Shown here: positions 1 through 64,000 of the stretch, in pieces
Layout: the number at the start of each line of letters is the position of its first letter
How positions within the stretch are numbered: the stretch's first letter is position 1
Position numbers and translations under genes: made by a program
Origin: Squalus acanthias
Lineage: Eukaryota
DNA length: 64,000 nt
Direction of reading: 5' to 3'
Assembly: GCA_030390025.1 (NCBI GenBank)
Contig: CM059425.1
Coordinates: 171,120,001 to 171,184,000 of the forward strand
The notes under the pieces: generated by a model
The model's database searches: none
The model's input: only the letters and a program-made list of their open reading frames with translations
Told to the model about the DNA's origin: nothing

Positions 1-2169
1 CCTCAGAGAGATCTCAAACAAATGATCTCCCCTACCTCAAAAAGAATCTGCCAACATGATTAGGATTAAAACATTAACATTCTTTTATCCTGTTCCCTTT
101 CTAAATAGTTTTGTTTAAACAGTAAACACTGAAAATGTAATATCCGATTGGAATTGGCTGGGAGGAGTTACCAAATCTTGCAGTGTGAAGAAGCTGAATT
201 AACGCGAGTGGGTAAAGTCGTTAACCTTCAATAATTGTGTCATTTCAAGTGTGTGTGTTAATTTAGCTCCCCCGCGCCAGCGAGCTCAGAAACTCCCCAA
301 ATCCAGCTCTCATCAGCAGTCACTGTACAAATAAAATATTCAGAATACTCTACTAACAACCATCTTTGATTTTTTAAACTAAGTACCGAAGGCTCTCTCC
401 AGCCACTAAAGTAAATGGATTGTATCCCTTAAACCCAAAAGAAGTACTTTCAGAAAAGGTTTTTTTTTAAAATTGTCATAGTTACTTGATTAACAAAAGA
501 AAATTATTCAATAATCAATTGAAGCTAAAGTATGTAATTTAACATGAAGTGCCATTTCAAATTTTTTTTCCCTCTACAGCCTACATAGGTAAACAGTTAA
601 GAGAGACTTGTACTTCAAGGGGGAAGAATATTTCCTATGGAATTGTGCATCTGATTCTTTATCCTTTATGTTACAGAATCATAAAATAGACAATTATTAT
701 ATAGAAGTACAGGCAACATCTACAGTCTATATTGGTAATTCTGGTAGGACCCACTGCATATAATCTATGAGTCACCACTGAGATGGAAATGTAGCAGGGT
801 GCACGCTTAAAAACTTTCAGGGGGACAATTTTGAGATATTTTAGACCACTTTAGTATAAGACAAAAGTAAACAGGCTGAAGTTCAAACACTATCCAAGCT
901 GAACTCTAATATCAATGTCACCTACCTCAGGGTTCTCACATTCAGAGTTGGACTTAGACAAACACCAACCGGAAGGTTAAAGGTTTACTTTGGAAGGGCT
1001 AAGGAAAAGGGGAGAGGTTGCTCACTGGGACATCTCCATTAACTGCATTCTGTCAGATGTTACAAGTAGGAGGAGGTGAGGTGATATCAAGATCATGGGA
1101 AATCCAGCAGCCTGCATCAAATTCAGTTTTTTTTGACCTGGAAAATTCTTGGCAATAATTAAAAGGCAGCAGAATAAAAATAACACTCCTCTACACATGA
1201 AACGCTGCAGATGGGAGGTAAAAGAACACTGGCTATTGGGCTCCAGTACGGTTTTCTTTCCAAAAAATACATTCTGTGTTATTCTGCAACATCTCGAGGT
1301 AATTAGTTGAATCCTGGACTCTACAGAACAAACCAGTTGTAATTTATGTAATGTCTGCAAAAAGAACATTAAGAAATGGAAAAGAAACATTTTACAATAA
1401 AGTATAAGGGAGAAGGCAACTGCAAAATAAAAAGTTCTTCATTGGCAATATTTTTTGAATAAAATGTGAAGTTCAATCTCCATTCTTTTTTGAAGTAATT
1501 CAATAGAGTCCCCACACTATGCCGAGGTTTATACTTGTTCACAATGCTGTTTGCCTCACTACTTTAAATATGTGCAGTATTCTATATCGATGGTTGGATG
1601 CTTCTATGTTAGGAAATACACTTCTGGTGTGGGTGGGTATTATTCTCAAGACTGATATTGTTTTATTGTTTTATATCAAGGACAATGTACTGTATTGTAA
1701 CATATCAAGAATCTCTTCACAATAACTTCAAAACAGGCTTCAACCTTCTTCGTATTTATCAAACAATCCTATCTATATTTGCAGAGATATAATTCAGCTG
1801 AACTACACAAGGACTTCTGTGCAGCCACCTGCCACAAAGGTTTGCCTCTGTCTGTTGTCAAATGTTAACAGAATGGTTTTCAACTCAGTAAGGGGATTAG
1901 AATGGATTTTCCTTCAGAAAAATATTTTCTAGTTTAAGTCTACCCGTAGTAATAGCTTGTGGACTAATCTAAGCGATAAAGAGTCAGGTGCAAAACATTT
2001 TCTTTGTAAATCCTTTTGGAGCTAAAAAAAAGGTCCTTGACCCCACCACACTTTACTTTTGATAACCAATCCCATTTTTTATTTCATGCAACTGTGTAAT
2101 CGTGAGAACAGCTTTCTGGCATGGTATAAACTGTGAATGGCATTGGGATACTCAAACTTGGGGTTTGAG

Positions 2170-2230
2170 TGAAGAAACCGCCATCCCATTTGTCTGCACT
2201 GGATTTGAGACCAGGTCCCAGAGACGCAAG
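2170..2230 (-). mobile_element. LF-SINE-like 5' head fragment
   Basis: Reverse complement reads tctctgggacctggtctcaaatccagtgcagacaaatgggatg, similar to the head of the 26240-26632 copy and to the LF-SINE head as I recall it. Confidence 0.4.
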
Positions 2231-2764
2231 CTTCCTTAAGGTAAATTAAAAGTGGTCCAATAATTGGATATCTTTTTAAGGCTGTAGATCTTTATGTTCT
2301 CCTCCTCCCCCAGCTTAGAGTTTTACTAAGTTGACAAGAAAGGACACATCAGCATCTCTAGGGATACTGTAACTTGGCCAACCTGATATAATGTACACTT
2401 GGGTAATATCAGAAAGAATCCTTCTTTGGCTAGTTGCATACATTGTGTATTTCTCAAGAATTTTCAAGTTCAAGAGATGTTTTTGAAAGTAACTGACTCC
2501 CATCTACACATGGCAGGAGCCGACCAAATAGCCCAGGTGAGAAATGTGTACAGATTTTAAAAATAAATTGTGATCCAAAAATCACATAAGAGTCCCTTTC
2601 CTATCCTCCATTTTGCTTGACATTCAAGCAATTAATGACGTTGATTTTATTTCTTTTGTTTCTGCATAGTGCACTTCATTCACTCAAGAAAGAAAACACT
2701 AGTCCTACATTGAGTTATGAAGGCAATTTCGGGAGAAAACAACTCTGGGATATGACCTGGTAGG

Positions 2765-3060
2765 GCCTTAGTGACATTCCTGGTCTGTGTTGAGTTAGCT
2801 GGCAATCCACTACAGTTGACCTCAGTGCCCCTGGGCTGGGGAAGTGGGCAGGGCCTCCTGCTTCTAATCACTACCCAATGACTCTTGCTGAAAATGCAAA
2901 AACAGTTGTGATGCTTCCCATGATGAATAGCCTGTGGAAGTCACTATCAAGGCTCATCCATGAATTAATTCCCACTTGGGAAAGATAGCAGAAGACAACC
3001 AGCTATCATGGATAATTACCCCAGCAAGGGGGCAGGGGAGGTGGGGGGGGGATTGGCAAC
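2765..3060 (+). mobile_element. Unnamed SINE-like family B, degraded copy
   Basis: Shares ctggtctgtgttgagttagctg / cctcagtgcccctgggctggggaag / gaatagcc / aggctca..catgaa blocks with copies at 11786, 24150, 33398 and 52390. Confidence 0.65.
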
Positions 3061-4013
3061 AGAACCTGCCTAGTGGAGACAATTAGAACAGAAGATCACA
3101 GGAAGAGAGATTTATTCTGAAGAGGGGTGGTGTGAAGAAGGACTAGCTATCAATACAAGGACTTTAATGGCTAACTGCAAAAAGAACTATGTGCAGGGTA
3201 TGTAAATGGCCTGATGAATAATAAGACACTGCAAGCACATCCAAAGTTGGGGTTACATGTACAGTCATGTATCTGGGACAATGTGCCAAATTTAATATGG
3301 TGCAAAAAAGTAAATAAATGGGGCCTTAGAGATTTAAAGGTTAAAGATGAATTTGCACTAGTTAACACTTTCTGTATAGAGTCTTGGAACGTGCAAGTCT
3401 ATTAAACCATCTGTTTTTAGATGTACAGATCAAACACATTCCTTCTATGCCATCAATGCACACCAAGAACAGTATACAGTGTTCGACACTAAACAGCTTC
3501 AGAAGCTAACCTTGAATTTTTCAAACCACAAAGCATGTTCAGAACTCTACTGCAAAGCTAACTTTAAAATCCCATTAATTCTCAAAGGTCACGCTGTGTT
3601 GAGAGATACTTTTGTGACAACTGTGAAACTGTGGACTGTGCTCTTGTCCCGGGTTCCTTATTGGAGGATTGTGGGAAGTCACGTGGTACCAGCAGCTTTA
3701 CGTGAGCGACATCCCACAAATTGTTCACAAATTTTTCCTTGTTTGCTTTTCTTTGTAATGGATTCCAACCCCCCCAACCCCCCCCAATATAAAACCTGAA
3801 GGCTGAGGCCATCACAGCTGTAAGAAAGCAGGGAATAAAAGGTCACTTTTCAGAGCTGAGGACTGTTTGTTCAGTGGAGTTAAGCTGAAGGGAAAGACAT
3901 GAGAAATTCCCTAGGTAGTAATAATAAAAAAAATACAATGCTTGAGTTCACAAGAGGCCCTTTTTAAAAAAAAATTCTCAGATAGCAGCTGAAGCACAGC
4001 TCCCCCCCCTTAC

Positions 4014-4063
4014 ACTGAATATCACGGCGCTTCTTGGAGCTACAGCTACACCAACACAGCGCC
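4014..4063 (-). other. Candidate 50-nt exon overlapping a 38-nt stem-loop
   Basis: Minus strand: ttttttgttgcag|GGCGCT...CAGT|gtaagg. The open frames give unrecognised peptides (ALCWCSCSSKKRRDIQ or RCVGVAVAPRSAVIFS). Confidence 0.2.
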
Positions 4064-4757
4064 CTGCAACAAAAAAGCAGCAGCATGAAGAACCTATTCT
4101 TCCTTTTAATCAGACAACCCAAGGGCTTGGCAGGAGAGCAGACTCCTAAAGAGGACAATAATGGAATATTCAGTGGAGTAAAGTGGAAACGGCCCCAAAA
4201 AATGTAAAGAGGAACCACAGTACTCCATATTGGCCAATCCAACTCCCCACTCTCATTGGAGGGGTTTTTTTCTTGCTTCTTTTCCAGCTTTAAGATGGAA
4301 CACTTCCCTACCTTAAAATTATCCGGCTAATGGCAAGTAATCTGACATCCTGACAGTAAAGTAAAAACAAATGAAACATCCATGGAATAAAGAGGAAATC
4401 AAAGGAACAAAGAGAGAGGGCTATGTACTGCCAATGTACCTTGTCAGCTATTTCCCCTCACTTACTGCTCCCAAAATGACACTCTTTGTTACCTCAAGAT
4501 TCTTTTGGGGATTTGGGATTTTTTTGGCAGCATTTGTTACATTCTACAAAATCTGTGGTTTACCATAAACATTGCACAATCGTGACTGTTTATCTGGAGT
4601 TAATTTGGGGTGGGGTTGTGGCATATGAGCATGTTTAAAGCTTTCCACTTTGGAAGCCAAATCGAATACATTTTCAAATTTGGGATTTGAACTTGAGCAT
4701 CCACAACAGTGATCCAGATCATTGTTCTTTTGCATATAATGCAAACCTTATTTTATG

Positions 4758-5193
4758 TGTCAGCCATGGCTCAGTGATAGCAATCACGCCTCTAAGTCAG
4801 AAGGTTGTGGGTTCAAGTCCCATTTGAGCACATAATCTAGGCTGGCAATTCAGTGCAGTACTGAGGGAGTGCTGCACTGTCGGAGATCCCATCTTTCTGA
4901 TAAGACGTTAAACCGAGGCCCGTCTGCCCTCTCAGGTGGATGTAAAAGTCCCATGGCACTATTCAAAAAAAGAGCAAGGGAGGTTTCCCAGTGTCCTGGC
5001 CAATATTTATCCCTCAACCAACATCACTAAAAACAGATTATCTGGTCATTGTCACATTGCTGTTTGTGGGAGTTTGCTGTGTGCAAATTGGCGGCTGCGT
5101 TTCCCACATTACAACAGTGACTACACTTCAAAAAGTACTTCATTGGTTGTAAAGCGCTTTGGGATGGTCTGAGGCGCTATACAAGTCTTTCTT
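4758..5193 (+). mobile_element. tRNA-derived Deu-domain SINE (SacSINE1-like), full length
   Basis: A-box-like tggctcagtgatag; B-box ggttcaagtccc; Deu core gatgtaaaagtcccatggcact...gtgtcctggccaatatt; tail aaagcgctttggga...gcgctata; 10-bp TSD ttattttatg at 4748-4757 and 5194-5203. Confidence 0.9.
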
Positions 5194-5835
5194 TTATTTT
5201 ATGAAAACGATCTAGTGCTAAAGGTACTCCTCTTCTTCATCCACCCACCAACATTGTGAGTTGATTAAATTGGATTTTTTGGGTTACTGTAGCAGGTAAT
5301 CTTATTTATGGAATGTTTGCGCTTGTGGAACTCCAGAAAAACTGGTTTGCCACAATTATTGCAAAATAATGACTAGTTATCAATAGAGTTAGGTCGGGAG
5401 GGGTTGTGGTTTGTGTGCAAATGTAGGTTGTGCAACGTAGCAAATCATCAAACACCCTCACTCAAGCCACTGAAAATCCAGTTAGCATTTTGTTCCTTAC
5501 TAACCCACAATGCAAATGTGTTGTTGAGCAAAAAGTGCAGCAGAGCACAATCAACTGAGAGATGAGCCACCCTTAGTTAAGCAAGCCTATTTGCAAAACT
5601 GTCTAAATGTACAGTTTCCACAAGGCCCATTTAAAATACTATATTTTAACCAACTATCTTCTTGTCATTTTCATTTATATTCCAGCAATTTAAAGTCAAT
5701 GACGAGGAGACGGGGAGGGCCGAAAATGGCCAAAGAACCCGGCAAGTCCGGGAACGCAGAGGTCCGGCCAAACGTAACGCTCCCCTCCCGCCTGCCGTGG
5801 GGGTTAATAGCGAGGAATATGATAAAGAAAGCATG

Positions 5836-6266
5836 AACATGCACGTATAGAGAACCTTATCACATACTCAAGATGACCAAAAACACTTTACAATGGACTA
5901 CTTTTTAAGTGCAATCACTGTTGTTAGGTAGGCAAACATGGCGCCCATTTTGCACACCGCAAGGTTCCAAAAAACAGAAAATTAGATGACCAGATAATAT
6001 GCTTTTGGTTGTGTTGTTTGAGGGAGGAATGTTGGCCAGGCTACCAGAGCTCTATGTTCTTCAAATAGTACCATGGTATCTTTTGCATTCAGCTAAAAGG
6101 CAGAGGGGATCTGGGTTTAACATCTGAAAGATGGCCCCACCAATAATGCAACACTCCCTCACTATTGCACCAAAGTATCAGCCTAGATCAAGTCCTAGAG
6201 TGGGGCTTGAACCCCAAAAACTTCTGACGCTGCGTTGAGAATGCTGCCTCTGAACCAAGTTGACAC
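5836..6266 (-). mobile_element. Deu-domain SINE, older diverged copy
   Basis: Reverse complement is colinear with 4758-5193 (gtggggcttgaaccc B-box, ttcaaatagtaccatgg, gaccagataat, ttgcacac blocks) with many substitutions. Confidence 0.8.
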
Positions 6267-9200
6267 TTGAGTTATATATACTCCAGCTGATTTAAACATT
6301 TGGTCATCAGCAAACAGTTACATTTCTTCAAAGAGCAACGAGCTAGAAGAAATAACTGTACAAATTCACCCCATAACACTATACTTTTATCTTGTACACA
6401 TTTAAAAAAAAGGCTTTTGAAGCCTTTATATAATGCCCAAAAAGCCTAGATCAGGCAGTCTGGTATCTCTAGTTGTAATTTAGTAGTTCCGAGTTCCTAT
6501 CCTGTTCTTGGCTGTGATTTTGCCCTCAGTGAGTGAGTTATACAGCAGTAGGCTGCACCACCTCACACGGCCGCAGGGGGGGGGGAGGATGAAGGTGAGA
6601 AAATAAGTGGCAAAAATTTGTCCCACCATGCAGACTTTCACTTCCTATCAAGCATGTACAACTGCGTGGCTATGGAAAAGTCTCCAACCCAGATGTAGGA
6701 GATAGGGGTTGGTGGGAAGGGGAAGTGAGAAAAATACTAATGTGTGCTAATCTCCAAAATACCACCATCATTTCCTTGGATTATTTTTGTCTGAAATATG
6801 TCACAACAAACTTTACAGGAAAGCGAAGACAGATGCATTAGATGGTATGTGTAAACAAATCCCACCTGTTATTCAATATGAAACTATTTAGGATTACAAA
6901 GAGAGACTTTCCCCTTCAACTGAAATATTTATGCATCCATGTGCATCATGTTTCTGCAGTGAACAGTTCTTCCAGACAAGTCTGTTCTTAGCTGTCAATG
7001 ATGAGCTCTCCTGCTGAATTTAAGTAGAAACTGTCCACTGCTGCAATGCTCAACATGGCAGCATACCTGTTTCCTTCAATTAAAGGGTTTCCTCTGTCCA
7101 AATGGGATGTACTCTATAATGTGCAGCAAACTTGCAGCTTTGAAGAACATGTGTTTCATTATTTTAAGACCCATAAACAAAATGTTTGGAGCAGTTATTT
7201 TTAATGAGATCATCCACATTAGCCGGTGAATCTAGGGCAGATTTGTGGTTGCCAACTAGATTTTGTAGGTCAGACCGAGCATCCCTGACACAGTTGATTT
7301 ACTTTGTAACAATAAAGAGGCTTTTATCATTCCTGTCAAGTCTTCAGTTCTGGGTGGGAGGGTAGTGACACTGAAACACATCTCAGGACCTCCTAATGAG
7401 TTTACAAAATCTCCCACCAACTCTAATTTGACTTACAATCAAAAGTTTTTAATTGAAAAGTTTTCTTAATCAACACATCAGAATTAGAAATCAATGTTTG
7501 CAAAACTACAATAATGGTATCATGCCACTTTCTAAAGGTTCTACAATAGGTGGTTTAAACTGATACCAAAGTTAAAGTTAAAGTTCTAAACTCTGCTGCC
7601 ATGTCCAGCCTCTCCATTTCTCTCCCTATGTTAGTCTCCATATTCAACCTTTGATTAAAGAGAGCAAGAAACATCTTGATTAATCACCAATGCAGCTTCT
7701 TGCTTGACCTTAAGCAGTGCAAGAAATCAACTTCAATCCCACCCTAGCCCTAAGCACATCGCTCAACTTCTCACATCCCAATGGTCTCTCCCTCCCCACC
7801 CCAACAACCTGGCCAAGTCTTACTCTAAAGGAAACTGGAGGATCCAAAGTTAATTAAGAATAGGATTGAAATTTGATTCTCCTAGCCAATTATTCAATAT
7901 TCTTCACAATAGAGCTACTGAGCCTCACGACCTCCCACTAAAGGTTGATTCTGACAAATTTACAAGACTACGAAAGCCAGGCCAAATTTTCTCAGAAAAG
8001 TACTTTTTTTGTTATATGTTTCTGGATTAGTAAGAGTTAGGTTTTAAATTCTCTGTACATGTTACAGTTAATGTAGTTTTTCACAATTATGAAATTTCAG
8101 AGGGTGCAACTCAACATCTCCAGATGCCCATCTGTCAATGCTCACAGGTATGACCTTTTCTATGCTTGCAGCTATGAACTCATGCACCTTCAAATGCATG
8201 ATTGCAATGAGCCAGAATTCTACGCAGATCACTTACTTCTTCATCCATCTTAATCCCTATTAAAATTGGGGTTCATTCATTAAGTATGTAAGTAATCTTG
8301 TTAAATTCTATTTGTTTGATATCTGGTCATCTGATTTTTCAATATATATTCACATAATGTCTCATATTGATGCGAGTGTGTGGAAGAACACTTGATAGAT
8401 TGTGCTCCTGCATATTGATGAATAGTTTCTTTCAGATGAAGGCTGGTTCTGCAAAATTATATTTGCATAAGGTTTAAAATAGCCAAGAACAATATTCATT
8501 TTCACATCATTTATTTTCTGAATTTGTATTTTTGGTCAGATTTAATCCTTTTGCTTTCATGTAAGCCTTGCTTTCAAACAGTATTCTATCTGATTGACAA
8601 ACGAGGTTGATGAAGTACCTGTGAAGCGTGATACCCTACTTTATACATCATATGTATATACAGATGCTGTGATAAATCTTTGGCCCGTATGCGAACATAT
8701 CAGGGAAAATTAAGTGCAGCAATAGAGGAGGTGTGGACTTTGTCCCCATCAGTACAAATCTCTACAGCAGCTGTGCTCAGAGAAGAAAAGTAGTGACTCT
8801 GCTACTTGGAACATTGTGTTATCGCCTCCAAATCAGACATTACAGGCAAGGCCATGCTGTTCATTTATTGGAACATTTTGAAAATTGTCCAGCAGCACAT
8901 TCCCAAAAGGAGCTCACTGCTTGTTTCACAAATCTGTTTGCCTGGGTTGGGCGAGTCCCATCAGCTCCCAGTAGTGTGCTGAATAGAGCAGAATCCGGAG
9001 GAAAATTGTTCAATCTCTGGACAAATGACCAGTTAAATCTTTTTCGATGTGTTTGCAGCATTATTGGAGATAATTTTGCACAAACTTTGCATAAAAGTTG
9101 GACTCAAGTACCATACAGGTATTATATAATCTTATATATTCATTTATAGGTACATACATGTGTTTGTTTTTTGCTACTTGCTTTCCACGGTACATACCCG

Positions 9201-10084
9201 ACAGCAAAACAAACCCCTCAGTAGGAATCAGTGGCCCAGTGAATCTAGATTGATTTGCTACCTTCCAATACAGGTGGTTCAATGTCACCAACACTGCATC
9301 CACAAAGCTGGGGTGTTCAACCCCCAGTTGGAGTTAGAATGCGACTTGCAACATTGTAAACAATCTTATTAGAACCAACCGTTTCTTTTTCTTCTACATT
9401 AGCTCTGAAAATTTCTGTATTCTGTGGGCTTTAAAGTAATTTGAAATGCAATGAGTGAGTTGAAAGGGATTTTCTTACTTTAACACATCAGATGTTCACA
9501 AAATAACAGAGAAATCTAATATTACAAGAACCAGGATAGTAGAAGAAGAAAACCCATCAGCAACAAGTTAACTGCTCAAGGCAAAGTTTCATCAATAGCT
9601 GGCACACACACAGTGAATGAACAAAGCGAGAGATCCTGCACTAGCCCTAACCCAGATTTCAAATTTGGAATCATGTTAGTCTGAAAAGCAGCTGTGGGGA
9701 GGGTGTGTACTTTGGTTAAGACTCAGTTTAAAGATATGAGGGAGCTCATGTTGTTTTTGGAAATCATTTTTAGGGCAGGGTGCCAGGACACTTACACTTA
9801 CATAAGCAGAGAGATACTCACTTGTTAATTGCAAGTGAATGTTTTATATTAGAATTTAAAAAGGGAAATTTAAACCACCACACTTATATAATAATTAAAT
9901 TTTTATCGGGATAATTGGATGGAGAATTAACAAAAACTGCTGTCATCTTGGGCAGTCTTAGACCAACAGTGAAACATAAACAACTAGAAAGAGAAGACCC
10001 AGGACAGCAAGAGCAACAGGGCGCTATACGGGAATTCAGTGAGCTAAGGGAGCTAAATCTGTTCTTGTGGAAAAAGGAGACTAA

Positions 10085-10462
10085 GAAGGGTTTTGATCCA
10101 TGTCTTTAAACTCGTGAAGGAAATCAGTGGGGCGAATGAGAGTTGCTTCTTTGTGTTGAACCAGCAATAAGAAAACTAGAGGAAATTATTAAAACCAAAG
10201 GAAACCCAGAATTAAATGCAAGTACTTCACAATTAAAATTGGGGTGACAAAGCAGACTGAACACATAACAGTGAATGCAACTTGATTAAAGCACTAAAAC
10301 ATGGATAGATTCTCAATCAACAGGGTACAGATGGATATATGCTCTGTATCCCTTGTTTCCAAGGCAGGGCAAATGTGAAAGTGGTTTGAATTGAGTCTTA
10401 TATGTACACCCAAGAGGGACAGATGGGGGCTGTATGGACTGAATGACTTCTTCTCAGTTCCA
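10085..10462 (+). mobile_element. CR1-type LINE 3' fragment, highly degraded
   Basis: gtctttaaactcgtgaagg...aaactagagg...ggatagattc...atggactgaatgacttcttctc resembles the CR1 ORF2 end and 3' UTR (atgggccgaatggcctccttct). No intact ORF. Confidence 0.5.
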
Positions 10463-11785
10463 CATAGAAGGGGATCTAGAGATGAGGTTCATCAGGTGAG
10501 TAAAAGTCAATGGGCCACACTGAGTAGAGAAAAACCCTACGTGCTCAATGACAAGAAATTCCGAGCTAAAAAAAGACAACAAATGACATAAAGGAATTAT
10601 GATTTAGGAGATAATAAACAACAATAAAAAATGCCACAGGAAGTGATTTGATACCATTTCAGTCTTCAGATAGACACTGGCCTAACTTGGAGGCTGCACT
10701 GAGCTGTGACACTCATTAGGCAGTTTGGGTCCTCCATCACCTTCACTTGAGCTCTTTGCTAGATCTTCTGGTTCTTGCTTCTCCCAGGTCACCTAGATGG
10801 GGCCAGCAGTTCTTTCCCTCTCTCAAGCAGCTTAGAGCAAAGGAGCACTACTGGAAAGCAGGGATACGGCAGTGTCCCCAAGATGAAAGGCTCCATTAAC
10901 ATCATTCTTCCCATTCACACTATGAATACTGGGCCTCCATCAATGCCAATCTATGGTCAGCCAGTAGGAGGTGCCCATGATTAGCTCAGACTGACTGATC
11001 ATCTGAATTTTGTTTCCTCTCCCTCCTGGGAACTGTTTAACCTCCACTTGCAATTTTCACAGCAGTATGGTTGAGACCTACATCATCCCATGGTGCAGTA
11101 TCCCACAGCTTTTGTGAGATTGGCCTTCAAATAAGATACTGCTCGAGACCGTAACCCTCAACAAAAGTCAGCAATACTGATGCAAGCTTGAATTATGTGC
11201 CTGTTAATAGGTTGGGTCACTGCAAACCAACTCAAACTGAACCACATCTACCCAAAGTCATGCAAAAAAAAACTTAAGTAAGTTCTTCTCTCCCCCAAAA
11301 TCGATTACAAATTTTATTCTGTTGAACAATATACATCCCTTGACTTCCTTCTGGCCATGTACTATAATCTCGTTTGACAAGGAAAGTAAGAATCATTGAA
11401 AAAGGAAATCTAACAAAATGAGGGCCATTTTACTGTGTAGGTTATCAGCATCTTAATTAATTTCAACAACTTCTTCAATAGTAGAAAGCGAGGAATTCCA
11501 CTGACCTCTTTGAGCTCCACCTGGCCCATACTCGAGTATCAGATAATAAATCTGAGAGGTGGTGAGGGTAACCCGAACCGGCCATTTATTTGACATGTGC
11601 AACTTGAAGCAGTTAGTGTTTCACCAGCAGTCATTAAATCGGTGCCAGTGACACAGCCAAAAATCACTAAAGCTGTGGCATTTAAAATTTATTATGCTTT
11701 CCCAAGATCTGCCCTTAGGCATTGAGAATAGAAGCATTTTCGACCAGGCTCATTAGCAGATATGGCAGAACCTACATGAGAAACC

Positions 11786-12130
11786 CAGATGGCTCACTGG
11801 ACTAATGGAATGCCTATTGTGGCACTGAGGTGAATTCCCAGTCTGTAAGGAGCGAGCTGATCTCAGTCAGAGAAGCAGTGGGTGTAGTACAATCTGCCTC
11901 AGCACCCCCGGATCCCGCTCCTGCTCCATAACCTGGAATCCCAGTCGGAAAGTGCGCCTCTGTGGAAGTTGATGATGGCAGAATTAGGCTCAATTCTGAT
12001 GCCCCTATGGTAAAATAGCCATTCAACACACACTATCCAGAATGGCCAAGGAGGCAGTGTGGTGTAGAGGAAACTATAACCCTGTTCAGTCACTGTTTTC
12101 AACAGGGAAGGGCAGGAAGGAAGAAAAGTT
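11786..12130 (+). mobile_element. Unnamed SINE-like family B copy
   Basis: Head tggctcactgg (A-box-like), then gagctgatctcagtc, tacaatctgcctcagcacccc, ggaaagtgcg, aaatagcc and gaatggcc, then a purine-rich tail. Colinear with other family B copies. Confidence 0.7.
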
Positions 12131-13840
12131 TTAATAAAAAGAGAGAAATTTCATACTATCATTATTTGTGTGCAGGGAATGAGTGTCTGGGTTTGGCGAC
12201 AAAGAAAGCAACAAAAATAGGCACTAATGACAGGAGGATCAGCTTTGGTATTACTTTTGAATAGGGACAGTGTTACAAGGCAATGACACAGATTAGGAAT
12301 GCAGGTTTATAAAACACAAGAGCAAAACAGCAGTTCCCACAATGATACAGACCCTAAGAATGTGTAATATAATTGAACACATTCCTCAGCAATTTTTACA
12401 TTTCACAATATACTAGCACATCTCCCACGATGTTGCTCACAGTAATCTGGAGGCAGCGATTAAAGTACTTAGCACCACCCGCACCCCCACTCCTGTGTAC
12501 ATTTACTCCAGTCTCTGCAACATTTGACTCCACCCATTTAGTCCTCCCTTCATAACCCCACAAACTTTCAGATTTTAAGAAGTAATTGGTCATACTCATC
12601 TATTTTTAAGCAGCGTTCAATTTATTCCTAACAGTGGCAAAAATCTATTAGTAGAATAGTACATTCGCCGTCATATAGTGTAATGCTCCTGTCCTTTAGA
12701 AATAGCATATCATCTACATGAACAACAACACTATTAAACACAAATTTCAAGTACGTAGTTACAATGGGATTGATTCTAATGTGCCTCCAAATGAGGAACT
12801 GGCACACAACAGAGTGAAACATTTTAGAGAAATTAGGAAAATCATACTAATACCCAATGGACAATCTAATACTTAGTGTGTTACATTTCAAAATTCTCAT
12901 TTCATGGGTGATTCGGTGCATGGCCAGTTAAGTTAGTAGCTCAATACAGAATCTGTTACTGAAACAGTAAATCGGAGGATTGAACCAACATAAACAGCTG
13001 CAACTTTTGCAGACTCCATATCCTACGATAGTTCTCGCTGCTTACAGTGCACAGCAAGAAAATCACTCCTGGAGCCAAGCAACAGCTAGAAGTTGGAACA
13101 AGAGTGAGGAGCACATCAGGGTAACAGCAGTCTCCAGCTAAATTGTTACCTCAACTATTAATTTCTGGTTTGGTGGTACCCAAGTCCGATATGCTCCTGT
13201 TCTGCTCTCCTGGCCCTTGGATCTTCCAGCTCCTCCTCGGCTACCACCAACAATCTCACAAAAGCTTCTGGCCACAACTGTCAGAATGAGAAACCAAAAT
13301 TGAAGCAGACACCCAAAAGACTGCAGCATATTCAAAAGCCTTTTGCTAATCTCAGGAAATCACCTTGTGTGGCCAATGAAGGAAAAAGCTGGATTCGAAG
13401 CAGTATGATGAGGACTGGTTGAGGCAAGAAGCGGAACAGTGTAATGGACCATTCTGGCCCACTTCAACCCCTGGTCAGAGGCTACGCTGTCTTATAATGA
13501 CAGGAGCATGTCGCCATGTAGCACAGAGTGTATGATAATATAGTTGATTTCCTATGCCAGTGCTCACAGACAGAAGAAAAAATCTCTCTTCCTATAACTG
13601 TCTCTCGGCTTCTTTCCCACTCTCTAATTCTTTCCTGTCCTTTCCCCGGTCTTTGACTTCCACCCTTTTTTCTCTTGCTGTATCACTATCACACACTTTT
13701 CTCATTATGAAATCTATAGCTCTGTTTTTGTGCTCAATTATTTTTCCTCATCATTTAAGTCTCTCCTTCCCTCTCTTCTGTATGTCTTCAGTTTTCTGTA
13801 TGGTTCCAGGCTCTCAGATCACAGGATAGTAACAGTGTAA

Positions 13841-14455
13841 AATATTCTCCACTCTCCATTTGACTATTCTCTGTTTATTCATTGGTTCACCTAGGGTTTT
13901 TGCACCAGGGAAAACAAATCACAATATATCAAAAAGAGAGAAAGTAGAGGTCATACTTCAGGCAGGTCTATCCTAAAAAAGACTTCCATTTATAGAGTGC
14001 CATTCACAACCACCGGACGTCCCAAAGTGCTTTACAGCCAATTAAGTACTTTTTGAAGTGTAGTCACTGTTGTAATGTAGGAAACACGGCAGCCAATATG
14101 CGCACAGCAAGCTCTTACAAACAGCAATGTGTTAATGACCAGATAATCTGTTTTTTAGTGATGTTGATTGACAGATAAATATTGGCCAGGACACCAGGGA
14201 TAACTCCCCTGCTCTTCTTCGAAATAGTGTCATGGGATCTTTTACGTTCACTTGAGAGAGCTGACGTCTCATCCGAAAGGTGACAAGTTCGACAGTGCAG
14301 CTCTGCCTCAGCACTGCACTGAAGTGCCAGCCTAGATTTTTGTGCTCAAGTCTCTGGAGTGGGACTTGAACCCACAACTTTCTGACTGAGTAGGTGAGGG
14401 TGCTACCAACTGAGCCATGACTGACACAATGTGCAACAGGAACACAACACTCCCT
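13841..14455 (+). repeat. Local duplication copy 1 (13841-13976 plus 14428-14455), split by a SINE
   Basis: Aligns to 15091-15250: ggttcaccta.ggttt.tgcaccagggaaaacaaatcacaatat...gaggtc.tacttcag...tatcctaa|tgtgcaacagga.cacaacac.ccct. Confidence 0.85.
13977..14427 (-). mobile_element. Deu-domain SINE (SacSINE1-like), near full length
   Basis: Reverse complement begins gtgtcagtcatggctcagttggtagca, has B-box ggttcaagtccc, Deu core gtaaaagatcccatgacactatttcgaagaagagcagggg and tail aaagcactttgggacgtcc. Confidence 0.92.
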
Positions 14456-15090
14456 AAATTGGGGGCACCTGACAATATAAAAGGAGGCAAAACATGTGCA
14501 TCCACAGGCTCCTGGGGCCTGAACGTTTGTTGGTTCCAAGGACTGTCATTAGAGACAAAATAAAACACAGGCCTCCGTCATATTGGCCCTCCAACAGGCA
14601 CACTGCAAAAAGAAAAATGGGGCAAGCATCAATCAACATTCTCCACTTGAGAACTGCTCTCCCACCACGCATGGAACAATATAAAAATATCTGAAGACCT
14701 AAATGTTCTGGTCAGCTTCAAACACTTCAGTGCTTAAAAGTTTGTCAAGTTTAGCTGTCAGATCAAGATAATAAAGCTTAGCGAAAGTATGCAAGTCATT
14801 CCAGGTAGCTGCCTCAAGAAAAACACTTGCCATGGTGGGCCACAAAGCAGTCACAGCATGGACAAAATGTTCCCTGGTGACTACTGCCCTGTCAGTGAAT
14901 AATAGAAGAAATTATGTTTTACAACCTACTCTTAGCTTCACGGTTGTATTGCCTAAAGTTTTGTTTAGATGGAAAACTAAAGCTTTGTGCACACTAAAAA
15001 AGTAATTTCATGCGTGAGGTGGCAAGTAAGATTTTGCTATCATGAGTTTCTGAAATAAGTTAAACTGAGGTACAATTTTTGGTAGAAACC

Positions 15091-15250
15091 AAATATACTC
15101 CACTATTCACTTGAGTATCCTTTGTTCACTGGTTCACCTAAGGTTTCTGCACCAGGGAAAAACAAATCACAATATTTCAAAAGAAGAGAAATTGGAGGTC
15201 GTACTTCAGCTATAACTATCCTAATGTGCAACAGGACCACAACACCCCCT
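15091..15250 (+). repeat. Local duplication copy 2 (uninterrupted; shows the pre-insertion site)
   Basis: Contiguous ...ctatcctaatgtgcaacagg... where copy 1 carries the SINE. Confidence 0.85.
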
Positions 15251-15378
15251 CAAAGATGTCAAACAAAATATTAGTAGATATACCACCAAGATATGAAGTT
15301 CACAAACTAAGTACTAAAATGAGGGCTGGCAAAGAAAGGGCCTCAACTACAAGGAAGATAAGGTCACAAAAAAGCATT

Positions 15379-15510
15379 GGAGTAGATTTTCATGTGACCG
15401 CTTCCATCAGGCGTGAGATGGACAGAGCGAACCTACTACCCACCCAATGGAGGGCGAGCTTCTCACACATTTGGAGCAGCTCGCCGATCAGAGGGAACTG
15501 AAAATCTGGT
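15379..15510. mobile_element. Degraded MITE-like element
   Basis: Starts ggagtagattttca and ends tgaaaatctgg; termini resemble those of 52205-52339. Confidence 0.35.
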
Positions 15511-15668
15511 GGCTCCATCGCGGAGCTTAGCCAATTCAGATACGTTAATGGGGTGGGGGGGGGGCGTGATCCCGGGCATCGAGGTGGTCGAATTTTTTTG
15601 TGGACATAACTGCTCTTGACACCATTAAAATCATTTACTAGCTTTTTGTTAGTAATTGAGGCTTGTAC

Positions 15669-15825
15669 AGGTGGACTTTAAAGATCGCCCGGTGCTATTT
15701 GAAGAAGACTGGGGAGATTTCCTGGTTAACATTCCTCCCTCATCCAATACTATCAAAACAGATTAACTGGTCACTGAACGCATTGTTGTTTGTGGGATCT
15801 AGTTGAGTGCAAAATGGCTGCCGCA
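15669..15825 (+). mobile_element. Deu-domain SINE internal fragment
   Basis: aggtggactttaaagatc...ctatttgaagaaga...aaaacagattaactggtca...tgtttgtgggatct...gcaaaatggctgc matches the SINE core. Confidence 0.7.
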
Positions 15826-18239
15826 CCTGCAAGGAAGCAAATCTTTATAAAATTACACATCACAGAGGCATTATTTTATTCTTTTCTATGAAGGCTTGTG
15901 ATGTATTGGTTCCCTGCCATCATTGTTGTCAACTCATCGTTGTGTGAAGATGTGACAGATAATATAATTCCAGAGCATGTATCAGGTGCATTTTAAATCC
16001 CATGAAACCGTAACCCTGACATATTACTACAGTATTTACAACAGTGAATAATAAAAGATTGTAGTAAAATAACAGTGCAAGAATTGAAATAGCCATTTTC
16101 ACACAGATCACTTTCTTCAGATATTAAAGATTTTAGCATTTATCCTCTTGTTTAGCTTTGTTTTTCACATTCTTCTCTGCTTCTTTCTTTTGTACATTTC
16201 TACTAAATTGTGTCTGTGTTTGTGTACTGCAGGATCCCAACTACATTTAAATGGGAGATGTTTCAATGATCAGCACAAAGTAGTCATTGCTCTGTAATTC
16301 TTGCTTACATCAAGTGCAAATATTGAGTGAGTAAACTGTAAAAGAAAAGTAAAAGAAAACAAACATTTTTAATCAAAGTCCTCCAACTTTCAGTGCAAGA
16401 TCTCCTTGTCACAAACACCGTCAGTGGTCTTGCAGCATCTGCTGGTGGAAATTTATTTTTCCCTCTCCAACTCTGAATAGGTCACTGCCATCGTTACGAA
16501 GCAAACTTGTCAGCTGGCACTGCACTTCAACCTCTGACCCCAACTCAGCAAGAAGTTCGTTCACAACCCCGGCAGCATTAATTGGGGTAGGGGGAATGTC
16601 TCCAAGCGCAGCCTAGCTGCCTTGTTCCCCCTTCAATGGTAGCACACAGGCTTGGTCAAGCCACACAATCCTACAGACTTAATAAATGAACCATTTTTTA
16701 TGTGTATTTGACGGGTCCTCACCCTCGTTTTAAGAACTGCTTTCACAAGCATTTAGCTGCTGAGAGCCTTCTATTCTGGTCTCAAATTTGATTAATTTGC
16801 GCCATTCATGTGTCTATTTTTTGAATATAATGGAAATGAACTGGCTTTTAGTCAATGTACAAGCAATTTAAATCAGAAGTCTTCGTACTTTTGCAAAGGC
16901 AGTGATAATGGCAGCAGTTACTGGCTTGTTAATACTTTCTAGTAACAAAAAGTGAAACCTTTGTCCTGACAATCAAACCGTACCTGTATAAATCAGCAGG
17001 ACTGGGACTGGAAGGAGGCAACAGCTGCAAAATTTAAATAAGTGGCAACTTCCTATAGTGTATTCAGATGTAAGTATACGTTACATACACGCAGACATGC
17101 TGCAGTAATATTTTGCCTCTTCTACCATCTGCCTGCGCTTTATATGCAAAACTAATCAGTGTAAGACTGCCATTCTTCCCTCCCCTCTCAAAAAAATCAC
17201 TTAAAAGTGCCTAATATGGTTTAGCAAGTAGTCAGTGGAGACTCAAAAAACACACATATGAGTCTTATATAGTCTCTAAAGAGACCTACAAATATAGGTT
17301 AGGCTCTTAGCTGCACGTAGAGGCTTATTTTAGCAGTGGATGGGTGCAAGGGGTCTTATTTTACCTCTCTCGGGCGAGATTTTGTTCAATCCCTAAATTG
17401 AAATCCATGATCTAGCCATACAGCTTCTGTTAAAATTGCTAAAAACTAAACAATTGGAAACCCGGCCCCCATGCTGTGGTTCTAAAAATATCTAACTCCT
17501 CGCTCTACAAAATAAACAAATATATTTCAGTAACTGCTGTAATATTGGTAAAAGTCTTTTTCAGACTATCTAATCATTCAGGATGTCCTTCAGCTCACAG
17601 GACAGAGGCTCCCTCGTATTAATTCCTAACATGTTCCCACTTTAGAGGACTGTTCTGCATAAGCAGCACTCAGCAGTCAAAATATCCACTGCAAGGCACT
17701 TCATTTTGCCTTTAAATCACTCACAGTAGCTAGTTCTGCAACTGGCCTCTGGCATGTGTTGTAGTATGTCACATAATTAACTGTGATTAATGCACCATTT
17801 TAAATGTCAAACAACAATAATTTCATAAGCGACACCATGTTTTAATACATTTAGAAAAGCAGGTGGCTCGCATCAATGCCTTTACATACACTGCCTGGCG
17901 GAACGCAAGAATGACCTGGCATGCACACACAGTCAATTAGTATGTGTAAACTGCAATGTCTTGTGGGTAATTATCTCAATCTTTTGTGCTTTCTAATTAA
18001 GACATGGAAAAAGCATCCATCTGCATGTAGATAATGACTGAATCTTGGTACGACTCCTAGCTTCACTTTTATTTAGAAAAAAATTAATTTAAGAACAAGA
18101 GTTGTCACGGCCATAGTTATCCTACAAGGATGTGTTTGTTCAGACCCAAATACTGGATAATATGCAACTTCAGCATGTTCTTTTAATGAATTTTGCGCGC
18201 GTCATGATAAGGGATATTGGCACAAAGACACAGAATACT

Positions 18240-18545
18240 ATCCCATTTCAGACATCCGGTATCTCCAGAGTACTCTGAGGCCAGGTATAGGACGGTTAGA
18301 GTAAAGCCATTTCTGCTATGCCGTAACAATTTTCCCAATAGTGCAGACCTTATTACTCAACTGTGACCTTTTTCGATTTCCCACAACAGCCATTTTGTGG
18401 CCTTTGTAAGTGAGATTGCTATTCAGAGGCGAATTAGGGGCAGTTTTTTGTTATTGCCTCATATCCACTAACAACTGGGATTAGGCAATTTCAGAGTCAC
18501 ATTGGACCCTCACAGCTAGCAGTGAGGAGAAACTTTCAACCCGTA
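18240..18545 (-). mobile_element. LF-SINE-like relic (central and 3' part)
   Basis: Reverse complement aaaactgcccctaatt...gcaatctcact...aggccac...gggaaatcgaaa...gctttactct...tatacctggcct is colinear with the copies at 20740 and 26240. Confidence 0.55.
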
Positions 18546-18653
18546 GGGCTGATTATAACTTGACCTGCTCGCCGGAAACGGGGCAGTAGCAAAGTTAATA
18601 TTAATATCCACTACCTACCACCCCAGTATTAATCCACCACTTTATATTTACTG

Positions 18654-18936
18654 GGGCCTTCCGTCTCCCCTCTCAGGTGGACGAAAAAGATCCCATGGCA
18701 CATTTCAAGGGGAGCAGGGGAGCTCTCCCCAGTGTTGGCCAATATTTATCTCTCAACCAACATCACTAAAACAGATAATCTGGTCATTAGCACATTGCTG
18801 TTTGTGGGACCTTGCTGTGCGCAAATTGGCTGTCTTGTTTCCTACATTCTAAAAGTACTTCATTGGCTGTAAAGCACTTTGGGACGTCCAGAGGTGGTGA
18901 AAGGCACTATATAAATGCAAGTTCTTTCTTTCTTTC
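18654..18936 (+). mobile_element. Deu-domain SINE, 5'-truncated
   Basis: ccctctcaggtggacgaaaaagatcccatggcac...aaagcactttgggacgtcc...aaaggcactatataaatgcaagt(tctt)n. Confidence 0.9.
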
Positions 18937-18989
18937 CGCTGGGCTGCCTAGGTCAGAATCAGACAGCAACCTCGTTACTGTATGCAAAT

Positions 18990-19325
18990 TGGGGTTCTCT
19001 GACGTACGTAGATACCCGATGCACTTTAGGTGGTCAACTGGCGCACACTCCTCCCAGATGTACTGGGTGGTGAAAAGTAAGCAGCCCCAAAAATAGTGTG
19101 GGCCGCTGCTGCCCGGGACACCCCTTTCCCAACCCCCACCGGCCGGCCCAGCGTCCAGGCCCGGAGCCAACGAGCTGCAATGGGACACCCGTTCAGAGCG
19201 TGCAGCCCAGCAGTAGTATGGTAATGGGACATGTCCCCCGAAATGGACCGGGCTTCCCACCAGCAAGAGTGGGCAACTGGCCTGCGCGCTCTGTCGGTCA
19301 GCCGCCCGAGAGTTGAAATCTACTC
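18990..19325. mobile_element. GC/CpG-rich segment, probable non-autonomous DNA transposon remnant
   Basis: Abrupt GC-rich block ending gccgcccgagagttgaaatctactc, similar to the MITE right terminus ttgaaaatc(t/a)acccc. Confidence 0.35.
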
Positions 19326-20406
19326 TCAGGAGACTAGGTTAGATTCAAATTCAGGTTCCAAAGGTAAAAGGTCAATGTCTAGCCTACTGCACCATGCAGT
19401 CTCTATCTCAGGACTTTTATGCTTTGGTCAGGTTCGCGCACCAAGTGGTGTTAACCTATGTTGTCAGAAGTTTCACATTGCGTGTTCACACCAGCCAGCT
19501 ATCGTGTGAATACCCACTCCAAAATACAACGGACTTTATACCCAAATGTCAAGCAGTGGTGTTAGTGGCAGATGTTCTGAACTATAATCCTTCCACGTTT
19601 CCACTACAAACTGACTGAATCATCTGCACAAACCTGTAGCTATTTGTAAACAGGGCTTCAGAGATTCTGTGCAGCTAATTGTCTGAACAGAAGTGTATAA
19701 ATGAATTTGTTATAAGTGTGTGCAAATCCATTTCACAAAGGGCATGAGTCACGTTGCTGCAGACAATGGAGTGTGTGTGATAAGATCTGGTAACATCTTT
19801 TATATCTTTACCATCTGAGCTTCAGGTTATGGAGATTACATTTCTTCAAAGCCACTGTATAGCCATTCTCCAAATCACTGAACAATATTTCTTCCTGAGA
19901 AATGACCCAGGTTCAAGGCAGGTGCTGGTTGCATTTCATTCTGTGTTTTGAATATTGATGTTGAATCTCATGCTGTTAAATGTTTGCGGCCTAAATACCC
20001 TGCTGAAATCTGTCGGGACGCCACTGAGTTCTGCTGTAAATAGCAGGAGGCTTTCAAAATGGAGAAATCTGAAAACAGAATGAATTAAATATATCTGGCT
20101 ACAAACATAAAGGACTAATGCCGCATCTCACGCTGGGGCAACTATGGAATCAGTCAAACAGCCCAAATTCAAAGGATGGCATTTGTCATGATATCAGGTG
20201 TACACACTTTAAATGGAGTCACGGTTGCCCCACTGAGGTTAGTGGAGAAATCATGGAGTTTACTGCGGTCTATTTTGGGACCACTACTGATGGTACTTGC
20301 TACAAGCTTTTCAAAAGCAATAGTTCTGAAGCAGAGGCCACGTGTAGATTTATGTTTCAACTCTTCAAATACACACCCTGTTCAGAGAAGATCATGGTTC
20401 ACTTAC

Positions 20407-20517
20407 CTCCGTCACAACATACTTGCACCCTTAAAGTGGCCTTTCTTGTTCTGCCCATTACTGACACAGGCCGACTTCCTCTCCAATCTATCCTCCTTCA
20501 AGGGAATCACTGCACAC
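20407..20517 (-). other. Candidate 111-nt non-coding or first coding exon
   Basis: Consensus donor GAG|GTAAGT (plus-strand acttac at 20401-20406); weak acceptor gattgttcag|G. Stops in all three through-frames; an internal ATG gives MGRTRKATLRVQVCCDG, unrecognised. Confidence 0.2.
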
Positions 20518-20739
20518 CTGAACAATCAGCTGGGATCAGTATCTCACTTGTGAGCTCTCATCTTAATAAGCAATGCAATGCACCTCCTTGTGTATGGTAA
20601 CTTTTATTACACACTTCATGTATCTTTGGAGTGAATTTTGTGCTAGTTATTAAGTAAGTGCTAGTAAACTGAATACCTTTGACTTTTTTGGCCTAAATCC
20701 AATTTCAAGCCCTCCTGAGTGAGGTATAACATGATAGTC

Positions 20740-21050
20740 AGTGCATAACCAAAACATAAAAGTTCTTTTTACTCTTCCCCTGCAATGTCCTTTACCTCAT
20801 TTAAGAGAAATACCCCCTCCTACACCAATTCAGCATTTCCATTTCCCGTATCACATTTTTCTGGCCTTGGAGTGCAGCTGCCAATTTAGTGCTAATTATT
20901 ACCAAATTAGTGCCAATAGTGATCATTAATACCAGCTTTGCACAGTAGGAACTGGATCAAGACTGGCCACACGTATTTCACTTAGGAACCTCACAGTCAG
21001 CAGAGGAGAAACCCCAGTCTCAGAGAAGATGGTGTTCAAACTCACTGCAA
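20740..21050 (-). mobile_element. LF-SINE-like relic
   Basis: Reverse complement cctaagtgaaatacg...tccagttcctact...atcactattggcactaatttgg...ttggcag...aggcca matches the LF-SINE core as recalled (cctatgtgaaatgag...tccagttcctagt...atcacaattggcactaattggc...ttggcag...aggccaagg). Confidence 0.6.
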
Positions 21051-24000
21051 AAATCCAAACCCTCATTTGCATATTATATACACCCCTTGAAGTTCTGTAT
21101 CACAGGAAATTGGCTGACAACCAACTAGGTAATCATAGGTTTGAATCTCAGAGCTGCTCACCATCTTGAGATTGATGCCTTTCTGTATGCAGCATATTTT
21201 GGCAGTTCTCACCTGTTTGTTGGATGGAGGGGCCAGTTAACCAGCATGCCTGCATGCTCTGCCTGGAAGCAACATTTTTAAATCACAACCATGGCAGCAC
21301 ATTTGTCACCCCAAGAACCACCCGAGAGCAGGTGTGGAGAGGTTTATAGTACGCATTGTTCTGCTCTCATAAATTAATGAGGCCGAGTGATTCAAAGCAT
21401 GCTGTCTTCATGAAAAAGCATTTGCCAAAGATTTTTATGAATGCAATGCTCCTTTAATAAAGGAAACAAAATTGATGCATTCTAGGTATTTTCTTAAAAC
21501 TTTTATGTCTATTGACTCTCACAAACCCACTCTTTAGTGGAAACCCAGTGAGTCAACTGGCGCCGCATCCATTTCACATGACCATCCAGTTTAATCAGAA
21601 ATGGAAATGTCTTAAGAAAATATATTCTTTTTTAACTGGCAAGCGCAGGATACATTTGAGGCTTTAATCTGATGCTCAGTTTCGCACTGGTGAAAGAGTT
21701 AACAGGCAGTTAAAATGTGACAAGAATTACAGGCACAAAATACTGATCAAAAGACACTAGTGATGTTGCGCTGGGATCACAAGTGAAACTGTTTCAGCTT
21801 CCTCAGTGTTAAACCGTATAATCTGGCAAAGCTGCACACAGAAGTAATACAATTACAGCACTAAGCAGAGCAGTCTAAGCAAGAGACTAAATGCAGTAAA
21901 TGACACAAGAAGTCAGTTTATTTTTTCCTACCCTTTTTTCTACTATCTATTCAGCAGGTATACAATTAAGTATAAGATATTGTCCAGGAATCAGTCTATT
22001 TCCCCCGCTGCTGCTGCACTCGAGAGTTGATAGACAATCCCCATGTCATGGGACAATAACCACGTCTCCTGATACATTCCCACCATTATCAATTGGAGAC
22101 GCCTTAGAAAAAAAGCAGGCAAGTTATTTCAGTTGAGGCCATCCGCTCTCATGACAAACTGTTCCATCTAAAGCACACATTCAGTGCAGACCCCGACAGT
22201 GGATCTTTGATCTTCCCGCATTCAGGCAGGAATCCCTGCCTTCCCATTGCCCAGCTGGCATCCACAGCTTCCTGAGCAAATACCCTGATTTTAGTCACAC
22301 TGGAAAGCACGCTATCTGCTTCATACAGAAACAACATCCCCAGGGATTCAATCCCTCTAGTTTCTTCCCACCTAATGACTTCAAAGAGTGGAGGAAAATG
22401 AACCGTTTAGGAATCAGTGGAGAAATATAATAGTGAAAGTGCAATGTGAGTTCATGCTCTGGACATCTCTTACCATAGTGGTCATAGGGCTTTGTTGCAG
22501 CAACTTAGCTTCTCTCTTCCTCCTGACTCCCAATAGAATAATAACTACAATGCAGACAGGCAAGAAACTCATTTTCCCCCCTATAATAGAGACCATCATT
22601 TTTCAGAGAGAACTTGGCTTTGCATTCTTAGGAGTGTCTCTGACAAGTCTTCAGTGGGTATTTACGTGATACGTTTTTAATGTAAAAAGAATCTGACAGT
22701 TTACATAAGGGATGTGACCTCATGACTGCAACCCCTGGCTCTGATTTTCCAGATGGAAGCAGATTAGTCTCCAACTTTCATCCTTTAACAGGAGGGGCTT
22801 TTTTTTTCTGCCGTAGCAAAGCCGGTGGAAAAAGTGATCTTCGTGACTGTATAACTCACACAAAAGCACGCATCACAAATGTCTGCTAAAGTCTACCCTT
22901 CACAAAGCCCTCTTAAAAATCAACAGAAAAAAAGTTAATCGTGAAGTGAAAGGGTGACAGCAGAATTTAATTCAATTCAATGCTTTCCTGGAAGTTAACA
23001 TGGAAATTATTCCTCCAATCTCTTCTCCCAAAAGAAAAGGTGTGAAACTATTTCACAATAATCCCCAAAATGTACCAGAAAAAGAATAGCTTGAGAGATC
23101 ACTCTTAATTCTTCCCCCCCAAAAAAAGGAAATGGTAATAGAAAGACATGGGTGGCTAATCAAAGGGGGCCAAAAGGTGAACACTCACTGTGTGAGCACA
23201 TTTCCCACTTTTCCGAAAGTCATAAACTGAATAATCAGATTAGAACTGAGGAGACAAAAAGAGGGGGAAATGTAAGCACCATCCACCGTTTTTAGAAACG
23301 TCGTCGTCAGAAGCTGTGCATTTCACCACCTCCCCACCATAAGCGATTACCTCATCGTTCACTTTATTTGTATCACTATGGCAACTCCATGCAGAAGGAA
23401 ACTATCCCTTGGCATCCTGGCTCACTGAAGCTCCTCTCATTGCTACATACCTTAAACGCATACGTATAACATAAACTGCATTCTCATTTTCTTCATTTTC
23501 ATGCAGCCTTTTTTGTTAATGCAGAGCACCCGCAGTGTACAAATACCTGTACTGGCAGTTAATTCTGGAGAATATTGTCATTAATAAGAATTACTGTCAG
23601 TAACATTAAAACTCATGACTGTTTTAAAGCCAGTGCCAAGTCTAAGGAAAGGTCACCTCAGTTCAATGCTGGCAGGTCAGAATGGCACTAATTATATTTT
23701 GACCTTCAACCATTCGGATGTAGAACTCTTTCAGAGATGTGAAAAATGATTTCAAAATAATCTTGAGTTACCCTTGCTGACTTTAAGCAACAACAATGTC
23801 AAATAAAGTTGAAAATCTTCTTCATGCTGAACTGGGTTGAAGACTTTTCTCACGGTTGGTTGTGTGTTTGCCAGGAACTGGTTCCAAATGCAATGCATTT
23901 ACCCACCGCATGAATGTACTTAAATAAGACAGGGAGCTGATTACAGTAGGTTAGTGACCTTGGTCACTGCTTGCATAGCATGCCTGGTAAATGGACACTT

Positions 24001-24149
24001 ACAAGCAAGGCTGAGGGTTGCAGATCAAAGTGCTGGGGTCAGTAATGGCACAGACCTATGCTGACTGTCACTTCCTCAACTTAATGAATTCCTTGTAAAC
24101 CCAATACTTGTTTAGAGCAGTCAACTGCAGTAAATTATAGAACTTTCTC

Positions 24150-24575
24150 TTTTTCCAAGTCTTCTCCTTTGTTCTGCTAAAACGGCTCTTGCTCGGACAC
24201 AGCTCTACAGGTGCTGGCAGCTCAATGGTACCTTATCCAAATTCTTTAGGTGTGAGCCCAGACATTGAAAGGTGACAGACTATTCAACGAAGGTCTATTC
24301 CGACGAAGGGTTTCGACCTGAAACGTTAACTCTCTTTCTCTCTCCATGGATGTTGCCTGGCCTGCTGAGTTTTTCCAGCGTTTTCTGTTGTTATTTCTGA
24401 TTTCCAGCATCCGCAGTATTTTGCTATCAGACTATTCAAATGTTGGGACATTTCACTTGGCATCCGTACTGTTGTCCCAGCAGAGCTCAGCTAATTCACC
24501 ATAGCCCAGGGAACTAACCGGGGACTCTCATGATCTGGATGGCTTAGTCTCACATGAGGCAGTGTGTTGATTCAC
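24150..24575 (-). mobile_element. SINE-like family B copy hosting a nested insertion
   Basis: Plus strand gtgtgagcccagaca...gactattcaa...gagctcagctaattcaccatagcccaggga is the reverse of family B blocks; interrupted at 24288-24427. Confidence 0.65.
24288..24427 (+). mobile_element. Penelope-like terminal-repeat-derived short insertion with decayed hammerhead core
   Basis: ccgacga-agg-gtttcga-cct-gaaa-cgtt then tctctctccatggatgttgcctggcctgctgagtttttccagc; 12-bp TSD cagactattcaa at 24276-24287 and 24428-24439. Confidence 0.8.
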
Positions 24576-25609
24576 TAAACCATCAACAGAGCTTGCATTC
24601 GCTTTATTGATCTGAGCCATATAGTTCTCTCATCGCAGGAAAAAAGGGCAATAGTTTTAATGCTAAGAGTAATACACAGGCAGTAGGGGGTATGATTGCT
24701 TCCCTGCACTGTGCCGTCAGCATTACCAAAACTGTGCTGCCTTCTGAATGGTTCTACTGTTTTGGGTAAAAATCCTGCTGCAGTCTGGTTCAGAGGCATC
24801 TTCTGAAAACCATGTTAACCTGTTATTAATGTGCATACAGAACTGTCAACTAGGGTTTGTTGTCCAGTTCTCAAATATCAAAATTACTGGGCACCCCCTC
24901 CCCTCCCCTCCCCACCCCCCAAAAGAAAATCGAACCATCCAGTTTGAAAGCAGATGAGCAGCCATCCTACAGTCAACATCCAAAAAACGGCAGGACTCAG
25001 ATTTATCTCCACAATAGAGCGAGACACATTGCAAACCCATTTAAACAAACAAACAGAGCAGTGTTTTCTTTTAAGAGTCACATGAATGGAAATAGTTTAT
25101 GTTGTAAAACCACAACGGGTGAGTGCCACTCCCAATAACTGGGACTTGGCAGACCTGGTGTACGGCCGGAGCATTCACAGTTGTTCCTTGCAGCACTATT
25201 TCACAGCACTATCAAGAAAAGCATATCCGAGGTGTACGTACTTTTAACTGCACCAGTTAATTTTCAGAAATATATCTGCTGTCATTATTCAAGGATCATT
25301 CTGTGAATTACAGCTCCAGAACTTAGTAGGAAATGTAGAAGTGTACAGATGTTACAGATTAGAAGCAGAAACTGAAAAGCTTCAATGGTGCATTGTTGTC
25401 AGGACTCTCTCACTTACAAGCCAAATTTTCTTATATGTACAAAGTACCTGGTTGGCATCTTTTCAAATCAAGTCAACTGCCATGTTTTTAAACAATGCTA
25501 TACTTCAAAAGCTTAAAGAGCTATAGGAGCTTACGCATGAAGATGATATAGCAAAAACTCTTGATAAATAGGCAGGCCACAGGTTTGGGCTTGTTACTTC
25601 TCACACAAT

Positions 25610-25743
25610 GCGGTAGATCTTGAATTTGTGCAATAGTGTAAAACAGATGATGCAACAGAAATAAAAATCAGGAGAGATGTACAAAGGGCTGCTGACTCGC
25701 TATCACCCGTTTTACACTAGCGCACAAAGTCAAGATCTACCCC
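25610..25743. mobile_element. MITE, ~134 bp, ~40-bp imperfect terminal inverted repeats (TIRs)
   Basis: Left ggtagatcttgaatttgtgcaatagtgtaaaacagatgat; right reverse complement ggtagatcttgactttgtgcgctagtgtaaaacgggtgat. Confidence 0.85.
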
Positions 25744-26239
25744 AGTGAGTTTCTAAGCTCAGCCGGGCTGTATGGGAGAGGTACTCAGTGAAAACAAAAT
25801 AGAGTGCTCTTCTTGAAGAGAGATGAAAAATCCCACTAGGCTATGAGCAGTCCTTACAACTCATGACCACCTTCTGGGAGCTGCTTTAGGAATGGCATTG
25901 AAAGAGGTTGCCTCCCTACTCACTTAACTGATGAATGGTGCAAGGCCTGAAGAATGGGAAAAATGTAAAATATATTGTTGAGCATTGTTGAAAGGTTTGT
26001 GTTGGAAATCAAAATCTCCCTTCCTCTTTGATAATGTTGTTGGTGATAAATGAAGATTTTTGAAGTGATGACACTTGCAACTCCCCTACCTCAGCAGAAT
26101 GACAGCTGCTGGTTTAATGATTCAGTTCAGTCAGAGCTAAGACTCTTGTGGAGACTTATTTGTTTTATATATATATTTTTGCATGAAATGTTATGTTGAT
26201 CATGGTTAAGGATATGTATATTGAGGAATGGAACAAACT

Positions 26240-26632
26240 TTTCCCAACTTTGACATCCAGTGTTGCTGTCATGTATTCCCAGGTTAGCCACAGCATGGGC
26301 CAGATGAAGCATACAACTCCCTTTACTCTGCCTGGTAATTTTTCCTCGAGCCCATGCTCTGTACAGTATCCCCATCTATAGCAGTATGCATTTTTCCATT
26401 TCCCAAATCATCTTTATGGCCTCTCTAAATAAGACTGCAATTTGGTATGAGCAATTATGTGCTGTTTCCCGCATCTACTAGGAACTGGGCCTAGACTGTC
26501 CAAACTCATTTCATATAAGACAGCTGCAGCTATCAGAGAGGGGAGACATGCAACCCATCCGTCTGAGCTGGAATCCATCCCACGGTTCAGAGGTATAAGG
26601 ACCGTGTGTTAAATTGCAGTGCCACCCAACCA
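26240..26632 (-). mobile_element. LF-SINE-like element, near full length, diverged
   Basis: Reverse complement has head ccttatacctctg...attccagctcagac, core tatgaaatgagtttgg...gcccagttcctagtaga, then gcagtct...agagaggcca and tail ccatgctgtggctaacctggga. Confidence 0.65.
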
Positions 26633-26656
26633 CATGTGAGTAGCTTTAAATTAATA

Positions 26657-26791
26657 CTCACTTCACCTGAGGAAGGGGCCACGTAAGCTCCGAAAGCTTG
26701 TGATTTCAAATAAAACTGTTGGACTATAACCTGGTGTTGTGCGACTTCTCATTTTTGTCCACCCCAGTCCAACACCGGCATCTCCGCATCA
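26657..26791 (+). mobile_element. Penelope-like terminal-repeat-derived mini-element carrying a hammerhead ribozyme
   Basis: 135-bp insertion with 11-bp TSD ttaaattaata (26646-26656 and 26792-26802). Hammerhead motif, then aataaa at 26709-26714, then ctgttggactataacctggtg...cagtccaacaccgg. Confidence 0.8.
26663..26703 (+). ncRNA. Minimal type I hammerhead ribozyme motif
   Basis: Stem I tcac/gtga; core CUGAGGA at 26667-26673; stem II ggggc/gcucc closing a 7-nt loop; GAAA at 26692-26695; palindromic stem III aagctt; cleavage triplet CUU, predicted cut after 26699. Confidence 0.65.
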
Positions 26792-28619
26792 TTAAATTAA
26801 TAGCTCAGAGAGAAAGACAAATAATGATTCACACCACAACCCACAATAAAGAATTACCTCGGCCCTTTCCAGCTAAGTTTCAGATCATATTGTGCTCCCT
26901 GAAAACACTTCAAAAATGTCAATGAATTTGAGCCTAGGTATGATTCATTTCCCATCCAGTCACATCAATTTTATATTATATAAAGTGGTCCCAGGGAAAT
27001 GGCACTCAATTAGACATACTTTTGGGCAGATTGGTACTGTAAGGGTTAAATGGCAGAATCTGTGCAGCTTTACACCAATATGCAATAAGGATATTGCTTC
27101 TTCCCATTTTATTCCCATCCCATCCTCTCCTGAAGGTGTTGATTCATGCTGGGGTACGGCTCGTTCAAACAGCCTAGACTGGAACCAGGCCATTTGACCA
27201 TTTTTGAGGAATTAAAATTATACTGCAACAGCCCCAGTCTCAGAATAACTGGAGTATAGAGTCATATTCATGGAGGCCTGACAGGAGGGGATGACAGATT
27301 AGGCTTCGTTCACATTTCAGATGCCAAGGTAGTTAAGGCAAAATTGTTTTTGGCCACCTGCTGGCTGGGAAATAAGTGAAAAGTAACACTTACTCATTTA
27401 CAGGGATTCCTCCCTGTGTATTCAGAAAATAAACAACTTGCTGAGAGATAGATTGGCTTCTAGTCACTAGACTAACAGCAGCAGGATCAGCGGTGCCAAG
27501 GATCAGCAGGCAACCACCAAGCAGAAGAAAGCCAAATGAAAGCCAGACAACTGCTTTAGCCAGACAATACATGATGTGTCAAGGAAAACAAAAAAATTAG
27601 AATTAGCTCCTTCAACAGCTTGAGGACCAAGAAAGTCTAAAAAATATCGGGGTGAAAAATGATATTGGACCAGTGTTGTGAAGATTAGTGCAGGATAATT
27701 TAATTGTTCAGAAGAAGATTTGAAGAGGACATGAATATATTTGCATGTGCTTTGGGGAGTCAGACTTTTAAATATGTTTATTGAGGGTAAAGGAACACCT
27801 GAAGTATCTGCACCAAAGGCATTTCAAATCAATTTATGATACAAATATATGATTCCACACCCACACACATATATCACCTCCCTTCTCTTTAACATTGCCA
27901 CCCATCCAGTGTTGGGTAAGAGTCCAGTTTTTGAGTGGGCTTGTCTGGGACTTTTTCAAGTGAAAACAAGCCACAAAAATTCTTTCAAATAACTTTCTTT
28001 CACTTACTTCTTTGTCTGCTGGTACGGAAAGACTTTATTAAGGTCTCTAATAATTTGCTTTAACAGCAAAGCAAAGCGGAGGCCAAACCACAATTCCATC
28101 TCTTCTCTGGTTTGACCCCTGCCCTTACATCACTCCCCGTTTGATTTTGTAGTTGGCAAAAAGTGACGACCCTATTCCTTGCTTTAATTCCGAGGTTCCT
28201 CGGTTAAAATGGTGTGTGTGATCAGATTTTCCTATGGTCACTTTCATCCTATTAAATATTTCGAATCTGCTTTAAATCTTAACCCCAAGAGGAAGAATTC
28301 CATCCTTTTGGTACAATGGCTGCTGTGACTAGGTGGGGTAAATAATGGATGAATCCCAGATGGACAGAGCATAGCAGGAGAATAGAGAAGCCAGAAACAC
28401 ACACCACTGACAGGAAGAAACATTTCAGAGGCAAAAAAAAATGACTGATCAAAGGGAGGGAATATGTCTTTAATTTTCCCCTAACTCAATCTCTACTGAA
28501 CTGTACCCGAAAAGTTCAAGGTGGGATTTTCTTTCCATTAAGGTGTTTCTATGCTGGCTGTTTAGGATGCCCTTTGCTCTTTTATAATTTGTTACAGATT
28601 GTTGCTTGTTTTCATTTGA

Positions 28620-28800
28620 AAGGCTGGTCAGGGCCTTCTATTAGAGCCTTGTTTATTGTTTGCATTGGTAATTGCCATTAATGCTGGAAGCGGGTGAAAG
28701 GATTTTTGTCAGATATATTTCTATAGTCAGACATTTAGTACTTGTTTGATTTATATATTCTTGATTGTGTCATTTTAATGAGGGGATATCATTGCTGGAC
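28620..28800. promoter_or_regulatory. Candidate developmental enhancer / conserved non-coding element (CNE)
   Basis: Repeat-free block with TGATTTAT (28747-28754), two TGTCA (Meis-like), TGTTTAT (Fox-like) and TAAT cores. Conservation not tested. Confidence 0.3.
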
Positions 28801-29793
28801 AAAGTTGTTTTGAAAATGTTTCTTTTAAATTTCAGAAATTTATACCAGTTTAAAATGTTTTTCTTTTCTTACAGAACTCTCTTACATCAGTACATAACTT
28901 GCATTGAAAAGTTAACACAATTAACGCCTTGTCAACCAATATGTTTATTGGGAGCAAACAGTGGGCTGGGAATCCAGTGCTTTGTGCTGTGAATGCAGGT
29001 GGTCATTTTAAGCAGCTTCTCGTGAGAGAAGCCATTGATCCACAGAAAGAAAATTCTAATTCAATTCAAATTAACTGCTGATCTGACAGTGCTCCCAACA
29101 ATATTAAAAGTCAGTCTCATCTAGATGTAAACAAACCGCCTGCTCGGCAGAATCCAACATGGCGCCAGACACCGGGCCCACTGTGATCTTTCTCAATGTG
29201 TTTGAAGAATTTAATCTGGGAAAGTTCTATATGAAAATCGTACAGTTTAATCGCTTCAAAGACAACACTGAAACAATCAAGGCAGACTCGCCTGTCACCA
29301 AGCTGTTGCCTTGCCCAGAAGGGGTGATTCCTTAAGACGCGGTCTCAGTGGGGAAGCCCAGCTTGACTGGAGCGCAGGTGGGAGGTAGGCCTACAACAAG
29401 GTAGCCTTGATTCTGTGACCCATGGTCCTGTTGAGTGGCAGCGCAGGATTACCCCTGTAGGGTCAGCAACTGTTTTTTTCACCCTGTCTTTATGCAAGCG
29501 AGCAGCACTATATAGATTAAAACTGTTGTTTTCCATTTTAAGATCGCCTCATACCAACACCATTGTCCAGCCATCACACTGCATAGGTAACTTGCTCTGA
29601 ACCCTCTTTTAATGCAGGTCTAGACCCAGACATTATAGTTTGACAGGGGTCAACACCTTTGTTAAAATAGCAAAGGAATTTCACGCAAAGGTGCTAAAGC
29701 ATTCATTACTAAATTTGCACAGCCCGATTTCAGTCCCTAGAACTTGTACGAGTGTGGCTGCACTACAGTTTAGAGTAAGTAATTTGTTCTTGC

Positions 29794-30013
29794 GGACACC
29801 TGGTCAAGATGTTGACCAGCAATTGCCATTTACGATAGGCTGCAGACTGTTGGCTTCCTAACCAGGTGATCATGAGTTTTGCTCCAGAAACCATCTACTG
29901 TTACACTTGTGTAAGATAAAATTAGGAGCAAAGCTCATGCTCAGCTGGTTAGGAAGCCAACAGTCTGCAGCTTATGGTACAGGGCCATTGCTGATCAACA
30001 TCTTCTGGTGTCC
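29794..30013. repeat. Long inverted repeat (arms ~90 bp, 39-nt spacer)
   Basis: Arms 29794-29885 and 29925-30013, including a perfect 27-bp match gctgcagactgttggcttcctaaccag / ctggttaggaagccaacagtctgcagc. Confidence 0.92.
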
Positions 30014-30562
30014 TATTTTCAGCACTCAGCGTGTAGAAGATGTTTAGTGTCCTATGCAGGGTGGAACAATGCCTCCATTGTCGTGTTTTTTATTTTTTTT
30101 AAATTGGGGCCAAAGTACAGTAGGCTGCCTCTGGCATAAATTAAGAACTGGAAAGACTCCTCAAACATGGAACATCAGCCACCCCATTTGGAATCAACTT
30201 GCGAGCATTCAGCAATGGTGTAAACTGAGCCTCTACATCCCCAGGCTACTCTGCTTAATCCTCTTTTAGTATTTCTTGCATATGGGCACGCAATCTCCTT
30301 CCACACAACAGCACTGAACTAATGGCTGTAATCTGCAGAATCTGGTCAAGAGCTGAATTATAGCGCTTTGACGTTGCTGCTTTGGGTTCAAGAGAGCATT
30401 GTGATGTCAGCTCCAAGTACCATTTTCCACCACTTACATCTCACCAGCTGTATTCTCAAGCAAATGCCAGCCAGAACCGGAGCCCAGTGAATCCAGCAGC
30501 TTATTCACAAGACCCACAGAAAAGTGGGTCTCTGCTGCTTCCAGAATAAGGTAAACTCTTAC

Positions 30563-30848
30563 CTTTCACATTTTCAAGAGCAGCGAACAGTGGGAGAACA
30601 TTGCGGGCACCGTCCACTGCACTATTATAACATAAAAGCACTTTTAAAAGTGCTCGGCTACTGCACCCAACCTTAAATCAGGAATATGTCCCCGATTCAT
30701 GTCACAGCCAGCTCATGCTAAACTGATCTTGTCACAAACTGCAGTGATCTGGATTTCTTGCATGGAACCCAAGCTGCTGCAGTCCTGCTGCTGCAGTCCT
30801 ACTGCACAATAGAAGTAATTGTAAATTCCAGCCTTTGCCGTCACAACC
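30563..30848 (-). other. Candidate 286-nt non-coding (5'UTR or lncRNA) exon
   Basis: Minus-strand acceptor ttgttttcag|G and donor AAG|GTAAGA; no through-reading frame; not repeat-derived. Confidence 0.35.
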
Positions 30849-31099
30849 CTGAAAACAATTGGCCAGGAGGCTAAAAAATGAAATATCATTGCAGTGCATT
30901 TTTTTAAATGTCATACTCATTAGAACTTGGTAAAAAATATGAATTTATTTCTGTATATATTTTCAGAGTTCTTCCTGTCTGCTGCATTCATTGAATGTTG
31001 ATTTTTCTTTCTAGTTTTCTCACCTCCACTTGTAACCACATGTGGCCTCCACGCTAGCTGACAGTGTAAATGGCTCCCTCTCCTCGGTACTGTACACAC

Positions 31100-31325
31100 C
31101 TCTGTCTTCACCCACCTAACCTCCACACTCTGCAGATTCCTCACTAAGTCCCTCTGTCCCTGCACCTCCCTGACCTCCTTTAAGATCCTCTTTAAAACCC
31201 ACCTCTTTGCACCCTTCTTCATCTCTCCTTCTTCATCTCGGTGTCCATTTTTACTTACACCTCCATGAAATGCATTGGGACATTTTGCTATGTTAAAAGC
31301 GTTATATAAAAGCAAGTTGTTGTTG
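31100..31325 (+). mobile_element. L2-clade LINE 3' end fragment
   Basis: cctcctttaagatcctctttaaaacccacctcttt (FK.LFKTHLF, typical L2 ORF2 end) followed by ttgggacatttt...gcgttatataaaagcaag(ttg)n. Confidence 0.8.
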
Positions 31326-31399
31326 AAACCAGTGACTTGTGCTACCATACAATTCCACAGTTGCCAGCAATCCTACAGTGCCTCGTCTGTTTGAGACCC

Positions 31400-31830
31400 C
31401 CTTTGTAAAATGGGCCTGTCCTGAACGCAGCCGGTGCTCAGCAGCTGCATTCAGGAAAATGTGGGTCTACATGCAGCGTAACTAGTGATCCTTAAAGTGA
31501 CCGCTGGAGACCGCCACCTCAAAGGTGCGTCTTTTTAAAATATTTGACTGAATGTGGAGCCGGGATGTGCAGCAGTGCTCCTCCCATCTCCACTGCAGTG
31601 CCGAAGACCACTGCCGGTCCCCTATCAATCGCTTCCTCGCTTCCCCCCACCCCCCACCTCTGCAGGACCTACCCGAGGGTGGCCCAAAATTGAAATGCTC
31701 TTCCCTGGGGAGGTCCAGCAGGTGTCTAAAGCTCACCAGTCTCATGTAAACGAGGCCCAATATCGGTTGGGCCTTGGGCCAATCCTTTCCGGTGCAGAGA
31801 TCATTCCCTATGCAAAATTTCTAGGCTTTC
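31400..31830. mobile_element. GC-rich probable non-autonomous DNA transposon remnant
   Basis: GC-rich island with internal hairpin gtggagccgggatg...catctccac, similar to shark MITE interiors as I recall them. Termini not resolved. Confidence 0.35.
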
Positions 31831-33397
31831 AATTCATATAAATGACTTTGCCAGATAAAATGATTTTGTTGCCCAACTGTTCGGGGAAGATGAAGTCTTG
31901 AAGGAGACATCATTAAAACACAATATTTTAAAGAGCCATTAACTGAGAGTTATTACTTAAAAGAGATAAGAACATAAAAACTGAAATAATATTATCCCAA
32001 CTCAACAAAAACACAATACCTAACAGAAAAATAGGAGGCATGAATTATGCAAAAACAGCATTTACCACAGTAGAGTTATGGCCGAGTAGTTGTAAGAATG
32101 TTATCTACTGAATTTTAAAACAGGATATTGAAGGGTAATATGACAAAGAACAAAATGTTTTCCAGCACTTAAACAGACTTGTGGAATACTAAACACACTT
32201 AATTATGAGGGAAGATGATACAATTAACTCCTACAAAGAAACTGAGTCAGCAAAATGAGTGCTTCTCAGTAGGCCCAAAAGTAGATATAGTGGCTGGCTC
32301 AGTAGAATGTTCAATACTATATTCAAAAAGTAGTGCCATTTTAACAAGCATCCTGGTGCTGTAAATCTACTGAGCAGCATGGTTCATTTGAAATGAAGAA
32401 ACTTTTAGGATATCATAGAGCCCGCCGCCCCCCCCCCCCGCCCCTACTTAAAAAAGATCCCAAAGAACATCCAGGAGCGTGGCAGCACAGCAGAGTATAG
32501 AAAGCTGATTCATCCCTTGAACACACTGAGCCTCCAGCAAGGGGGGGTATTAAAATCAGCCCGTAACACTTTAACAGAAATATCTAGGAGTTAATTTTAA
32601 AACTCCAAATATATAAAAGACACAGCAAAACCAAAGGCCACTCACTTCAAAACTGGCTGCGTTACTTTCATTTTAAGACTGCTTGTAAATAAGGATTGGA
32701 GCAGAGTTCTGCAGCACCATACTCAACCTCATTACCATACTTTTAGATACCTGAAATTTTATGACGGGACTATAATAAATGACGATGGAGCTCTACGAGT
32801 GGGTGTATCCCCACTTCCTCAGCTCTCAGTAAATCTAGATTGAAATCGCTTTGTAAAAAAAATTGCTCATCGTTTGAATTTCTAGAATTGTTCATCCCAA
32901 ACAACATGCATGCTGGCAGTTACAGGATTATTTTTTTGGTAGAAACCAGTTTAGGGTTGGTTGCTGGTTCTTTATCAGTCACAGAGCACAGGTTCACTGT
33001 TCGGCTGATTGGGAATTTGAGAGATTTGCCTGGGATGGGTAAGTAGAGAGTTCCCCCCCACCCGTCTGGGCACAGACACCTTCAACTCATATTTTTTCAA
33101 ATTGTGATCTTCATAAAAACTTTTGAGATTTTTTAAAAACTTGACACTCCATTATCATTTTAAAGATATTGGTGTTAATCCACACAGTCCAAGAGAAGAC
33201 AGATTGATTGGTTGTGCCTGACTCCAGCTCTCTGGTGATCGTTCACCTCTTGACTCAATCAAGATGCAAACCTCTGGCCATAACTCGTCATTTCCACAAC
33301 TGTGACCATTTCAGTCTCTGGCAACATCAGAAAAGTAAATTGCTAAATATATAATTCAAAGTGGCTCAAATGATAAATGCAGCAATGTAACTAAGCT

Positions 33398-33690
33398 ATG
33401 ATCCCAGGTCTGTGCTAAGCTAGCTGTTCTCAGCCAGGGTGGCAGTAGGGGTCCACCAATTAGCCTCAGCACCCCCGAGCTGGGGAGGGGGAAATTATCT
33501 GGGCTCCTGCATGTTTGGACAAGTAGCGAAAACATGCATCGGTTTGGCTGTGGTCAAATAGGCCGCCAACACTGACTACCTAAGTTCATACATGAACAAT
33601 GACAATTTGAGTGAAGGAGTAGAGACTAACCGTCACTTATGGAATCACACCAAAACACTAGGAGTGGAGAGGAGAATTGGAGGGGGAGAA
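33398..33690 (+). mobile_element. SINE-like family B copy
   Basis: ggtctgtgctaagctagctgttctcagccagggtggcagtaggggt...aattagcctcagcacccc...gggagggggaaat...caaatagg...catacatgaa. Confidence 0.75.
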
Positions 33691-34959
33691 AAGATACGCA
33701 AGTAGATAACAATAAATATGATCACAGACACTATATGCAGAGTTCTCTGGACCTCTCCATGAGAAAACTGACCCTGCCATCTCAGACAAAGATTACAAGC
33801 AATCGAACCACAAGCTACTGCTTTCCCTAAACCAGCCTCTTCTCAAACAGTACCTTGAGGCGATCTGGAGCAGCTCTTCCTTTAGATATGGTAGTAGTAC
33901 AACTAGAGCAGGATCCTTCTTTTTCTTAAGGGAGGCAAAAATGTGACACTAGGGAGGGTAATACTCAACACAGGAAGTTCACCTACCCCTCTTTAAACTG
34001 ATATTTAGTTCTCCCTTAGTCATCCATGACAAAAACACATTGAAAATGTAAGACTAAACAGACTCCCAGAGCTGGATCTGCAAATCCGGTCAGTGCCTTT
34101 CCTACAAATGCACAGGACTTCAATTTTTATATCCAATGATATTTTTTACACTTCATTTATCTTCCTCCAAAATTAATAAGAATTATGACAACAGAAATCA
34201 CAATTGTGAGGTGATTCTCCATAACTGGACCAGACTGCAAATGGGAACAGTTGGCTGAAATTTGGCCCAATCGATCAGTCTGCCATCTGGAAGACCAACT
34301 TCTGTAAAACTACCAAGGAAGGTTCCCCACCCCCCCCACCCCTCGTGTCTCTTATTTTCTGAAAACCTGAATATTTTGAAAGTGTACTTCAGTTGGGAAA
34401 AAAATAGTAATGGCCAGGTCATCGAGCTTTCGAGGCCTGCACGGCCACTAGAGTCAGATCCTGATTTCTATGAGGTGTTTAAGATTCTGAGTAGCCCTTG
34501 AAGGTGTGACAGTTGGATATTCTGAATTTATTCTCCTCCCCCACCCCCTCCCCACTTATGCAGGATGTGATAAAAGTGCTTTGTAGCTGCTCTCTGACAA
34601 TACCAGTCAGACATTTCAAACAGGACCGGCGCTGCGGTTACTAATTTATCCCACATGGTCCCCACTCCCACTGGAGTTGTTCACTATTTCCTCCCGAGTT
34701 TAATTTGATCCAAACCAAACAGTTATTGAAGAATAGGCCCAATTCAGGTTGCTGTTAGTTGGGTGTCAGCTTTCCCCCCTCCCTCCTCCCCAGCTACCTC
34801 CCCTCCCAGTCGAAGCCACAGAATTGGATCGAGGAAAAAAAAAACTGCAATCTGACATGCGGCCCAATCTGCAGTGGGAAGCTCTTCGTAAACCAGGCAA
34901 GCTGAAGCAGGAATGTGGAGGTTATTACAAAACAAGGTTTTCATTAAATTGCAAAACTG

Positions 34960-35140
34960 AGAGAGAGAGACAGGAATCCAAACTGGATTGTCAAGTGCTA
35001 TCCATTAAGGCTCAGCATTTTCTACTGTGATACATAATGAATCATTAGAGCTGATTAGTGAAGTCTATTCTGTGGATAACAAATGATTTTACAAATCCAT
35101 GGTTTTTGTCCCTGATAAATCATTAGCTAAGACACTTCAC
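34960..35140. promoter_or_regulatory. Candidate Pbx-Hox/Meis enhancer (CNE-like)
   Basis: TGATACAT at 35028; TGATTCATTA on the minus strand at 35035-35044; TGATAAATCA at 35113-35122 (TGATNNAT on both strands); TTGTCA at 34988. Confidence 0.4.
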
Positions 35141-37828
35141 CAGAGTGCTCTATGACATTCCCAGGCTGGAAGCATTAACTCTTTCTAGGAAAGTAATGGG
35201 ATTTTTTTTGTGCTATAAATGAATATAGACCTTTCCTAGTGACTACTTGTAACAACATCATAAATGCATTTCTTCTGTTTATAATTTCACTTGAAATATC
35301 AAACAGAGGAGTTCTTCATAAACAACTGTCTTTACATGGTCACCAGAGGAATTCTTACCTCAGTGCAATTTAGTTGAATCTACTAATAACTGAATTAACA
35401 CATTCTTTACATCTCTATTGTTTGTGAATATTCGAATTACAGAACATTCTCCACTGACCTCAGGGTTGTTGCCTTTCTCTCCAACATTACAAGCTGGCAG
35501 AAATGGCACCATACTGAGCAAACAAATTCCGTGTTTCACATTAAACGGCACAGTTCAAGAATTTCTGCATATCATTCACGGAAGACAGCTCCCTTTATGT
35601 GCCATTTTGTTCACATTTGTTCTTGAGAGGAGGGTTTGACCAGAACTCAGTGGAAATTTCTGCACGTTCTCAATTAAATAACAGGTAATAACTGTGCTAT
35701 TTTGCATATTTTCTCTTCTCCCCTGGTAGTATCACATTATAAATTGTTATTGTTATGACATCATAAAAGCATATTGCTGCAATAAATTGTATAAAAAAGG
35801 ATTTATTATCCTCCTGGGTTTTGACAAAAAACAGTGATTTTTGTTTCAAAATAATTTGTTGTCTTTCAGGTTCAAGTGGGACTCATTCTAATTCATGCTA
35901 ATGGCTCCATAAAAGTGAGTGCCCATAAACCAAGGAGGAGGGCTGTTGCAAGAAGCCAGTTCTGTGCTTTCTATTGTTCTACAATAACTGCCTAGGTCAG
36001 GCAAGGATGAGAGCCATCTCAAAGGAGTTTAGCACTGAAAGGTGAGGGACAGGCATCACGAGTGCACTCGTTTTGTAGCCAATTTCATTTTGATGTAAGC
36101 TTGACAAAGCTTCACCCCAAGATCCACTCCAAAGTGCACCAAACCTCTGCTCTGGAGTAGAACCAAAGACTGTTGGAAGGCACTACCTAGGAGGTTCCAT
36201 GCTCTTCATAACCCATCCTCTGAATACCGATAACCTTTGGGGGAATTCAGTTGCAATGCGTCTGCATGTTCTTCTCTTACCGAAGGCAGTCATATATTCA
36301 GATGTCCTGTCAGTATGAAATATGACCAGTAACGTAGGTGAAATCTGCCACTGGTAATGAACAGCGAGAATTACTGCCATTATTTGAGGGTATTAGTTGT
36401 ATTCCTCTTGATAATCTAGTTATGATGTAACACCATCCAGAAGCAGCTCAGGAGAAAGCAAAAACTTCATAATAAAGTCTAAAATTTTAATTCAAAGCTT
36501 TAATTTTTTACCTACTCAATGTTTAAATTTAAATGCTGCTAATTATGATTCTATGGTTAATCAAAAATAAAAATTATTTCATGACTTTGTTGTCTGACTT
36601 CTGTGATAATTGGCAAGAAAGGGTTAATTTGTTCACTCAGTAGCTTGTGTGGATTCTGATGGGAAGTTGGTCATGTAAATGTTAATAAAATCTGAACTGG
36701 TTGCTGAAAGACAGTTTGGCAAACCAGATTTAGGCAGTGTTCACTCCTAGGCATAGATTGCGTGGTAAACCCCAGACGGCTCCTTGATGAGGAAATAAGA
36801 TGAAGGATGAAGAATTGCTCTGGTTCCCTTGTTGAATATTCTTGTCAGGATATCAATCCCAGTGTTCTTAAGAATCCAGGCCTGAAATATGGTCTTGATG
36901 ACCCCCAAAAGAATTCAAAGGTAGGGGAAGAAAATTTCAGCCGCATTACAAAAGGGGCTGTGGGGCATTTAGTTATTTTTTCCAGGGGTCTCCAGCACCC
37001 CCTCCGAAACAGTCACCAGATTTTCTGGCATGTTGGTGCTGGCCTGCAGCCTAGCTGGGCAACCCTAATAAGTAAGGGTCCTTCCCCTGACCATGTGAAC
37101 TTGGGGTCAGTGACAGAGGTCGCAGATGGATGCATCATGGCACTCATGAGATGCGTCAACCACCCCCCCTCCCCTCAATTGATTTTTGTTTCCAATAAGT
37201 CCAATTCTATTTTTATTACATAAGATTTATACTGATTTTTAGGGGATACATTCTGCAATTTCATTTATTTTTCCATGTAAACCTCAAATCATGCTTCCTT
37301 CACCCTTTTGTTTAATACCCCCCTTTTTATATTAGGTGCATTTGAAAAGCAATTCCATCAGACATCAACCTTAATGGCCCACTCATATCACTGTGTGGAA
37401 GGCACTGCTGTGTGCCTGGCTACTGAAACGAAGACACGGGTCACTGCTCACCAGCCTCTGCCTGCTGGTCAGGTTTTGTTAATGATTGAAACGAGCTCGT
37501 GGTATAGCCAGTGCTTTTCAAATGGTGGTACAGTGGGCTACCAGATTTTTTTAACAACTTTCAAAACTCGCTTTAGTGACGAGCTTCACACTGGCTGCAT
37601 TTATTCTGCTGCTGATGTGCGTGGTTACCAGTGTGAGATCAACTCTTGCAGGTGGTCTCACTTTCAGCGCAAATTTCAGCACCATTGCACATTCATACAT
37701 TTTATATTACACTTTTGGCACAGGGTCAGTGCCCAAGAGGATATGCCACAGATGCCAAATTGTAGTATAAAAATCAGCATTAAAAGGTACACTCCACCCT
37801 TGATATAGCATCTTTCTTAGGAGCCAAT

Positions 37829-38157
37829 GGGCTGAAATCGCACTGTGTGATATTAGTAACAAATGCATTTGTATGGAATCTCTCTGCCCACTATTTTAAC
37901 TAATGCATTTAAAATAAATGAGTTAACACTTCATTAAATTAGTGGAGAAAGGAATTTCATATGAATGCGTTAATACTGCATAACACAATTTCGGTATAAT
38001 TTTCTGCCTGCTGTTTTAACACGCTGAATAATGCATGTTAAATTTTATTCTGCGCTTTTTTAATATAGTCGTTAACCCATTTAAAACAAAACAGGTTAAT
38101 AACGATATTAAATAGTGCATACAGAAGTTTAATGCACACAGAGGAACGTAAACCCCC
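37829..38157. repeat. Two adjacent decayed inverted repeats (37834-37992 and 38032-38136)
   Basis: Hairpin 1: aatgcatttgtatggaat...ccacta vs reverse complement aacgcattcatatgaaat...ccacta. Hairpin 2: ttaaattttattctgcgctttttaatatagtcgttaacc vs reverse complement ttaaacttctgtatgcactatttaatatcgttattaacc. Bounded by ggg...cccc. Confidence 0.6.
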
Positions 38158-40049
38158 AAGTGTTTTTATATTGTAATGAGGCGTGTGCTATAGTCAATGT
38201 CCCAAAACAACATATAGCGTAACGTGAGAATCTTAGTAACCAAGTCTAGTAGCTTTCTGAATGAAGCTACTGTTATATACAAGGTTTAGAATGAGGGCGG
38301 GGTGCTTTTCTGAAATGAATTTTTCCATGCGAGGTTGAGCCTTTTCAAACACAATTCGCTTTACAACCACACTCAACCTTAGTCCTTGTGACAATAGTTT
38401 CAAGTCATTGGGCATAGAACTAGCCCTACAACGACTGAAGTCACCTGAAGTTAACAGATTTTAATAGGTCTAAAACCAAATGCAACAGAAGTTTGGTAAT
38501 AATGTGTATCACTCGAGTGTGCAACTGTGCGTGAGTTAGTGCAACTTTATTAAAGGTACCAAGTCACTGCCAGAATATTTTTTAAATTGTCTTCTAGAAC
38601 CTAGGCTTGGGAACGACTTTAAAGCACCTGTACTAATGGATGTTCCAGTCTCTTGGAGAGTTCCTTACTCAAATCATCAAATGGCTTGCGCTCTTTGGCA
38701 GCAGAGTGCCCTTTGATCTGTCCATGTTATTAACATCAATGGCATGACTAACACAGCCGAATCAGACAGGGGCAGATAATTCGGAGTGAAAACCCAGCTT
38801 CCACACAGCATGGAGCTCCGACATAGGAGCTGCATTGCTAGTGTGCGCTGAAATGAATCAGAGTCTATATCCGTTAACCCTCAGGCTGCTGAAGGAGTAT
38901 TTCTACCACTACAAGGCTAAGAAAGGTGACACTTCACATTTTTTTGAGGTGAAGAGAGGAATAAATATAAAGGAAGCTGTGTTCAAGAACTGCATCATTT
39001 GTACTTGTCTGCAATGTTCCTTAAATCTTTTTTAAATGTGGTATAGAATATGTTACTTTGCCTTGGGCCAAGTCAGGTGAATAGGATGCACTCAGTAACA
39101 ATTCCAGGTTCTTTTCCTCTCAAGTGATGTTTAATCAATTTTTCCTCAATATCATCAACAGGCTGCTTGGTTGCTCACAGAATGTTTCATACTATTAATA
39201 GAATATTTTACTTCCAATCACATTGCAACACTTAAAAAATCTATCCTTTTTCTGTCTCCAATATAGAAAGTGTATAAAATATCTGCTTTAGATCAGTCTC
39301 TATTACTGTACCGCTCTTTGGTGTAACAGACATTATTTATAGCTCCCTCTCCAATAGATAGTCTATATGAAACAGCTGCTTTAGAAGTCTATGGCTTCTA
39401 AAGATAGTATCACAATGATGCTTTAGTGCATTTTGCTTGGTATTGGAAAATGAATATCTTGAGGTTACAGAGCAAGAATTTTGTCTCTGGTGAAGGTTTA
39501 AAAAATATTTATGGTCTGAAAATATTAGCATCACATTTGCCCGCTATGACAGTCACATACAAATCAGAATTCAGCACAGCTCCCTGCGACTGCATTTGAT
39601 GGTGCTACTGTATGCGCAGTCACAACCGGGAAAACTTATCTACTTGGCTACTCCTAAACATTTCTTCTTTCTGAAATATTTTTTGCATAATCATAGAAGC
39701 ATGAAAGAGAAGAAATGACAGATAGGAGACTCTGCACGGAAATACAGACTGAGTTTTGTGAGTCGATTGGACGCAGTCCCTCAGTTTGAGATGCACTATT
39801 GGGCAACAGCCAAAATTTAAATGACACGGCAGATTTTTAAAAAAATGTGATTTACTTCGGCACTGCATTTAATTACAGAATAAAAAAGATGTCTATTTTG
39901 GGTAACCGAGTGGCTGCTTCTCTAACAGTGTTTTGTATAATTTTTAAAAATCCCAAAATACAGCTCTTTGTGAAGTTTTGCCATGGTTGAAACCACAGAC
40001 AGGTTGAATTTCCAGATTTAACACAGCCCGATAGATGCGGTTACAGCCT

Positions 40050-40330
40050 GTTTAGAGAGACGACACTTTTTCCAGTCAGGAATTGAGGCTGAATAACTCA
40101 CCTTCTGCAGTGCAGCCTGTTTCAAATCAATTTACAATCAAAAGCTCTTATTAAGATCATCCCAGTTTATTGTCTCACGGTGTTTTCAATTCCCTGCCAA
40201 TATCAATCCCTGTTTCAAATCAGTCGTCTCTGTGGCAAATTACAATGGCACCTGTCAGCGTTTGACGATTGCCATAACAAAAAAACTCTCTTTTTCTTCA
40301 CTGTTGAGCTTACATGATGTCATTTTAAAA
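40050..40330. promoter_or_regulatory. Candidate enhancer/CNE with duplicated 14-mer
   Basis: cctgtttcaaatca at 40116-40129 and 40209-40222; cacctgtca (E-box plus Meis-like); atcaat and acaat motifs. Confidence 0.35.
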
Positions 40331-42113
40331 AAGGCTCTTTTTAATGGTTTATTTTTAGAATTCACATCTTGTTCCAAAATTAAATTGGTGTGAAAAAGCC
40401 CAGTTTTAAAAGATTGGACTCTGTAAAAAAAAAAAATGTTTCTGTCCTCTGCTTTGTAATTTTCCTTTGCTAACAGAGTTTTTTTTTACTTTGTTTAGTA
40501 AAGTCTCGCTTCTCCAATGTGACTGCAGCTATTGCGTAGTTACCGCTTCATTTCTGCATAACCAACGTTAATTATTTCAACAGATTTCTCAATATGCCGC
40601 TCATCAAACGTCTATCATTTTCATCCAATAAAATGAAGGTAGTTACCTCTGTAAACAGCAATTGTTCTTTTAACAATTGAGCTACATAACCTTGTCTTAA
40701 AATGAAAATAAGGAGAACAAGATTGCTAAAGGAACAGGTAACTTGGTACTTTCAGCTTGTTTGACTTGGGCTAACTAACAAACAGGCTTCCTAAACTCTC
40801 AGCCCATCCCCAACATCATCACCATTCTGATATAACAAAAAGGATTAAGCACAAAATAAAGATTGTCATTTGAGTCAATAATGTTTATTAAAACATTAAT
40901 AAATCCTGGGAAATTATTTTTTAATTTTCTATTTGCTTTACTCGGTCTGTGTCTATTTTATCCAGTCTTTTAAGTAGCAATTATTTTCAAATTAGGACAC
41001 CTAGGTGAATGGCTAAGAACCAAGTGGAGAATATCATCAATGAGTAGATCAGAATATGAGGTAAATTACGAAGCAGTGATTATGGGACAGTAAAGCTTGG
41101 GTATTGAAATCGTGTAGACTGGTCACTCCAACCTGTCGAACAAAGCTGGCACCTGAAACATCTATAAATACAACTTTCAACAAAAGAGAAAGCATGTACA
41201 TATTTCATCAGATATTCATTTGAATTAACTAAACTGCACAGGGTAACTTATGGTGCTATAGGTTAAACTGTCATAATGGATCATGGCTGTATTTGCGGTC
41301 TCCGCAATCACAGATCACATTCACGAATGACGCTCTTTAATTTATTCTAGTGTGGTTTTTTTGCTTTTTATTGATGAATTAAGATGCTGGTACATGGAGT
41401 ATAATGTATTAGAGGGAAATAAGCTATATTGCTAATTCAGCATATAAATGTTAATGATATAATATATGGTACTTGGTAATGTTGGCTATACCTTTTGTTG
41501 AACAGCAAGTCTTATTTATCTGAGCTCAAAGTCAAGCTATTTATCTCAGCCATTCAATTAATCTGTTTGAGATAACTGTGCTACCCTCCCATTAGCCTCA
41601 AAATAAGGTCTGTAACAGCACTTTACAAATCTTATTGTGTCATTAATTATAGTCAATAAATCAGAGCCGTATTCTGAATTCTACAGTTATTTGAATGTTT
41701 CAATCAGATATTTGTTAAACAATCACATCCAGCGAATTGTACTTAAGGTTTTTCTACCATACTATTGCTCTGTAGATTGCTATATTTTAAGGATATAGTA
41801 TACTTGCAGGAGGGAATTTTGATTTAGAATCACATTTTTTGGCAGATATATTAAGGTTCTATAATTAGTCTGAATGTAATGAATTAACTATGGATGGATT
41901 TCAGTAGAAGGATAATAAAAGGGAACAGCTTTCAGTGCATCATAATCTTACCTTTTTACAATCAACCTACATTTTTCTCTTTTGGAATTAGCACTTATGA
42001 ATTATTATAACTTTCATTTATATTAATTCTTTGAAAATGGAATGCCTTTTGTATGATCTTTAAAATATGTTCATGTTTGTTCTGAAATATGAAATTTGTA
42101 CAATTTTTAAATC

Positions 42114-42156
42114 AAAATTATAAAGTAAAAATTATAAACTAAAATTATAAAGTAAA
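42114..42156. repeat. Short AT-rich tandem repeat, 3 copies of ~13-14 bp
   Basis: aaaattataaagt aaaaattataaact aaaattataaagt. Confidence 0.8.
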
Positions 42157-42519
42157 TGCAATGAGAGTATTTTCTTACTTACAATATATACTATAAATCA
42201 ACTAAAAATAAATGTAAAAGTAACTGCAAACTTGTCATTTTGACTTAGGTGCCATGCAGTCTTCAATGGTTTATCCCACATGGTGCAGTCTAACACTAAT
42301 TAAGAGATATTTGTAAATTGCTCCCCTCCTTCACAAAATATATAATAATATGCTCTTTTTTGCTGTACTTAGGAATATTGTCGAATGAAACTTGATTTAC
42401 TTGAAATTTGAGAGTTGAAGGCTGTCAGGGCTGAGTATGTTTCCCATTCCGCCACTTGCGTGCACACAGCAAGAATTTATAGCACGAGAAATGTTAACGC
42501 TTCAGTGAGTTGAAATGGC

Positions 42520-42790
42520 AACTCGAGCATCGATCGCGCTGTCTGAAACAAATTTTAAAATGGCTTAATCTGCCCTGATAGATGAATGGTTTTGATTTCC
42601 CATCGCAGAGAAACTTGATTATAAAACATATTTCAAGTCTTTCTCTGCGCGCAGATAATGATTCATTAATCAGTGCTTTCATTAACCCCCGACCGACTCC
42701 CCAAACATACACGGTCCCGTTTTTGAAATGCAAAAGGGAAATGAAAGCACAGAAAGTGACACATTAATGGCAGCAACTGAGATCCTCCTC
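42520..42790. promoter_or_regulatory. Candidate Pbx-Hox enhancer (CNE-like)
   Basis: Three TGATNNATKR matches: TGATAGATGA 42576-42585, TGATTCATTA 42659-42668, and TGATTAATGA (minus) 42663-42672. TGACA near 42758; locally retained CpGs. Confidence 0.45.
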
Positions 42791-45700
42791 CCTAAAACTT
42801 AATTATCGGCTTGTCTGTGGTGGTTGCTAGGCTGTAGTGAATTTTCAGCTGATTGTAATTTTAAAACAGAAGGAAACTGTTTTATGGTCTATTAGGACAC
42901 TTCATACTCTAATCCTCAAAGAACTGGACTAATATTTCTGCACTGCTTCATTGAATAGCATAAGATTGGCTGAAATGAAATATTTTGCATGTTTTACTTC
43001 TCATCATCATTTGTTTAAATCCATGATGATTTTACAAATTACATCTTTTCTAAATTAATAGGAGGCCTACTGTATATGATAAATTAATTTCATTCCTATC
43101 TCAAGAAAAAGAATGGAAGCAAAATCCTGGAAGGATTTTCCTCTGCTAAAGAAAAATATGTTTACTGGAAGCTCATGAAGAAAATTATTAGCAACTGTGT
43201 TGTCCAAAGGAGAAGCCTTGAAGAATCTTCAGCCCTCACTAGTGAATGTAATTATATCTGAACACATACATGTTTAGATTTTTCTTTATTTTCCTCATGA
43301 ATCTATTGAAGTCCGGCAGGTAATTTTCATTGCACTGGCTCCATTCAATTCCAGTGAACAAGATGGTGATGGAAACTAACCCTCCAATTCAGCAACCAAC
43401 AGGCACTTCTTTCCTTGGCTGCTTGCCTTGTGGAGTTGTCCTATCAAACAGTGCTGCAGTGTGGGGTCATAATGGAGATGGTATTGGAAAGGTAGAAGAG
43501 AATGCATCTAATGTTCAAGGTTTAGAATATGTACACATCACGGCATTTCTTGCGGAGATAAAGATGTTTTTTTACTAATGGTTCAGCTATCACCTGGCCG
43601 CTTTGGACACTCTCCAGCACTCGAGACTGCATTTTTATTTTGCCGAGGATTATTGGTGCGTAGCGGTTAAGAGTACGGAATACTGCAGATGCTCTGGGCT
43701 ATAGTTGTGCGATTCCTTCCTGTTCTAGAAACGCCAATTCAAAACGTAGCAGGTGGTTTACATAAGAAAAGATGCTCATTTTGAAACCTGCACAAAAGCA
43801 GCGACTTACTCACTATGAAACCACATCAATAGCAACATTCACAACAAAAAAAGTGTTACTGTTAAACCTTTTTAGGATGCACTCCGATAATAAGCCTCAC
43901 ATTGTACAGGCATTTTCTACAGTGACTAAATAAAGCAACATTCTATTGGATAGCAACTCAGAATTAAATAAGTATCTAATAAGAATGTATTTGTGAGCTT
44001 ATAACCAAAATATGCTTGTATTTATATCCTGATGCAATACTTCTACGACAAGCAATATGGTCGTATTCATGAGCAGTGACGAAATATCCCACTGTCCTGG
44101 TGGAGAAAATGCAGGACAAAGCTTTAATATTCTTCTTATCTATCTATATTAAAAGAAACCGGAATGGAATTTAAAATCCCACATGATGCCAGTCGGACTT
44201 TTTCCAAATCAAACCCTAAATTTAGCCCTCTCCACGCTAATCCAGCGTCAGAGGGCAGTGAATGGCCACCAACCCCACTGCACACACTTTACTAAAATGG
44301 AAATATCTCTATATTAAATTATCTGAGGGCACCATTGCTAAATACAATGAGAAAATATATTTGCACGTCAATCTGGTACTCCTGCTTCAAATGCTCATCT
44401 CCGTAAAGTGGAATACACCAAGGAGAAATCATTTCTCTCCTTTTGTATTCACGATTTTCAAACACTGCTGGAGAAAAAAGGGAGACATTTTCAGCAATGG
44501 GGAAAGTATTGTGGACTTGCATAAGAGACGTGCTTTCTCTTGCCTTCTTTACCTTCTCCAATTTGTAACAGTTAATTATAATCTATGGGGTTCTATACAG
44601 GGTTTTTACTTTCTAATGTAGCGCAGGTTTGGAACACAATTAAATCCTGATAAGCTGAGTTCCCTGTGTGCCAATAGATAGAAAAGCAAACTAATTTAAC
44701 CATTTTATTTATATCTGTTGATCTTTTATAAATTCCTGTTAAACAAATAAATATTCATTAATGATTATTTTTTTATGGAATCTTACTGCGGTATTAGATC
44801 AGTCCTGCACAAAACACAGCAGAAAAAAAATCATAAAAATTGGTTATGCTCTCTCAAATTTAAAACAGTCTCATTGTAAGACGCTGCAGTATTTTGTCTT
44901 TCTTTTAAACAAAACGTGTCACCATTTAGGTGTGAATTTGTTTGAAATGAATATATTCTTGATTATACAATTTTTTTCCCCACCCCCCCCCCCAAACCCA
45001 AAATGGCACTGGACTACACAAAGAAACGAAAAATGAATTACTGGTCTCATAGCGTTTTGTGCCCTGCAGCATTGGGACAGCCGCTACTGGAACCATCGCC
45101 TCCCCAGTACAGATGGTTTGTAACTATGAACCAATACCTTCTGATCTGACTGCCATCCAGTCGTTGTTAAGTGTCAGGTCCTGTTATATTTAGATGGCCC
45201 CCTTTCTCTGCTTCTAGCTGTGCATGTACAGGGCTTATACACGCAAACCAGTGATTACTGTACCCACACATCACTGCAGCGCAATGCCAGCTGACTGACT
45301 TGCTGCCTCACTGCACATTCGCATCACATTACTTCTGCTATTCTAACTCTTCCAGTTCTGAGCACCATCAATTATGCAAAAGAATAACAGAGCCATGGCT
45401 TTGAGATGTAACATAAAGGACGATTATGACTGTAAATAATTTAGACACCTGCGTGCCATGCTCCTTTTACCAGTGATACTAGCCCAGTGCAAGTAATGTA
45501 CCGACAGGGCAGGTTCCTCCTCCTAATGTACTGACAACTCCCCGTTTACTTTAAAGTCGGCAGAAAGTTACTGCATTATTCAGCCAGCGGTCTCTTGTCA
45601 CTGCTGAATTTCAGGATACTCTTTTCCCATCTCTTCCCTATCCTAAGTTCAGAGGCACAAATGCAAATGAAGATTGGTCCAAAATGTTTGTTTTTTTTAA

Positions 45701-46523
45701 AAGTCAAACATAAAGATGGTCTTTGTGACATCTATAGTGACTTGTCAAAACTATCTCAGCACCTTTCTTTGTTAAGGGCAAAAAATAAATCTCGTGCCCA
45801 CTGCGCAAGGCCCTCAAGTCTCCCCAGGCTTCTGAAACGCAGCTGCAGTCACGTCACTGAAGCTAATGGGAAGCTTGCGTGTTACCGATCAGCTCTCGGA
45901 TTTTTTTTTATCCAGGGCTGGGATCACTCCATGTAGTTACAACATTTTAATATCAGTATTTCTCACGCTATCTCAAATCAGTCAGCTTCTAAAACTACCA
46001 AAACTTTAATCCGTACAGCATCCCTTTAAAAGTTAGTGTAAGAAGGGATACATTTGTAAGAATGTTTCAAATTTACAAATAACAGATTAACAGTGTCCGA
46101 ATATTATCAATCCTGTCGTAAAATCACCATTTCGGTTTTAAGCACTCAAAATAACATTAGCGATCACCTTCCTCTCTATTTGACGAGAACAAAGTTTGTT
46201 CAAATGTCCTACAGAGAATCCCATTATATATGAATTTATATTCTGCTCCTATTTTCATCCCAGTTTAACAGAAAAACTCCAATATACAGATGATCCTCTG
46301 TTGTGGGACACACACAAAAATGACAGTTTCGAGGTCCTTTAATAGATGACCAGTCACTTGCTTCATGGTTGCATATCAAAAGGAAAGTAAAACCACCATA
46401 AACAATGAGAATTATGTCAGATTTTAAACAGCAATAACTCATTTTTCAAAGGGTTTTAGAAAATGAAAAAAGCTCAAGTGCACGCATTCTATTTTTCCAT
46501 CTAATAGTCAGTAGAGATAAAAA

Positions 46524-46700
46524 GAAAAACAGATAATTCTGGAAATATACTGCAGATCCATCAGCATTTGTAAAGAGAAATGATCGATTAATGTTTAGGA
46601 TGTAGACCCATCATTGGAACTAGCATTCTGTTAAAGGTCTACACCCAAACATTAACCTATCTTTTCTCTTTACAGTTGCTGACATTTTCTGCCTTTACTT
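46524..46700. mobile_element. Inverted pair of Penelope-like terminal repeats, old and decayed
   Basis: Arms 46561-46619 and 46626-46682 are mutual reverse complements (tcagca.tgtaaagagaaa...ttaatgttt.g..tgtagacc). The right arm resembles 24288-24427 with the hammerhead core eroded. Confidence 0.7.
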
Positions 46701-48978
46701 TGGCCCAAGCGGTAGTGTCTTGGCAGAGAATGATGATTTTATCTGCAATTGAATAGATTTCAAAGACTATTTTCGATTACCTCAATCACAATTCAATCAC
46801 TATATGGAAAAATGTTGTACCTGTGGAAAACATGGAAAATGCACAGCGGTGGGAGCATTTCCCAATACAGACTGTGTCCAAAGGATTTAAAACAGCTTCA
46901 TGAACACAACGTGATTTTTTCTTCCACTCGGCTGTCATTGTACAGACAGAAATAAAATCTAGACAATAGAAAAGGTGCAATATTCCAAAAAAGTCATTGT
47001 GAATTTGATTTTTTTAAGTTATTAAAGGAAGGTGAACAATACACAAACAAGAAAAAGTATGTTTTATACAAAATACAGGGTGCAAAATATTATTGTCTAA
47101 ACATAGGAAGTACAATTTCCTCAAAAGCTCCTTTCATGTGCGTGTGAAATTTGCATGCCTTGCTTTACCACTAGTGCACAAGCATCTTTTAATTTTTCAT
47201 TGGCCACAAAATACAGAGCGTGCCGAAATTCAATACAAGGAAATGCGTTATCTCTTCCTTCACAGACTAATAATCCGACACAACTCAAACCCAAACCAAA
47301 TACAAGTCACGGCAAGTTTTTAGGAAATGACGCACATAGGTGGCCAATCTTAAACAATTTTTAAAATACATGTTTTTTAAAATAGTTCCCTACACACAGC
47401 AATCCTTTACAACGAAGCAACAGCAGCTTCGAGGAGGTACAAGTATTTACTCGACCAGGCTCTGAAGAGACAGGAAATAAATAATATTCCCTTAGGCCTT
47501 TAACCTAAACTAAAATGACCTCAAACCTTATAAACAGGCCAGTGAAGCATTGCACTGCTCAGCCTTTAATGTAAGTACATGCAGGATAACCAAGAGTCTG
47601 TACTGTGTAAATTTCCAACTAACATTAACAAACATATAAACAGGGAACCCAACCCTGCACTGCTTTGGATAGAGGTTTTATTGGCAATTAAACAAAAGTT
47701 CTGTTTGTCAAGGACTGGAGCTGTCAGCGGTCAGATGTATGGTTTATTATGCACATATGACCTGATTGTATATTCATGTCTCCAGAACAGTACCTCCATA
47801 GCCAGATGACGTATTCAAGCAGGGAAAGTAATCAGTGTTTAAATCATCACTAAATCACTGCACAAATTTTCTCCAAACACTATCTAATGTTTCCTCAGAT
47901 GCTAAACATTATTTAACAAATTATCTAAAAAGGAATGAGTCCTTTAAATGAATGACAACAAGGAACAATTTCCTTTTAAATTAATATCAGTGCGTTCATT
48001 TTGATTGGCTTGGTCAAGACGTCACAATTTTCCTTCTGGTCTAAACACACCATTATATGCAGCAATGCAGCACAAGGTTCGGAGAAATCTTCAATCTAGA
48101 CTTTTCACTGGAAGGACTTCTCATTGAATATTTTCTTCCAGAAGCAGTGGTGAAATTCTACATGTTCATATTGCTGCTGGTGGCACAATACAGACAAGCC
48201 GCAGTACTGACGGACTTTAAATTCCAGCTTTTCAAGGGAACGTGAACTAAAGTTTCCCACAGACATGACATCGACTTTAAGATTTAACAAAATCAATTAC
48301 ATTGTTCAAAAGATTACATTCTAATCAAAACAGTAGGTTGGCTAGCACATCTTGGAATGCTTAAAAAGAATCTTCAGATCCAAATCACTCAATAGACTGA
48401 CTAACTGACTACTGATAACCTAAAACCCACTATTTTACTATTTCTACTAATTAGAGGAACTAAATAAGGTACCAGTTTCAGATCAATATCTGTAGAGTTT
48501 GATGAGGAGCCATCAGACACGGATTACACTATCGGTTGTACTTTGCACCAACCTCAGCCACAAATACACACAAGGAGACTTCGGCTCCTGGTGGGAGCAT
48601 GAGCTATCTGTTAACATTAAAATGATTCAAACGCAAATTTTCCAAGTACCTGGGGCATACAATGGACAGCCTGGACACTTTGTAAAACTCGGCTTTGCAC
48701 TCGGTTGGAGCTAATGCTACCTTAATGCTGAGGAGCAATTCATGGTCTCACATATCTTGACTTCAGTGAGCTTGGGATCAAATTGTAAATCTGAATCTGG
48801 AATTAATTTTGCACCAGTACAATTCTGAAACCACTTCACATCGGTGTGATTGTGGTGTAATAGCCATTACTGCACCTGCAGCGTGATGATACAATCACAA
48901 CTGTATCTATACACTGTGACAATACAATCTATCACTTCTGCACCTACATAGTGTAACGATAACAATCTAGCACTATTG

Positions 48979-49442
48979 TCAGCCGTGGCTCAGTTGGTAG
49001 CACTCTCGCCTCCGAGTCAGAAAGTTGTGGGTTCAAGTCCCACTCCAGAGACTTGAACACATTATCTAGGCTGACACTCCAGGGCAGTGCTGAGGGAGTG
49101 CTGCATTGTCAGAGGTTCTGTCCTTCAGACGAGAAATTAAACCAAGGCCCTGTCTGCCCTCTTAGGTGGACGTAAAAGATCCTGTCGCACTATCTGAAGA
49201 AGAGCAGGGGAGTTCTCTTGGTGCCCGAGCCAATATTTATCCCTCAATCAAAACCATCATAACACAGATTATCTGGCCATTTATCTCATTGCTGTTTGTC
49301 GGACCTTACTGTGCACAAGTTGGCTGCTGTATTCCCCTACATTACAACAGTCACTACAATTAACAAGTACTTCGTTGGCTGTGAAGCGCTTCGGGACATC
49401 CCGAGGTCATGAAAGGTGCAATCTAAACGCAAGTTTTTTTCT
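48979..49442 (+). mobile_element. Deu-domain SINE (SacSINE1-like), full length
   Basis: tcagccgtggctcagttggtagca (A-box), ggttcaagtccc (B-box), gacgtaaaagatcc Deu core, tail gaagcgcttcgggacatcc...gcaagttttttt; possible TSD tattg at 48974-48978 and 49443-49447. Confidence 0.92.
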
Positions 49443-49463
49443 TATTGCATCTACATAGTGTGA

Positions 49464-50162
49464 CAATACGATCTATCACTGATGCACCGACACAGTCTGA
49501 TATTACGATCTATCACTGATGCACCGACACAGTCTGATATTCCGATTTATCACTGATGCACCGACACAGTCTGATATTACGATCCATCACTGATGCACCG
49601 ACACAGTCTGATATTACGATCCATCACTGATGCACTGACACAGTCTGATATTACGATCCATCACTGATGCACTGACACAGTCTGATATTACGATCTATCA
49701 CTGATGCACCGACACAGTCTGATATTACGATCCATCACTGATGCACCGACACAGTCTGATATTACAATCCATCACTGATGCACCTACACAGTCTGATATT
49801 ACGATCTATCACTGATGCACCGACACAGTCTGATATTACGATCCATCACTGATGCACCTACACAGTCTGATATTACGATCCATCACTGATGCACCTACAC
49901 AGTCTGATATTACGATCTATCACTGATGCACCGACACAGTCTGATATTACGATCTATCACTGATGCACCGACACAGTCTGATATTACGATCTATCACTGA
50001 TGCACCGACACAGTCTGATATTACGATCCATCACTGATGCACCGACACAGTCTGATATTACGATCTATCACTGATGCACCGACACAGTCTGATATTACGA
50101 TCCATCACTGATGCACCGACACAGTCTGATATTACGATCTATCACTGATGCACCTACACAGT
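49464..50162. repeat. Minisatellite, 37-bp unit, ~19 copies
   Basis: Unit tattacgatc(t/c)atcactgatgcac(cg/tg/ct)acacagtctga; exact 37-bp period (49501, 49538, ... 50130); no spacers. Confidence 0.97.
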
Positions 50163-51025
50163 GAGGATATGATATATGCCTACAGTAACTGTACAGTATG
50201 CTAAGTTATATGTGTGCTCTATAACTTGTGTACCTACATACTGTCAAGATATAATCTATAACTGCTGTATCTACACAGGGTGAAGATGTGTTCTATAACT
50301 GCTGACAACTGTGACTTGTTCAACCCATAAGCATATGGTTGGATGAAACGCTTCTGACTCCCAGCTGCCATCACCTCTACAGCACTGAGTCCAGCTCTTC
50401 ACACAGCACCAGAACAAGCACTCCAGCTTATTAATCCTCTGAGGGCTCGAGGACTTTTCAAGCTTCTGTGAAGAAAATGTGGTTTGTATCGTCTGTCTGT
50501 TAATAAAGAATGTGATAAAGACAAAGCACAGAACACACAAAAGGTGAGTACTTTTGGATTGAAAAGGAACATTTGGAGCTTTGGCCTTAACTAGATGTGG
50601 GGCAAAAAAGAACACAAAAAAATAAAATCCTATTGCTCTTCTGACCCAGTTAGAAATCTTCATGGATATTAAGCAGCAGCTTACATGAATAAAAATCTCC
50701 AGCTGCTACCGTTTATGAACTGGAGTGGACAAAGGGGGAAAATGAAGGCTAAAGGGGTAGGTTATTCAAATAGACTTCACTGACAGCAAGTCAGCAGCTA
50801 AGTCCCCAGTAACCAGCTCAGCCTTTCCTGCCTTTCCCATGGTATTTTTCACCCAAAAAAAAGCAAACTAATTCCTTCTTTCATTGTTTCTCAAGCCTCG
50901 TCAGCACATGATTGAACAGGGAGGGGGCAGACTAATACCCGAGGTAAAACCTGAGAATGTGTTGACATCTTAGAAAAACAAGGGCTAGCTATTCTCTGAA
51001 GTCCGATCCACTTCTCCCCCCGCCG

Positions 51026-51064
51026 CACACACAACACACACACACACATACAGACAGACAGACA
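51026..51064. repeat. Compound (CA)n/(CAGA)n microsatellite
   Basis: cacacacaacacacacacacacatacagacagacagaca. Confidence 0.85.
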
Positions 51065-52204
51065 GCCCCTCACAATCACTTCAAAACTGCTGATGTGGAG
51101 GGCTTAGGACAGTTTGAGGTCCTGCTTAAGATCCATTCATCTCATTAGCTTTAAGCCGATTAATAAGAATGGCCAGTTTGCCCCCTGGATATTTAAGAAG
51201 TGAAGAAGTTAGCTGAAAGATCTCAGCGGAAGGGTTTTGTGTTCGGGACAATGATAAGGTGGCTTTTTAAATCCTTCATCACTCTCATTGGGATTGTGAG
51301 TCTGCAGCCAAATGAATTGGAGCTGGTCAAATTGAGCTCTTTGTGCAATCTATTTAATTTGTTGTGTATACCTAGAGAGAAAAGTCATCTCGGAATAAGA
51401 GTTTGTGATTCATAATCTTTTCTACTTTGAATGGAAATTGTACACAGCACAAAACAACTCCTTACACAGCCTCTCAAACACCAGCCTAGCTGAACATTTT
51501 CTCCCGTGAGACAAGAATGTTTTTTTACTAGGGAGGGTACAGAATAAAATGCTGCAAAGGTAAAAGCGGGTAAAATGCATGGTCCGTGTGCACTTCAGAC
51601 CTCTCAAGATGCAGCGCCCTACTGTAAAAGGCCCGGGCGCAAGAGATGGGAGAGGGGGGGGGAACGTTGGGCGCATAAACACAATATCCGGTATGATTTA
51701 TAAAGCGACGCAAAGCTACTGGCTGCTGAGAAGCTGCAGTGAGACTGCAGTCACAGATAAGCCAAGAGTCACGGATCTCTAGATGTCTCTCCATTTTGTG
51801 GATGAACTCTCAAATTTCAGTCAGAAGAGCCAAAGCCTCACCAATACAAGACAGAACGATCTGTAAACAATGCTGCATTTGTACACTGGGATACGGAGCC
51901 CTGTTATTACAATGTATATTTTACACACTAAACATATAACTGTTCAGCATTCGACAACTACACAGCAAAATGACTCTCTCTTCAAAGCGTATAAACAACG
52001 GCACTAACATCTAACGTCTTTGGTGCAGTGAGGTTGAGGTGGGGAAGGATTTGACTTCCTCCAATAAATTAACATTAACGTCGCAGCCTTGCACTTGCTA
52101 AACCTCTTACTTCCCGCTATGGAGAAAACTCACTGTAATTGCAGCACTTTAGGTGCTTGTGAGGATTTGAGAGCCATTTACATACACAGCCCAGTAAAGA
52201 TCAC

Positions 52205-52339
52205 GTGGTAGATTTTCAACTTGCCGCCCAGGTCAGCCGCCTGGTACAGAAACGACCCCAATTTCATTGAAATCAATGATTGGTATCCGATCCGCAAACG
52301 CCAGTTTTACACCCGGGCGGCAAATTGAAAATCAACCCC
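52205..52339. mobile_element. MITE, ~135 bp, ~27-bp imperfect TIRs
   Basis: Left ggtagattttcaacttgccgcccaggt; right reverse complement ggttgattttcaatttgccgcccgggt; central palindrome tcattgaaatcaatga. Confidence 0.85.
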
Positions 52340-52389
52340 CGTCACATCTCTGGATGAGTAAAGCAGAACACAATTCTTCCATCGAAAGT

Positions 52390-52800
52390 TTTCCCCTTGT
52401 CTTTTGAACAAGCTGGCTCTGCTGGCATATGGTTCCATGGGCAGCAGCAGCCCTGTGGCACCTCTTTTCCAAGTCGTTATTTTACGTGTGTGTGAATCAA
52501 GGCACTGAGTATCGGTAGGCATTTCCACCATGGAGGTGACTGCATTCAAGCTTGATTCGTTTCTGATGGATCGGATATCCACACATGCACTTTCCAGAAG
52601 GATACACTGCATGGAGATCTGAACCCCAGAGCTGATTTTGACTCTCCTTCACCTAAACGGCACTAAAGCCAACTCATTCCAACTATTGCCAAGCTGAGAT
52701 CAGCAAATTAACTGCAGACTGGAGACTGAGCCTGCGACCTTCCTGGTCTGAGGGACTCAGGACCATGCAGTGCACCTATCCAGTAAGCACTCTGAGGAGC
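52390..52800 (-). mobile_element. SINE-like family B, near full-length degraded copy
   Basis: Plus strand ggttccatggg...tccacacatgcactttccag...gctgagatcagcaaatt...cagactggagactgagcctgcgaccttcctggtctg is the reverse of the family B blocks. Confidence 0.7.
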
Positions 52801-55800
52801 TTAGGCTGCGATGGCCTTCACAGTTGAATAACTGCAACTGTACTGAATTATTTCCAGGAACTATTAAGCTACCCCTGTTAAAAACAGCTTGAGATTTGTG
52901 CCAGCCATTGATGGCAGCCTGATGAGACTCTCCAAACTCAGATGGCCAAAGCCTTTATTCCAAACCCTGATTGCCGCAAATCCCTCCGCAACCTTTACAC
53001 TTGCCCGCTGGTTGTGACTCAGTTGCAAATTCACATCAAATGCAAATTTGCAGCGGTAGATAAATGAGGTCTTATGAAAGAAAATGTCCGAGATCAATCG
53101 GAATTAGTGGTGACTTATTAAATCCTAGCATAGAAACCACTTTAAATCAAGTTAGCTCATGTTGCAACAGAGGCGCTGTAAATTTGTTCAAAATAAAACT
53201 GTTTATCCTTAGATACAATTGGCAATTCTACTACCAGCTCAATCTTACTTATTAGTAATTACACAAAATCAAGAGTCAATTGACACCAGGGATGCAGCAC
53301 TTAATCATCAGTGGTTGAGGCATACCTCGCACCAGAAGCCATGAAAAGAAGTACTTATAAGTTGCACCGGCAACCACATTCTTAATGAATTAACAGAATA
53401 TCTACCCTCTTATTTTTCAAAACGCAGAAACCAACAGGAAAGGCTGAGGCCCATAAAGCAATAAATTGGAAGGTGGGGGAAATCAGGAAGCAGTGATTAT
53501 GTGAGAACGGGCTTAGGTTTTAAAAGCCACGGTGGAAGGGAGGTTTACCAAAGTAAGGAGCGCCACAGTTTCAAAGTCCAGAAGAACGGGTTCGAGTAGG
53601 AAGATGTGCAATGAGTTTTGAATTTTGAGGAGGTAGGGAAGAGGAAACGTGTGTAGGAAAGCACCTTTGAAGCTACGGAGGAACAAAAGAGGAAATTTCA
53701 CAGGAGTCCTGACCATTGTAATGTTGCTAAACTAGAGGGAGACGTTGAAGGTGAGTTATGGGTTTTTTGTGCTCATGATAGAACTACCAGCATTTACCGC
53801 CATCATTAAGACTGCCTTGATTTCTACATACAGAGATTGTTTGTACAGGAAGCAAATCACATCTGGACAAAAGTACACTGCAAACAAGTTGAGCAAGATA
53901 AGTTTAAGGAGGCATGAACAAGCATATCAAAATAATTAAATTGTTTACTGTGCAATAATTACATGAGTAGTCAACACGCCAGGACAAAGGAGCATTGAAC
54001 AGCCAAGTATCAACAATATTACCAACAACTGAGGTTAACACCTCTGCTATATGGAATTCGATCTATTTACAGTGCTGCTAAATATATTTATGCTGTGGTG
54101 AATTCTTTAGCTGGACAGCAAAAAGCAAAGAGAATTTGCTTGTAATCCCGTAATGTAAGCAGCATTGGACATTTATGCGTTCATCAAATATATATTTTGC
54201 TGGCGTAGGAAATGAAATTTTTGTTGTCATTACACAGCCTTGGTGTGATGGCATTGATCCTGGCTGGCCATGACACCGCCTTATCTTGCTGAGTGCTGCA
54301 CAAAAAGATCAAACAGATACAGAAGGATTTCAAAACTAACGAGACAAGAATCTCAATGGCCCCAGAGCCATTTCTTCCTCCATCTTTTGATTTTAGCGTA
54401 ATTTGTACTAAGTCAGGAGTGCAGGAGGAGGTGGGGTGAGGCGAGAGCACGTATCCCAATCTTACCCATACTCTTTGAGGACAGTTTCCTGGCATTAAAC
54501 ACAGACCATGGTAGCACACAAGAGCACCAGAAGTGCATGCAAATCACAAATGCCCACAGCAACATCGTCAATCACTTTGTAACTGCCACCGTGATGCATC
54601 AAACCACAATTTTCTGTGGAATTCTGCATGGTACATCTTAACATTACAGCAACTACAGAATAATAACGGCAAAGTCCTGTTGCACCCAAATCATGTGCAC
54701 AATTTGCAGGAAATTATTTTTGCGGCTGTTGTATATAGTATGCATATTGAAAGCTGAAGGATAGCTAAAGATCTCTTAAAGAGCTGCCACACACTTGTTC
54801 ACATCCCCTTAAATTAAGTGTTACCTAATAGGTCTGCTCACTAAATACGTCTAGCCAGCTCCAATCCAACACGGCCCTCGTATTTTGTCTAGACTCGCCA
54901 TTTGCGGAGTCCGTTCAGCTAACTCTTGGGTACAAACCCTCATGTGGTTTACTCATATCCAGCTTCAAATAGAATAATGATTAACTTAATCAGCTTGTGC
55001 TAGCAAGCCCACCAAACACTAACACACTGCAACTCGCAGGGCACTGGGAAGACGGTTTTAAATTAGTATCCACCACAGATTATTGTGCTTTTCCCTAGAA
55101 TCAACAGCAGAGTTGGCCGTTTCCCCTGGCATGCTGAGTGAATGCTTTGATTTACACCTCACTTAAATCTGCCCACCAGACCACTTCCAAAATTACAGTT
55201 AAGCTAAATAATTCTCAGTGCACCCAGCCTCAATTTGAGTGTCAAATTAGTTGCAAATTCACAACCAATGTAATTCGGAGCTCCGAGGTAAATGGGTAAT
55301 GGATGCATCGCAAGCACATTCCACAAACTTCTCCATTCACTTTGCACTGGTATAAACTAGCCCAAGACACTTTTGAATTTGTGGTCTCTGAACTGACAGA
55401 AAGGGTTAAACTGAACTGAATCTATCTGTACAGGCTGAATATACTATGTGTTTAGACCCTGCCCAATGACACACAAAGGGCAAGATGTTAAGTGAGTCAA
55501 TTAGCTCCCTCCATTTACAAATCCAGCCTCTCCATGAGGGCAGACAGTGTTTTTCACTTAGCTCTGTGGAAGTTTCTGTAATTCAGCACATGTCAGTGCC
55601 CTTTGTGGATTTTACTTTCCTTCACATTAAGTACTTACAGGTTCCAATGTGTTGCCTGTTTTAATTCCCTCCCTCCCTCCCTACCTCTTTCTATATCTTT
55701 CTTGTGCTGATTCTTAGCTTTTAACACACACATGCTCTGGTGTCAGTTATGGAGCACTGGCCCAGGGCAGAACAATAGCAGCCTTTTAATTTGGTGGTTC

Positions 55801-56679
55801 CCGCTTTCAGAGTGGTCAAAGCTCCGAGACACAGTCAATATTTACTGGAGTGTGATGGTACCGTTTTATGGCTTCTTCCAAGTGGAACTCAGCAGCAGGG
55901 AGCCATGAAAGGGCCTGGGCTTCCAGAAATATCAGGCAAACAGCATTAAAACCAAAAAAGAAACCCATAAAAACCACAGGACGTGAAAGGAAATACTACC
56001 TCAGACAACAACATGCTGAAATACTGCTGCATTCCTCCCATCACCAACTCCCACACTAGAAAATCTAACTGCACTATCAAAAGAAAAATATTGAAGGAAG
56101 AAATATCCCAGCAGAAATATTGCTAACTTCATTCGCTGAACTGTCAGGAACTGTTCATGCATGTGACTCTGCCACTATAAACTAAAGTAATTTTTTCCAT
56201 TTTCTCCAATAAATCTGCTGGATTGTAATGTCAGCTGTTATAACAAATGATTATATTACACCACGCTAACAACAAGAGGCAAACCCAGTATCAAACATCA
56301 GTGGCATCTGAACAGTTTTATACTGTGGCAGCAATTGAAACCTACACTGGGCTGACTATTTGAGGAGGGGAAGAGTGTTAACGTGTTAGATTTTTTAAAA
56401 ATTATTTGATGAACATTTTTCTAAAATGCTGCAAAGGATAAACTGCGAACACATCTCGTGGATGGAGAGAGGCAAGAGACTTTTTTTTTTAAATGGCCAA
56501 ATGTTTCTAAATGCAAGTTGGAACTCAGCAGACGCAGTGAAATATCCCATTTATTTCACTGGCAAGTATACATTTTGGAAACTTAAAATTATTTCCAGAA
56601 TGCTGTCTGTGGAATACCAACTAAGTGAGAATTCATGCAACAAAATTATTGTTTTTGATTTTGTAAATTGATCTTTGTT

Positions 56680-56750
56680 GGAGATAGTAAAACAGGCAAG
56701 TCGGCAGCCAGTTTTACATCTCTCCCGATTTTTATTGCCATTGACTTCAA
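56680..56750. mobile_element. Fragment of the 25610-type MITE
   Basis: gtaaaacaggc...gtcggcagccagttttacatctctcccgattttt matches the reverse complement of the 25610-25743 interior (gtcagcagccctttgtacatctctcctgattttt). Confidence 0.55.
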
Positions 56751-59700
56751 GAACTTGTAAATAAAACAGCTTCTAAGAACTAAGATGGGCCAAATGGCCT
56801 CACTCAACTGAAAGTATCTTGTGAAGTGCTGCCTGTGGTTACTAATTCCTTACCACCAGTTAGAATAACCAATTCAGCCCCTGGCTGCTGCTGCCAATAA
56901 AGTGACTGTCAAATGCAGAAGGAGCCAAGTTTATTTTGCATGGTTAAACTAATCTCATGAATGCAAATCTGTTTCACCTTCACACACCTGAAGAAACTTT
57001 TTGTTTTGTTTGCAATGGTCTCAAACTGCTTTGTGACAGCTTCACTGAATACGAACAGGCATGTTATCTGTGGGAATGTGAGATTCTGTGCCTTCATTAC
57101 ATGTGAAGACTTGTAAATGGAATTCCCTTTTCACAGATTTACTCCTCACCTTTTATTTTTAATTTATTTCCCTCTTTACGATCCTCGCACTGTGACACAA
57201 CGGACTATTTCCTGATAGAGCGGCCGAGCAGGCCAGGGTCTACTTTTAATCCTCTGCCTATCCAATCCTGAGCCAACCAGTATACCAGAGTAGAATATTA
57301 GCTCACTCTCTGATGTCCTATATGGATCAATGTGTGACCCCTTCTACAATACAATGCATTTATACACCATCGAACTGCACCATCAGGCCACCATGGCGCC
57401 CCTTCTTAAAATATAGTGCACCTAGCATAATAAACGCTATGGTAAATTTTCACAGAGTAACCAGTCACTACCCTTTGGTCGACATTACATCCTTTGTGAG
57501 TATTGTCATCCATTGAGAACATAACCGGCACTGTCAGCCATCCCCTGCAAAATCAGCTAAAATGAGAGTATTTTACAACATTAAATTCAAAAAGCAAATA
57601 GCAGGGGAAAACTTCAGCATGGTAATGTAATCTCAGGGTCCTTACGATGGCTGTTGGCCACTCGAAGACACTAGCAAAACTCAATATGACTGCAGATTGC
57701 AGCGTGCTCCTTTGTTCAATGACTTACTTCCTGGTGCTCGCTCACCATTTCATCATGGCAACAGAAGTCACCCGCAGTTTGCTATCACCTGCGAGTGATA
57801 CTACACCGTTCCCAAGTTACAAAATTATAATATTTACACTGGAGCAATCTGTGTTGTTGCAACTCTTGAGAGCAATTTGATAAACTCACAAGAGTGTGCA
57901 TTCCGATTAACATCCTGTGAATTAGCAACAAATGTAACACTTAAAAGAGTCCAGTTTTCAGGGAGCGACCATCTGTACTGTTTTAAGTGTGTGACGAGCA
58001 GTAATCTTCCTTTCAGTTCTCACGTTAATCCGCACCTAGCCATTCTCTCGCACTTAATCAGAGTGATTATTTATTGGTTTAGAGGGGTATTACTTTCAAT
58101 CACACATATGAGGCAACAGCTAAGCTGTTCATAAGCTTATCAAGAGCCAATTCCAACCAGTGCAAAGGGAGCCTGCAATGTTTCGTCCTGATGTTCTCTG
58201 AAACCACACAAGTCTCTCCAGCAGCATCCATTTTGAAAGTAGCCACTCACATATAGAGTTACCTCAGCCAGCTCTGAACAGGAGTGCACCTCAAAGGTCA
58301 TTCTATGCAACTACTCTGAGACTGTGCTGATAAAATGCAGTGACTGAAAGCAGGGACAGCAGCTCCATCCTTCATTTCACATATGTCATATATCTTTTTA
58401 AAATCATATTCTCAATTTTTCTAGATATCACTCTAATTATACAAATGCACTTTAAATGATTGCTCAATTTCAATTTAAATGCCTTAAACCCTCCTTTCTC
58501 TTGCCCTCCCCCCCCCCCCCTCACTTTTGACTCCATGCCATTCCTTTCTTTGTCTTTCCCCCATGTCATCAAAAAGAAACCCTCCGGTCTCCTCTGGGAC
58601 TTGACCCGTGGAGATATGGAGCTAAGCTGCTGAGCCTCTGCAATCGCCATTCTCCTTCACAACACACAGCACTCTTATTGTGCTGCTCTGGGCAACGCAT
58701 GAGGAGGCACCTGTTCGCTTAGAAAGAGGAAATGCAATGTCCATGAGTTAAAGAGTTCTGAAATCTCATAAAACAAACTATATCCACAATTCAATGAAAG
58801 AGACAACCCACTGTTGAACATACTCGGTATTAAGACCAAAGTGAGCTGGTCAAGTATAAACTCACCTTGCTGCTAATCATATAACGCACTCAAACTGATG
58901 ATTCTGCCCATTTTTACAATACAGTACCTTGAAACATACAATAAAAATCTTACTTCTCAGGATGCAATACATATTTGCGTAATTTGCGTGCTGAACTAAA
59001 TTAGGAGTGATAGGATTGCCTGTGATCAATACAAAATGGTCATTCCGGACAGGTCAGGAAATGTCCACGTACTGTTTGAGGTTTTAATTAATAGCACGAT
59101 GTTTTTGTGTGGGACCGCTATCTTTATTCTGAGTTTTATCTTCTTTACTTTACCAATATGCAAGGCTGGTATCGGTTGTTCGGTACGCTCCCTATTTACT
59201 TTGCCGAAGTGTAGGGCCAGTTCCTGTGTGAACCAGATTTATTTCAGCTAATGAACACCCAAGAACTATCCTCTGTGTAATCCACAGCACTTTTGAGCAA
59301 AACCCTACAAACATTAAACAGAGTAAAGAGGGGAAACCAGACTGAAGGCTGGGGGGGGGCAGCGGGGGGAGGGAGGGGTTGTAAGATAAATCTTTGGGAG
59401 CGGAAAAGAGGGAGGGATGGAGACCTGAAAAAAAAAACAAGCAACGACACTTCCTTTAAAGCAGGCCTCCTTGTCATAAACAGTCATCAGTAAAACACAT
59501 ACTTTGTCATGTTTTTTCCCAAATGACAAGTTTAACAATAGTGACAGCCATGTGTGTAATTAGTTTTTATTGTTCCCCTGACAGTCATTGCTCAAAGCAG
59601 GACCCTTGTCTTTTCTGTTTTAAATATTATGGAAAATACTCCACTGACAAGTATTTAATTACTACGTAGTTCTAAAAGGCAGTGCTGACAGGCCATGATG

Positions 59701-59790
59701 GGTGCCAAGGAAAGACTGACTGCCACAATCTTTTTAGAAATAGGGAGACTGGGCAGGAAAGCTGTTCTTGTTTTTCAACCGAGGCACATT

Positions 59791-60440
59791 CAACAACACC
59801 TTGCATTTACATAGCACCTGTCGTATAGAAAAATGTCCCAATGCACTTCATAGAATCGCATGGAAAAAATGGAGGTCAAACCAAAGAAAGAGATATTAGG
59901 AGGGGGGTGAAAGAGGTGGGTTTTAAGGAGGGTCAAAGGAGGAGAGATAGGTGGCAAGGCGGAGAAGTTCAGGGAGGGAATTGTAGAGCATGGAGCTCAG
60001 GCGGTTGAAGGCACGGCCATCAATGGTATGGTGAAGGGAGAGGGGGGGGGGGAAAGCACAAAAAGCCAGAGTCAGAGGTACGGCAGTTCAAGCAGGGGGC
60101 TACAGAGATAAGGAGGGTGCGATGAAGGATAATGCACCACCATCACAGTAACAGAAAATGTTGCTTGTGACTTTGGTTAGGGCCATTTCAATGCTGTGGG
60201 AAGGACAGAATTATAATTGGAGGGGTTCTAATAGGTAGTTGCAGGAAACATGGGCAAAGATTTGGGAGGCAACAATGCGTTCATTGACTTTGGAGAGGAA
60301 GAGGTTGGAGACAGAGCGATACTTTACAAGGACAGAAGGGCCGAGGATAGTTTTTTTTAAGGGGGGGGGGGGGGGGTTCATGACAGCAGTTTTGAAAGGA
60401 GAGGAGACACTGCTCAAGAAGAAGGACCATTTACAATGCC
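59791..60440 (-). mobile_element. L2-clade LINE 3' fragment, degraded and internally deleted
   Basis: Begins caacaacaccttgcatttacatagcacc (reverse of the tail) and includes aaagaggtgggttttaaggagggtc, the reverse of the block in the 31100-31325 copy. Purine-rich throughout; no intact ORF. Confidence 0.75.
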
Positions 60441-63400
60441 AGTTAGCACTTCCCGTTCTGCTGACCTGCCTGGGTCCTAATTAGGTTGCAATATTTATTT
60501 GGGTTATCTACCAGCTGGATGCATGTGTATCTGATGCTTGGAAAAGTAGCCTGGGACTGCCAGAACCTACTGTGCAAGTAACTGTGATGTAAAAGGATGG
60601 CTGTTACTGGGGAGGGTTTTTTCTCCCTCTAGTGTATTAATTTATTTTCTTTAAGTAAAGCAACTTACTACTGACCCGAATAAGTGTATGTTCCTTTTTT
60701 CACATCTGCACTGAATTGTAATTGCTTCACTGGGAAAATGCAATTATTATTAGCAAAACTAATGAGGGGGAAAAAAACAAAGACATATAAAGTAGCTTAA
60801 AAGCTACTTGTATCAAAGGTTCAGGTAAAGGAGCTTGGAAATAGAGCAGGGTAGTTAATTTGGAATTAGACATAAAAAACTGAAAGCCCTGTCCTTACCC
60901 AACATTTCAAATTCTTGATTTTTTTTTTAGGAAACACTAGGCGCATATATGCGAAAGGCTTCATTTTGACTGTTTCACATCTAATCTTTGTAGAAAAGCA
61001 AGATAAGAAAGCGGCAATGCTTCTTAAGAGGGCCGCTCCTGACACTGTACTGCACAGGGCAGGAAATTTGTTGACGAAATCAAAAGATTGCAGAAATGTT
61101 TGCTCAATCGGATTATAGCAAAGCGCTTGCACGTAGAGGAGCGCAAACACAAGGCAAAGGGATTTTGTTTACTAAAGTATCATTTTTCATTATTATATGG
61201 ACTCTGTTACTTGTGTTATTTTCTTGATGCAGAATAAATGAAATGTTTTCCTTCTCGCACAGAGACACATGAAGGGAGAGTTAATGGTGCTTCGATACAA
61301 CTATTTCTTGTCTATTGTTTGTACTGTTTCATATTGCATATGAAGGCAAACTGATGAATATAGCTGGCTTTTTGTTACTTGAAAAACTTATGTTTACAAG
61401 CATAACAACTGCAATGTGATGTGTGAACTCCCATGAAAATGAGCACATCATGAAGCTGCTTAGTTTGTAATGGCATCACTACAGAAGAAATTGATAGAAT
61501 GGTTACAGCACGGAAGGCTGGCCCGTTGACCCCGTGCCGGCAAATTATACCCAAAAAATTTGGCTTTAAATTTAATAGGTGCCCAACACACACGCACAGC
61601 AATCAGTTAACAGAAATTACAGGGATCTAGTTGTTTTACTTATTTTAAATAAGAGAAACAATAGCTTACATTTTGCCCAAGTTTCTGGTGCAAGAATTTC
61701 TACCGTAATAAGATATTTATCGTGTGTACACGACTGTACCTGTGTTCATGTGTCTGTCAATGGATCTCTTGATTCCCCTTTTTTCTCTCCTAATTTTCTC
61801 TCTCATCTCTCACACAGTGAGCCCAGGACTCCTGAAGGACTAATTGCATTCATTCATTTACTCTGCACAGCATGGTATTGTTAGATTACCAGATCCATAG
61901 CAACAGGATAGGAGAAAAGACTCATCTTTAGCTGCACCTCACCAACAGGAAACATAGCATCTGGGCGGGTTGGAATGCAACCCCTTCATTAAGGTATTTG
62001 CAGTTTTGAATGGGAAGAATTTTTCCCTTTTTTAGAGAGAGGGGTAATTAACCTCTAATAAGTTGCCTGTCAGTACCTTCCCTCTGGAGGCAGCAGCCTG
62101 TGAAACCCTTACTCGGTCCTGGTTTCTCTCGAGCTCACACAAAGGGACCACATTGAAAGAGCTGGGTTTCCTGCTGTAACAGTGACTGGATACAGTGATG
62201 CTATTAACTTTCACTAAGCACCATATAATGAACTGCAAAACCTCTTTCTGTTGAATTTTACAACCAAAACCAGGACACATTTATGAGCAGCAGCAGTTCC
62301 CCCACCCCCTGTAAGCGGAGAAAGTAAGTAGTAAAGTCAAACTTTCCCTTGCAAATAAAATACTGGCCCCCACTGACTCTTAATAATCGGCATTAACCCT
62401 TCAGGCATGGACTGATTTACATCTACAGAACTGCATTGTGCACTCTCTGATTCCTTTGCTCATCAATGCATTCATTTTTCAATTCATATTTTTTAAAGGT
62501 TCTGCTACAGAAATATAGAAGTGGAATAGACAAAGACAACAATGAATAGCAAAACAGAATTTGTTTCATAGTGGGTGCTGAAGGAATACTGCATTCAAAA
62601 ATGATTATACGTTCAGTCACAAAGAGCTTGAGTTCTTATCTTCAAAGCAGTAGTGTTATTAAATTCATCTTGTCTGAACTGTTGCATTAAATTTAATAAA
62701 TTGTGTTTTTCTTTTCAGACATCATAATTGTTTTAAAATCTACAGCGATACATACATATAGCAAAACCCTTAATCTTATCATATTTCGCAGAAAAAAGCT
62801 ACAATCGTTTGTTTTTTTTTTAAAAGCCACATTGTGGTTTTCCCATAACTTTCACTCATCTGCAAATAGAACTACGGCAATAAAAATGGAAGATTTACAG
62901 GCGTTACAAGGTCAGCGACTATAACTGACAAAGTCACGATCATGCAGCCACTGTCTGCCATTGGGGGCATGTCAGGGAATGTGGAGCAAAGTGACAGGAT
63001 GCACTAAAATGCAATGGCGCTTACTCTGCCACACAGATGACATTTGGATTTGCAACATGCAATTTTACTGATCGTGAATTCCAGCGCCATTTTTCACCCT
63101 TTTTTAACAAGGGAACATTTGCGCCGAGATTTCAATTAGTTCTCTGCCTCAATATAAAGTTCTTACATTATTGCTTACATTACAATTGAAATTTAATCTT
63201 GCCAGTTTTCTGGAAGAGGGGTTAAACTACCGTATTATCCCAGCAACCCAGAGAATTTGAGTCCCGACTAAAATGGGCTTTAACCGCTTTTCCATTGTTT
63301 CAACATTGCTCACAATTGGCAAGACTGAAAGCTATAACAGGCGGCCATGGGTTTTATGTCTTATAATCTATCAGCACAGTGCAATATCACATACAATTTA

Positions 63401-64000
63401 AATCTATATGAACAGCTTTAAACAGAGTCCCACATGGTTACTTTATACAGTTACTTGAAATGCCACAAGGTAATTCTAACTCGTAAAAGATGGTAACATA
63501 TTTTGTCACTGCGGGTGTCATTTTCTTTGATAAAACTTATTGTTAAAACCTATGGGATATCAAATAACTGTAATAAGTGCAACAAAAGTTGGCTGAATTG
63601 AATTTTTTTTATTATTCCCAATTCATCATATTTAGACCCAGAAAGGAGATACTGTGTCTTCAATCATATCAGCCCGGGTGAGGAAATTTTCCCAATAGCT
63701 TAAAATCCAATTTGTAGGCTGCAAACAGGTTTTGCCTGACAGTGTAGTAAATGCATAAAAAAACATGCCCTGTGACCCAAATCCGTTTGTTCATCTCAGC
63801 TCAAACTGGGACATCACCTCTGTGCTAGAAAAAAGAGATACACAAGACAAGGGAGAAAGAATGTTGCAAAGGAGAGAACATACAAAGTGGGATACATACA
63901 GGGAGACATAGATAGAGACAATGACAAACACACAAATATATAAAGAATGGCACCAAGAGAGAATGCGCAATGGAGAATACAGAATCAAAGAAAAAGATTA

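What the first reader, a model, noticed from the sequence alone, without database searches (positions are those of the whole stretch)
26646..26802. 135-bp mobile mini-element carrying an apparently intact minimal hammerhead ribozyme
Seen: a perfect 11-bp flanking direct repeat (ttaaattaata) bounds a 135-bp insert. It begins with a complete type I hammerhead fold (tcac-CUGAGGA-a-ggggc[cacgtaa]gcucc-GAAA-gc-UU^gtga). An AATAAA follows, then a second possible hairpin (tgttggact ... agtccaaca). Known: Penelope-like retroelements carry minimal type I hammerheads with palindromic stem III that self-cleave best as dimers. Inference: this solo unit has its own TSD and no pol III boxes, so it may be a non-autonomous, ribozyme-processed, retrozyme-like family mobilised in trans. 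If it lies in a + strand transcript it could also cleave or terminate that transcript.
Basis: partly seen in the sequence, partly recalled or inferred. Interest (0 to 1): 0.7.

Follow-up and report, generated by a model that had tools for sequence, protein, structure and literature searches.

The report
Lone Penelope leader with minimal hammerhead
This 135-base insertion is a lone copy of the ribozyme-bearing front end of a very abundant Penelope-type jumping gene, not a separate mini-element, and about four in ten sampled insertions of the family begin at nearly the same base, likely because the copying enzyme runs off the start of the element's own uncut messenger RNA.

Summary
A 135-bp insert is flanked by an 11-bp target duplication; a contig from another run shows the empty site. 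The insert carries a minimal type I hammerhead whose core is conserved, with two compensatory pairs across subfamilies.

The interpretation mostly fails. 132 of the 135 bases are identical to the stretch directly before the ATG of a 3.1-kb Neptune-type Penelope-like element (RT + GIY-YIG); its 3' 20-mer occurs 19,149 times in this genome. No tandem units, no private short lineage and no pile-up of ends at the ribozyme cut site (3 of 153 arms) were seen, so it is not a retrozyme-like family.

The 5' ends are not random either: 38 of 90 sampled insertions reach no further than a 14-nt zone about 31 nt downstream of a conserved TATA box, at an initiator-like motif. Best reading: a run-off cDNA of the uncleaved 5' leader, made in cis from the element's internal RT start site. 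The transcription start is inferred; no RNA evidence was obtained. The scan noted the same fixed start in another genome (e1-9871274). Known kind, small mechanistic twist.

The parts
26646..26656 (+). Left copy of 11-bp target-site duplication
   Evidence: present once at the empty site in run X24; family TSD mode 12 bp, 71% A+T
26657..26659 (+). 5' junction: one base not matching the parent, then two bases matching the parent upstream of the predicted +1
26660..26790 (+). Complete 131-nt leader of the Penelope-like element, from the predicted transcription start (A 26660, in an initiator-like TCACTTC) to the base before the ATG
   Evidence: identical to the stretch before the ORF in full-length copy L096; start inferred from 5'-end pile-up and TATA at -30 to -34
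26663..26703 (+). Minimal type I hammerhead: 4-bp stem I, CUGAGGA, extra A, 5-bp stem II, GAAA, palindromic AGCU in place of helix III, predicted cut after 26699
   Evidence: sequence; conservation and covariation; activity untested
26709..26714 (+). AATAAA, part of the parent's pseudo-LTR; function untested
   Evidence: present in the parent
26717..26774 (+). Predicted stem-loop (arms 26717-26725 and 26766-26774) that spans the inner of the two 3'-end positions
   Evidence: 3' ends
26756..26791 (+). About 35-nt Penelope 'tail', present on one arm of an insertion and missing on the other; ends at the A of the parent's ATG
   Evidence: 3' ends bimodal: 51 of 100 arms end 49-61 nt and 44 of 100 end 87-110 nt after the 39-nt core; ATG position
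26792..26802 (+). Right copy of the 11-bp target-site duplication (its first T also fits the T of ATG)

Best explanation
The insert is a solo copy of the hammerhead-bearing leader of an autonomous Neptune-type Penelope-like element, likely made when the element's own reverse transcriptase copied the 5' end of its uncut mRNA and ran off the predicted transcription start. Shown: identity with the stretch before the parent ORF's ATG, the TSD, the empty site, two fixed 3' ends about 35 nt apart, a sharp 5' boundary in a large share of copies, and a TATA box about 31 nt upstream of it in the parent. Inferred: Pol II starts at A 26660; the GIY-YIG nuclease makes staggered nicks about 12 nt apart in A+T-rich DNA; RT starts internally at either end of the tail (shown in vitro for another PLE, PMC11167929). 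Because the leader occurs at the 5' end of the mRNA as well as in the downstream pseudo-LTR, starting at the 5' copy gives a short cDNA with a fixed end, and starting at the downstream copy gives long, variably truncated copies. One cDNA gives a solo copy like this one; two, primed from both nicks, would give the commoner head-to-head fold-backs. The solo lacks the TATA box and is predicted to be a dead end. The hammerhead is a passenger: under selection in the master elements, but its cut does not define this unit.
For: Full-length copy L096: 3,118-bp unit, leader abuts the ATG of an RT + GIY-YIG ORF, direct pseudo-LTRs (RVT_1 at E 9e-9). Sample chosen by the 3' motif alone (90 of the first 91 listed of 19,149 matches): furthest 5' reach within -5..+8 in 38, in -55..-6 in 6, beyond -55 in 34, shorter in 12 (binomial p 1e-19 for 38 in 14 nt against 6 in 50 nt). 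Window's own subfamily: 34 of 100 arms start in -5..+5 (18 of them at +1 or +2) against 11 in -55..-6. TATA(A/T)A at -30 to -34 in 25 of 25 long copies picked without using that motif. One ORF-bearing copy (L050) starts at +2. Only 3 of 153 arms end within 2 nt of the cut site. 16 of 18 hammerhead haplotypes seen in boundary-class insertions also occur in long copies; the other 2 are singletons. TATA + TCACT was described in a rotifer PLE pseudo-LTR (PMC3846280, passage); uncleaved RNA was the main substrate in vitro (PMC11167929).
Against: No RNA evidence for the start site: no run on record as RNA and no raw reads were listed. No clear extra G (cap signature) at solo 5' junctions; microhomology with the TSD blurs them. 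Ends scatter over about 14 nt, and 29 of 153 arms end inside the hammerhead. Two other ORF-bearing copies start at about -9 and -12 and two further upstream. The unbiased sample comes from the first 14.3 Mb of one contig. D. virilis Penelope uses a TATA-less internal promoter (PMC2377424, passage), so a solo leader might keep some promoter activity.
Confidence: 0.75

Rival explanations
1. It is an ordinary 5'-truncated copy of the downstream pseudo-LTR, and the 5' pile-up is a truncation or template-switch hot spot (RNA structure next to stem I, pyrimidine-rich microhomology, or self-priming on an antisense template) unrelated to the RNA's 5' end.
For: PLE insertions are known to be heavily 5'-truncated (PMC8557442; median 128 bp for a Chlamys pair, PMC9977147). 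34 of the 38 boundary-class insertions are fold-backs, for which antisense self-priming has been proposed (PMC3846280). The boundary abuts hammerhead stem I.
Against: The step is about 14- to 20-fold per base and lies just past the structure in the direction of copying, where a stall is not expected (inference). It coincides with a TATA/initiator pair kept in all 25 long copies examined, and it holds for solo copies with clean TSDs (7) as well as for both arms of fold-backs.
Confidence: 0.17
2. It belongs to a non-autonomous, ribozyme-processed, retrozyme-like family that is transcribed from solo or tandem units and mobilised in trans.
For: Solo units with their own TSD and a common boundary exist (window, L094, L098, L107, L136, L142, L029). 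The core is conserved with compensatory changes. Retrozymes are argued to derive from PLE pseudo-LTRs (bioRxiv 10.64898/2026.07.22.740005).
Against: No head-to-tail unit arrays in 229 loci; the closest same-strand spacing is 218 nt, and the two cases inspected are separate insertions. No private haplotype beyond 2 singletons. Ends are not at the cut site. Solos are a minority: 4 of 90 boundary-class insertions lack an inverted anchor, one of them with a short inverted stub. The solo has lost the TATA box.
Confidence: 0.05
3. It is a solo pseudo-LTR left by recombination between the two direct repeats of a full-length copy.
For: Full-length copies have direct repeats; recombination or deletion was suggested for rotifer solo pLTRs without TSDs (PMC3846280).
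Against: Fold-back arms stop at the same boundary, which recombination does not explain; the 5' repeats of ORF-bearing copies differ in length (+2, -9, -12, -40, -50 or more), so recombination would not give one boundary.
Confidence: 0.03

Closest known systems
Endonuclease-positive Penelope-like elements of the Neptune/Nematis type (PMC8557442)
   Same: RT with DKG motif, CX2-5CxxC linker, C-terminal GIY-YIG-type domain, pseudo-LTR with hammerhead, 30-40 bp tail, inverted 5'-truncated arm, TSD, heavy 5' truncation.
   Different: A sharp 5' boundary at the predicted start in about 40% of sampled insertions is not described in the passages read; this element's tail ends at the ATG.
PAc (Poseidon) of Anolis carolinensis (PMC11167929)
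   Same: Two 3' ends one tail apart, matching two internal RT start sites; A+T-rich targets; hammerhead cut not needed for insertion.
   Different: PAc's ORF starts inside the hammerhead and RT starts 111-118 nt into the ORF; here the hammerhead and both inferred start sites lie upstream of the ATG; different clade.
Minimal hammerheads of metazoan PLEs (PMC4209133)
   Same: Core, extra base between A9 and G10.1, G10.1-C11.1 pair, palindrome in place of helix III, short helix I, mostly found as single dispersed motifs, variable loop II.
   Different: Helix II is 5 bp (7-8 bp reported for Schistosoma); position 17 is U in this subfamily; a competing hairpin is predicted for its loop II.
Pen2a_Av pseudo-LTR of Adineta vaga (PMC3846280)
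   Same: TATATATA followed by an initiator-like TCACT, tail, inverted arm, solo pLTRs.
   Different: Its solo pLTRs were reported without TSDs and ascribed to recombination or deletion; here solos have TSDs.
Non-LTR retrozymes (PMC7229834; bioRxiv 10.64898/2026.07.22.740005)
   Same: Short, non-coding, type I hammerhead, related to PLE pseudo-LTRs.
   Different: Retrozymes are tandem repeats, mostly with canonical hammerheads, processed to unit-length circles; none of this is seen here.

Membership tests
EN+ Penelope-like element (parent) | Single ORF with PLE-type RT (DKG motif) | tested here: met
   L096 ORF with KPADKGG and RYIDD, one in-frame stop in that copy; RVT_1 above cut-off
EN+ Penelope-like element (parent) | C-terminal GIY-YIG endonuclease with two cysteines between GIY and YIG | tested here: met
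   read by eye as VYL-IRCRKECTAAW-YIG against the description in PMC8557442; Pfam gave no GIY-YIG hit
EN+ Penelope-like element (parent) | Pseudo-LTRs, optional 30-40 bp tail, inverted 5'-truncated arm, TSD | tested here: met
Neptune/Nematis type | CX2-5CxxC linker upstream of the endonuclease | tested here: met
   C-HGNL-C-KT-C; feature as given in PMC8557442
Neptune clade proper | Placement in an RT tree with reference elements | not tested
   no reference PLE proteins were fetched; Nematis is not excluded
PLE minimal type I hammerhead | Conserved core with variable N7, extra base after A9, G10.1-C11.1 | tested here: met
   93 arms in the unbiased loci: C3 91, U4 84 (C 8), G5 91, A6 92, G8 89, A9 91, extra A 90, G12 92, A13/A14/A15.1/U16.1 93 each; N7 G34 C50 A6 U3; 19 loop II variants
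PLE minimal type I hammerhead | Palindrome in place of helix III; stems I and II kept by covariation | tested here: met
   AGCU in 93 of 93; 179 of 180 cells paired, 2 compensatory pairs in 20 haplotypes (sequences related, probably one event each)
PLE minimal type I hammerhead | Self-cleavage as a dimer | not testable with these tools
   needs in vitro assay; monomer fold predicted rare for this haplotype
Non-LTR retrozyme | Tandem repeats of two or more hammerhead-bearing units | tested here: not met
   no unit-length spacing in 229 loci
Non-LTR retrozyme | Unit ends or RNA ends set by the ribozyme | tested here: not met
   3 of 153 arms end within 2 nt of the cut, against 60 in the -5..+8 zone; DNA copies only
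Non-LTR retrozyme | Own lineage, separate from the autonomous partner | tested here: not met
   132 nt identical to ORF-bearing copies; haplotypes shared between short and long classes
Non-LTR retrozyme | Unit-length linear and circular RNAs | not testable with these tools
   no raw RNA reads listed
SINE | Internal pol III A and B boxes | tested here: not met
   consensus scan negative (box patterns recalled)
Rfam hammerhead families | Covariance-model hit | tested here: not met
   no hit at E up to 5 and 10

The most novel reading that the evidence does not exclude
About 40% of this family's insertions are strong-stop-like run-off copies of the uncleaved 5' leader, and the common fold-backs are two such cDNAs primed from both target nicks at the two internal start sites and joined head to head. 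Thousands of genomic stubs would then map the transcription start, both RT start sites and the uncut state of the hammerhead in vivo, and give a genome-only test of the Penelope transposition cycle.
Probability: 0.5. Interest if true: 0.45.

Novelty: new member of a known kind. Interest (0 to 1): 0.25.

Why it matters
As a single insertion it is ordinary: one of thousands of Penelope stubs, of a kind described since 2014. The family-wide pattern matters a little more. How PLEs make their tails, inverted arms and pseudo-LTRs is still open, and internal RT initiation has been shown in vitro for one element only. A fixed 5' boundary at the predicted start, with no peak at the ribozyme cut, is the in-genome footprint that model predicts, and it says that the hammerhead is usually uncut when the RNA is copied. 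It also warns repeat annotators that such stubs can look like an independent SINE- or retrozyme-like family.

Tried and rejected
Rfam scans: no hammerhead hit. Own-genome DNA searches with the 3' 60 and 92 bases returned nothing because the tool skips very common words; not evidence of rarity. Pfam on the C-terminal 397 aa: no family; PDB sequence search: no hit. Host gene: 110 stop-to-stop frames of 75 aa or more in the window gave no Pfam hit above cut-off; short exons would be missed, so intron or intergenic status is unknown. No RNA holder listed. Runs X20, X21 and X23 did not cover the flanks at the site. Script versions discarded: searches (extension broke at indels; replaced by 68; reference panel contaminated by inverted arms; replaced by 44), core counts (register error; replaced by 66), solo list (missed short-loop haplotypes; replaced by 68 and 74); the haplotype parser required the core and left 67 of 328 arms unparsed, so its invariance counts are not used. 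Cut-site starts considered: L203, L207, L201 end at +40/+41, but L203 is explained by GTGA microhomology with its inverted arm and the count (3 in 5 nt) is below the density inside the hammerhead (29 in 30 nt), though above that downstream (6 in about 70 nt); a minor cleaved-template class is not excluded. A splice acceptor at the boundary was rejected: no AG precedes it and solos share no upstream exon. Lunse et al. 2017 on dimer cleavage was not held and is known here only through the review PMC6765202.

Full report
1. Observation. The insert 26657-26791 is flanked by TTAAATTAATA on both sides, which 2 of 20,000 random placements reproduce once the window's tandem array and the site itself are left out. 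A contig of run X24 joins 26645 to 26792, skipping the insert and one repeat copy, with about 3% other letters in the flanks: the empty site exists and the repeat is a true TSD. The hammerhead elements, AATAAA and the downstream hairpin are at the stated places. Rfam has no hit, as expected for a motif without helix III.

2. Copy number and parent. The 39-nt hammerhead core of this subfamily occurs 638 times exactly (control 0); the 3' terminal 20-mer, shared by sister subfamilies, 19,149 times (control 0). Many copies extend upstream through a 3' UTR into an ORF. Locus L096 holds a full-length copy with a 3,118-bp unit: a short 5' repeat, then the leader, whose last bases run directly into the ATG of an ORF of about 890 codons (one in-frame stop in that copy), then the 3' repeat without tail, all inside an 11-bp TSD. 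The protein has an RT (RVT_1, E 9e-9) with the DKG motif, a C-X4-C-X2-C linker and a GIY-YIG-type C-terminus read by eye; by the description in PMC8557442 (passages) this is the Neptune/Nematis type. 132 of the 135 inserted bases are identical to this parent. The insert is therefore the leader part of the pseudo-LTR plus tail.

3. Ends. 3' ends are bimodal about 35 nt apart: of 100 arms of the young subfamily (found in the loci fetched around the first 100 listed matches), 51 end before the tail, 44 at or just past its end, 5 earlier. This is the known tail, which Frangieh et al. tie to two internal RT start sites (PMC11167929, main text read). For 5' ends I used a sample chosen by the 3' motif only: 90 of the first 91 listed matches (one skipped because already held), all in the first 14.3 Mb of C1. 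With A 26660 as +1, the furthest 5' reach per insertion was -5..+8 in 38, -55..-6 in 6, beyond -55 in 34, +9..+38 in 8, shorter in 4 (p 1e-19). Of the 38, 34 are head-to-head pairs and 4 show no inverted anchor. In the young subfamily 34 of 100 arms start at -5..+5, 18 of them at +1 or +2, against 11 in -55..-6 (this sample cannot see arms shorter than the core); 7 of these loci, the window included, are solos with exact TSDs, with or without tail. In 25 of 25 long copies picked by alignment alone a TATA(A/T)A lies at -30 to -34, and the boundary base sits in an initiator-like TCACTTC or TTACTTC (consensus recalled). The same TATA + TCACT pair was described in a rotifer PLE (PMC3846280, passages). 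One ORF-bearing copy begins at +2; four others begin further upstream. TSDs: 63 of 90 insertions show an exact upstream repeat of 9 nt or more, mode 12, 71% A+T.

4. The hammerhead. In 93 arms of the unbiased loci the core is kept at 89-93 of 93 per position, apart from U4 (84; a U4C lineage exists), while N7 takes all four bases, position 17 is U or C, and loop II has 19 variants. In 20 haplotypes, each seen in two or more loci, 179 of 180 stem cells pair and two pairs change on both sides; the sequences are related, so these are probably two events. This matches the minimal PLE hammerhead of Cervera and de la Pena (PMC4209133, results and discussion read), who found thousands per vertebrate genome, mostly single, with no monomer and low dimer activity. 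Only 3 of 153 arms end within 2 nt of the cut, so cleavage does not define the unit; in vitro, unprocessed RNA was the main substrate for PAc. In this subfamily loop II can pair with the AGCUUGUG segment, and the hammerhead stems are predicted at P 0.06 and 0.09 in the monomeric leader, against 0.2-0.94 and 0.38-0.99 in ten sister haplotypes; 'intact' is true of the sequence, not necessarily of the fold.

5. Is there a separate short family? No sign of one. Of 18 haplotypes seen in boundary-class insertions, 16 also occur in long copies and 2 are singletons; no unit-length tandem occurs in 229 loci. Retrozymes are defined by tandem units and circles (PMC7229834, passages; bioRxiv 10.64898/2026.07.22.740005, abstract to discussion read). 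The solo has no pol III boxes and no TATA upstream.

6. Mechanism. Shown: identity, TSD, empty site, two 3' ends, one 5' boundary, TATA upstream in the parent. Inferred: transcription starts at +1; RT starts at the tail of the 5' leader and runs off the RNA end; solos are one cDNA, fold-backs two; long copies start at the downstream repeat. I put this at 0.75; a truncation hot spot unrelated to the RNA end at 0.17; a non-autonomous family at 0.05; recombination at 0.03.

7. Novelty. Every part is known. A fixed 5' boundary at the predicted start was not found in the passages read from six searches; subscription papers, Lunse et al. 2017 (not held) and all supplements were not seen and may contain it. 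Other papers seen as passages only: PMC2377424, PMC6765202, PMC9977147. Verdict: new member of a known kind; interest 0.25.

Noticed in passing
L073 (oriented position about 1558), L077 (about 1598), L141 (about 4013): A G-rich-ended element with terminal inverted repeats (about 830 bp in L077; looks like a small DNA transposon, family label not tested) interrupts the Penelope leader at nearly the same base, matching window 26719-26722, in 3 of 129 arms; run X20 shows a similar loose end at 26719. Possible target preference.
   Followed up: partly
window 26680-26702: This young subfamily's loop II is predicted to form a competing hairpin that disrupts the hammerhead (P of stems under 0.1), unlike ten sister haplotypes, yet the core has 638 exact copies.
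   Followed up: partly
L162, L168, L186, L191, L192, L204: A lineage with U4 changed to C in the hammerhead core, often with a compensatory change in stem II.
   Followed up: no
L120 oriented 3950-4400: A fold-back Penelope insertion lies directly against the tail-less 3' end of another Penelope copy, both ends bounded by the same short repeat.
   Followed up: no
L192, L189: Two insertions with an apparent 25-bp TSD in the same host repeat, twice the family mode; several other copies (L160, L161, L204, L096 bystander) also share one host-repeat site.
   Followed up: no
window 25603-25750 and 29816-29994: Two small inverted-repeat elements (49-nt arms at 84% for the first); their Rfam miRNA hits are below gathering score.
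   Followed up: no
window 49446-50162: Tandem array with a period of about 74 bp at 95% identity.
   Followed up: no
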